Of a DNA stretch of 64,000 nucleotides, positions 1 to 64,000 are shown piece by piece; position 1 is the first letter of the stretch; every line of letters begins with the position of its first letter. This DNA is from Mustelus asterias (lineage: Eukaryota): assembly GCF_964213995.1 (NCBI RefSeq), contig NC_135816.1:46624001-46688000 (forward strand), given 5' to 3'. A program made the position numbers and the translations under genes. Below the pieces are notes generated by a model that did not search any database, had not been told where the DNA came from, and saw only the letters and a program-made list of their open reading frames with translations.

Positions 1-128
1 AAGGGGTATGGAGGGAATGCAGGAGTGGCCTACTGAAAGTGCATGATCAGCCATGGCAATATTGAATGGTGGTGTAGGCTCGAAGGGCCAAATGGCCTAC
101 TCCTGCACCTATTTTCTATGTTTCTATG
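1..128 (+). mobile_element. 3' end of CR1-type LINE
   Basis: gatcagccatggc...ggctcgaagggccaaatggcctactcctgcacct stem-loop region ending in the ttctatgtttctatg tail typical of CR1 3' ends. Confidence 0.8.
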
Positions 129-157
129 AAAGGCAAAGTGAAGAGGTTGGATTAGAC

Positions 158-465
158 CAGTGGTTCCCAAACTTTTTTCACTGGGCCGCACTTTCGGAAT
201 AAAAATTTGCTCACGCCACACCGAATTTTTTATTGATAAGAAATACATTCAAAAACAAAATAAAAACAACTCCTAGCAGTGCTTGATTCATAACATAGAA
301 CACAACTACTTTATAATATGATCATGGGACATCCAGAAAGTGTAAAAGAATGCTTGTTTAAACCATATTTAAATGTTTCTTTGATTGTCCTTGAATCTTC
401 CCGCCACACTTGCCATCCTCTCTCGCCGCACCAGTGTGGCGCGTCGTACTCTTTGGGAACCACTG
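158..465. mobile_element. hAT (Charlie-like) MITE, 308 bp
   Basis: 14-bp TIRs cagtggttcccaaa / tttgggaaccactg; perfect 8-bp TSD gattagac at 150-157 and 466-473. Confidence 0.9.
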
Positions 466-916
466 GATTAGACGTATGTCAGTTACCGAATATACCATGT
501 CACCTTTCCTGCCCTGATTGGTCACTGAGCTTCCTCCAGCACTTTATCCAGTTGTTCTGCTGATGACCTCCTCAGCCTGCTCCAACCAAACCAGCTTATG
601 TTTCGGGGCAAGCTTCTTTATCCCATCTGCAGAGAATAGAAATTCCCTGGGACCCTTACAGCCTGTAGCACCATTGTGATGAGCATAGATAAAGTGAATA
701 GCCAAGATGCATTGCTGAAGCGTGGCGCTGTTTTGTTACATTGTGTCTCTATTTCTGTATCTTCTGTTTCTGTCTGAAGACCTCTACCACGCTTCAACCC
801 TGACCCTTGCATGGTCTCTTTAAAGAGTCATCACTGTATTTTTGGTGGTGGCTCAGAGCAATCCCTTTAATGCCTGTTGGTTGGGCACATTTAGATCTGG
901 TTATCCTAAACATAAT

Positions 917-1860
917 GGGTGGATTTTTATGACCTCTTTATGCCTGTTTTGCTGTGGGAAAATGTCGTAAATTCAGGCGTAAAGCGTCTAGTGTGAACGG
1001 CGCCCGTTTTCGTGCCTGTCGCAATTTTACCACACCCGGATTTCCAGTGTGGTCAGCCTCTCACCAGAAATGGGCGAGAAGCTGATTAAGTTATTTCAAT
1101 GTATCTAGTGAGCCCGGGGCTCAATTCCGGGCTCGCTTGCATTTGTGGCCTCATCGGGAGAGGTTCTCTCCAGCAAAGAAAACATCTGCTCCCCATGAAC
1201 AGGGAACAGCCGTGTTGGGCTCATCGTTGGAACAAGAGGCCATTGAGGCCCCCCTCCGGGGAGGCCGAGTGCAAGACGGGGGTGCCCCTTGAGCAGTGCC
1301 AGCCTGGCACCTGGGCTATGCCCAACTGGGCAGTGCTGGGGGCAGGGCCTGTGGGGAGTGGGGCCTGTGTGGCAAGGCCTGTGGGGGTAGGCCAATGGGG
1401 GAGCCCACTGCCATTCTGCATGCGATCAGTGGGGGAAGCAGGGGGGCTTGCTGCCACTCTGCATGTGATTGGTGCGATCGGCCTGGGTGGCGGGGGAGCA
1501 GTGGCGGGGCAGCGGGGGCTGCACCTTGGGCCCCAGGCCCCCGTGTTGGGAGGGGTTGTTGGTTGAGGCTGCCTGCAGTAGCAGAGGCCTGACAGCGCTC
1601 TCTCTGACTGTCAGACCCCTGTTACTATCAATGCGCATGTGCAGCATCAGAGGTCTGCACATGCGCAATATCTCCCTCTACAGGCTGTCTGATGAGTTAA
1701 GCCCCACTCACAGCCTCTCTGGCTGGAAACTGACTAGCCCACCTTTTCAGAGATAGAGTGCATAAGATTGGATGTGAAAACTCACCCAATAAATGGATCA
1801 GGAACTTTCCCATTTTCAGACGAACTGGACACTTCGAACAAATCTCGTAAAATTCCACCC
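917..1860. mobile_element. Non-autonomous PIF/Harbinger-like DNA transposon
   Basis: Imperfect TIRs gggtggatttttatga / tcgtaaaattccaccc; 3-bp TSD aat; GC-rich interior with gcgcatgtgca motifs. Confidence 0.75.
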
Positions 1861-3211
1861 AATATGCCTGGCACCAGCTGGCTTTAGGGAAACTCAATTG
1901 CAGAGAGATGTCCAAAAACAGGTAATACGGTTCACTTTTTATACCAAGTTCTAGCGTGATACGTCCAATGAATCAAAAAATAGCTAATATGCATGAGCAA
2001 ATTGTTCTGCCACTGCTGAATAATGCATTTCTTCACAGTGCTTTGAAAACTAAAATACCCAGAGTGGAACGTCCTCATTTTTTTTGCACAGTGTAATGGC
2101 AGGCAGGAAATCGGCACCAAGGGCAGCCTCCTCCATCCTATTGTTAGGGATCTACTTAAAAAAAAATGAAAGGGCGGGTCACACTGGCGGATCAGTGCCA
2201 GGGCAGTGCCCGTGGACTGCCCCGGCATGACCCTCTCTCCCCTGGGTGATGTATTCACCTGCCGCCTCTGACAGCTTCAGCACGTCACGAAGGACCTGTC
2301 GAGATTCACATCGGCGTGAATGGACATTCTAACAGGGGGACAAACAGGCACAAAGGCCTGATAATTATACTTCAATGTATTCGAATAGGGATCCCGACAT
2401 TCAACATTGGGATTACAGTCACATCTTTGGCGAGAGCTGGAGCAATGGAAATGGGAAATCCCACCAGCGTGAACCACCTGTTGGGACTCCTACAGGATTT
2501 CCTGTGACCATTGCTTCGCGCCCCCCCCCCTCCGCTGCAGCGCCCCCGCCCCCCCTCCCCCCCCCCTGCAGCGCCCCCGGCCCCCTCTCCCCCCCCTGCA
2601 AAATCGCTAAACAAGTTTCCTTCAAGCTCAGATTTAGGCTTTCTTCTTTTCCTAGGACTCCATTCTGCTGCTTCTGGAGTCTCTGTTTTTCACTGGTTCA
2701 ATTGATTCACTGGCGCGCGATTAGCTGAATATTGCAAATAGCAAAATCTTTTTGATTTCGCCCACAAACCTATCATCTTTGAATGACACTTGACTCAACG
2801 CAATCAATACGCATAAAGAAAGTCATTTCAAAATGTAAGTATGGCCATTTTATTTTCTATTGAATTATTTAATATTGGAACGTGGTAATTTATCAAGAAT
2901 ACAGCAAATCTAGTGCCCTAATCGATCAAATTCAATTAGAACTTTGTCTCAATATTAAATGCGAGGGAACGTACCTGAATAAAGAAAAAAAACCTAGACT
3001 TCCAGTTAACAAATTATTTTAAATATTAAAATTAAAGTGATTCCTTTTCAGAAATATGAGCAATATGATAGTAGAAAATGTGATAACTTGCTTGAATTCC
3101 TTGTTACAGTTCAGTCATGCATGTCCAATTGATAAGCCAGGAGTAAAAAAAACAGTTAGCAATATATACCAAGTGCTGTGTTGATGGAACTGGAAAGTAT
3201 ACAGCAATTCC

Positions 3212-3830
3212 TTAAACATAAGAATAGGAATAGACCATTACGCCCATTCAACCTGTTCTGCTTTTCAATTACATCACAGCTGATTTGTATCTTAATGTCA
3301 TTCACCTCAATACACTTACTTTATGAAAATATATCAATCTCAGTGTTGAAAAGTTTAATTAATCCAGCCTCCAATAACATTTTGAGGGCACAAATTCCAG
3401 ATTTCCATTATTGTTGATGTGGAAAACATGCTTCCTCATGTTCATGGTCCTCAATTTCTTTCCTGAAAGATGGTGCCAAAGGTTGTTCCTTCTTGATGGC
3501 AGGGTTGTGTGCGTGGTTTCACTGCCAAGTAGCCAAGCCTGAATTTTAAGATGATGTTGCCTTTTTTCCATCAGAGGAAATAGGTTCTCCATCTATACCC
3601 AATCAACATCCTTTATTGTTCTAAGCACCTCAAATTAGATTACCTCTCAGCCATCCAAGCTCAAGAGAACACAAATCATGATGATGCAGCCTGTCCCCAT
3701 AATTTAACTCTTTAAGCCCCTGATTTCATGGGGTGAATCTGTGAATCTATTATCTTCCAAGGCTCAGTGCCCAAAACTGCACTTCCCTCCAGATGGGATC
3801 TGACCAAAGCATTAATAGTGTAGCTACAAG
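3212..3830 (-). mobile_element. Old CR1 LINE 3' fragment
   Basis: Degenerate reverse complement of the CR1 3' UTR and ORF2 end (cataagaatagga...cgcccattcaacctgttctg; ttccagatttccatta). Confidence 0.6.
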
Positions 3831-3859
3831 AGCAAGTTCGAGGCTTTGTATTCTGAAAC

Positions 3860-4130
3860 AAGAAAATCACCTTCTGACTCCCCAGCAGCTTCCCACCAGA
3901 GACAAGGCACAATACAGGAGTGTGATGGAATACACTGCACTTGCCAAATAAGTACAGCTGCAACAACACTCGAGAAGCTGGACCCAGAACAAATCAGTCA
4001 AATCAACACCACATTCAACAAGTTAAGCATTTACCAGTTGAACCACTGGTGCAGCATGGCCGCCATCTTGAAGGTGCTCTGCATAATTTACCAAGCGTCC
4101 TTTGACACCAACTCCAAAACCCGTTCACGT
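3860..4130 (+). mobile_element. L2/CR1-group LINE fragment
   Basis: caccttctgactcccc...caaggcacaa...ggagtgtgatggaatac is homologous to the copy at 41773-42527. Confidence 0.65.
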
Positions 4131-4134
4131 TTAA

Positions 4135-4355
4135 AGATTATTCAGTGGTTAAGAGTTAACTGATTCATTTTGTTTGAGCTATATTTAAACTGTGTTATGA
4201 ATAAAGCTTGTTTTTGATTTTAAAAATCCCTAATTGGTCAGTAGAGTTACTCCTGGAAAGAAGCATCCTAGCCTCACATTTATATCCAAATAAAAGAAAT
4301 TGTTGGGATCTAGTCTGACTTCACAATATACCTTGGGGTTCTGATCTGGGACACA
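4135..4355 (+). mobile_element. LTR 3' fragment
   Basis: aataaa followed by a U5-like segment ending ggggttctgatctgggacaca; resembles other LTR ends in the window. Confidence 0.4.
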
Positions 4356-4619
4356 AATACTCTCATGTGCAATCTTATCAAGCGGCTTCCCGTAGTCCAA
4401 ATAGGCAACATCCATTCTTTTACTTGCATAGGACATGATGCAGCTTTACAAGTCTAACAAAAGCCACATAACTTCATTGCATGCAAATCTGTGAAGATCT
4501 TTAGAACCTACCGAATACGCAACTCAGATGACGCAAACCTTTCTGGATTTCTACGGATGCTTTGTGCATTGTAGGTATGGACAAAAGGACCCTTTGGTGC
4601 ACGGTTAGATGGATTGCTT

Positions 4620-5250
4620 TAATCCTGTGACATTTTTTTGTAGGCCATATTCAGTCACATTCAAACACATAAGCCCCAATCCCAGGCCACCTCAGAGGAG
4701 GATGCTAAGAAGCCATTTGAAGCAGACCCATCACAGCCTTCACCGGCACCCTCCTCCAGTTCAGACATACATATCGCGGTGGGTCATGGTTATAAATAAG
4801 GCTCAAATTGACATTCTGGGGAACACCTCATTGACATATTCCGCAGCATGGTGATGGCAGTGACAGGTTGCTGGGCAACAGCCACCCATTCAGTCCAACT
4901 CAAATGATGAGCCTCTGTAAGCGGCCATTGCAAATATGCTGAAGGTACAAAGACAGGCAGCAGAATATCAAGCAGCGTTGTGAGAGGCAGTCAACAAACT
5001 AGAGGGAAGGATGGAGGAGTCTGTCTGCATTCTGTCGAATGTTGTGGCTTTGACATGTGAGTCCGCCAAGGTCTTCATGGGCAGGGTGGTAGCCGCTTTG
5101 GAAAACACGGTCCAGCAGGTTCTGCCAGACTTGCGTTTGGAACTTCACTTCATCGCTATAGGCCTTGGTGAGATCCATCAGTGGCTGGATGACAGGGAGT
5201 CAGGGCACTTAGACTTTCTCCACGTGTAGCAAGGTATGGGCCCTCAGGCC
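4620..5250 (+). mobile_element. Degraded Harbinger accessory-gene remnant
   Basis: Acceptor-like ttttttgtag followed by decayed coiled-coil-like coding (MEESVCILSNVVAL...MGRVVAALEN), a style typical of Harbinger Myb-gene C-terminal exons; inference. Confidence 0.4.
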
Positions 5251-5259
5251 ATTTCCCGC

Positions 5260-6115
5260 AAAGTGAGCATTTATTATCCATCCCTAATTGCCTTTGAGAA
5301 GAGGTGTTGAGCTGCCTTCTTGAACCAGTGCAGTCCATCTAGATTCCATTCAGCCACAACATCGGATTTCTGGCAGCATCTGCTCCACACCGGAAATTGG
5401 GGGAAGCGCAACGACCATTTAGATGTTTAGCAGGCCCAGGACTGAAGTCTCCTGGAGATTGGGGTGGGCCGGGAGGGGGTGGTTCGGTGCTGGGCCTGGG
5501 AATGGTTGGGGGCCAGCGATCGGGCCATGGGGGGAGGGGAGTGAGGAGAACCAGGTTTGTGGTGGTCACGGGGCTGGCCAGCAATTGAGCTGGTCAGCAA
5601 TCGGGAGGCCAGCAGTGCAGGGCCACTGCGCATGCGCCAATCTCGGCACTGACAGACCAGCGCATGCGCAGTGACCCACTCAGCACGCTGATTTCAGCCT
5701 CTCCAGCGGGAATAGGCCCCGACCCCTAGTTTTTAATGATATTCACATTGGTGACCTCTGCAGTGCACAGAATGTGGGAGATTCTTCTCTGAACTCTCAC
5801 TGAAGAAACCAACATGAATTACTCCAATTTTCACACAAATTCGACACTTAGAATTTTTTTGGGATATTTCTGGCCGTGATATTTTCAAGTCGGGAGAGGG
5901 ACTTGGCGGTGATTGTGTCCTCATGTCTTTTGAAGTGGAAGAGATCAAGTGTTTAGAAGGTGCTGTCAAAAGGACCTTGCAAGTTGCTGCTGTGCACTTT
6001 GTAGATGGCATGCAGATGGCATACTGTGCACTGATGGCGGAGGGAAGGAATGTTTAATGTGCTTCATGAGGTGCCAGACAAACGGGCTGCTTTGGCCTGG
6101 ATGGTGTTGCATTTT
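5260..6115 (-). mobile_element. L2-like LINE 3' end interrupted by a Harbinger-like MITE (~5340-5876)
   Basis: gcatttatt...ccctaattgcctttgagaag...gagctgccttcttgaacc resumes after 5876; the insert carries two gcgcatgcgc motifs and ends gggatatttctggcc. Confidence 0.65.
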
Positions 6116-6139
6116 GCTTTTGTGTTAATGTCAAACCAG

Positions 6140-6432
6140 TACCTCGTTTGCCCATTTAAGTGGATAGAAGAGGTCTCATGGCATTACTTTGAAGAAAATC
6201 CAGGGAGGTTGGGGATGTTATCCCCAGAGTCCTGACCAATATTTATTCTTCAATGAACATCACCAAAATACAGATGATCTGGTCATTGCTGCTTATAGTA
6301 GCTTACTGTGTACAAATTGGCTTCTGCATTTCCCACATTACAAATGTGACTACATTTGAAAAGGGCTTTATTAGCTGTAAATGTTTTGGAACATCCAGGT
6401 GTCTTGAATGGCACTCAATAAATGCAAGTTTT
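6140..6432 (+). mobile_element. DeuSINE (SacSINE1/AmnSINE1-like)
   Basis: Deu core: catggcattactttgaag...gtcctgaccaatatttatt...acagatgatctggtcatt...caaattggc...cacattaca...gtgactaca; tail ataaatgcaagttt. Confidence 0.8.
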
Positions 6433-7007
6433 TTAAAAATTCAATTTCAATTCAATTTCACTTTATTGGCCATACAGAAATTTATTTTGGGTACATCGTT
6501 CTTATGTTAAAAAAAATTGCACATAAGTGAATAATAACAGTAAAAGGCAGAAATACCCTATTACAAAGGTACAACATTAAATAAAATATATATTAAAAAT
6601 TATCCAATGCATTAAAATAATCAGCCAGATAGTCCCACCCTAAGTGCATATCCTCATACGTACATCAGACTCCAGGTATAAGTTCTTACAGGGAAGAGCA
6701 CAAACGAGTTCAATCACTGATCTGTGCAATGGTTGGGTTCAACATCTATGGTTATCAGTCAATTTGATCAGATTTACCATCTGTGTCTAGTCATTTCAGT
6801 TCTTGTGACACCGTAAGACCATAAGACCGAGGAGCAGAATTAGGCCACTCAGCCCATCGAGTCTGCTCTGCCATTCAATCATGGCTAATATTTTTCTCAT
6901 CCTCATTCTTCTGCCTTTTCCCCATAGCCCCGATCACCTTATTAATCAAGAACCTATCTAACTATGATCTGGCCTCCACAGCCTTCTGCGGCAAAGAGTT
7001 CCCCAGA

Positions 7008-7683
7008 TGGACACACAGAGATGTCTATGTGCATAGATCCCTGAAAGTTGGCACCCAGGTTGATAGGGTTGTTAAGAAGGCGTGTTAGCTTTTATTGGTA
7101 GAGGGATTGAGTTGCGGAGCCAGGAGGTCATGCTGCAACTGTACAAAGCTCTGGTGCGGCCGCACTTGGAGTATTGCGTACAGTTCTGGTCGCCGCATTA
7201 TAGGAAAGATGTGGAAGTGTTGGAAAGGGTGCAGAGGAGATTTACCAGGATGTTGCCTGGTATGGTGGGAAAATCGTATGAGGAAAGGCTGAGGGACTTG
7301 AGGTTGTTTTCATTAGAGAGAAGAAGGTTAAGAGGTGACTTAATAGAGGCATACAAGATGATCAGAGGATTAGATAGGGTGGATAGTGAGAGCCTTTTTC
7401 CTCGGATGGTGATGGCTAACACGAGGGGACATAGCTTTAAATTGAGGGATGAGAGATATAGGACAGATGTTAGAGGTAGGTTTTTTACTCAGAGAGTAGT
7501 AAGGGCGTGGAATGTCCTGCCTGCAGCAGTAGTGGACTCGTCAACATTAACAGCATTCAAATGGTTATTGGATAAACATATGGATGATATTGGAATAGTG
7601 TAGATTAGAGGGGCTTTAGATTGGTTTCACTGGTTGGCGCAACATCGAGGGCCGAAGGGCCTGTACTGCGCTGTAATGTTCTA
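7008..7683 (+). mobile_element. HER1/CR1 LINE, 5'-truncated
   Basis: ORF 7082-7603 LQLYKALVRPHLEYCVQFWSPHYRKD...FFTQRVVRAWN; 3' tail gtaatgttcta; agat flanks both sides. Confidence 0.9.
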
Positions 7684-8369
7684 GATTTACCACTCTCTGG
7701 CTGAAGAAATTCCTCCTCGTCTCTGTTTTAAAGGATCGTCCCTTTAGCTTAAGGTTGTGCCCTCTGGTACTAGCTTTTCGTACTAGTGGAAACATCCTCT
7801 CCACGTCCACTCTATCCAGGCCTTGAAGTATCCTTTCAATATGATCCCCCTCATCCTAAACTGCAATGCGTACAGACCCAGAGTCCTCATACAACAAGCC
7901 CTTCATTCCAGGGATCATTCTTGTGAACCTCCTCTGGACCCTTTCCAAGGCCAGCACATCCTTCCTTAGATACAGAGTCCAAAGCTGTTCACAATACTCC
8001 AAATGGGGTCTGACCGGAGCCTTATACAGCCTCAGAAGTACATCCCTGCTCTTGTATTCTAATCCTCTCAATATGAATGCTAACATTGGATTTGCCTTTC
8101 AAACTGCTGACTGAACCTGCATGTTAACCTTAAGAGAATCTTGAACAAGGACTCCCAAGTCCCTTCGTGCTTCTGATTTCCTAAGCATTTCCCCATTTAG
8201 AAAATAGTCTATGCCTCCATTCCTCCTTCCAAAGTGCATAACCTTACACTTTTCCACATTGTATTCCATCTGGCACTTCTTTGTCCACTCTCCTAACCTG
8301 TCCAAGTCCTTCTGTGGCCTCCCTGCTTCCTCAATGCTACTTGTCCCTCTGCATATCTTTGGAGACTTA

Positions 8370-9412
8370 GGGCCTGATTTTACCAAAGCTTCGCGCCCGT
8401 TTCGTGGTAAAGTTGGGCGTCGGGCCGATACCACGATCTGCACCTGATTCCGAGTAGATCGCGGCTTTACCGACACCTGATTCGGGCGGGGGTCCGGCCC
8501 ACGCTCGAATCGGGCGGCCCGACGATTTAAATGCATTTGCATGCATTTGAATCGACTTAATGAACCGCGCGCCCAACTCTACCGCCAAATCCCACTTTAC
8601 CATCTTCTGGCCCGATCCAGATCCGCGCCTTTAACGACCTGGTAAAGAAAAGTCTGATGTCGTCGCTGCAGCTTCCGAAGAGCGGGATCAGAGCCTGCAA
8701 CGGCGCTCTGACCCAGCTGCTCCTCTGGTTGGGGGGGGGGGAGGGGGTGGGACCCAGATCATCCTCTGGTCGGGGGAGGTGTCCGCTGCCACTCTGTGGG
8801 CGATCCCTCCTCCCCACCATAGGAACAAATCCCTCCTGCCAGAGTGGACGTGCGGCCATGCCATCCCACAAAACCTTCAGGATGAAGCGATTCCTCGCTT
8901 GGAAGATGAAGCAGAACCGGCCGATTCCACAGTGGATCCGCATGAAAACCGGCAACAAGATCAGTACAAGTCCAAGAGGAGACACTGGAGAAGGAACAAG
9001 CTGGGCCTGTAAAGGGATACACCATCACTGGTACACTACCAGCCACAGCCATCTCTCCCGCTCTCTTGCCCCTGCAGGGAAGAGTAATCTGTGGTTGGTA
9101 GTGTACCCACCCCCCCCCACCCCACCCCCCCCCACCCCCACCCCCACCTCCCCCCAAGCCCCACCCCCCCACCCCCACCCCCCCCCACCCCCCACCCCCC
9201 ACCCCCACCCCCCACCCCCACCCGGGCACGCTCTGTCAGATTTTTTTCAAACTGCGCATGCGCAGTTCAGAGCTCCGATCGGTCTGGCAGCGCTAAGCCT
9301 CACCCACAGCGCAGATCGGACCGGAGTCGGCAAAACGCGTATGGGCACGCTGCAAAGAGGATTCCAGACGCCCAGATTCGGCACTTAGACTCAAAGTGGT
9401 AAAATCAGGCCC
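8370..9412. mobile_element. Harbinger-like MITE carrying an RPL39 retrocopy
   Basis: Perfect 16-bp TIRs gggcctgattttacca / tggtaaaatcaggccc; TTA TSD at 8367-8369 and 9413-9415. Confidence 0.9.
8858..9012 (+). pseudogene. RPL39: Processed 60S ribosomal protein L39 pseudogene
   Basis: [35 protein letters not shown], then a 1-nt deletion, then [15 protein letters not shown]-stop; intronless. Confidence 0.95.
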
Positions 9413-9789
9413 TTAGGCAACAGTGCCTTCAGTTCCTTCTTCCAAATCATTAACGTATATTGTGAAAAGTTGTGATATTTTCTTGCATCTCATCCATACA
9501 CATATTTAGACGGCAACTTGATAACTATGTCAAATATGCACCCTCCAAAGACTTCATACATCAAAACATACCACAAACTAACAGTCAAAATGGACTGCAG
9601 TCTTGGTGACATTTTGGAAAATGGATCACTGCAGTTACATTTGGTCAGCGCTTCACCCTATTCAATGTTCTTGTTGATTAATATGTCAGTCACCTCTATG
9701 ATAAATAATGAAGCAGTGCATCAACTTATATTGTAATGCATGCTCGGAATGAGCCACAGGCATTTTGTACAGTACAAGTATTTGTATAG

Positions 9790-10400
9790 TACTTTTAAAC
9801 AAATAAATCGCCCCAAGGCACTCCACAGAAGCTTTATCAAAACAAGTGCAGTAAATACTCAGCAGCTCAGCTAAGATCTGGGAAGAGAAACATTGCTATT
9901 GTTTCAGGTCATTGACCTTTCAAAGTGATATTAATACACATGACCAAAATCTTGATCAAAGAGGTCGGTTTTAAGGAGCATTTTAAGGCAGGAAAGAGAG
10001 ACAGCAGAGATGGAGCAATTTAGTGAGGGAATTAAATTATTGAAGGCCATTTCAACCAAAAACATGACTTCCAATATTGGAGTGATTAAAATCAGAGACA
10101 CTCAAGAGACCAGAATTGGAGGAGTGCAGAAATCTTGAAGTGTTTTATGGCTGCAAGAAATGGCAGAGGTAGAAGGGGCAAGAACTTGGAGGGATTTGAA
10201 GTGGTGCTTTTTAAAATCAAAAAGTTGATTACCGAAGCTTTAGTGCAGGTCAGCTAGCGATGGGGTGAATAGATCTCGGTGCCAGCGGAGTTTTGGATGA
10301 CCTCAAGTTTACCCAGGGTAGAATGTGGGAGGCTAGCGAGGAATGAATGGGAAGAGTCAAGTTAAGAGGTAACAAGGACATGGGTGACAATTTCAGTGCT
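9790..10400 (-). mobile_element. Ancient L2 LINE fragment
   Basis: cccaaggcactccacag...ggttttaaggagcattttaagg...ggcttttggatga-like L2 3' UTR/ORF2 patterns; short Penelope-like remnant at about 9845-9925. Confidence 0.5.
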
Positions 10401-11360
10401 AAGTGAAGTGAGAAATATCAGGCATAAATGATATGAACCCAATTCGGCGATGCTAAACAGATTCAGCAAGCAGCTGAAGGAGAGGTGCATTCTCTGGTAT
10501 AACAGCTGAAGGCAATTGTGAATTTGTCAATTACTGGTAGTGATAGTCCAATGTTACAATTTGCCATAATTGGTAAGACTCTGCAACAAACACTCTGCTG
10601 AAGCAAACAGGTCTCTGTCAGATAAATGAACTAAAATCTATAACTGTGCTCTAGTGCTTTCTGATCTCCCTGAATTGATTTCCTCCAACATGAAATACTC
10701 CATCTGAGGCGCTTTAAAAAGACAATCTATTTAAGGATGGAAAGAATTGTCTCAGATAAATTAATAAAAGTTCTACTCAGCTGGAAAAGGGTGCAATAAA
10801 AAAAGTGTACTAAGGAGTAGACATTGCAATAAGAAAAACATCCAATGCCAGTGGCAATTTTACTCTTTCCTCCCTGGAGTTTTCTACTGGTCCCATCCCA
10901 AATGCATTAACCAGAAGAATGTTTCAGATTTTCAGCTGGCCACATTTTGCACTCTCCCCATTACATTTAACACATGAGGTCAAAGCTGCATACACAGTTC
11001 TGAATGATTATTCAAATAAACAAACAGCTGAAAATCAATTCACTCTGCAGCTGGTTATCATTGCACGAATGATGTAGCACACACGTTCCAAAATCTGGTA
11101 CATTAAAATGATATGGCAAACCTACAAACCTGTCAAATTCTAGTTAAGAATAATATCTGAAAAAGATTATTAAGGGGATGAAGGCTATTAATGGTATGTC
11201 TTTGCATCCAGGGATAAACATTGTATCAACCTTCATCAAAATTTCAAACTGAATCTTATACATTTGTCAATCTTAGCCAAAGTTGAACCAAAGAAGGATA
11301 GGCAGTCAAAAAGGATGTGTAACTAATATAGAGTCAAAAAATAGATTCAACAAAAAGGGT

Positions 11361-11785
11361 TTGATTTGATTTATTATTGTCACATATATTAATATAAAAT
11401 GAAAAATATTGTTTCTTGCACGCTATTGTTTCTTGCAAAGCATTCCATTCATAGAGAAGGAAAGGAGAGGGTGCAGAATGTAGTGTTATAGTCATGGCTT
11501 GGATGTAGAGAAAGATCAACTTAATGTAAGGTAGGTCCATTCAAAAGTCCGATGGCAGCAGGGAAGGAGCTGTTCTTGAGCCAGTTGGTACATGACCTCA
11601 GACTTTTGTATCATTTTCTCGACAGAAGAAGGTGGAAGAGAGCATGTCCAAGGTGCGTGGTTATGCTGGCTGCTTTTCCAAGGCAGCGGAAAGTGTAGAT
11701 AATGTCAATGGCTGGGAGGCTGGTGTGCGTGATGGCTAGGCTTCGTTCACGACCCTTTATAATTTCTTGTGGTCTTGGACAGAGC
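11361..11785 (-). mobile_element. Rex1/Babar LINE 3' fragment
   Basis: ttgatttgatttattattgtcac tail; homologous to 31130-31495. Confidence 0.85.
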
Positions 11786-11944
11786 AGGAGGAGGGGGTAT
11801 AGCATCTAAATCCCCACTTGTTTGGTGGCTAAATAGACATGCAATTGTATGAGGTGGATGGGAGACAGACTGCAAAGCAACCTCCCAAAAGAATGAGAGA
11901 GCATTATTCCTGGTACAAGCATGAAATATTTCAGAAGGAATCCC

Positions 11945-13510
11945 TACACTGGTTGTAAACCCTGACCTAACGTTCTAATTGCGCTCCTGAAAATCGCAAC
12001 TTTAAGTGAAACAACTTTAAGTGAATTGTAGTTTCCCATAGGAAACAATGTTGAAGCCAGAGTTCGGTTACTTCAAACATTTCTCACACATTAAAAACAC
12101 TGTACAAGTTGAAATACTGTACTATATGTGTGCAACACTGCAAGTTATTTCCGCTCGTGTTCGGAAGTAGGAATGAAATGAAAAGTAAAGAATTGTGAAG
12201 ATAGGCATGTAGCTGCACTGAAGGTTTGTGAGATGCAGCTTAGACTAAAAGGGGTGAAACTAATACTTTGTTCAGCAAAGTGGTGTCTAGATCAGAGGTG
12301 TATCCAGTTTAAAAAGAGTTTGTTTTTTTCCTTTCAGAGACTGTCAAGCTGTTGTGCCAAACGCAGGAGAAAGTTGTCAGTGTCAGACCCCAGAATATCT
12401 ACTCTAAATTAGAAGAAAAGTTTCCCAAAAACATGCTATATGTTTTGTGTGGTTAGTATTTGCTGGATTTGTCTCATGGTGTTAAAACCTATGGGATGTT
12501 GTTTTGGGGAAGGTGTATTCTCAGAGTTTAGGAAAGTAGATAGAGTAAATTGTGGGGGGGGGGGGGGGGTGTAATTCAGTATACTGTCTGGATAACAATT
12601 ATTGTAATTAATTTTGTTCTTTGTCTGCTGCCTTTCTGGTTATGTGATTTAAAGTTTAATAAACATTTTGATATTTGACTAAGTTACATCCAGACTGATC
12701 GGGTCATCATCTCTTTTCTCACATTTTTTTCCAAATTGCAAAAATAAATTGTTAAGACCCAGCATTCCAAGTTTCCCTTCTGGGACTTGGGATGCCCTCA
12801 CATTGAACATCAGTGAGGTTCATAACACTAGAAATGCATGAATTAAAATATATCACCAACTGTAAAAGAGAAAAGAAAATCCTAGTCCTAACCCTAACCC
12901 CGTTCTGTACTCAGTTCAGTACATATTACTTTTACATTGACCATAATCTGTCAAGAGGTTGAGGTTGGATTGTTCAGTTATCTGCGCTGACAAACTTTTG
13001 CCACTCTATGGAGCCTAGGACTTTGTGCTGGTTCAGGAGCAAAGGCAGGAGCAGCGTCAGAAGTCAAGAGCCACTGAAGAGCAGATCCCGAGGACTCAGG
13101 TAAGAACAGAGGCTGGGAAGCAAGCAAGACTGAGAGTCGACAAAGCTAAGAGTTAGTGAAGTAAAGTTAAAGTTTATTTAAGGTTTATTTATTAGTCACA
13201 AGGCTTACATTAACACTGCAATGAAGGTACTGTGAAAATCCCCTAGTCGCCACACTCCAGCACTAGTAAGGGCAGGGGAGGGTGGGGGGAGGAGGGAGTC
13301 TGCAAGTGAGAGGAAGGAGTTGGCAATGTCAGGCATCAACAAGTCGTGAAGGAAGAGGGAAGGCAGGAGGAAGAGGAACTCAGGGCGAAAGTGAAAGCAC
13401 TATAGGAAGAGTTAGGGTTAGGGTTAGGGTCAGGCCACATAAAAGGAAGTGTTTTCCATTTGTTAAATGTTAAAGTGAAAACAACAACATTAAATGGATA
13501 TATGGACAGT
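11945..13510. mobile_element. Putative Tigger/pogo-like element containing an LTR-like piece (~12150-12827) and a SINE tail (13165-13262)
   Basis: Left end with repeated actttaagtgaa; right end ...aacattaaatggatatatggacagta; LTR-like aataaa...ggttcataaca. Confidence 0.35.
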
Positions 13511-13519
13511 ACTTAAGTT

Positions 13520-14209
13520 TTATTATTCATTCATGGAATGTGGCATCGAAGGCATTCATTGGCCACCCCTAATTTCCCTTTAGAAGGGAAGCTGGCGAGC
13601 TGCTTTCTGGAACTGCTGCAATCTCTGTGGTGTAGGTACACCCAAAGTGCTGTAAGGAAGGGAGTTCCAGGATTTTGACCCACTGACAGTGAAGGAACAG
13701 CGATATCTTTCCAAGTCAGGATGTTGAGTAGCTTGGAGGAGAACATCAGGTGATGGTGTTTACATGCAGCTTCTGCCCTTGTCCGACTAGATAATAGAAG
13801 TCATGGATTTAGAAGGTGCTATATACAGAGCCTTGAGTTCCTGCAGTGCATCTTGTAGATGGTACACACTGCCACTACAGTGCATCGATGGTGGAGAGAT
13901 TGAATGTTTGTGGATGAGGCGCCACTCAAGGAGGCTGCTTTGTCCTGGATGGTGTCAAGCTTCTTATGTTATTGGAGCTGCTCTCATCCAAGCAAGTGGA
14001 GAGCATTCCATCACACTCCTAACTTGTGCCTTGTGGAAGTGACAGGCTCTGGGGTTAGTTACTTGCCACAGGATTCCTAGCTTCTAACCTGCTCTTATAA
14101 CCCCCAGTATTTATATGGCTAGTCCAGTTACATTTCTGGTAAATGGTAACCATCAGGACGTTACTAGTGGTGGATTCAGTGATGGTAATGCCATTGAATG
14201 TCATGGGAC
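13520..14209 (-). mobile_element. L2-like LINE 3' part
   Basis: Tail ttattattcattcatgg; homologous to 39718-40595 and 41773-42527; cut by the Gypsy LTR. Confidence 0.85.
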
Positions 14210-14452
14210 TGTGGTGGACCTCAGTTGTGCTTTTGTCCTACTTGGACCACCGTTGGGTGTTTGTTATGCCTGGGTACATCCCCTGCCGGCTCGGCACCTC
14301 CCCTCGTCACCTAATATAAAGGTGGCTGTCTCCTCCCCCTTGTTCAGGCCGGGTCGGTTACCTGTTGGGATGTGCTCCTGATTCTGTTATGAATAAAAGC
14401 CTACAGTTGTATTGGCACACAAGTAGTCTTTTGCCTAATTGATAGCGCAACA
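14210..14452 (+). mobile_element. 5' LTR of Ty3/Gypsy element (243 bp)
   Basis: Starts TG(tggtgg) exactly where the L2 breaks and ends (gcgcaa)CA; TATA-like aatataaag at ~14313; AATAAA at 14392. Confidence 0.85.
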
Positions 14453-14477
14453 ATTTTATTCATAACATTTGACCGAC

Positions 14478-15908
14478 ATGGAGCAGATTTTAAAACCCGA
14501 AAAGTTAACATTAGACCCTCAAGAGGTCGGAGCCTCTGATAAATTTAACCATTGGCTGGACTGCTTTGAAGCATTCATCGACGCCGCTGCGGCCGTCGAC
14601 TCCGACGGCGATAAGCTCCACGTGCTCCGCGCCCGGGTAAGCGATGCAGTCGACGGTATCTTCCGAGACGCTACTACATACGCGAACGCTATAAAACTCT
14701 TAAAAGGGCAGTTTTGAAAGAGCCCTAACGTGGTCTACGCCAGGCATCTCCTGGCTACCCGCAAGCAGCAGCCAGGAGAATCGTGCGCCCAATTTCTGCG
14801 CGCCCTGCGGGTCCTAGCTCGAGCTTGCGACTGTAAGGCTGTTTCAGCAGCTCAGAACATGGAGGACCTGATCCGCAACGCCTATGTTGCGGGTGTTGAG
14901 TCTACTTACATTCGGCAGCGCCTGCTTGAACAGGATGGCCTGGATCTCCGGAAAGCGGCCACGATGGCTGAATCGCTAGAAGCGGCCTCTCGCAATCTCG
15001 GGGCCTACCCCGCATCCCATTCCATCGACGGTTCCACCACAACGGCTGTTCCTGTGGGGCCCAAATGCTACTTTTGTGGCCTATCCAAGCACCCTCGGTG
15101 TCGCTGCCCGGCAAAGGATGCGATCTGCTCCGGATGCGGTAAGCTAGGCCACTTCGTTAAAGCCTGCCGGGCGAAGCCGATCCCGAAGTCTCGTGGCGCC
15201 ACGTGTGTTCCGCGCGCGCCGCCATCTTTAATGCAGTTGGCGTCTGCGCGCGAATCGCCATTTTTAATGCGGTCACCGGAAGTGCAGGAGTCGCCATCTT
15301 TGATGCCGTCATCAAGATGCGCTGAGCAGGAACCTTTATCCGTGACGTCATCAGACGCGGACGAAGATGGATTCTTCCTGGATTCGACGGTGGCATTGAT
15401 TTGCCTGGACCAGTCGCAGCCTCACCAACTCTCCAAGTCAATAATGGAGATCAAGGTAAATGATTTTGCAGAAAACTGCCTGTTCGACTGCGGGAGCACA
15501 GAAAGTTTTATACATCCTCGCACAGTGCGTCAATATGCCCTTCCCGTGCAGCCCTGGAGCCAGATTATCTCCATGGCTTCGAATTCCCACTCAGTGGAGG
15601 TCCTCGGGTGCTGCTTGGTGACGCTGACGGTACAGGGCACAGTCTACGAGCGTTTTCGGCTCCTCGTGCTGCCGCGACTCTGTGCAGCTGTACTGCTGGG
15701 GTTAGATTTCCTCACCCATCATAGGAGCGTCACCCTGCAGTATGATGGCCCTTATCCCCCGCTCTCCGTCTGCCAGGCACCGTCACTGCAGCGCCCCCCG
15801 CGCACCACCTGCAGTCTCTCGACCCTCAAGATTACCCCCCCGCGCGCCCCCCCCCCCCCCCCCCCGCACCTTTATTCAATAATCTCACCCTGGATTGCAG
15901 GCCGATAG
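14478..15908 (+). pseudogene. Gypsy gag plus aspartic protease (one in-frame stop at 14715)
   Basis: RKQQPGES major-homology-like motif; zinc knuckles CYFCGLSKH and CSGCGKLGHFVKAC; protease LFDCGS; LLGLDFL. Confidence 0.9.
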
Positions 15909-17712
15909 CCACCAAAAGTAGGTGCTATAGTGCGGAAGACCTTCATTCGGTCCGAAGTACAACGTTTGCTCAAGGAAGGGATTATCCAGGCCAGCACCAG
16001 CCCCTGGAGGGCGCAGGTGGTCGTAGTTAAATCGGGGAGAAACACCGCATGGTGATTGACTATAGCCAGACCATAAACAGGTATACCCAACTAAATGCGT
16101 ACCCTCTTCCCCGCATCGCGGACATAGTCAACCGGATCGCGCACTATAGGGTTTTCTCTACGATTGATTTAAAATCGGCTTACCACCAACTCCCTATCCG
16201 CTTGTGGGATCGCCCATATACTGCCTTTGAGGCGGACGGTCGCCTCTACCAATTCCTCCGAGTCCCCTTTGGTGTCACCAATGGGGTCTCAGTTTTCCAG
16301 CGGGCCATGGATCAAATGGTGGACCAGCACGGGCTACGGGCCACTTTCCCGTATCTGGATAATGTCACCATCTGCGGCCATGACCTGCAGGACCATGATG
16401 CCAACCTACAAAAATTCCTCCGTACGGCCACTCTCCTGAATCTGACATATAATGAGGCGAAGTGTGTCTTTCAGACATGCCGCCTCGCCATCCTTGGGTA
16501 CGTGGTAGAAAATGGTGTCCTTGGTCCCGATCCAGCCTGTATGCATCCCCTCATGCAGCTTCCCCTCCCTACTACCCTCAAAGCACTGAGGAGATGCCTG
16601 GGCTTCTTCTCCTACTATGCCCAGTGGGTTCCCCGTTACGTGGATAAAGCCCGTCCGCTCCTAAAATCGACCTCTTTTCCCCTGGTGGAGGAGGCCCGTC
16701 GGGCCTTCAACAACATCAAAGCGGACATCGCGAAGGCCGCGATGCATGCTGTGGATGAATCCATCCCATTCCAAGTGGAAAGTGATGCGTCTGACTTTGC
16801 CCTAGCCGCCACCCTTAACCAAAGGGGCCGTCCGGTGGCCTTTTTTTCCCGGACCCTACAAGGCCCTGAGATTCGACACTCCTCGGTTGAGAAGGAGGCC
16901 CAGGCCATCGTGGAAGCCGTCCGGCACTGGCGCCATTATCTGGCGGGCCAACGGTTCACTTTAATTACGGATCAGCGGTCCGTTGCCTTCCTGTTTAACA
17001 CCAGGCAGAGGGGCAAGATTAAGAATGACAAGATCTTGCAGTGGAGGATTGAGCTCTCCACCTACAGATATGACATCATGTACCGGCCTGGGAAGCTCAA
17101 TGAACCCCCAGACGCCCTGTCCCGTGGAACATGTGCCAGCGCCCAATTGGACCAGCTACAGTCCCTCCATAACGATCTCTGTCACCCGGGGGTCACCAGA
17201 TTTTTCCACTTTGTCAAAGCCCATAACCTGCCCTACTCCCTCAAGGAAGTCCGGATGATTACCAGGCGGCACAGTAGCACAGTGGTTAGCACTGCTGCTT
17301 CACAGCTCCAGGGTCCCGGGTTCGATTCCCGGCTCGGGTCACTGTCTGTGTGGAGTTTGCACATTCTCCTCGTGTCTGCGTGGGTTTCCTCCGGGTGCTC
17401 CGGTTTCCTCCCACAGTCCAAAGATGTGCGGGTTAGGTTGATTGGCCAGGTTAAAAATTGCCCCTTAGAGTCCTGGGATGCGCAGGTTAGAGAGATTAGT
17501 GGGTAAAATATGTGGGGGTAGGGCCTGGGTGGGATTGTGGTCGGTGCAGACTCGATGGGCCGAATGGCCTCCTTCTGCACTGTAGGGTTTCTATGTTCTA
17601 TGTTCAATGCAGGGTCTGCGCAGAGTGCAAACCGCAGTTCTACCGGCCAAGTGGGGCGCACCTTATAAAGGCCACTCGGGCGTTTGAGCGCTTTAGCATT
17701 GATTTTAAAGGC
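15870..17712 (+). pseudogene. Gypsy pol (RT, RNase H, integrase N-terminus), frameshifted and 3'-truncated
   Basis: YPLPRI, IDLKSAYHQ, PFGV, YLDN; RNase H SDASD...EKEA...TDQ...PDALS; HHCC split by a SINE; stops after SIDFKG; no 3' LTR seen. Confidence 0.92.
17265..17604 (+). mobile_element. HE1 SINE inserted in the integrase zinc finger
   Basis: tRNA-like A/B boxes (cagtggttagc; gggttcgattccc), V-domain gggtttcctccgggtgctccggtttcctcccacagtccaaag, CR1-type ttctatg tail. Confidence 0.92.
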
Positions 17713-17794
17713 AATAACTGCAATAAGAATTAACATAAAGCAGTAAAAGAGGTAGTTTTGAAGTGGGTTGTTTAAGTTCAAAGGGGACCAGACA

Positions 17795-18335
17795 GGGTGG
17801 AATCTTCTAAGAATTTGGCAGAGTACATGTTCTGGTGAGAAAACTGGCATAGAACTCTTCAGCTCCACTGGCCAGTTTTCTCTCCAGATCTTGTCATTTT
17901 AACTGCCAAAAAAAAGTCTGGCGAGGCAGGGACGCTTAGAACCAAGAACCGGCAACCCGATCACTGAAAAGAAAATTTGTCTCTCTCCCCCCTCCCCATC
18001 ATGGAGGCATCTGTGTCTTCCACCAACCCGATCATCCCCAGCACCCCGATCCCCATCTCCCCCCATCATCCCTTTGCCCCCTGCCACCCCCCTGATCATA
18101 ACCAGCATTGCCCTTTCCCCCCCCCGCCTCTACTCTCCCCTCCAATCATCCAGGCATCCCTTTCCCCTTTCTGCCCTCACGGTCATATCCGGCATTTTGT
18201 CCCTTCTCCCTCCCCACGATCATCACCAGCATTCCCAATATCCCCAGTGCCTGCTATCCCCCATCACAAATCAATGAGTCCCCACACTTGAGGTTCCCCC
18301 TAGCACCCACCCCTGGGACTGCCCTGACACAGGTT
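17795..18335. mobile_element. Harbinger-like MITE fragment
   Basis: Starts gggtggaatcttc...ggtgagaaaactgg, like 61682; C-rich interior. Confidence 0.5.
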
Positions 18336-18855
18336 ACCACTGTGCCACCGTGTTGGAAAACATTGGGGCCCGTGTGAGGGGGTAGCTGCTTAGATCTCCC
18401 AGAAGACAATGTGGTTGCAGGTCAGATATTTCAGAAGACAGTGTGGACACGGCCAGACCTGGAGAACAAGTTGCTGTCCACCTCAAAGGACACCCCAAGA
18501 GCAAAAGGCCATTGTGTGATAACATTAATAGAATTCTATAGATTTTAAAATGTGGCTATCAGAAAAAGGAAAGTTAACTCTGAGTGTAGTTTAAGCTAAG
18601 ATGTTTTGGAACTGTTTTAAAGTACTGTTAACTGTGTGAAGCTGTTCTTGTATTTAAGGGTATTTTTTTTTCTTTTTGTTATTTTAATAAACGTTAACCT
18701 TAATATAAAATCATCATAACTAGTCAGAAATATCCTTTCCTGATTTTGGAAAACCACCTCATAATATTGATGAAGCAGCTGAAGATAATTGGCCTAGGAC
18801 ACTTCCCTGAGGAACATTAGCAACATTAAAGTGAAACGGCATTAAATGAATCATT

Positions 18856-20105
18856 AGGGGTGGCACAGTGGTTAGCACTGCTGCCTCAAAGCTCCAGGGG
18901 TCCAGGTTCGATTCCAGCCTTGGGTAAATGTCTGTTTGGAGTTTGCACATTCTCTGTGTGTGTAAGGGGAGAAATCCTAAAGGGTTAGTAAAGATTTTTA
19001 AACCATTAGACATTAAGTCACTGACAGAACCACCAGCATTGAGTTAAATGACTTTAAAACGGACTTATAAGCTAACAAGAAGGCAGTTTACAACATATGA
19101 AATGCAGTAAGAGATTTAAACAAATGATTATGATTTTAAAACATATATGCCGATATTTTGAAAGTATTTTTAAAAATCATTGTTCATTTTAGCCAAAGGC
19201 AGATTGCCGCAAAGCATGATGGTAAAGGGCATTGGGACAAAGCCATATTCTAAGGGAATATGCAAGGTATTATCAGCAGAGTTTCTAATGTTAAGATCAT
19301 TCGGAACACTTGATCAAATTTCATGAATAGGGTTTATTCACTGTCCAGATAAAATGGATGCATGCCCAGATATGGAGTCATGTATTCATCTGGTTTGGCA
19401 GTGACCTGTGAAGGAAGTTATGGGAACATTCACTTTGAACTTTGGGCTAGAGTCTGAGGTTACTAGACAACATGGGAAGTGGGGTTAGCCAAGACAGGAG
19501 TTAGCTTCCGGATTCTACAGAATAATAAAATTCCGCAATGCCAGAGGACATCATCTAAAGTATATGACAGGTATTATCGTTGATTTATGTATATTGAAGA
19601 TGATTGATTTAAAGCTGATGAAAGGCAAGAATAATTGATAAGAAAACCTATAATTGATCTGTTCTGAATTGTATATGTCAGAATTATTGGAGAGGTCCAG
19701 CTGCTCCGTCTCAGGAGTTGCCCCAACCCTTTGATGATTTCTTCTAGCAGCCGCTGGTCAAAATAAAGGTTACATCTTCAAACTGAAACACTGGCTTCGT
19801 GAGTCTTGTATTGTCTGAAATTTCTGATGGTACCCGGCCATCTCGGAAACCCCACTAACAGTGCGAGTTTTCTTCGGTTACTCCGGTTTCCTCCCACAGT
19901 CCAAAGATGTGCGGGTTAGGTGGATTAGTTGTGCGAAATTACCCCTCAATGTCCCAATGTGTGAGGTTAGATGGGATTAACCATGGCAAATGTGGTGTTA
20001 TGGAGATAGGGTGGGGAGAGGGTAAAATGCTCTGTCAGAGAGTCAGTGCAGACTCAATGGGCTGAATGGCCTCTTCTGCACTGTAGAGATTCTATGATTC
20101 TATGA
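18856..20105 (+). mobile_element. HE1 SINE split by a solo LTR
   Basis: SINE 5' half 18856-18960; V-domain and tail resume at 19861. Confidence 0.85.
18961..19860 (+). mobile_element. Solo LTR (900 bp)
   Basis: TGTAAG...CTAACA termini; 5-bp TSD gtgtg/gtgcg; aataaa at ~19762. Confidence 0.85.
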
Positions 20106-21520
20106 ACATAAAGCAAGGACTTAGGGGTAAGCGGAATTGTCACCAGTCACTGTAGAACTCAATTTCAAATATAGATAAGTAATAAGAAAAATAAATAAAA
20201 AGACAAAACTAAAGGAGTAAAATTACACTGGAACAAAAATAAATCAACAAATATGTAAAGAAGTGTGGCGTGTGTTCAGTGTTCAAGCTCAATGCTGATC
20301 CTCGGCACCTGCCCCCAAGACGCCAGTGTATGGAAGTGGAAAATTATCCTTTGAATGCTTTTGTTGTTTAACTATAACTGGGGCAAGTTTTTCACTACCT
20401 AATGTGAAACCATAAAAACCACACACTTACAGTTTTGAAAGCAGTGAAGGTTCTTTGCCGCATTATTGTAATTTACCTAATTGTTAAAATAAGACAATAC
20501 TGAATATTAATGCTCAACCTAGATACACAAAGACTTAAGTACATTATAATCCTTCCTCCAAATATATACAGTAATTGTTTCCATTCTTTTATCCAGAGAA
20601 CGGACTTTCAAAAGGTGTACAAAAAGACAAAGCACAAATTCAGAACTTATCTTCATTAAATATTCATTATAGAAGTGCATTATTCAAAGACAATTGCAGG
20701 AGACCTGAAATTCTATCTCCTATTTGAAATATTACACACAAATAAGAATATTCTGATGAAACACGTCATTTCAAGCACCACCTGCAGCTGGAACAAGTCT
20801 TAATCTTACCGTAACTAAAATTTATAATCCATAACAGAAGCAAGGAGACTACAGGCATATTTTCTGAAACCTTTATCCCTGGAATCAGACCAACAATAAA
20901 ATTCTCACTGAATACCATGAGTCACTAGTAAGGCTATTGAAAATTAGATTTTTATGCACTTTTTCTCAATTCCATAAGACCTTTGTTGATCCTCAATCAT
21001 TACTTTGAGAAAAACTCCACAGCTGCACATACACATGGAAGATGCGCTAAATATACATGTTATACAAATGGCCTTGTGGAAGCACAGATGTTTTGCAAAT
21101 GAAGTTCAGTGTTACTGTTCAAATTAGACTGCTAAAATAATCAATCATGTCAACCTCATGCTCGAAATTAGAGTAACAAATTTAGCTAAGGAAAACCTTT
21201 CAGAGAGTTTAGAAAAACCGATTTGATGAATTTTGTTTTGCCAATTTTTTATGCTTATTAAGCCAAATAAATTTCCACAACCTGCACCGTGCATCATCAT
21301 CAAGCATATTGAATGTGGCATTGAACATAGTTCATTTCACTCTACTCAACAATTTATCTTACATCTAAGTATGGAGATTTACTTCATGAGTGTGAATTTA
21401 CACAGTCACACCACGGCCTCTCGGTGTGAGACTGACAATCGACTGCTTAATTCAAAACTAAAACAGAAAATGCTGAAAATATTCTGCAGCTCTGGCACCA
21501 TTCGTGGAGTGAGAAACAGT

Positions 21521-22040
21521 TAGTGGAATTTTACCGGCACGTCCGCCCAAGGTTTGTACGATCCCGCCCAAGGCTAACATAGAATGCCGCTCTCCGAGCC
21601 TCACCCGCCCCCAGAATTGGGATGGGCATGTCGGTAAAATTCCGGTAAAATTCAGTATAGCCCTGAGTGGACCACTGCGCATGCGCCGATCTGTCAGCAC
21701 GGAGATCAGCACATGCGCAGTGGCCCTCTTATTGCCAGCCTCCAGATCACTGGCCAGTCCTGCAACCCCCCACCTCCGGCCTTCCGACCCCCCCCCCACA
21801 CCCACCGATCACTGGTCGCCCAAACCTCTGTGGGCTAGCCTCTATGTCTCCCGCCCCTTTGGCCAGCCTCGATCTCCCTGGTTTCCCTCCTCCCACCTGG
21901 ATGACCAGCACCGATCGCCCTCACTCCCTCCCTCTCCCAGTGATCCCACTCACAGAGTGGTAGCGGTTCCCTCCCAACCGATCGATCGTCCCAATAGGCC
22001 CCCTCCCTCAGTAGGCTCCACCCCCTCTCTGGCCCCAACC
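21521..22040. mobile_element. Short Harbinger-like MITE (21521-21646) plus a fragment of a larger MITE
   Basis: ggaattttaccg...cggtaaaattcc inverted ends; actgcgcatgcgccgatctgtcag is related to 5625-5675 in reverse. Confidence 0.6.
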
Positions 22041-22051
22041 CCTTGTCACTG

Positions 22052-22147
22052 CCCATCCAAGTACTAACCAGGCCTGAGTCTGCTTAGTTTCTATGATCAA
22101 ACATTTTCAGACTAGCATGGCTGTAGGCATCGGCAAAGCCTACTGCA
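22052..22147 (-). pseudogene. 5S rRNA-derived sequence (end of one unit, spacer, start of next unit)
   Basis: Reverse complement reads gcagtaggcttt-gccgat-gcctacagccat...aagcag...ggcctggttagtacttggatggg (5S A and C boxes). Confidence 0.85.
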
Positions 22148-22284
22148 AAACAGGGAAAGAGCAAAAGGTAGCTGCTATTATGCCATTATCCAATAAATTG
22201 AAGGTGTGATAGACAATGAAGAACTATTCTTGAAAGAATTTACAGGATCTAATGGGGATTTTTGGAGCACGTTCATTATGGCCA

Positions 22285-22630
22285 AGAGACAATGCTGTAG
22301 GAGTTTCTTAGGGTAGTGTTATTGGCTCAACCATCTTCAGCTGCTTCATTAATGATTTTCTTCCCATCATAAGGTCAGAAATGGGTATGTTTGTTGAAGG
22401 TTACACAATGTTTAACACCATTCACGATTTCTCAGACACTGAATCAGTCTGTGTCCATATGCAGCAAGAACTCAACAACATTCAGACTTGGGCTGACAAG
22501 TGGAAGTTAGATTCGCACTGTAGAAGTGTCAGGAAATGACCATCTCTAACAAGAGAGAATCCAACCATCTCCCCTGAACATTCAATGGCATTTTCATCAC
22601 TGAATCCTGCATTATCAACATCCTTGGTGT
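22285..22630 (+). mobile_element. L2-like LINE RT fragment
   Basis: Decayed GVxQGSVxG...FINDF...FxDD region (ggagtttcttagggtagtg; ttcattaatgat). Confidence 0.7.
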
Positions 22631-22636
22631 TACCTT

Positions 22637-22967
22637 GGGCCGCATGGTTGCACAGTGGTTAGCACTGCTGCCTCACAGCACCAGGGACCCAGGTTCAATT
22701 CCGGCCTCGGGTCACTGTCTGTGTAGAGTTTGCACTTTCTCCCCCTGTCTGCGTGCGTTTCCTCCAGGTGCTCCAGTTTCCTCCCACACTCCAAATATGT
22801 GCAGGTTAGGTTGATTGGCCATGCTAAATTGACCCTGGTTTCAAGGGGATTTGCAGGATACATATGTGGGGGGGTTATAGAGATAGGGCCTGGGTGGAAT
22901 TGTGGTCGGTACAGACTCATTGGGCTGAATAGCCCCCTTCTGTACTGTAGGGATTCTGTGATTCTAT
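22637..22967 (+). mobile_element. HE1 SINE
   Basis: A/B boxes, V-domain, attctgtgattctat tail. Confidence 0.9.
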
Positions 22968-23117
22968 AAAGTCCATCTGCCATTTCTACTTCTTTCAGTG
23001 GAGTTGCTGAGGGTGTAGAGCTGCCAGCCCTGTGAATGAGTTGGCAACATTGGGAGCCTCCCTGCTGTTTTTAATTGGACAGTAAGCTCTCTGCAGTAAA
23101 TTGCAGAGAGAGCATCC

Positions 23118-23590
23118 CTTCCGGATGTATCACAACTTGGTATGGCTCCTGATCAGACCAAGACCACAAGAAACTACAAAGGTTTGTGAACGTAGCCCAG
23201 TCCATCACACAAACCAACCTCCCATCCATTGACTTAATCTACACTTCCTGCTGCCTCGGCAAAGCAAACAGCATAATCAAGGACGCCATGCCCACCGGAC
23301 ATACTCTCTTCCACCTTCTTCCGCAGGAAAAAGATACAAATGTCTGAGAACACATGCCAATCAACTCAAGAGCAGCTTCTTCCCTGCTGCCATCAGACTT
23401 TTGAATGGATCTATCATATATTAAGCTGATCTTTCTTTTCACCCTATCTGTAACAGTAACACTACATTCTCCACCCTATCCCTTCCTTCTCCCCTATATA
23501 CTCTATGAACAGTATGTTTTGTCTGTGTAGCATGCAAGAAACAATACTTTTCACTGTATCTCAATACATTTGACAATAATAATCCAAATT
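23118..23590 (+). mobile_element. Rex1/Babar LINE 3' fragment
   Basis: Homologous to 31040-31495. Confidence 0.85.
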
Positions 23591-24780
23591 AGATTCTACC
23601 TCCAGGAAAATAGTTCCCCTGGATCAGGTTCTGGGCTTGGGACTCATATTTGGCCCAACTTTGGGGTGTAAAGCCCTTGACAGAAACCTATCCATTTTAT
23701 GTCATGTGGTCTATTTGATTATTGATGTTAAAATTGACTTAAAGCTGCCATGAGTACATAATGTCATGAGCAATGGTACAAAGTAAATTTGTAAATGCTG
23801 GGAATCCCTCAAGTCAGTGATAAATGAATTTCCTAATGCCAGCAATATTTCTACCGATTTGAATTTTAGAGTAAATTAAAAAATTGAAATTTTAGTTAAA
23901 TTACTTTGGGTGGACACATCTCTGCTCTAACTCAAGCAGATTCATAAACCTGCCTTTTATTATGGTTCTGCTACACCTAAAACAGAGAGGAAATATTTCT
24001 CCTTGAAGTAAAGCATTAATTTCGGTGACAGAGCTATAAAATTTCAGCACTATTTATCATAATCATATCCTCAGGATCTGTCGCCGCAATAATACTTACC
24101 AACCCCATGATGTGATTTGTGTCCTTTGTTCATTCTCTTTCAATAACATAGAATAAATGTACGATTTCAATAAGTGAGTTTTAAAAGCTCACAATTTTCA
24201 TAAATGGGAGCCATTCCCTCTTATTCCTTAGAGCAAAAGAATTAATAATTACACACAGAAATATATCATATTACCGTCCTCCTCTGCAAAAAGTTATTAA
24301 AGTTTCAGTACAAGTTTGCAAACTGCTCTGCTGGTGCTTTGGTTTCGTGCATGATTACAAGCAAAGAGGGGGCAGAGAAAAAATTCAGATGCCAAGTCAG
24401 TCCAGTTTGCTTTTGTGAGATCCCAGTGGCTGGTTTAAAGATTGCAATGGTAAGGGTTTGAGAAAAGGTCATCTACACTTCATCTCTCTCTCATAACTGG
24501 GGCATCGTGTGGAGGCAGAGACATAAAGCAGTGAATGACACGGAAAAATCATTTATGCAACAAAAGGGGAATATAAAATGGACTGTGAGCATAGAGTAAA
24601 ATGACGAAGCTAATCGTATACATCTGCCATTTGGTGTTGCTAAATGTATTAAAATATAATAAATGCAACAACGATAACCAAGAGACTGATTAGTAAAAAA
24701 TAATCTATTTGGGTTATAGGTTAATACAAAAGGCTTCTGTTGATATTTTCTGATCAATATTCCATATCACAGACGTGATG

Positions 24781-25010
24781 CGGTGGCACAGTGCTTAATA
24801 TTGTTGCCTCACAGCTCCTGGGACCCAGGTTCAATTCTCGCCTTAGGTAAATGTCAGTGTGCCATTTGCACATTCTCCTTGTGTCTGCGTGGGTTTCCTC
24901 CGGGTGCTCCAGTTTCCTCTCAGTCCAAAGATGTGCAGGTTAGGTGGATTGGCCATGCTAAATTGTCCCTTAGTGTCCAAAGATGTGTAGGTTAGGGGGA
25001 TTACCAGGGT
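24781..25010 (+). mobile_element. HE1 SINE, 3'-truncated
   Basis: A/B boxes and V-domain; abuts the 5S units. Confidence 0.85.
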
Positions 25011-25011
25011 A

Positions 25012-25210
25012 GCCTAAAGCCATGCTAATCTGAAAATGCCAGATCTCAGAAGCTAAACAGACTCAGCCTTGGTTAGTACTTGGATGGGATGGGAGATTGC
25101 CCAGGACTACTTGTGCAGTAGGCTTTGCTGATGCCAACAGCCATGTTCATCTGAAAATGTCTGATCTTGGAAGCTAAGCAGGCCTGGTTAGTGCTTGGAT
25201 GGGGGACTGC
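25012..25210 (+). pseudogene. Two tandem degenerate 5S rRNA units
   Basis: Unit 1 25012-25126 (gcct...gaagctaa...ttggttagtacttggatggga...gtaggcttt); spacer gctgat; unit 2 starts at 25133. Confidence 0.88.
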
Positions 25211-25439
25211 ATATGGATATAGAAACTGGGGTGTCATCTCTGCATATCTCCAAGGCATAAAACACAACATTTGACGAGGAGATGGAGAATAGCTAAATTT
25301 ATCAGCTTTCCTAGCTTTCTTATCTTCACTGAAAGATTCATTAGTGCCATGGGATCTTGGAGTTCAAGACCTACCAGCTCATTATAGGGATGAAGAGTCC
25401 AGATGTTGCAGTGACCCACAAGCAGGCAATCCTCCAAAT

Positions 25440-26630
25440 TGTCTTGGAGCAAAAGGCTAACAAATATTCAAGCAGCTCACAGAAGACACATTTACATTTG
25501 ATATGGTGGTAAATGTTCTCAAAAAATACTTCAAGCCAAAGGAAAGTGGTGATCAAACAATACGTTCCACTGAAGATATCAGGGAAATGGTGAGCCCATT
25601 TGGCAGCATGACAGAAATTGTCTTCCACATGTAAATTTGGCACTCTAACAACTAATTCGAGAATAATTGATTATGAAAGCTTTAATTTCATGAATTAGGG
25701 AACATTTCCTTGTGGAGAATTATGATTTGGCCGAAGAAAAAGCCACAACTTTGGCATTCTAAATCAGATGTGTCGCATTAGATTTGAAGAGGTTACTTAA
25801 AATAGCACCCTTAGACTCAGGATTGCACATACAGATTGCCCAACCAGCTCATTTGCAAGGATTATGGACAAAGAAACCACAGCAATTTCATTATCACGTG
25901 CCCCACGGTCAGATACCTGCAGAAATGTGCTCAAATTGTGAAAGTACTTAAGGACTCACAACACCATTTCCAACACAAGAGAAAAAGTGTAACTCCTGCT
26001 TAATGTGGGATCACTTCGCAAAGGTGAGTATGTCATCAAAAAGAGGACTTCATTGGTCTGACATAGGAGGGAGTATCTTCCTGAGAGTGAAGTGCAGCAT
26101 GTGTATACCCTCACACATGATAAAAGGACCAGATCATTTTAAGGAATACTCAATTGAGATTGCAAGCATTTCAGTAACAGACCCTCTTCAAACTTACAAT
26201 GACTCAATTGTTCCAGTTTCAGGACGATCACAGTTCCAGTACGCCACAAAACATCACGCTAGACAGATTCACGTTCTACACAGGCAAAGCCTTATGGAGA
26301 TAAATGTTTTCAATAAGCTTGGCTTCAAACCCGATCCCAGCAGAGCATATATTAAAGTGATCAATGACACTGACTGTGCACAACAGTAAGGAAGTATCCT
26401 TCCTTATTTGCCATATTTAGGGAGATTAAGGAGGATTGTCATGCTCCTCACATCAACTCGTGAATTCTTGCAGTTTCACAAAATTTGCGGTGGTTGCCAT
26501 TTGCAATCCATGCAGGGATGTCACAAGAGCTGAAAATGACTAGACACAAATGGTAACTCTGATGGAGTTGACTGCTAACCATAGATGTTGAACCAAGCCA
26601 TTGTACAATGCAAAAAATTATGAACTTAGA
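25440..26630 (+). mobile_element. Highly degraded Gypsy gag-pol fragment
   Basis: Decayed zinc knuckle (aagtgtaactcctgc...cacttcgcaaaggtg) and protease/RT-start-like remnants. Confidence 0.45.
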
Positions 26631-26632
26631 CT

Positions 26633-27260
26633 ATGGGGACGATCTTACCAGAATTTGGCAAAGTGTTGGTTACGGCAAAAAAAATTGAGTGAATCCCACC
26701 GACGGCTCCAGCCTAATTTCTGACCTCATCTTGGACCTCATTGACATAGGTTTATAAGTGAGCCTCAAGCAGTCTTTTTCTGGAGCCCCTTGCACACCCC
26801 TCCCACCTCCACCTTTGTCTCTCACCCAGCCACTTCAACCTGTAAGGAGGCCTTCCCCCTTCCCTAATCGTTATGATCCCTCCTACTCACTGTCATGCTC
26901 CTCACACTCCAGCTCCCACTTGAGTCCCACGCCTACCATACCTCATCATCATCTTAAATGTCAACACTCCTGCCTATACTTTCCTTATCTGCGTCATGGC
27001 AGGACAAAATAAACCACAGCAAGCGTGAACAAGAACACCCAGCTAGAGTAATGCCGGAGCTCAGAACCCTCAGGCAGTATGAGGAGAGAGCCCTCGAGCT
27101 AGTCGGGAGGAGGAAGAGCGTGCCTGTGCTACTGGTGAAGTGGAGCAGCAGATGTGAGAATCCTCAAAACGTGCTGTCATTCCTTAAGTCTCAGGCGAGT
27201 AATCAATGTTCTCTCCTTTATCCTCAGTAATGCGCTAATGCCATCTCCCTTCTCTTGTAG
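26633..27260 (+). mobile_element. Harbinger-related fragment with a Myb-gene exon remnant
   Basis: TIR-like ggggacgatcttacc; peptide DKINHSKREQE...LRQYEERALELVG. Confidence 0.5.
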
Positions 27261-27289
27261 GCGATAATAAATCAAATCAAATGTTGATC

Positions 27290-28350
27290 AAACAAATGGT
27301 TGGATGTCATAAGGGGTTTCCAGCATAACCATTACATGGCACAAAGATTTCATCTCCTGGCTTCAGTGATGTAGCTCTGCATTTCATGGTTCACTCTGCA
27401 TTTGCTCTCATGAGACCACATATAGTTCATTGTGTTGAGCTTGCCTCGCTGATGCTCAACGTGGAACTTGTAGTGAGTATCCAACGTTCTATTTCAGTAG
27501 GTAGCTATGTGAATTGTTGAATAAACTTACTAGTGGTCTATGATTCATTATGACTTCAAACTCGCTTCCTACCAGTAAAGATGAAAGTGTAAGATACCCC
27601 TTGTGATTTAGAGTGCTTCTCTCTCTGTTTGCAAACAGCATTTCTCTACAGATGTTAGTGATGTGCTTGACATTGCAATAATTGATGACTTCTGCCTTGT
27701 TTTTTTGCAGGAGAACTTCAGCAAAGACAATGGGGCTTGCATCCATGACGAGCTGGGTGGCTTTCTCAAAATAGGTATCTGTGCAATTTGCTGACAAACA
27801 TTGTTTGATCTGGTGTACAGCCTGTTTGTATGATGTCATCCCTTCCTACTTGGTCTCTGATGTCAGATCATGTAGGAGAGCAGATGGGACACACTGGGAT
27901 CTACGTGCAACTTACATTTAACATCATGCAGTTTGCCAAAACTAGTGATACATACAACTAAAGAATGTTGCTGGTGCACAGAGAAAACATGTATGTGGCA
28001 GCAATCATGCGCAGACCTGGTGCTGTGGGAAAACTGATAAGTGTCTCACATTCTCCAGATTTGTCATAAAGCCTTCATTCTTGTGGCTTTGAATGAGAAT
28101 GGAATTTCAAAATCCTGAAAGTTTTAGTAATTTGGTTGTTAGTTGCCTCAACCACACAATACTGATCAATTGTTTCATTGGCTTCTTGCTTCATGCATTT
28201 GAAGATGATAGACTCATATTTTATATTCTTCTTGGGTGTAAAAGACAAATTCGTGCTTTTGTCGTGTTTCAAAAATATCTTCTCATTCTTCATTGCCATA
28301 GTGGAGAACCAAAGCCTTTTTCCTTTTGTCCTCTCCGACCCCTTTCCCAC
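27290..28350 (-). mobile_element. Degraded Gypsy pol/gag fragment
   Basis: RNase H remnants TQLVMDASP..VLLQ and FEVIMNHRPLVSLFN. Confidence 0.7.
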
Positions 28351-28355
28351 CTCCA

Positions 28356-29115
28356 GGGGGGAATTTTACCATTTTGAGTCTAAGTGCCGGATCTGGGCGT
28401 CAAATAGATCCGCGCCTGGAATCCTCTTTCCAGCGCGCCCATAGGCGTTTTGCCGGCTCCGGCCCGATCCGCGCTGTGTGCGGGGCTTAGCGCTGGTGGA
28501 CCGATCGGAGCTCTGAACTGCACATGCGCAGTTCGAAAAAAATTTGACAGAGCGCGCCCGGGCGCAAAAAAAAGCAGAAAGCGGAGAGAGCGGCTCTCTG
28601 ACGTTCATCCTCTGGTCGGAGTGGGGGGGAGAGAGGGGGGTTGGGAGGGGAGGGGGTGTGACCGATCATCCCCTGGGGGGGGGGGGGGGGGCTGGTGGAG
28701 AGGGGTTGTGACGTATAATTCCCTGGGGGGGGGGGGGGGGGTGGGGAGGGGGGGCGGGGGGGGGGGGGGAGAGGAGAGGGGGTGTGACGTCTCAGACTCT
28801 GGTTGGGGGGGTTCCGCTGCCTGTCTGCAGGTTTTATTTTGCAGGTGGGTAACAGCGCGGACGCGGATCGGGCCAGAAGACAGTAAAGTGGGATTTGGCA
28901 GTAGAGTTGGGCGCACGGTTCATTAAGTCGATTTAAATACATGCAAATGCATTTAAATCGTCGGGCCGCCCGATTCAGGCGCGGGCCCGAATCGGGTGAC
29001 GGTAAAGCCACGATCTGCTCGGAATCGGGTGCAGATCGTGGTATAGGCCCGATGCCCAACTTTACCGCGATTTTGCGCCCGAAAACGGGTGCAAAGTTTT
29101 GGTAAAGTCAGGACC
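28356..29115. mobile_element. Harbinger-like MITE, same family as 8370-9412, opposite orientation, no RPL39
   Basis: TIRs ggggggaattttacca / tggtaaagtcaggacc; 3-bp TSD cca; both arms align with 8370-8640 and 9220-9412. Confidence 0.88.
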
Positions 29116-29674
29116 CCAGTGTCTGTGTTCACCTGGAGGCAAAGTTGACCCTCCAGTTTCCATAGAATGGATGAATCCCCATTCGTGGCACAAGAGTCAC
29201 AAAAAGCCAGTATGCAGGTACAGCAGGTGATCAAGAAGATAAATGGAATGTTGTCCTTTAAGGTAAGGGGAATGGAATATAAAAGTAGGGATATTTTGCT
29301 GTAATTGTTCATTTTCATCCAGCCAGCAGCAAGATTTCAAAAGCTCGAACTATATATATAGCGCGCATGATGTAATTTCCTCCCACCCATGCATCTCGTG
29401 GCACACACTCCATACCATTTCACAAGCAGCTCCTGCCTACCAGAAACACCGAAGCTCAGCTTCGTGGAGACTGAGTTCATCTTCTGGCTGCGCTCCCTTC
29501 CCTTGCTTCTCTCAAACAGCACAATCATGATCCTCTCACTCTCGGTGAGTTGTGGAAGGGAGGCAACTAGCTGTATTCCCCTTTGATGGAGCAACGGCTT
29601 AGACAGCAGGATCGATTAGCACAAATCCCTCAGCGAATCCAATAGTCTGCCGGACTCTGCCAGGAGTATTGAGC

Positions 29675-31495
29675 AATCCCATACAAGAAACCCAGATATG
29701 ACCTATGGAGGTCCATCAAAGATGCCAAAAGGCAGTACCGGACCAAGCTAGAGTCCCAGGCTAGCCACACAGTCTCCCATCGACTATGGCAAGGTCCGCA
29801 AGACATAACAGGCTACAAGATGAAGGCATTCAAAATTGCCGGCACCAATTCACCCCTCCCTGATCAGCTCAACGCATTCTATGCCCGTTTTGAGCAAGAA
29901 GTCAGCGAGAGCATGCCCTCAACCCCGGATGTCTCAGACAAACCTGTATCTGAGGTCACCATTGCAGATATCAGAGTAGCTTTCTTGTAAGTCAATCCAT
30001 GGAAAGCGACTGGCCCGGATGGGGTACCTGGATAAGCACTCAGATCTTGTGCGGATCAGCGGCAGAGGCTATTCGCAGATATCTTCAACATCTCTTTACA
30101 ACAATCTGAGGTCCCTATCTGCTTCAAAAAGATGACCATCATCCCGGTACCTAAGAAAAACCAAGCAGCATGCCTTAATGACTATCGGCCGGTGGCTCTG
30201 ACATCCATCATTATGAAGTGCTTCAAAAGGATAGTCATGGCACAAATCAATTCCGGCCTCCCAGATTGCCTGGATCCACTACAATTCGCCTATCACTGCA
30301 ACAGGTCCCCAGCAGATGCCATCTCCCTGGCCTTACACTCAACCTTGGAACACCTAGATAAAAAAGACACCTATGTCAGACTCCTATTTATTGACTACAG
30401 CTCAGCCTTCAACAACATTATTCCGACAAAACACATCTCCAAACTCCGCGGCCTGGGGCTCAGCTCCTCCCTCTGCAACTGGATCCTAGACTTCCTAACC
30501 CACAGACCACAATCAGTAAGGATAGGCAACAACACCTCCTCCATGATCATCCTCAACACCGGTGGCCCACAAGACTGTGTTCTCAGCCCATTACTAAACT
30601 CCTTATACGCCTATGACTGTGTACCAAATTCCCCTCCACTCGATTTTCAAGTTTGCTGATGATACCACCGTAGTGGGTCAGATTTCAAACAATGCTGAGA
30701 CGTAGTACAGGAAAGAGATAGAGAATCTGGTGAACTGGTGCGATGACAATAATCTCTCCCTCAATGTCAACAAAACAAAGGGGATAGTCATCGACTTCAG
30801 GAAGCCGATGAAGGACATGCCCCACTTCATCCCCCATGTTTACATCAATGGGGATGAAATGGAAATGTTTGAGAGCTTCAAGTTTCTAGGTGTCCAGATC
30901 ACCAACAACCTCTCCTGATTCCTCCATGCTGACGCTATAGTTAAGAAAGCCCATCAATGCTTCTACTTTCTCAGGAGGCTAAGGAAATTTGGCATGTCCG
31001 CTACAACTCTCACCAACTTTTACAAATACACCATAGAAAGCATATCACAGCTTGGTATGGTTCCTGCTCTGTCCAAGACCGCAATAAACTACAAACGGCT
31101 GGTGAAGCCCAGTCCATCACGCAAACCAGCCACCCATCCATTGACTCTGTCTATACTTCCCGCTGCCTCGGCAAAGCAGCCAGCATAATCAAGGACACCA
31201 CGCAACCCAGACATACTCTCTTCCACCTTCTTCCGTCAGGAAAAAGATACAAAAGTCTGAGGACACGTACCAACCGACTCAAGAACAGCTTCTTCCCTGC
31301 TGCCATCGGACTCTTAAATGGACCTACCTCGTATTAAGTTGATCTTTCTCTACACTCTAGCTATGACTGTAACATAGCTGCAATCTCTCATTTCCTTCAC
31401 TATGAACGGTATGCTTTGTTTGTGTAGCATGCAAGAAACAATACTTTCACTGTATGTTAATACATGTGACAATAATAAATCAAATCAAATCAAAT
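29675..31495 (+). mobile_element. Rex1/Babar LINE, 5'-truncated, decayed RT
   Basis: IIPVPKK...[11 protein letters not shown]...DPLQFAY...[14 protein letters not shown]; FADD; (aaatc)n tail. Confidence 0.92.
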
Positions 31496-31699
31496 TGCAA
31501 AATCAAAGACCTTCAGGTGGGATCTCTTAAATGTTGAACTGCTTCCTTCCAGCTAATCAGAGACAAGCATGAATAACATTTGATACTTTGTCTGGAATCC
31601 TTGGTTCCCACACGATACATACACCTATGTTTTGTTTCACATGCTGGTCTCAGTTTTTTTCATCAAATTTAATTATAAAAACTGGCTACTGCAAACAAA

Positions 31700-33790
31700 A
31701 GAAGAGTGGAGGCAGAGCGTCATGAGAAAAATGTCAATGTCGAAAGACACAAGAGCACAACACGCATCAAGTATGAAGAATTTCAAGGACAAGTGCAGAT
31801 GGATAAAATTTAAAAGAATGTGATTGCGCGGCAAGCAATTCTCACAAGGCCGAGAAAGGTAATGGACAGTGTCACGCAAGCCAGTTGTAATGATCAAACT
31901 TATCACAAAAGCACCTCATTCAGAAGGAGAGTTTGTAAAGGAGTGCATTTTTGCAACCGCAGCTTTACTGGCTCCAGAGTAAATTAAATTATTTGAGAGT
32001 GTGAGCTTGTCTCACAGGACCGTGTCAGCTGCAATTAATGTTGTGGCTCAAGACACTGAAAAGTTTCTGAAAGATCCTGCGGCTGATTTCGAGTTTTACT
32101 CTCTGGCTATTAATGAAACAACAGACGTAACAAGAAAGTGCATCTGGTGACTTTACTGCGTGGTATCACAGCAGATTTTGAGTTTCAAGACGACCTGCTT
32201 GCTTCAGTAACAATGCATGACACCACCAAAGGTGAAGATAAGCTTGAGATGGTTACTTCAGCAGTGCACGTGTTTCAGTTATCATTAGAAAAATTATGTA
32301 ATCTCACTATTGATGGTGCTGCGGCTACGGTTGGATCTCAAAAAAGATATAAAGTTTATTTATTAGTGACACAAGTAGGCTTACATTAACTCTGCAATGA
32401 AGTTACTGTGAAAATCCCCTAGTCGCCACACTCCGGCCCCTTTTCGGGTACACTGAGGGAAAATTTAACATGGCCAATGCACCTAACCAGTACGTCTTTC
32501 GGACTGTGAAAGGAAACCGGAGGAAACCCATGCAGACATGGGGAGAACGTGCAGACTCTGCACAGACAGTGACCCAAGCCAGGAATCGAACCCGAGTCCC
32601 TGGCGCTGTGAGACAGCAATGCTAACCACTGTGCCACAGTGCCTATGTTGCTCGAACCAAGAAAGAAATTAATTTTATTGATCCAACATTGATCCAAGTA
32701 CGTTGATTGTATGTCACTGTATAATTCGTCAGGAGAATGTATGCGTGCAGTCCGTGCGACTGAGCAATCAAATGTTACCAGTAGCATTGAGCATTAGCTT
32801 CGTTAAAAGTACAGGGGTAAACAGCCGACAGTTTAAGAAGATAATGGAAGACTTCGAATCAGAGAATGGACAATTTAGTGTATTATTGTGAAGTGCGATG
32901 GCTCTGCCAGGGGATGTATACCAATGCAGTTTTATGAACTGAGGAATGAAGTGAAACTTTTCATGGAGGAAAAGAAGAAAAACCTGTGGCCAAGCTGAGT
33001 GCCAACAAGCGGCCATGTGACTTGACTTTTATGGTCGACATTACGCTGTACCTGCCTGAGCTCAATGTCAAACTGCAAGATCTGAAACCAACTTCTTACT
33101 TCCCTCTTTCCAATGTGGAATCCTTTCAAGCCAAATTAAAGCTGTGGCAAATGCAATTGGAAAATGGCAACACAATGCATCTCCCTACCCTTCAGAAACA
33201 AAAAGCTGCCACAACAGTGGAGGACGCCAGTGAGTGTGCGAACTTACTTCAGAAATTTCATGAAAGAGAAGGAACTAAAATTAAACATTTTTGCCACACT
33301 GTTCGATATCGAAGCAGTCGATGTACCCAAAAACCTTCAACATGAAGTTATAGAACTGCAAAGTAACATTGAATATAAAACTAAATATAATAACCCTGTA
33401 TCTGTTGGAATGCTACAGACTCCATATTAATGCCGATGAATTTCCAAACGTCAGGAACCACCTGCTGAAAATTGCATCACTGTTTGGAACTACGTCCTGC
33501 CGTGAGCACCTTTTCTTTTCAAAATTTTGTCACACAAAAAAAATCTGTATGTCTTAACAGATGTGAACGTGGAAAACCTGTTACAAGTAGAAACATCATC
33601 AGTGCTAGCAGATATAACCAAGGCTCATTAAGGAAAAGCAAAGTCAGATATTGCATTTAAACAACTGGTGAGTTGAATATTTCTGCATTATCTCTAAAGG
33701 AAATTAAGATGGTTTTTGTGTGTGTGTGTGGCCTGCCATTGATTTTGACCATGTGTGAATGGTTCTGAATAAGGAAAAGGTCCCCACTTC
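31700..33790 (+). pseudogene. hAT (Charlie/GTF2IRD2-like) transposase fossil
   Basis: SLAINETTD, TMHDTTKGED, TIDGAA, CHCIIRQE, ELNVKLQ, LFGTTSCRE motifs across frameshifts; TIR-like aaaaggtccccac at ~33780. Confidence 0.85.
32350..32642 (-). mobile_element. HE1-related SINE with alternative 3' tail
   Basis: HE1 head and V-domain joined to the tail ggggattttcacagtaacttcattgcag...aataaataaacttta. Confidence 0.85.
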
Positions 33791-34210
33791 TACACTACCA
33801 TGGAGACAGATGTAAAATACCTGTTCAGTTCATCCATCATGTCCTTATTTTCCATTATCAATTCTCCATTCTCACTCCTCGAGGCCCAAAACTCACTTTC
33901 CTTACTCTTTTCCTTTTTAGAGACTCTTGCTATCTCTTTTAATATTTCTAGCTCACTTTCTCTCGTACTCGACTTTCATCCTCCTTATTAATCTTTTGGT
34001 TATTCTTTGCTGTTCTTTATTTTTTGTCCAATCTTCTGACTTGCCATTCAAATTTGTGGATTTATACATTTTCTTTCAATTTGATACTATCCTTTTCTTC
34101 CTTCATTAGCAAATGATGGTGGATCCTTCCTGTTTTTTCTCACTGGAATGTATGTTTTCTGAAATGTCTCCTTAAATATCTGCCACTGCATCACTACTGA
34201 CCTATCCCTT

Positions 34211-34517
34211 TGTTGTGCTATGTGGTTGCATGCATTGTAACGTAAAGGTACTCAGTAGAACAAAGGTTGACATGGGACTGGAAAGTGGCACAAACCACAG
34301 TATGATGCACAGAGTCACATGGTAATAGTTTCTGAGAATAGTCTGTAACAGAGCTCTGCAAGCAGCCTACCTGCATGGAGACAATAGCTCCATGTAATAC
34401 TTGGATCTGTAAATAGTTAAATTAACAATAAATGGTTCATATTTAAACATTGAAATCTCAAGCCCTCATCATCGAGACATCACATTGTGCCATATTATAA
34501 CATGGCAGTAGTGGGAT
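34211..34517 (+). mobile_element. LTR (34211-34502) followed by a tRNA-Leu-like PBS
   Basis: TGT...ATAACA termini with internal aataaa; then tggcagtagtgggat, similar to the complement of the tRNA-Leu 3' end; A-rich internal region extends to ~36400. Confidence 0.7.
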
Positions 34518-35284
34518 GCTTGTAAGGGATAAATTTAACATGGTTGGCACTGGTGGGACCTTCTAAAAGATACCACAGCAACAAAAGTACCATAAATCTG
34601 TGATATAAAAAAAAGCATTTTAAACAATGAACTGAAAACAGCATCCCAAGATATGAAAGACTACAAGCATCTGAAGCCGAATAGAAACATTGCAAGACTC
34701 CCGTGTGAGACAGAGCAAGAACTGTGCAGTCCACAAGACAGATGAGTAAAACCACAGAGAAATTGCAAGATGCCCGAGGAAGAATGCACAAGATCAGACT
34801 GTAGCTGCACTTACATCTTAGAATAAATAGGTGACAGTCCCAAGGGGCTCAGTAGAATGCAACAGCTGAAAGAGAGCTGCAAGTAAAACACACAGGTTTA
34901 AAAAAACCTGCAAAAAATGGTTGACAGAGTTAAAGACAGAATCTGCAGAGAGCAGAACAGAACAAAAAGAGAAAAGTCCCTGCAGAGTATAAACAAATAA
35001 AGAATTATTTGCTCTGAAGATTAAAAAGAAACAGCAATCAGAACAATCAGAAGGCTGTAGCTTTAACTTTTTAATAAAATCCAGTACAGTGCAAAAGCTG
35101 GAACATGCTGTACATTGATACAGGTGTTGCAAAATGTACCTGCAAAATTTATTTTTCATAGGTCTGCCCGGGAAGAAGACCTAAAAAAACAGAGAGAAAC
35201 CAACTGTATCCTCACAACTATGGCCTGCTTAAAAAAAAGTTACTAAAAAAGTGGCAACTACAAAACAAAAATGGTTATGGGCAG

Positions 35285-35610
35285 AAAATAAGAGACCCCA
35301 GAAGGAGGGCAACTCTCAATAAAAGTCCACAGCCTACAAATACCCCAGATAGAGGGCAACTCACAATAAAGATCCATAGGCAACCCAAGACCCAGTGAGA
35401 GCACAACATTGCCAAAGGCAACAAGAGACCCCAGAAAGAGGGCAACTCACAATAACATCCATAGATAACCCAAGACCCCAGAGAGAACAACTCTGCCAAA
35501 GGCAACCCGAGACCCCAGAAAGAGGGCAACACTGCTGAGGACCATAAAATAGCTTAACGAGGAGGCAACAAAAGAACCAAGAGAAAGAACAAGATAAGAC
35601 CCCAGAAGGT
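35285..35610 (+). repeat. Degenerate tandem repeat in the LTR-element leader
   Basis: About 7 recurrences of (ga)ccccaga(a)agagggcaac-like units spaced ~40-50 bp. Confidence 0.75.
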
Positions 35611-36457
35611 CGGCAAAGAGAGAATTAACTGTTGAAAGAACAGTGGATTTAAAACTGAGTGCAAGGGAATATATGACCATTCAGCAACATGAAGAAATGA
35701 AGCCTGTCTTAAAAAACAGAATGGAAGAACAACAGAAGGCACTCAATTTGATTTTACTGAATGACAGTAGAGCTCAAGGTGAAGCAAGTGAGCTTTTCAA
35801 TGAAAAGGGAAACCTGGTGAAAGCCTTCACATGCTACAAAAATTACTTTATTCAAAGTAATAATAATTTCAATGTCATTTTAAACAAAGTGATGAACAAG
35901 AGAAGACTCAACAATGTTCCATATTCCAGGAGGAAGACAAAAGTTACAAAAAAACAGACTGAAGAGTTACGGAAGCAGTTGAATGAAAAAGAGTAAGTAG
36001 TGAAAGGAAAAGCCAGAGAACGTTGTAAGCTGCGAGCTGATAATGAAGCCATGAGCATAATAATTGCACAACTGAAACAAGTCAAGACTTCATCGGAGAC
36101 CGACCTGTCCAACAGTGAATCCAAAATGAAGGACAAGGAATGTTCTGATATGGCAGGTGGTAATTCCTGGGCTGACCAAATCACAAAGGGATACTTGGTC
36201 AAGCTATCACAACAATTTGCAATTCATTTTTTTATTACGAGAAAGTAGGTGTACTGAAGTCAAAAGTAAAGATCCCACTAACACTTCTGGAGATTTTAAA
36301 CATTACATTAAAACATTTATCAACAAAAGAAAAGAAAACTTAAACACATAAGATTGCATTTACACAGTAATCTTGCAAACAGTTCCCAATAAATTTCTAT
36401 TTATTTATACTCCCAAATAAACACCCTTTTCCAGGCAACAGTCCCTATTGATTCTTA

Positions 36458-36584
36458 CGGCAGAATTCTACCGCCCCTCCCACCATAGGAATCAGAGTGG
36501 GCAAGGGGCAGACAATGGGAAGGTCTGTTGACCTTGAGCGAGATTTTACGGTTTCAGGATGAGTGAGACCATAAAATCCCACCC
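36458..36584. mobile_element. 127-bp Harbinger-like MITE
   Basis: ggcagaattcta...taaaatcccaccc ends; TTA on both flanks. Confidence 0.65.
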
Positions 36585-36624
36585 TTAATCTATACAAATT
36601 TTAGTAATATTACCATAAGGCACC

Positions 36625-36805
36625 CTCCAGTATAATTAAGAACCCACACACCCCAGACAATCTCTCTTCCACCTTCTTCCTTCGGGAAAAAGATACAAAA
36701 GTCTGAGGTCACATACCAACCGACTCAAGAACAGCTTCTTCCCTGCTGCTGTCAGACTTTTGAATGGACTTACCTTGCATTAAGTTGATCTTTCTCTACA
36801 CCCAA
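36625..36805 (+). mobile_element. Rex1/Babar 3' fragment
   Basis: ttccaccttcttcc...aagaacagcttcttccctgctgc. Confidence 0.8.
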
Positions 36806-37129
36806 GATGTACCTTCACTATGAGGCCATTAATTAATCCTATCTCATTATAGATCGATTATAACCTGCTTTCTGGTTGGTGCTAGACATGCTGCTCTAAG
36901 AAACTGTCCCGAAAAACTCTGTGAGCTTATCATCCAGGCTATCTTTTCCAATCTGATTCATTCAATCTATCTGTAGACTAAAGCCACTCATGAATATCAC
37001 CTTACCTTTCTCACATGCCCCATTATTTCTTCTTGTATTCCATGCCCTATAGTGTGCTGACTGTTAGGAGGCGTGTAAACCATTCCATAAGGTGACTTAT
37101 TATTTCTCATCTCTACCTTATCTGATTCT

Positions 37130-38332
37130 AGGTGCAGGATTCTCCAACCTCGTCAGATGGTCCATGGGAATCTCAATGTCCTGCTGAATGAGACTTCAGG
37201 CAAAAATCCAGATTCCCCATGGGTGTCAAGGCAATCAGAATTTACCCAACCTGCACTGGCAACTCAGACAATTAGTGGGTTCAATGGCCCATTCACCAAC
37301 CCCCGTCATTCACCTGTCCCCCTAACGGGAATGGCACCAGGCAGGTTTTGGTGCTGCTAACCACAAGCGGGGACATGTCATGCTGAACCCGAGGGTCCAG
37401 GGGAGCACCACCAGCCCCTGAGAAAAGGGGATCATCCCCCCCCCAACACCACTCACTCAGGGTGGCACAGTGGTTAGCACTGCTGCCTCACGGTGCCAGG
37501 AACCTGGGTTCGATTCCCAGCTTGGGTCACTGACTGTGCAGAGTTTGCACGTTCTCCTCATGTCTGCGTGAGTTTCCTCTGGGTGCTCCAGTTTCCTCCC
37601 ACACTCCAAAGATGCGCGGGTTGGGTTGATTGGCCATGCTAAATTGCCTCTTAGTGTCAGGGTAAATACTAGCAGGGTAAATACTTGAGGCTAAGGCCTG
37701 GGTGGGATTGTGGTTGGTGCAGACTCAATGGGCCAAATGGCCTCCCTCTACGCTGTAGGGATTCTATGGAATCAAGGGTCACCCCCCACCCCCTCCCTCC
37801 CCCACACAGACATCAGGGTGACCTGACCCAACTCCCCCTCAACCCCCTCCCCTCTCAGAGCCCCCCACTCAGGCCCCCTCCTCCAGTTGAGAGCTGTGAG
37901 AAGGGCCTAAGTGGTTTGCAAGAGAGGAAGTTAAACCACAGGCTGTCAGTCAGGCTTAGAATCTTTGTAAACATTCTGGATCAATGGAGGCACTTGAGAT
38001 GCATAGAAGCATGAAGGGAAAGATCAATAAATTCAGCTGTCACTGGAGGTTTCTTTCACAGTGGGTGGGGGGAGGAGTTGTCCCTTTTTGATTAGGGATT
38101 GGTGGTGCTCCCCTTGTCAGTGTTGGGGCGGAGGGAGGCCTGTCTCTGAGCACGAAGATCGGAGGAGCCCCAATCTCTGAACAGCAGCTCTGGCTGGTAG
38201 GTTCCCAAAATGACCTCATTAGCTTCTTTCAGCTGGGTAAATCCCACCTGACAGATGCTCCCAGTGTCAACAGGAAACACTCATGTTTTCCCACCAGCAC
38301 GAGCATTTCACCTAAGAAGGGGAGAATTCCAT
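37130..38332. mobile_element. Harbinger-like MITE with an HE1 SINE inserted (37459-37770)
   Basis: ggattctcc...ggagaattcc ends; canonical HE1 inside. Confidence 0.55.
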
Positions 38333-39717
38333 AGATCTTGATCTCCAGAACTGAAGTCATCTCTCTCTCTATTGTACCAATATCATCCTTAATTAACATA
38401 GCTACCTCTCCACCTTTTCCTATGTCCTAAATGTCATGTATCCTTGAAAATTCAGGTCCTAGTTTGTCACCCTGCAGCCATGTCTCCATAATGGCTATCG
38501 GGTTATACCTATTTATTTCTATTTATACTGTCAATTAATCTGTTATGAATGCTCTGTACATTCAGTTATCAAGCTTTTGTAAGCTCTAGTCTCATTTGCT
38601 GGTGAACTGTTAGATTTATACATTCTGCCCCTACCTGGCATGCTCTGATCATCATTTCCCTTAATGTTATTTTGACCTTTTGCTTTGTCTTCTCCATTGA
38701 ATTTATCACATCTTCCCAAACTTGACCCCTTACTCCCACTATTTAGTTTCTCTCTTCCATTCCAGTTATCCAACTCACCAGAACACTCACCTCAGCATGC
38801 TCAACACTTGGCCCATGGCCTTGAATGTTATGATGTGCCAAATGCTCTTAAAGGCTTTTTAAAGGCTGTGTGGCAAACCACTTCTATCACCCTCCTATGC
38901 AGCGCATTCCAGACTGTCAACACCCTCTGGGTAAAAAGGTTTTTCCTCACACCCCCCCCCTAAACCTTCTGCCCCTCACCTTGAACCTATGTCCCCTCAT
39001 GACTGACCCTTCACCTAAGGGGAAACAGCTGTTCACTATCCATGCCCCACATGGTGATTACTGCCTCTGAATCTCATTTACGCTCACTCTTCTACGTGGT
39101 GGCTACTGCCTCTGGGCCCTCTTTCCGTCTGCTCTTCTTTTGCCATAAACATTCTTTTTTGGGTTTCATTTAAATGTTAGTATCTTTGCCATTTGGGAAA
39201 CTCTGGCTTTTCCCTAATATTACTGCTCTATTTTCATATTTTACTAAATGTGCTGACAGCTTCATTTCTCTATCTCCTTCACACTATTTGAGGTCCGTAT
39301 CAGATTAACCCAGCAATGTAACAGCTCTTTTTATGTTGCTGAATTCTAAACAAATAGATCCAATCGCTGAACCCCGAAGCATATTTGACTCCGTAAAATT
39401 CTAATATCCTTGATCAATACTGAAGCCTCTGCATTTCTGTTCTTTATCCTATCTCTATTGAGGATGTTAAATATGTTAAAATTAGGTTCATGAGATTATG
39501 TTTTGGGGCTGTCTCCAAGGAGATTGTTACACAGGGATATTTAGTTTAAATTACTGTCCAAGTTTAAGCCAGGCCCCTGAAATAACCATTTTCTCACTCC
39601 CCAGTGTGACAACCTATATCTGCAGATCATCAATTTTATTTGCAATTCTCCTCACATTAACACTTACATTTCAACACCATGGGTTTTTTAACTATCTAAT
39701 TTCTGCTCATTCCATAG

Positions 39718-40595
39718 TATTTTTTCAATTACAGGCTGTGGGTGTCACTGGCTAGACCAGAATTTATCGCGCATCCCGTGAGAAGGTGGTGGTGAGTTGC
39801 CTTCTTGAACCACTACAGTCTCTGAGGAGTAGATACGCCCATCGTATTGTTAGGGAGGGAGTTACAGGACTTTGACCCAGTGACTGTGAGGAACAGAGAA
39901 ATATTTCCAAGTCAGGATGAGAAGTAACTTGGAGAGAAACCTCCAGGTGTTGCTATTTCCAGGTAACTTCTACTCTTGTCCTTCTAGATAATAGTGGTCA
40001 TGGATTTGAAAGGTGTTGCCAAAGGAAACTTCTTGCATCTTATAGATGGTACACACTCCTGTCACTATTCGCTGGGTGGTGGAGGGATTGAATCTTTTTG
40101 GAAAAGGTATCAATCAAGCATGCTGCTTTGTCTTGGATGGTGTCGAGCTTCTTCAGTACTGTTGGAGCTGCAGTCACCTTGACAAGTGCAGAGTATTCCA
40201 TCACACTGCTGAATTGTGCCTTGTGAATGGTGGTCAGGCTTTGGGGGTCAGGAGGTGAGTTGCCCGCTGTAGGATTCCTAGCCTCTGATCTGCTCCTGCA
40301 GCCATAGCATTTATATGGCTAGTCCAGTTCATTTTCTGATCAATGGTAACCCCAAGGCTGTTGATAGTGGGGTATTCAGTGATTCCAATCCCACTGAGTG
40401 TCAAAAGGCAGTGGTTAGATCCTCTCTTTTTGAAGATGGTCATCGCCTGGCATTTCTATGGCACAAATATTACCTGCCACTTGTCAGCCCAGACGTGGAT
40501 ATTTTTTAGGTCTTGCTGCATTTTTTGGACATGGACTGTTTCAGCATCTGAGGAGCTGCGAATGGTGCTGAACATCAACGAACATCCCCATTTTT
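39718..40595 (-). mobile_element. L2-like LINE 3' part
   Basis: Peptides LGVTIDQKMNWTSHIN and WADKWQVIFVP; shared tail. Confidence 0.85.
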
Positions 40596-41772
40596 GAGTT
40601 GATGACCTTAAGCTTGGTTTTCTTTTTACCTTGTCTCTGCTACTACATCCCTTTCCCCTGTCAAATTCATTTGAACCTCCCTGACAGCAGCAGTTAACCT
40701 CCCTGTGGGTATAATGAGCCCAATTCCCAGACTTCTGAAACATTTTAACAATAAAACAGTGTTCCCTTCTATAGTCCTTCTACAGAAATAGTTACAATTT
40801 TCTAGTGGGAAAAGTATTTGTTTCAAATATCAGCTAATAATGGGCTTGTGGTTAATCTATCATCCAACTGCTACATATATTGTAGTATATAATAACGTAG
40901 ATCTGCACTTTCATGCAAACAAAAGTTATGTTTTCCTGTCAGCATTGAGCACTGAAAAATGTCTGTAAAATTGACCATTAAATCAAAGCATGGCATACAA
41001 TGCTCACCTTAGACATTTCTCTCCCACTGAATTGTTACTGAAAATATAACCTTTTGGATTGTAATGGATTAATAACTCATGTAGCAATGTCTGGCTTTTG
41101 TCTTGTTTCAGGCAGGAGGCTTGATTTTTATGAAACATTTGTTTGACCTTTTTAAAGAGCGCCTCCTTTATGCAGATAATCCCAACCTACTTTCATTCTT
41201 ATATTTATTGGAAGATTGGCCCATAAAGAACCACCTTGCCACAGTGATGGCCACCATACCCTTCCTGCCAGGCTTTGATACCAATTATCTAGCCCAGTAC
41301 TGGATAGCAATTGCAGCGCTACTGATTTTCGACTAATGCTGAGGAAAGCATTCAACATAATGTGCAAAATGGAAAATAGGACTCATGGTTATCACATACA
41401 CTTCGTACAACAAATAAGGAAATCTGTGAAGACAGATCTGATTTTTTTAAAATTAGCTATAGTTTCCAATGTTGAGTTGATTGCTAGACCATCACAACCA
41501 ATAAATGCTGACTTTGCTAGCATACTTGTGGCTGTTAAAGAGACAACTGGTTTTAAATGAATTTTTGGTAAATAGCTTCCAGGACTCTTGTTCCACTTTC
41601 ATGTGTTTAGTGCTGTAATTTATTCAAAGAACCAGATATTCCAAGTAAGATACCACGCATGTCTCAGGAAAATGAGGTTTCCATTGTTATAAGCATGAAA
41701 ATTTACAAGTCTATTTAGTAGCACAAATGTTGCATGAACAGCAAACTAGTTGGTCTGTTCTAAACAGTGTGC

Positions 41773-42527
41773 TTTTTTATTCATTCATGGGACATGGGTG
41801 TCCCATCAATGTTACAAATCCAGGTGAGGGGGGGATGACTGGCTTTGGGACTTTATTCAGCCCACCCTCTGCTGGTAGCAACAAGATTTAATCCAACAAA
41901 GTTTGCTTTCCCTTGGATACCTGTTCCAGACCCAATAGCTCGGTTTAAAAAGGAGCCAATTTCTTGAGTTAAGGTAGGGTAAATTTATTAACTACTAAAG
42001 GCTGGCCAGCATTTATTGCCCATCCCTAGTTGCCCTTGAGAAGGTGCTGGTGAGCTGCCTTCTTGAATCGCTGCAGTCCATGTGCTGTGGGTTAACCCAC
42101 AGTGCCGGTAGGGAGGGAATTCCAGGATTTTGACCCAGCGACTGCGAAGGAATGGCGATATATTTCCAAGTCAGGAGAGTGAGTGGCTTGGAAGGGAATT
42201 TGCAGGTGGTGGTGCTCCATGTTTCTGCTCGTCCAGATGGAAGTGGTCGTGGGTTTGGAAGATGCTGTCTAAGGATCTTTGGTGAATTGCTGCAGTGCAT
42301 CTTGTAGATGGTACACACTGCTGCTACTGAGCGCCAGTGGTGGGGGGAGTGGATGTTTGTAGATGTGGTGCCAACCAAGTGGGCTGCTTTGTCCTGGATG
42401 GTGTCAAGCTTCTTGAGATTTGTTGGAGCTGCACCCATCCAGGCAAGTGGGGAGTATTCCATCATACATCTGACTTGTGCCTTGTAGATGGTGGATAGGC
42501 TTTGGGGAGTCAGGAGGTGAGGTACTA
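41773..42527 (-). mobile_element. L2-like LINE 3' part with a 190-bp insertion
   Basis: HLLTPQSLSTIYKAQVRCMMEYSPLAW...; tail tttttattcattcatggg. Confidence 0.88.
41810..41999. repeat. Direct copy of 43123-43311
   Basis: Identical except for 2 substitutions and 1 G-run indel. Confidence 0.92.
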
Positions 42528-43642
42528 GGTGATGTTTCCTAAGTGACATAACTATTATTGTGCCCAGTTCAAAATATTGACCCCAATTAAATACTTGGGA
42601 CTGCATTTATTCTCATTACAAGATCCAAGTTGATCCCCTTTATTGCCACAGCTAAAGTAATTCAAGCCATTAGCTCAATATCAATCAGCATAGCATATGG
42701 GTTCGCTCCTGAGTTTCATAAAAGCACACCCAGAACTAGTTCCAATTTCTGCTCGATATCATTAAATATATGATGCTGACTAGTAACATTCAGACTTCAC
42801 ATCACTATATCCCACTCCTAAAATCGTTAATGCGTCCTTTAATTTCTGTTAGATTTAGGCTCCAGAGCACAGGACACCAGGAATCTCCAGGTACCTTATA
42901 CAGTCACTTATTCCTTTAACCTTACAAATAACACAGAGGATATGGTTAAGTGGCTCCCATCTAACATGTAGCTATTGTCAATAAAAGTGAATTCAAGGTG
43001 GATATATATAAATAATATAATCGTCCAGATCAACAACTTTTAGGGAACCTCAACTTGGGGTTCCCCAAGAATTGTAGATCTGGGTGAGATCCTCAATTTG
43101 TCTGGCTGGAATACCCCCAAATTGTTACAAATCCAGGTGAGGGGGGATGACTGGCTTTGGGACTTTATTCAGCCCACCCTCTGCTGGTAGCAACAAGATT
43201 TAATCCAACAAAGTTTGCTTTCCCTTGGATACCTGTTCCAGACCCAATAGCTCTGTTTAAAAAGGAGCCAATTTCTTGAGTTAAGGTAGGATAAATTTAT
43301 TAACTACTAAAAAGTTAAGGAGGAATGGTGAAAGACGTGCAACTGCATTCACATTGAAGTAAGAATCGGATCTAATAGTTAATATAAATGAAAAGTTATA
43401 TGGAACAGTTCTAGAGTTGCGTGGAGCAGATAATGAAGCGTTGAGGCCATTATGAATTGATTTCAGTATAATTGACCTATGCAGGTTAACAATTGAATCT
43501 TCAGTTCAGGTGTTCTGGGGTTTGGTAGAGATTTTTCAGTTCTTTCTTCCAGCTGCAATCTTTTTTTTTTGCAGCTGCTTGACTTCAACAGTCAGAGAGA
43601 AAGTTCTTAGATTTTCCCGAAAGAGATGGTAATTTTCTTTGT

Positions 43643-44086
43643 CATGATGTGGAGATGCCGGCGTTGGACTGAGGTAAGCACAGTAAGAAGTCTCACAACA
43701 CCAGGTTAAAGTCCAACAGGTTTATTTGGTAGCAAATACCATAAGCTTTCGGAGCACAGCTCCTTCGTCAGATGGAGTGGATATCTGTTCTCCAACAGTG
43801 CACAGACACAGAAATCAAGTTACAGAATACTAATTAGAATGCAAATCTCTACAGCCAGCCAGGTCTTAAAGGTACAGACAATGTGGTTGTCTGTACCTTT
43901 AAGACCTGGCTGGCTGTAGAGATTTGCATTCTAATCAGTATTCTGTAACTTGATTTCTGTGTCTGTGCACTGTTGGAGAACAGATATCCACTCCATCTGA
44001 CGAAGGAGCTGTGCTCCGAAAGCTTATGGTATTTGCTACCAAATAAACCTGTTGGACTTTAACCTGGTGTTGTGAGACTTCTTACT
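43643..44086. mobile_element. Penelope-like pseudo-LTR fold-back with hammerhead cores
   Basis: 202-bp inverted repeat; CTGACGA-stem-GAAA motif; 14-bp TSD gtaattt(t/c)ctttgt at 43629-43642 and 44087-44100. Confidence 0.88.
43992..44030 (+). ncRNA. Minimal type I hammerhead ribozyme motif (mirror copy on the minus strand at ~43738-43776)
   Basis: ccat-CTGACGA-a-ggagc/tgt/gctcc-GAAA-gctt-atgg. Confidence 0.75.
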
Positions 44087-45489
44087 GTAATTTCCTTTGT
44101 GCCAGGGCAGCATTACTTCCAATATTGTATCACAGAACATCAGTGTAGGAAACTGCCAGCTGCTTTCCCAGGCAGCACATACACGCACACCCGCACACAC
44201 GCACAGGCTTTGGATTCTTTTAGAGGTACCTTGTCTGGAAACATTGGGTGGGTTTTCTTTGTCCCTGAGAGAAACATCCTGTGACCATTCCAGTCAGTGG
44301 GTAACCGTACATTCTCATCCATCTTCAGCATTTGAGTCCATTTTAAAACGTAAAACTCAGGTCTTTTTGAAGTCCAATATTCCTGTGTATGATTCAATGG
44401 GTTTTTTCTCCACCATCACAACAATACCATATTCTGTGACTATGTCAAGTGCTTCTGATTACCTTCAACTACCTACTTGTCCAAGGATTTGAACAGGTCC
44501 ATTTGATGCCAAAGGTGTTTTGAGCTCATGGTAAAGGGAGGGAACGAATAGGGGAGGGGAAGATTAACATTTTAAAATTGCCTATTCCATCTCTTATGAG
44601 TGCAGATTAACTCAATAGCAGAGTCAATCATGCCGAGGATATATTAGTGCATGGAAGGAATTGGAGCCAAGGTGTTGCCATCCTATTATTTTATTTTTTC
44701 TATGAAGCCAAAGCTTCCTTTGTCCCAGAACATCTTTCTGAAAATACAAATGATTGATGAATGTGGAGTAAATTCCTAGCAGGTTATCCATTAATTCTTT
44801 CTTTGAAAAAAAATGTATTATGCTGCTCCTCTAACCACATGAATGCTGAAGATTTAAGTGCCTCGCTCAAATATTGAATGTGAGCTTTATCCAATCCTAT
44901 GAATCTTAAAATTTTGCTTTGACGGTAATGCCCTCTATTGCTTTTTTCAAACCTATTATTGCTGATGTTTTCAGCAATCCATCTACTAATATTACTGGAG
45001 CTCTTTTAACCTAACTTACCCCTGAGATGAACCCGACTTCTCATTCCTCAAAAGCAAAGCAGTGTAGCTGCTGAAAATCAAAAACAAAAACAGAAAGTGC
45101 TGGAAATGTTGGCAGGTCAGGCAAAGCTCTCTGTTACCCATGGAGAGAGAAGGAGCTGTTCAGGCTGATGACCTTTTAACAGAACTGGGAGAAGCTTTTG
45201 CATTTTTGGTTTTCATTTCTCATCACAGTTATTCAAATAAAACTGAGTTGCATAAAAAAGATTTGAGAGAAAAATTAAGCCATTCCATTTAGGACATATT
45301 TGCACCCTTGAGTTTACACTTTCAGAATATACACATTCAAAATATTTTATCAGCATCCTCCCAATGGCTTGGTGAGTTTATCCTGTGATTATGTCAAACA
45401 GTAAAGTTCCAGATTCTATTCCTGATCCTGAAATCACTGATGTCAGTAAAATTTAATGTTAGAATGTTGAATTGCCTTTAGATATATGC

Positions 45490-46556
45490 TGTAAGATCCC
45501 CCTCTGAGACCATGTTGTAAGTTGGTTATGACAGGCTAAGGAATGATTTTTACAATCCTAGACCAGACCCCCAAGATCCGGTTAGGGCATGATAAAATTT
45601 TGTTCCAAGTACACAACGTTTGAGCTTCAAGACTCACAGTAACAATGTGAGTCAAACAATTTCATGGAAGCTCTGTCTCTCTCATGAGGAATTCCAGTCT
45701 TCACCTTCAAAGATCTAACTTTGAGATTCTTTCCAAAAGTCACTCCAACTCAGAAGGCATCAACAAGGGCCCACCTTGCAGGGTTTCAATCTTGTCTCCC
45801 AAAATTCTGTTCCCCTGAATTCCCAAGAATACAGTCGAGCACCAACTCACAAGCACAAGTTCAGATCTTTGGCCATGCAGAGCAGAACATCACTGCTGCA
45901 AAAGAGAACCTTTGTCCTAACTGCTCATGGCCTGAAGTTGCCTCGCCTTGGCTACCCACTTGGCTCTTCAGTGGTTCCTATGAGCCCTCTTCAATTACCA
46001 CTGCTCCCCTTGAGACTGCTTCATTTCAAGTCTGTTACCCACAGTACTTTCACTTTTTCTTTGCTCCTCTGCTTTTAACTGAACTGGGACCTCTGCATGT
46101 CCCTGAACCCTCTCACCTTTGGAACCTCTTGTTTCATCTTCCTGTTCCCTGCCTGGGACTCTTTTTCTCAATGGCGTGCCACACCCAGTCACCTAACCCG
46201 GGTTTTCACACATATTTTTCTCTCTCCTTATATGCAGGCACGTTGGGCCTGTCCTGGGCCTGAAGAAGTTACAAATTGTAGAACCAAGTTGCTGTCTGCG
46301 TGTGCGCAAAAGCTCTGAGGCCCATTGAAAGTTGAAGTTCCTGTCTTCCACTCTCAATGAGATAAGTATAATTTCACAACAGCTTGCAAAGACATAGCTT
46401 TGGCTGAACACCTGTTTTTTTGGGTGACTATAACTATATACAGATACACAAGACTACAGGTGTTATTCAGTGTAAGCCATGATCTTTCTCCTTCTTGACA
46501 CTTAGTCATGTGTGTCTTGCGTCACCACGTGGGCAATCCTGTTTCTCCAATCCTAC
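45490..46556 (-). mobile_element. Possible solo LTR
   Basis: tgtaag...cctaca ends; cctagaccagacccccaag resembles the reverse of the LTR end at ~4300-4350; no clear TSD. Confidence 0.4.
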
Positions 46557-46677
46557 ACATTAACTCCTTCAATACTGAACACCCTGATACTGCAATGTGA
46601 TGTAGTTAAATCAAGTATTAAAGTGGTGCTGCAAGCTGTGTGCTTGAATTCAGATCTGTAAAAATTAGTTGAATCAG

Positions 46678-46882
46678 ATCCCTGCTGCCATCAGACTTTT
46701 GAATAGACCTATGTTACATTAAGTTGATCTTTCTCTACACCCTAGCTATGACTGTAACACTATATTCTGCACCCTCTCCTTTCCTTCTCTACATACAGTA
46801 TGCTTTGTCTGTATAGCGCGCAAGAAACAATACTTTTCACTGTATACTAATACATGTGACAATAATAAATCAAATCAAATCA
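46678..46882 (+). mobile_element. Rex1/Babar 3' UTR
   Basis: ccctgctgccatcagacttttg...aataataaatcaaatcaaatc. Confidence 0.88.
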
Positions 46883-48999
46883 GATCAGTGGCATAATTGC
46901 CCTTTGTCTTTATTATATGTGTCTTCATTTCTTGTTCTAATTATAATTTACGATAGTTGACATTTGAAACACTGTTTTTTGGCCAACGCTCATGACAATG
47001 TCCCATTTTTAACATCATAGCACCATGGTGTGGCAATTGAGTTTGGAGTGACTGACAGGCCAGCAACTTCTAAAAACATCAATAGCCGCAAAGGTAATTG
47101 AAGGATTGAACCCTGAATGCATCCTTGATAATGGTGCCAATGTTGTTGTGCTTTCAGTGGAGGTGCACTGACTGATGAAACAAATGCACTTGAAAAAAGC
47201 AATTCTATGATCATAGTGATACTTCTAAGGATGATCAAGTAGCAGCAGGTCTGAAGTTAAATAAAAGGTTGGACTGAAATGCGAGATGCCGCTATATACC
47301 AGAATAGGAAATAGCTCTGTTTGAATTATTTTGTCATTTATATGACAAATAGATAACAGAATCCTGCAGGCCATGGTTTTATACAACGTCTTTAGAAGAA
47401 AATGTCATGAAAATCTGCATGCATACAGTAAACAATTTAAATCAACATTGTTCATTCTTTTAACACAATTTCCCATTCCAATAAATACTTAATTGTGAAA
47501 ATCCTCGTCTATTGATGAAAACACTATATCACCTGCAGCACTGAGTCAAAAATTAGATACAACCAACAATTGTTAACAATTTAAAATAAATGTAACCCCA
47601 TTATGTGGTTTCTACTGTCGAAACAGGACATTTATGAGGGATGATTGAATATTTAATAAGGTATTTTACATTATAAAAAGTCGTAAATTCAGCATTGTTT
47701 TTCTCTGCGTTTAGTCATTCATAGCTACACATCTTTTATGCTACTTGACGGCAAAATAAATGACAGTCTTCTGACTTTCAGTAATTAAGTTACTCAATGA
47801 TAATTACAGAACAACGATAGGGATTTCCCTCCAAACTAACATGCATTGTTCTGCTAAAGACTACACAGTAAAACTGAATGGTCGCTCCTAAAATAATGCA
47901 GTAACATTCAGAAAGTGACTGGCTTCCAGGAATACACTATGTACAGATTAGTGTACATTTGCCAAGAAATAACTTCCATGGATTTTTTTGTGTGTTCAAG
48001 GCTGAAGCAAAGCAAAATTGATCTTTGATCATTTCCTTTCCTCTAAAGTTAAATTTATTCGCTTCTTCTAAATATCCAATCTGTGCTGTAAAATGAGATT
48101 AGAAAGGGCTTTACACTCTCCTAGAAAGGTTCTCATGATAAAAAAATTTAAGTAAAGACAACATTTAATATATCATTGTCTCTGTGCATATAGCTATCTT
48201 AAATAATGCATTGTGTGACTGTATTTAATGGAACAGTAGTAGTTGATGGCTGCAGCCTGATGAATGGTGTTGGCAGTGTTGTGCAGAACAGCAGGAGGGT
48301 TGGAGAAGGAGCTGGTGTTATACTTGGAAATGGAAGTAGAGGGGATCTTGGAAGGAAAGTAGCAGGAAGGGAAATAGCAATAATTTGGCACTTACACAAG
48401 ACATGCTGAGAGAGCGAAATGGCAGTGGTATCAAAGAATATAACTATTGCACCGAGAAAGATAACTGAGCCACAAGTTCAGAAATAGCAGTCTAGCGAAG
48501 AGGACTTATCACATTATAATGCCGTAAAATAATTTTCCTATTCCAGTTTCATTACCAGCTTTGATTGCTGGTGTTATTTTTATTCTCCCAACTCCCTTTT
48601 CGCTGCGGGTTGAACAAAATTCATCACATTAAAGCAAGCTTTCGCTTGTGATAATCTATACATCATCCAAGTTTTGGAAATATACAAGGTATAAGGAAGT
48701 CGTGCAAGGAGGGAGGTGAGGGAGCGGCCAGAGGTCATGAGAAGACAGGAAGTATGCAAGGTGCGTGCAATAGGGCAGGTTGAAACAGGAACTGCTGAAT
48801 TCCACCCCAGATTTTCTCCACATCTGCCCCAGACAACGTGACCAGCAATATTCAGCTTTCTCAACTATCCCTTTCATAAGGAAAGAAAAAAAAGGAGAAA
48901 AAAATACAGGGAGTGACGAGAAAAGAAACACAAATGAACAGGAGAAAAAATGTAAGAAGAGTGTGTAAAGAGAAATCCAAACATAAACATACTATAATC

Positions 49000-49339
49000 G
49001 GAAGGCAGTGGCATAGTAATATTGTCACTGGACCAGTATTCCAGAGATCCAGGGTATTGCTCTGGGGACCCGGGTTTGAATCCCACCATGGCAGATAGTC
49101 AAATTTGGAATTCAATAAAAAATATCTAATGATAACCATGAAATCATCACCGATTGTCGTAAAAACCCATCTGGTTCATTAATGTCCTTCAGGGAAGGAA
49201 ATCTGCCATCCTTATCTGGTCTGGCTTACATGTGATTCCAGGTCCACAGCAATGTGGTTAACTCTTAAATGCCCTTAGGATTAGGCGATAAATGCTGGCC
49301 CAGCCAGCGATGCCATATCCCAAGAAAAAATTAAAAAAA
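49000..49339 (+). mobile_element. tRNA-derived SINE with L2-like tail (related copies at 50890-51240 + and 55040-55220 -)
   Basis: tggcatagt A-box; gggtttgaatccc B-box; core cccatctggttcattaatgtcctt; tail ataaatgctggcc...catatccc shared with the L2-like LINE. Confidence 0.8.
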
Positions 49340-49892
49340 CTATAGATATCAGCATTCTCATGAAGCCATACTGTATAAAAAATGACTTTAGGAATTTACT
49401 AGTTGGAAATCATTGATTGAATTTAATAATATTGGAGCCACATTTCAGTTTCTTGAAAATGCAGTTTCTAAGATGGCTGAAAACATGCATCACTGTGCAC
49501 AGTAAATTCCAAAACCATTAAGTGAAGTTAACCTTTCTAGAAAACACAGAAGAGGCAATCACCTTGAAGGATTATGAATAGCATAATCTCTTAACCAATT
49601 TACAGAATGTCCCAACAGTCATCTGGTGGAGACTACATATAAGACGTAATCACCTCAGTCAATGAGCTCTGGCTGAGAAAGGAATCCAACCCCATCATAA
49701 CTTAATCAAGTCAATATCAACAATTCACTTGCCATGGCTATATTTAGGTCACTGATCAGTTGGAGAGAGAGGATCACATGACAAGCCAGTTAGTTCTTTT
49801 TGTACTTCTCCAGTTCAGAGACTGAAGCAGATAGGATAATGGCCCATAACTTCCTGGCTCCGCAGTGCCTGATCTGGGGCTATCCAAAGATG

Positions 49893-50190
49893 CAGCACGG
49901 TGGCACAGTGATTAGCACTGCTGCCTCACAGCACCAGGGACCTGGGTTTGATTCCTGGTTTGGGTCACTGTCTGTGTGGCGTTTGCACATTCTCCCTGTG
50001 TCTGTGTGGGTTTCCTCTGGTTTCTTCCCACAGTCCAAAGGTGTGCAGGTTAGGTGGATTGGCCATGCTAAATTGCCCCTTAGCATCAGGGGGACTAGCT
50101 AGGGTAAATGCAAGGAGTTATGGGGATAGAGCCTGGGTCGGATTGTGGTTGGTGCAGATTCGATGGGCCGGATGATTCTATGATTCTATG
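49893..50190 (+). mobile_element. HE1 SINE
   Basis: A/B boxes, V-domain, attctatgattctatg tail. Confidence 0.9.
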
Positions 50191-50889
50191 CACTGGGGAA
50201 TCCTTCTCAGAAGTTCCCAGGTAAGGGTTCACATGTCAATTGTCCAGAACTGTTAACATCCCCTGGACAACTGATCTGCCCTGGGAACTGCCCAAAAAAG
50301 TGATTAAAATCACTAACTTCAGATGATTCTGCCAGGGTTATGCTGATAGTTACTTTGAAATAAAATCACTTCTAACTTAAACATAACAACTTTAAATACT
50401 CAAACTCAGTCCCACATGGGACACCCCCTATGTTCCCAACCCCACAGGGTCTTCCCACCAACCCCCAGGAAGCAACCCCCAACATGGCATTCCCCACCCC
50501 AACCCTTCCCCACCCACACACAGTTCCTACCCCACCCTAACCTGACCCAACCGGATACCCTCCCCCATCCCAACCCAACTACCCTCCCTACCCAAATCAG
50601 CTACAGCCTTCCTGATCCAAACCCCTACCCGATTAAACCTGACCCACACGCCAGAACCAAACCCCCCCAAAACCCAACCTGACCCAGCTGTCCAAAACTT
50701 TTCTTGTTCCTCATCACCAATATAATGACTCAGGAAACCTGACTGGAAAGGAACTAAGCTTATTGCAAAATGCAAAGTAAATTCACCAACGTGGTATACA
50801 CACACTAGTCCCTGGCTGGGACTACAGTCCAGCAGGCCCAGTCCTGGGCCCGCTGGATTGTAATCCTGGGCCTGCCTTATAAAAGGCAA

Positions 50890-51240
50890 GGGAGGTGGCG
50901 GCATAGTGATATTGTGACTGGACTAATTATCCAGAGATCCAGGGTAATGCTCTGGGGACCCAGATTCGAGTCCCACAATAGCATCTGGTGAAATTTGAAT
51001 TCAATAAAAGTCTGGAATTAAAAGTCTAATGATGTCCATGAAACCATTGTCGATTGTCATAAAAACCAATCTGGTTCACTAATGTCCTTTAGGGAAGGAA
51101 AATCTACCATCCTTACCTGGTCTGGCCTACATGTGACTTCAGACCCACAGCAATGTGGTTGCCTATTAAATGCCCTCAGAGATGGACAATAAATGCTGGC
51201 CCACCAATGATGTCCACATCCCATGCACGAATAAAAAACA
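50890..51240 (+). mobile_element. tRNA-derived SINE with L2-like tail
   Basis: Colinear with 49000-49339. Confidence 0.82.
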
Positions 51241-52462
51241 AAGGAAATGAGACCCAGCTGGGCAGGCCACTGCCTGTTACCAGGGGAACTCATACTCAAT
51301 GAACCCCACAGGGACATCAATCAATGATTCCCCATGGACCTCGTGGAGGTTACATAAAATTTGCTATGGATTTTGTTGTGGAAATTTATGCTTCAGCAAA
51401 TTCAACCAGTTTATATATTGCCTCTCCGTGTTATACAGTATTTGGCCAATTTATTTTCTGACTGGTCTTGGTACAATATTTACTTTCACACCTTCCACCC
51501 AGTTGTTCTCACTGCTGTAAAGTAAAGCAGCATCAATTTTTAAAAAAATCTAAACTAATTATTTATGATTGAAATTATAATATAATCCAAAACACACAAA
51601 CAACTAGTAAAAACAATAAGAACTTGTAGTTCAGCAACCAAGTTTATTCCTATACACTTGACAACTACCACACTTTGGATAATGCACCCGATTAACCAAA
51701 CACATTCAGATCAGCCTGGAGATGTATTATCTTTATAAATGCAGATTGGTGAAACAGCATCATTTCAAGAAGACTACAACGCTAATTATTACTCCTCCTG
51801 TCTCTCCTGCACAAAGTAGCAAACATGAACATATTTAGTTGACAAGACTCTTGCCCTCTAATCAGCACACTTCTAAAGCTAAATGATTTACATTGTTCGC
51901 AGTACAGAATTAGAAATTCTCATGACTATCAGCTTAGGTCAGTATTTGCACTGGTAATTCTTACTTGTTGTGAAAAGCAGACACCATTTCTTACTGAGTG
52001 CTATTTTGCATCATTGAAATTCTTATCAGTGATGAGTTTCTGTTGCTGAGAAGTGTCACCATCTGTCAAGCTGCTAAGCTGTGACTCCAGTATAGAAGAG
52101 CATTTAGTCATTTTTGACTGATCTTGACATCATTTTCATTCCAACATTTTGTGCTGCTTAAGAAATATCGGAATGCTGGACTTAATACTTCAATGCCCAA
52201 ATGGGATCTTTGGATTATAAATCATAAAATACATTTCACGCACAATGAGAATTCAGCACTACAATAACACATTCTGTTTTCTGTACAGTTCTTTGCAAAT
52301 GTTGTGCTCAGGAAGAAACAGGATGGCAGGATTAAGCAACAAAATGTTTTTCTAATTTAACGTCAGTTAAGGCATAATCCAGAGCAGTTCCAATGCAGAG
52401 CTCACTCTCTGAATGCATCTTTGCACAGCCTTACAGCAATTGAGCAAAAGCGATGGCACAGT

Positions 52463-52742
52463 GGGGACAGCACGGTGGCACAGTGGTTAGCACTGCTGCC
52501 TCACAGCGCCAGGGACCTGCTTGGGTCACTGTCTGTGTTGAGTCTGCACGTTCTCCCTGTGTCTGCGTGGATTTCCTTCCACAGTCCAAAAGATGTGCTG
52601 GTTAGGTGCATTGGCCATGCTAAATTCTCCCTCAGTGTACCCAAACAGGTGCCTGAGTGTGGCGACTAGGGGATTTTCACAGTAACTTAATTGCAGTGTT
52701 AATGTAAGCCTACTTGTGACCAATAAATAAACTTTAACTTTA
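52463..52742 (+). mobile_element. HE1-related SINE with alternative tail
   Basis: Same structure as 32350-32642. Confidence 0.85.
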
Positions 52743-54329
52743 TTAATTCTATTGCATTGTATTTGAGTTTAGAATTTAAGTCAGATGCATGCTCTCGGTT
52801 ATTGTCTACTAAGCACTGGATTACGACTTGCTAAATCAATAAATGACTGTAATAATTAGTTTAATACAACATAGTTCTAAATGACTGAAGAATGTCCAAG
52901 TCAATAACAAGTTCGATAGCAATGCTATGGTCTTGGTCAAGACCAGTAACTTTTGTTTTTAAGGAGAAAAAAATCCAAAATTCCAATTATTTATTGAAAA
53001 ATGAAGCTACATTTTCCATGATTAAAAACAAAAGAATTTTTACTATACAAGAGTCAAAAAAAGCTAACATTTAATACTGTTTTGGGTAACCACTTATACT
53101 CTAAAAGCCAGAATGAATTTACAGGCAAATTGTGGTTGTTCACAAACTATAAACTAAACATTAAATGGTAGATATAACTCATATAGGTGCCACAAATTGG
53201 TTTGTCAGTCCACTCAGTGTATCTATCATCAATTTCAGTCACAAATTCCTCCAAACTCTGGTCCTCCTCATAAGGAATTTCAGCCTCTTGTAGAATTTAG
53301 CCTGAATCTCAGCCCAACAGTGCCCAAACAGCCTGAGTTCCATGGACACAGTCCTCACCAAAAATAGCACACACCTGCAGATCCTCCTAACTCTGCTTAC
53401 AATGGTCTGAAAGGTACTGATCCACCAATGTTATCTCCCAGCTGCAGCAACTGTACATTTGCTTATTCTCAGATTCTGGATCTGATCTCTATCTTTGTTT
53501 CAGCCTTCCTGTACTACATCACTGGGAACAGCACCCGAGCTCCAAAGGTTCTGAGTCCTTTTATATGTTTTGACCAGGTATTGATTGCCCCATCAGTTTT
53601 GGTTTCCCATCTCAGTTTCTGTCTTAGTTTCCTTAGAAACTAGAAAGGTTGGTGCCCTTTCCCAATTAGGGTTGACCTCAAAAAGTACAAGCTTTGAAAC
53701 CACGGATTCTATCAGAGTAAGCGGTGCCTCAATCAGATCAACGCAGTTCACTTACACAGATTCAGTTGCAGCCCCCAAATATTATTTATTTAATGCATTT
53801 CATTTTCATATAAGCTACACTATTGATATTTTTAATTATCTTGTTCTTTGCTTCCAGAGTCAGCAGGAAATATCTCCATGGTTCCCATGGAGATAGTTTC
53901 ATTTCCATTAATGCAGAAATTAGCTCATTTCAAAGTTTGTTTTCTTAAAGCAAAGTAATAGGACTTTCTGTTTGAACTATGTTCAATTGCAGTTTTAAAA
54001 TAGCTGCTACCAAATTGAAAATGGTTAAAAGCCATATCAATTAATTCAATGAGATGGCTGCTTCGTTCAAGGCCACTTGACATTCTGATGCAGCTGTTAA
54101 TCGTTCCTGTTGCTTCAGTTGAGGTTGTAGTTTCTGATGATGCCAGCCTTCTGCTTGGACCCAATTATTAGCCAGCTTGCTGTGCATTAGTGAAAACATA
54201 GGGCAGAATTTTAGCAGAACCAAGCTCTTCACAGCTGGGATGTTTAACTCAGCCATGGCATTTGAATCCTGCTTCACTGAGCAGTCATAGAGTGTGGATG
54301 TGAGGATGGCCCGCACCTGTCAAATGAAG

Positions 54330-54900
54330 AGTTTCTGTTTAAAGGAAGACCAACAAAGTTCAGAATGGCTCCGCCAGAGATTCACTAGTGGGGCTTCAAC
54401 AACCAGAAGTATGGCAGCACGATGTGAAAAGGCTACCTCATGCCTGGTTCACCTAACACTTCTTTCATGCTGCACGCTCTGAGGATCCACAGAGAAGCTT
54501 CATTTCCATGAATTGGGGGACTGGACCAGCCTCATAACCCAAACAGGCAAGACATGAAAAAGTGAGCAGCAAGAGTGCGCCCCTCACACTGTACTCAGTG
54601 CCACTGGCGGTTCAATGTTCAATGACCTCTTGAGGGCAGGAAAAGTGAGTAGAATCTCACATTCTGGTCAGAACCACACCCTGAATTCTCCAGCATTCTT
54701 CTGCACAACACTCCTCAGACCAATGCACCTTGCGGTTTCACACACACTCTACTTTGCTTTGGGTGAAGAGAGCACAGAACTCCAAGGAGAGACAGAGAAC
54801 CAGAGGGTGGCTCTGCAGTGATAACCACCTTGACCACTGCAGAGGAGGCTCCTCTGAAAATTGGCAGAGTACTGGCCATTAGTGACAGAGAATGGCATTC
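54330..54900 (+). mobile_element. Harbinger Myb/SANT accessory-gene remnant
   Basis: Decayed xQC...FNDLLRAGK followed by a gtgagt donor; downstream exon remnant gagagacagagaacc...gcagaggag. Confidence 0.5.
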
Positions 54901-55913
54901 TTGCAGAGAGCTGATGACAGAATTACATATCACCCTGCCATTTAGTGCAGAATAATCAATGTTGAATTGATGTGACCACCAACTGAAATATGAATGTCGA
55001 CACAATGGCAACTTTTAATCCTTTCTCCATGTCAACTTTTTTTGTTCTTTCATGGGACATGGACATTGTTGGCTGGCCAGCATTTATTGCCCATCACTAG
55101 TTGCCTGAAGGCAGTTGAGAGTCAACCACATTGCTGTGGATCTGGAGTCACATGTCGGCCAGGCTTGGTAAGGATGGCAGATTTCCTTCCCTAAAGGACA
55201 TTGGGGAGCCAGATGGGTCTCATGTCCGATATCTTCCAAATGAGCTTCAAGCGTGATGCAGATGGGGAGTGGGAGAAAGCCAAGGAACTCTCTAAGAAGG
55301 TCACACACCCTTGAGGAGCTACCATCCAAACACTTTGGGGGAACTAGGTTCTTCCATGGTGAGTCACACTTCGTAAGTGAGCAAGGGCAGCAGTGGAGAG
55401 GCCCCGTTGGGGGGCTCAAGACTTTTCTTAACTGTTCGAGCTTTTCTTAACTGTATGCAATAGTTCAGCCTCTAGGGTCATCCACAAAGAGGACCATCCT
55501 AGAACAGCACCAAAAACACGTGTGAAGCTCTGATAGTATTTGCATAGGCACTGCACACCCTCAGAGAGTGACTGGAGGATTATATCTCAAATATGAGTGC
55601 CATAATATCTCAGACACGTATGCTGATGTCCACCTCTATGGAGTATCAGGCAAAACATGCAGCCACATGCATGTTTTCCTTGTCCTGCAGCCACATGCAT
55701 GTTTTCCTTGTCATTGCATGCTCAGCCTGAAGAGGGAAGAAGAAAAGGGAAGGAGGAAAGAAAGGCTTGAATTGAATTAGCACTTTTCACAGCCACAGGA
55801 CATCTCAAAGTGCCTTATAGGACCATAGGAATTAGGAACAGAAGTAGGCAATTCAGCTCTTCGAGCCTTCTCTGCCATTCAATCAGATCATGGCTGATCT
55901 CTTCCTGGTCTCA

Positions 55914-56277
55914 ATTTTGATTTGATTTGATTTATTGCCACATGTATTAACATGCAGTGAAAAGTATTGTTTCTTGTGCGTTATACAGACAAAGTATACC
56001 ATTCATAGAGAAGGAAACGAGAGAATGCAGAATGTAGTGTTACAGTCATAGCTAGGGTGTAGAGAAAGATCATCTTAATGTGAGGTAAGTCCATTCAAAA
56101 GTCTGACAGCAGCAGGGAAGAAGCTGTTCTTGAGTCGGTCGGTACGTGACCTCAGACCTTTGTATCTTTTTCCCGACGGAAAAAGGTGGAAGAGAGAATG
56201 GCCGGGGTGCGTGGGGTCCTTAATTATACTGACTTTTTTGCTGAGGCAGCGGGAAGTGTAGACGGAGTCAATGGATA
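55914..56277 (-). mobile_element. Rex1/Babar 3' fragment inserted in a CR1 tail (55820-56340)
   Basis: (tttga)n tail; SIDSVYTSRCL...RLKNSFFPAAVRLLN. Confidence 0.88.
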
Positions 56278-56344
56278 AGCTCCCTACTTGTTCCCCATAT
56301 CCCTTACCCAATTTTTTAAAATCTGAACTGTATTTATCTCCTTC

Positions 56345-56690
56345 TTGAAATGATATAGAGAATGAAGTACTTATAGTCACTGTTGTAATGTAGGAAACAA
56401 GGCAATCAATTTGTGCACCGCAAACTCTCACAAACAGCAATGTGATAATAGTCACATAATGTGTTTTATGATGTTGATTGAGGGATAAATATTGGCCACA
56501 ACACCAGGAATAACTCACTTCATGTTCTTCATAGTAGCACCATGGGATCTTTTCCATCTGCCCAAACCAGGAGATTGGGCCTTGTTTTAACATCTCATCT
56601 GAAAGTCAACATCTCCAACCATGCAGCTCTCCATCAGTCCTGCACCCATTTGATTTTTCTACTCAAGCCCTGAAGTGTGACTTGAATGTG
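56345..56690 (-). mobile_element. DeuSINE (SacSINE1-like)
   Basis: Reverse complement of the Deu core: gagggataaatattggcca...ccatgggatctttt; gtcactgttgtaatgtaggaaac. Confidence 0.82.
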
Positions 56691-57774
56691 GAGCTTTGTA
56701 TTTTCTTTGACCGAACCTTCGAAACTTGTGACCTCCATCCCCTAAAAGGACAAGGGCAGCAGACTCAAGGGAAAACCACCAACAAGCTCCCCACCAAGCC
56801 AAAAAAATCTTTCTCACTCAGAACAATTGAGAGTTTCAGGTTCAGGAATCATAGATAACCCAAAATAAGCTGTCAAGAACTGATAAGTAATTTAAGGTGG
56901 CTTATTAAGAAACAATAATTTTTGGATGTGATGCATAAGCTAAATAGGTAGGAAAGCATTTGATCCACAACAGGTCTAATTAGTTTACAGATCCCAGAGA
57001 ATAAATGGACAGATGACATACAGTGCGTCTGTAGCTTATGACAACAGCATTCTGCTCAGTAGTCAAAGTGTTAGGAAACTTTTACCCTGGTTTTCCTCCA
57101 TCACCCTTAGTCTAACTCCCATTTGATGAAGGCAGCTGCCTGATGAGGACTGAGTACCTGTTAACGTAATTTCTTTCCAGGGGCTGGTGGTTCATGCAAG
57201 GGTTGGTAGTTTGCCCAGGGGCTGGTAGTTTACTCTACGTCAATCGCTTGTTTGAACCTTTCTAAGCAATGAAAACAGGACAGGTACCCAAGATGTCAGA
57301 ATAGTCACCTCCCCACTATTCCATCACTTTAATTGGAATCCACATTTTAGTGTACCTCATGTCAAGAGTCATTTTCTCGCCCTTATTAGATTTGTTTAGG
57401 TGCAAATACACGTGCAAAGTTCTTCAGAATTACTGGAAGTTTCCTGTGGATTTCTACTGACGGGTGATTGTCTTACCCACAGGGTGCTGTATCCATTCAA
57501 TAGATGGAAAGTTTTTTTTTGTTAGAAGACTCCTTGCCAGTCATAGTTCAACAGATACTCTTTTGTATCTGGTCCATGTGCAACTACTTATATCTCAATT
57601 TTGACAGCAGACTTTTTGAACAAGGAAGTGGTTATGGTTGATCTAGTTGCGTTCTCACCCTTGTGCAAATGTGGACTTCCAAAGGTTACTGATAGCAAAT
57701 GAAATGCATAAAGCCTGATGACTTCACCCTTCCCAAATCAGAGACCAGAATGGTCATATGTCTTCTCCCCTATT

Positions 57775-58772
57775 TAGAACATAGAACATAGAACATTACA
57801 GCGCAGAACAGGCCCTTCGGCCCACGATGTTGCACCGACCAGTTAAAAAAAAACAAAAAACTGTGACCCTCCAACCTAAACCAATTTCTTTTCGTCCATG
57901 AACCTATCTACGGATCTCTTAAACGCCCCCAAACTAGGCGCATTTACTACTGATGCTGGCAGGGCATTCCAATCCCTCACCACCCTCTGGGTAAAGAACC
58001 TACCCCTGACATCGGTTCTATAACTACCCCCCCTCAATTTAAAGCCATGCCCCCTCGTGCTGGATTTCTCCATCAGAGGAAAAAGGCTATCACTATCCAC
58101 CCTATCTAAACCTCTAATCATCTTATATGTTTCAATAAGATCCCCTCTTAGCCGCCGCCTTTCCAGCGAAAACAATCCCAAATCCCTCAGCCTCTCCTCA
58201 TAGGATCTCCCCTCCATACCAGGCAACATCCTGGTAAACCTCCTCTGCACCCTCTCCATAGCCTCCACATCCTTCCTGTAATGTGGGGACCAGAACTGCA
58301 CACAGTACTCCAAGTGCGGCCGCACCAGAGTTGTGTACAGTTGCAACATAACGCTACGACTCCTAAATTCAATCCCCCTACCAATAAACGCCAAGACACC
58401 ATATGCCTTCTTAACAACCTTATCTACTTGATTCCCAACTTTCAGGGATCTATGCACACATACACCTAGATCCCTCTGCTCCTCCACACTATTCAAAGTC
58501 CTCCCGTTAGCCCTATACTCAACACATCTGTTATTCCTACCAAAGTGAATTACCTCACACTTCTCCGCATTAAACTCCATCCGCCACCTCTCGGCCCAAC
58601 TTTGCAACCTGTCTAAGTCTTCCTGCAAACTACGACACCCTTCCTCACTGTCTACCACACCACCGACTTTGGTGTCATCAGCAAATTTGCTAATCCACCC
58701 AACTATACCCTCATCCAGATCATTAATAAATATTACAAACAGCAGTGGCCCCAAAACAGATCCCTGAGGTAC
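57775..58772 (-). mobile_element. Young HER1/CR1 LINE, 5'-truncated, uninterrupted ORF2 C-terminus
   Basis: 292-aa ORF GPLLFVIFINDL...KFADDTK...; (tagaaca)n tail. Confidence 0.95.
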
Positions 58773-61072
58773 ATTTCATTAGGAAAATTTCACCTTTGAT
58801 GCGGCATTAATACCACAGATTTATTTGTTTGCTGAATCCTTAAGCACTATGTGATTTGATCTATGAAATTAGATTTTATCTATGATCTAGATTTTATCTA
58901 TGTAACCATATGTAGTTTAGTCTCTAGGTACTTTGACTTATGGATACGACTGGTCTTTGGCTAAGGGCAAGATCCCGTGGCCTTTTAATTTTAAAAGAAT
59001 GAGGCCTCTAGGGAATCAAATGCACTAAATAAAAGCTGATTCTTGAGGAGGAAAGGGGAATGACAGTGTGACAGTGTGAGTGACAGTGTGTGTTACAGCA
59101 CTCAGACAGGGCTTGGTGAGGAGGGGCCTTTCTTGTTCATGTTTTCGACACATTTCGAAGGACGTCCATGGTGTCAGCAAGTAACCCACATCGATGTGAT
59201 GATGGACACTACATCATGCAATTAGATTTTACATCAGTTTTTGAGTAGGCAGACAATGGTGTGAGCAAAGCAACAATTCCAGACAAAGATTCGGCTCAAA
59301 CAAACCAGTGTGTTCTTCATTAAAACACAAGGGACAACAATGTACTCATTTTAACAAAGAGCGAAGGAGGTCATTGTTTGGAGGTTGACTAGCTTTTTCC
59401 CCAGTGCACTCTTGCCAGGTACTTTTCATGTTGCCTGCCCTCGCATTGTAATTGAAGATGTGGCCACGGTGAGCTGCCACATAAGGCAATGTGAGCACAT
59501 ACTGCCCTAGTCACCTCCAATCCCTGCTGCTGTGTGAGCCTCATCTGGAGCCGGACCTGCAGCCTTCCTCTGTCGTACTTGATGGAGAAGTTCATCCACG
59601 GTGTCCTATTTAAACTGAGTAGAGGAGAGCCGTTCAGCAAACCTCAGTGACATTTCTTGAATTTAAGTTCTGCTGCCCAAATCTTTATATTTACTGAAAT
59701 GCCACAGCTATGACATTGCAACACAATTTCTCACCCCCTACATAATAAGCTCGGAATCAGAAGTGATACTCTGACCAGAAGCTTAATTAAAATTAGATTG
59801 TTATTGGAAAATGTGACGAGATCGTTGCACTTCCTTCCGGTGGGGACAGACTATGCCCCAGTGGAAAGTTTTAGCTGTATCGGCGGCTTGAACATTAAGT
59901 GGACTATTCAATTCAAGAAAAAAACATGCTTCCAGTTTTCAATAAAATTCTACACAGTTTCCACAATAACGATCCACACATTTGGAATGGTTACGAATGT
60001 CCAGTTGACGCACGCTAAATATGAATGAGATGAAAAACTAAGAACTCAGTTATATACAAGTAAAAGGGAACGAATTCTAGCTTTATTACACAAACTCCAT
60101 TTAACGGTGGCATACAGCTTTTTATCAGATTTTTTTCTGTCCCACTTCATTGCAGAAAAGGATCGAGAACAAAAACAATGTTCCCCAAAAACAAATAAGA
60201 TAGTAGAGTCAGTAAGATTTTAAAACAACTTTGAACATCCATTTGCAAAATACTTACTATTGTTCTCCTTTCACTCAAGTTTCTCAGCATTCCTCCCCCC
60301 TGCGATCCCCCCCCCCCCCGACCCATGATATTAGCCTCATTCACGTTGCTATTTTTAACTAGAAATTACAATCAGTATCGCTCTCGAGATGGCAGGTCAG
60401 AAATGCTACCATGTCACACAAGACTAAAATCCATTGAAGGTCTACATCTGCCTAATCGCCCACAGCACACAATTGTTTTTACCTTCAAAACAGTGTGAGG
60501 GGGCAGGATGGTTCAGTGATTTAGAAAAGCGTCATTTCTTCTTTGACCCAGATATCAATACAACCCCAATTGATAAAGTGCGCAAGTCTCATCCTTCTAT
60601 CGACTGTAAGGGTTGTTGTATATGTGGTCTTGATTGCCTCAGATAGATACCACTCCAACAAACAAAAACTGTACCAAATTTGGCAATCACACTCATTTGG
60701 AAAGCTGATTTTAGGCAGTGGAAAGTTTTCTTCTGTTCACTGGGAGTTTTAGGCTGAAGGCACATTGTTGGAAGCATCTGAACTTGCTAAACTGGTCTGA
60801 GTGTATTTATGCTGACAATGCAATTGGGGAAGTTCGCTCTTGCTGATTGATACCCCTCACATTCATGAACATAATTATTTTATAAACAAACTTGCAAGAA
60901 TTAATACTTACTAGAGCATAACATTGCAAACATTTTGCCCAGTACCTTGATTTAAGTTACTTGGCAATAACCAGGAGACTGATTAGTAAAATAATCTATT
61001 TGTGTTACGGGTTAATACAAAAGGCTTCTGTTGATGTTTTCTGATCAATATTTCATATCACAAATGTGATAT

Positions 61073-61381
61073 GGGCAGCACAGTGGCACAGTAGCTAGCA
61101 CTGCCGCCTCACAGCGCCAGGGACCTGGGTTCAAGTCCGACCTCGGTTCACTCTCTGTGTGGAGTTTGCACATTCTCTCCGTGTCTGCGTGGGTTTCCTC
61201 CCACAGTCCAAAGATGTACAGGTTAGGTTGATTGGCTATGCAAAATTGATCCTAGTGTCAGGGGATTAGCAGGGTAAATATGTGGGATTACGGGAATAGG
61301 GCCTGCGTGGGATTGTGGTCGGTGCAGACGCAATGGGCTGAATGGCCTCCTTCTGCACTGTAGGGATTCTATGATTCCATT
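61073..61381 (+). mobile_element. HE1 SINE
   Basis: A/B boxes, V-domain, CR1-type tail. Confidence 0.9.
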
Positions 61382-61507
61382 ATAATCTGTAGGATCTCTT
61401 TAATGCTTTCCATCAACTAAATGAATTGGTTATTGTTCAACTGAGCTGATCTGTTTAAAATATTGCAAGATTAGTTCAATTAAGCTTGAAAATGAAAATG
61501 CTGTGAC

Positions 61508-61541
61508 ATCGTTTCTCGGTCTTTTAGCTAAGATCAAGTGT
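61508..61541 (+). pseudogene. 3'-truncated U2 snRNA pseudogene
   Basis: atcgtttctcggtcttttagctaagatcaagtgt versus U2 5' end ATCGCTTCTCGGCCTTTTGGCTAAGATCAAGTGT (3 mismatches). Confidence 0.88.
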
Positions 61542-61681
61542 CAAATCAAGTCCACGATGAGGTGCAATGCAATTTAAAAAAACTTGTCCCAAATGTTTCG
61601 AAGACATTTCTTCCCTGATGATGCAGGATTTTCTTACAAATTTTCTTGTTTAAAAAAATTAATCACTGCAAATAAGATATA

Positions 61682-62505
61682 GGGCGGAATTTTCCCAGAA
61701 AATGACTAATTGGCATAATGGTGAGAAAACCGGACCAGCGCAGACCAGGCCACAATCATCCCACACATCATTTTTTTTGGAGATTAATGAGTTGTGTGCC
61801 GGTTCTGGGAGGGACAGAGCCTTAATAAGCCAGTGAGCTTGGCCACAAAATGATCAGGTGCCATTTTGAAAGAGTGCTTCAATCTCTCTGTGCACTGGGA
61901 CATCCCCTCCCTCCCTCCCCCCCATGGACATTAGGACCCCATCCCTCATCGGCGACATGTTACCCCCAAACCTTTCCTGACATGGGTCGCTGGCAGAGGA
62001 GCATTGGGGCGCACCCAATGGGTCTCTCTTCATGCCCCACCCCTATGTAGCTCCCCATCCCAGACCCCACCACCATAGGCCCCACCCTCTTGGCAGCGCC
62101 CCCCTGGCAGTTCCCAACTGGCATTGGCAATGTGCCAGATGAGCACTGCTGCACCATATCCCCAGCCACCCACGGACTTCAATGAACTCCAAGCCCCACT
62201 AGGCATGGCTTCTAGACTCCACTAGAGAAGACCAGTAGCGATTCTCGTCAGGTTTGCGCCATTCCCAAGAAGATCCCAGGAGCTGGAAGAATTTGGCGTT
62301 GAACAGGCTAAACATATTTAAACGTTACTTTAAATATACTAATTGGCTTTGCGCCTTTTCTGGGTGAGATTCAGTTTGCGCCAGTAGCAAGGAACGGGGA
62401 TGATTGCAAACCATTTGGCATCGTGTGCGAAACCATTTTTAGGCCCTACACATTTTTCCAGGATTGGCACAATCTGCACCAGATGTGGCGAGAAAAAAAT
62501 CACCC
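61682..62505. mobile_element. Harbinger-like MITE
   Basis: gggcggaatttt...aaaaatcaccc ends; C-rich interior. Confidence 0.6.
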
Positions 62506-63385
62506 ACATAGTCTGCTCACACACATAAAAAACCTGGATGAATAGAATTACAAGATTATAATTCTGAAGGTGATTTGAAAAAGCTGATATAGAATGCTTA
62601 TAAAATGCTTCTGCTGAATGAAAAATACAGAACCTTTAACAACACAACAGATTGCTTGCAGCAGACCATTTCTTCTGTAAGGAGTTGAGACTGATACCAC
62701 TATTTTCAGTGTTATCGGACATCAGCAGCACCTCAGAGCACACTAATATTCAGACAACAAAGCAGAGAATCTCTCAAAGCAAGAGGACATCAATAATCAA
62801 TGTTGGCCAAGGTTGTTCTGCTTTGATCTGTGAAACCAAGAGGCTAGGTTGAGCAGTGAGCAAATATCAAGGAGCTGCATTCCAGTAATTGGGTTGTATG
62901 GCTTGTAAAGCTATCCAGACAAATGAGGTGTACTCAAGAAAGTAAGCAGCTATCTGTTTTTTTCTCTAAATTTGGAGCGGTGGTCAAACATTTATAATAA
63001 ATGATTAAGGGGTAAGTTAGTGGCGCAACATTTTTAGAACACACTTCTAAAACCTGTCACTTCTCCGTTGGGAACCAGGGTTATAGTTAGTTCAGGCATT
63101 GAGAATGGAAGTCTCCTCTATGTCTCTTTGAAATAGCTCTTATGACTCACGGGAGAGATGAGCTCTGTCAGTATTAATTCAATCTCCGGTGGACATTGTT
63201 TCACAGCGGAGAACTGCTCCACATTCACCATTAACTCAGCAAGTTCAAGATTCAGAAGGCAAGGAAACAGAGGTGTACTAAACTGATAGGTCAGTTGAAA
63301 GAGAGGTAATTAACTCTTTCTCTGCCAGAAATCCAAGAATCCTGTCAATCCAGGCAGGCGCTTAGGCAGCTCAGTATTAAAAGTG

Positions 63386-63688
63386 GTGACAGTGGTCAGC
63401 ACTGCTGCCTCACAACGCCAGGGGCCCAGGTTTGATCCCTGGCTTGGGTCACTATCTGAGTGCAGTCTACACATTCTCCCCGTGTCTGCGTGGATTTCCT
63501 CCGAGTGCTCCAGTTTCCTCCCACAGTCTGAAAGACATGCGGGTTAGGTGGATTGACCATGCTAAATTCTTTCTCAGTGTGCCCGAACAGGCGCCGGAAT
63601 GTGGCGACTAGGGGATTTTCACAGTAACTTCATTGCAGTGTTAATGTAAGCCTACTTGTGACACTAATAAATAAACTTTAAACTTTTT
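63386..63688 (+). mobile_element. HE1-related SINE with alternative tail
   Basis: Same structure as 52463-52742. Confidence 0.85.
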
Positions 63689-64000
63689 AAAAAAACAGCC
63701 AAGAAAAACACAGCTGCAACAGCACACACCGCACAAGAATAGGACAAGAGATCTTTCTCCCCACCCCAGCTTTAGCATTATATTTTACCCTGATGAGTAG
63801 CAAAAATAATTTATTCCTTTTCTTATCTCAGTCTCAAGGGTTTCCCTAATGAAGTACAGACTAAACAGTTTGACTTTTAGCAGATTGCAACAACAGGCAC
63901 TCCTAAATATGCACAGGCATTCTGGGCCAACAATGCCAATTCAATTTCAGATGAAAATTATCTGAGACTTTTCTGAAAAGTGTAAATGAAACCACAAAAC

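Follow-up and report, generated by a model that had tools for sequence, protein, structure and literature searches.

Self-priming of reverse transcription has been worked out in the fission-yeast element Tf1, in which the RNA's initial 11 bases pair with the PBS and serve as the primer, RNase H cutting between bases 11 and 12 (PMC7175516). The accounts of Tf1 and Tf2 of Schizosaccharomyces pombe, Tj1, Tosmo and the Tf1/sushi group describe elements with the Ty3/gypsy domain order whose PBS lies just past the 5′ LTR and pairs with the element's own LTR RNA, there being no tRNA site (PMC7175516, PMC10085805, PMC4600332). Self-priming has likewise been predicted from PBS-LTR complementarity for Tcn1-clade chromoviruses and plant TAR (Houba/Osr-1) copia elements (PMC6317226), which shows that the trait arose more than once. 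Both differ from the element described here in lineage and host, and a primer over the poly(A) signal is not among the properties given for them in the part of PMC6317226 cited here.

The Saci2/lennie elements of flatworms resemble our element in being compact Gypsy elements, of about 4.7-5.2 kb and with a single ORF, whose PBS varies between families (PMC12471100). These are described as having a tRNA PBS and a 4-bp target duplication (PMC4558846, PMC12471100), whereas our element has a 5-bp duplication and no tRNA site. For Saci2 of tapeworms, the variation of the PBS from family to family has been read as tRNA switching (PMC12471100). Our homologue list includes a Spirometra protein; the three Spirometra accessions are absent from the table of PMC12471100, and a kinship with Saci2/lennie is conjectural. 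The CsRn1 clade is described with a tRNA-Trp PBS, a CHCC Gag and a 4-bp duplication (PMC2582038), in contrast to the two CCHC knuckles, the 5-bp duplication and the lack of TGG found here. Our literature search found neither a name for the clade nor a non-chromovirus animal Gypsy clade with such a primer; subscription journals and Repbase reports were outside that search, so an earlier mention is possible. New here are a probable self-priming variant in a non-chromovirus animal clade and fold-back insertions that turn at the PBS.

The element and its clade

The window, which is the whole 64,000-nt stretch of Mustelus asterias DNA that was analysed, contains a Ty3/gypsy retrotransposon, not a chromovirus, in a decayed copy. 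Its pol order, PR-RT-RH-IN, is that of Ty3/gypsy, and its features are the following.

14210..14452, + strand: 5′ LTR, TG...CA, 243 nt; ends set from the family's 3′ and solo LTRs and from 5-bp target duplications
14315..14320, + strand: TATA box (TATAAA), read in the sequence
14344..14348, + strand: initiator-like motif, with A 14346 as the predicted start; three read-through products end here
14385..14398, + strand: PBS partner and candidate self-primer, predicted RNA +40..+53; when paired, its 3′ end faces the LTR end
14392..14397, + strand: AATAAA poly(A) signal within the partner, predicted by folding to be paired in the 5′ context and partly open in the LTR alone
14454..14467, + strand: PBS, 1 nt past the LTR, without TGG; exact complement of 14385-14398
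14478..15908, + strand: gag-protease region with two CCHC knuckles and an aspartyl protease, interrupted by a stop near 14717
16031..17267, + strand: RT, RNase H and the start of integrase; YLDN at 16352-16363
17268..17604, + strand: SINE-like repeat inside integrase, with further copies at 18860, 22638 and 24774
17605..17712, + strand: final piece of integrase; the match to the element ends at 17712

The decay of this copy is seen in the stop in gag, in the placement of protease and RT in different frames and in the splitting of integrase by the SINE; neither a PPT nor a 3′ LTR was found for it within the window. At the junction, the CA at 14451-14452 is followed by a single A at 14453, and the gag ATG stands at 14478. 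The LTR boundary was set with 20 family copies, one of them a tandem and one without a second LTR in the stretch. The second LTR ends at the same CA in 19 of the 20 and is never then followed by the 14-mer, a purine tract precedes the 3′ LTR in copies that have it whole, and a 5-bp target duplication is exact in 16 of the 20 and carries one mismatch in two more. An alternative LTR end at the ATAACA that closes the PBS was ruled out, because 3′ and solo LTRs end in GCATCA with target duplications. The gag-protease linker of the window copy (15220-15310) holds a 36-nt tandem repeat whose copy number varies among family copies. Elsewhere in the window are a tRNA-Arg(ACG) gene at 37455-37528 (ARAGORN) and short telomere-type repeats at 12881-12898 and 13411-13428, in opposite orientations about 0.5 kb apart.

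A homologue search returned 1,528 proteins at E<=1e-20. Within the 120 best, the hits that are named belong to a ray, a catshark, cnidarians (corals among them), a mollusc (a sea slug), spiders, flatworms and nematodes. The Ty3 RT matches at E about 1e-43, as against 1e-128 or better for these 120. The label of a YLDN-RT lineage, which the sequence-only reading had attached to the element, is apt insofar as YLDN is the commonest RT motif among homologues, but only 22 of 60 aligned rows carry it, with YVDN, YLDD and others also occurring at this site. Two CCHC knuckles, YLDN and a proline-rich tail are present in an unbroken 1,329-aa frame of a sister family, which gives no Pfam chromo match at E<=0.1 and has no GPY/F motif. 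Tf1/sushi elements combine a 5′-terminal primer with a chromodomain (PMC10085805); as judged from this sister-family frame, our element has neither GPY/F nor a chromodomain and, lacking the latter, falls outside that group. A chromodomain search for sushi-type elements in the genome gave 17 loci, none with an RT/integrase match.

The genome contains 25,000-35,000 first-look pol candidates, and the many copies with identical LTR pairs indicate that the clade has been active there very recently. Three copies (L045, L168 and L176) are tandem with or adjoin another family member, L045 and its upstream copy having one LTR in common.

Pairing of the PBS with the LTR

The sequence-only reading had claimed a 14-nt complement one base past the terminal CA of the LTR, and direct reading finds it exact: ttttattcataaca at 14454-14467 is the reverse complement of tgttatgaataaaa at 14385-14398, next to an LTR end that the 20 family copies confirm. 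None of 20,000 LTR shuffles produced an exact 14-nt complement that begins no more than 3 nt from the end of the LTR, the maximum being 11, and the fold of the 83-nt stretch has z = -3.96. The polarity is that of a primer, since the 3′ end of the partner points to the LTR end when paired. The complementarity also holds beyond the window copy: among the 30 loci that match best, the window copy counted, the 14/14 pair is intact in 27 and differs by one base in the other three, and it covaries in sister families and distant relatives, as described below.

A 14-nt junction motif identified 9,111 LTR/PBS junctions in the genome, compared with 8 control matches. As an unselected set we took 60 of the first 61 junctions listed on one contig (the remaining one being already among the copies examined) and kept 57, the three excluded having a deletion over the partner, a fold-back and a broken PBS. 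There are 17 PBS haplotypes among the 57, and the PBS follows the element's own LTR over 13-15 nt. Pairing is 13/13 with the 5′ LTR in 43 of the 57 and with either LTR in 50. At positions 8-13, which vary, the PBS matches the LTR of the same element at 0.97, as against 0.48 when LTRs are swapped (maximum 0.61 in 10,000 swaps), and the match drops sharply from 0.84 at nucleotide 15 to 0.09 at nucleotide 16. PBS and partner change jointly on many branches of a tree built from the RTs of 85 copies, the change from AATAAA to ATTAAA included. Among pairs of copies with less than 3% RT distance, which are not independent of one another, divergence at the paired variable positions is 0.21, compared with 0.04-0.08 in the flanking LTR; the leader 3′ of the PBS diverges similarly fast in such non-independent pairs (0.19). 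This rapid variation of the PBS between subfamilies is unlike the Tf1 group.

For the 49 two-LTR elements, the count, restricted to cells with agreement between the LTRs, is 618 Watson-Crick pairs, 2 G-U pairs and 4 mismatches. Decay after insertion predicts 5.7 changes for these elements and would by itself explain both the G-U pairs and the mismatches, so stable wobbles are essentially absent. We infer that this near-absence is more in keeping with a PBS copied anew from its primer than with a helix that selection maintains. A search with a variant-PBS pattern also gave matches, 15 of the 40 fetched being chance occurrences in non-element DNA; since the pattern favoured decayed variants, its matches were left out of the pair counts. 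In a single case (L327), the PBS disagrees with a partner base common to both LTRs, while sister copies match; this copy is possibly a one-generation intermediate ahead of correction of the PBS. Another copy (L175) carries a deletion between short direct repeats that runs from just 5′ of the partner into the PBS, with loss of the LTR end.

In metagenome relatives, a usable LTR pair was present at 16 of 80 loci, of which 14 were assessed by shuffling and two by eye. Eight of the 14 pair 13/13 and four pair 12/13 (0/500 shuffles each). Of the other two, L119 has 11/13 positions paired (p=0.018) and L092, with 8/13, fails in ungapped comparison. The two read by eye, L082 and L084, have 14 and 13 nt paired. 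These relatives represent about 11 families with RTs 43-61% identical, and the partner ends in a TAAA-like run in all of them. A canonical hexamer (AATAAA or ATTAAA) falls within the duplex in only five of the 11 families, and in L083 and L125 it lies downstream, outside the duplex. By these comparisons, the pairing of the PBS with the element's own LTR is a clade-wide feature.

Insertions that turn at the PBS

In one copy (L219), the first fold-back found, the PBS continues as an inverted copy of the LTR. Searches aimed at this arrangement gave 24, 18, 92 and 13 matches in overlapping lists, each with 0 control matches; of the first 24, seven were not counted as fold-backs, four of these by checking. 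Among 93 pattern-picked junctions, 79 carry an inverted copy of the LTR as far as the start of U3 (a target duplication is visible in 63 of them), four are fold-backs that run into the PPT and ten are of other kinds, namely two with a mutated U3 end, one normal element, one ambiguous case and six early stops. One fold-back occurs among the 60 unselected junctions. The roughly 90 fold-back insertions examined change direction exactly at the PBS, and their target duplications indicate that they formed before integration. As read from these junctions, the fold-backs show new PBS-bearing plus-strand DNA pairing with the partner; single-stranded PBS tails are reported on about 50% of Tf1 cDNA (PMC11042837). 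A template switch at an inverted repeat yields the same product, however, so that fold-backs alone do not identify the primer.

Three products (L219, L233 and L358) end at the predicted +1 and then jump to internal sequence by microhomology, with endpoints, allowing for the microhomology, at 53-54, 48-55 and 50-53 nt respectively; L233 and L358 retain target duplications. L358 came from a search aimed at +1 without a matched control search. Of five unselected short endpoints, two fall at +1 and the others at about 28-31, 36 and 164 nt; by a rough hand estimate, the chance of two in five at +1 is 1-3%. These cap-site products match a plus strand that copied an untrimmed 5′ fragment, which is suggestive of such a primer, but priming on a second RNA, at its 5′ end, could account for the three instead.

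The fold-backs also form a small repeat class in the genome. Palindromic insertions of 430-610 bp combine a single LTR with U3-R in inverted orientation, carry two U3 ends, have a target duplication of 5 bp (L225-L240, L245-L292 and L353-L385; more than 100 pattern matches), and could be mistaken for MITEs. L358 is a TRIM-like two-LTR miniature with a target duplication, the inside of which consists of the inverted first ~52 nt of the RNA, a short AT-rich stretch and the PPT. Six insertions (L226, L228, L231, L235, L237 and L240) start with inverted U5, turn at the U5 hairpin and cross the PBS into inverted U3-R; since the natural U5 hairpin explains such starts, we did not take them as evidence for the cut site.

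The source of the primer and the poly(A) signal

Taken with the results above, self-priming in some form is very likely, and we give a probability of roughly 0.55 to one particular form, in which a 5′ fragment of the element's own RNA (its first ~52 nt) would be the primer and the PBS would be re-copied from it. Transcription would begin about 52 nt upstream of the 3′ end of the partner, and the partner would fold onto the PBS. A cut just past AAUAAAA, probably made by the element's RNase H as in Tf1, would free the 3′-OH of the capped 5′ fragment; RNase H cleavage in Tf1 is a precedent for such release (PMC7175516). Minus-strand DNA would then begin over the 1-nt spacer into U5 and jump by way of a short R downstream of the hexamer. 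The unpaired front of the primer would be removed, leaving attached the 13-15 nt protected by the PBS, and plus-strand strong-stop DNA would copy what remains, so that the PBS is rewritten from the LTR in every cycle. A side effect of the duplex would be to hide the 5′ poly(A) signal wherever the hexamer falls inside it. The start, poly(A) and cut sites in this scheme are predicted positions, and cleavage, trimming and the jump by the short R are steps that we infer.

The start site is predicted from a conserved spacing; contigs of four runs, examined for RNA evidence, showed neither starts nor ends. The TATA motif stands 31-33 nt ahead of the initiator-like motif, and the latter 50-53 nt ahead of the 3′ end of the partner, in 88 of 94 elements; the scan took the candidate nearest the expected spacing, and it detected a TATA motif in only one of 14 distant LTRs. 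The predicted start thus lies about 39 nt upstream of the partner, which would make the primer internal, unlike that of Tf1: the partner here is 13-15 nt long, has the poly(A) signal at its end and is predicted to occupy about +39 to +53. The sequence-only reading had cautioned that the partner might not be the 5′ end of the RNA, and the predicted position supports this. An intron that would move the partner to the RNA 5′ end was ruled out by eye, there being no room between initiator and partner. The Tf1/sushi group has a three-duplex 'pretzel' enclosing its primer; in our elements, additional helices are seen in single folds.

In the alternative that survives best, the element is self-primed from another copy of the partner, either the 3′ R of circularised genomic RNA, the tail being cut after the hexamer, or short transcripts ending at the 5′ poly(A) signal and acting in trans. 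Because the partner is identical in the 3′ LTR, sequence alone cannot tell which copy primes. Both LTRs contain the partner, which overlaps the poly(A) signal, the four fold-backs out of 93 that extend beyond U3 into the PPT are in keeping with this alternative, and it also accounts for the covariation and the lack of wobble. On the other hand, folding places the 5′ partner on the PBS (pair probability >0.5) in 85 of 90 elements, and a 3′-R primer would not yield the three cap-site products, though short 5′ transcripts in trans would. We regard this alternative as rather unlikely.

A plain Tf1-type arrangement, in which a second start at the 5′ end of the partner would put the 13-15 nt at the very front of the packaged RNA, is less probable still. 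The sharp 13-15-nt length would follow from it directly, a TATA-like run stands about 24 nt upstream of the partner in some subfamilies, and Tf2 is reported to use alternative start sites (PMC5341516). However, the window's family is among those that lack this TATA-like run, the large majority of elements, as given above, retain the upstream TATA/initiator pair, and the read-through products end at the upstream site.

The duplex could also be a regulatory hairpin only, serving poly(A) masking or packaging, with the primer elsewhere. The folding results are what such a hairpin would give: opening the hexamer of the window copy costs 9.2 kcal/mol with the PBS present, compared with 1.4 in the LTR alone, the medians over 90 elements are 6.9 and 1.7 kcal/mol, with a cost more than 1 kcal/mol higher in 85, and the hexamer lies inside the duplex in 90 of 94 elements of this genome. 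Nevertheless, a structural helix should gather G-U pairs and almost none were found, in every family the pairing begins 1 nt past the LTR, at the place required for the end of a primer, L083 and L125 have their canonical hexamer outside the duplex, and another primer site is not evident. A purely regulatory role is therefore very improbable.

Priming by a host tRNA or tRNA fragment, with the LTR match secondary, is the usual mode for LTR elements, and variable tRNA primers have been assigned to the flatworm Saci2/lennie elements (PMC12471100, PMC4558846), but it is scarcely credible here, as TGG stands at the PBS in none of 38 distinct post-LTR sequences, their longest tRNA complement is 5 nt in a partial comparison (27 tRNA sequences of only 8 types), and the 17 PBS haplotypes track the LTR rather than a fixed RNA. 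The haplotype diversity is the stronger argument against a tRNA than the partial tRNA comparison. These results agree with the earlier proposal that the lineage primes without a tRNA.

In HIV-1, an RNA structure, the poly(A) hairpin, masks the 5′ AAUAAA; that hairpin lies within the repeat, and a tRNA is the primer. In our element, the masking strand would instead be the PBS, which is found only past the 5′ LTR. The suggestion that the duplex hides the 5′ poly(A) signal is supported by folding, as an equilibrium prediction, for the window's family and its relatives in this genome, but not as a universal property, given the five of 11 distant families with a canonical hexamer in the duplex. Masking is thus predicted, and not clade-wide.

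Returning to the 5′ fragment as primer, we tentatively propose that an animal-wide Gypsy clade primes with an internal piece of its leader that bears the poly(A) signal, carried on a capped fragment of about 52 nt. A single duplex would both prime and silence the 5′ poly(A) signal, and the fold-backs would record intermediates of the process. The tRNA-based PBS filters of annotation tools would miss such elements. The fold-back insertions allow start sites and primer ends to be mapped with nothing but the genome sequence, and a single genome with over 9,000 junctions would allow the model to be tested by sequencing of RNA ends and cDNA. If it is correct, the internal primer would be a second route of self-priming, which would need a cut as well as a trimming step unknown from Tf1. 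With its PBS rewritten in each cycle, the clade would have a primer that is free of host tRNA, ranks among the fastest-changing parts of the LTR and is private to each subfamily, and its elements may lie beyond the reach of tRNA-fragment silencing.
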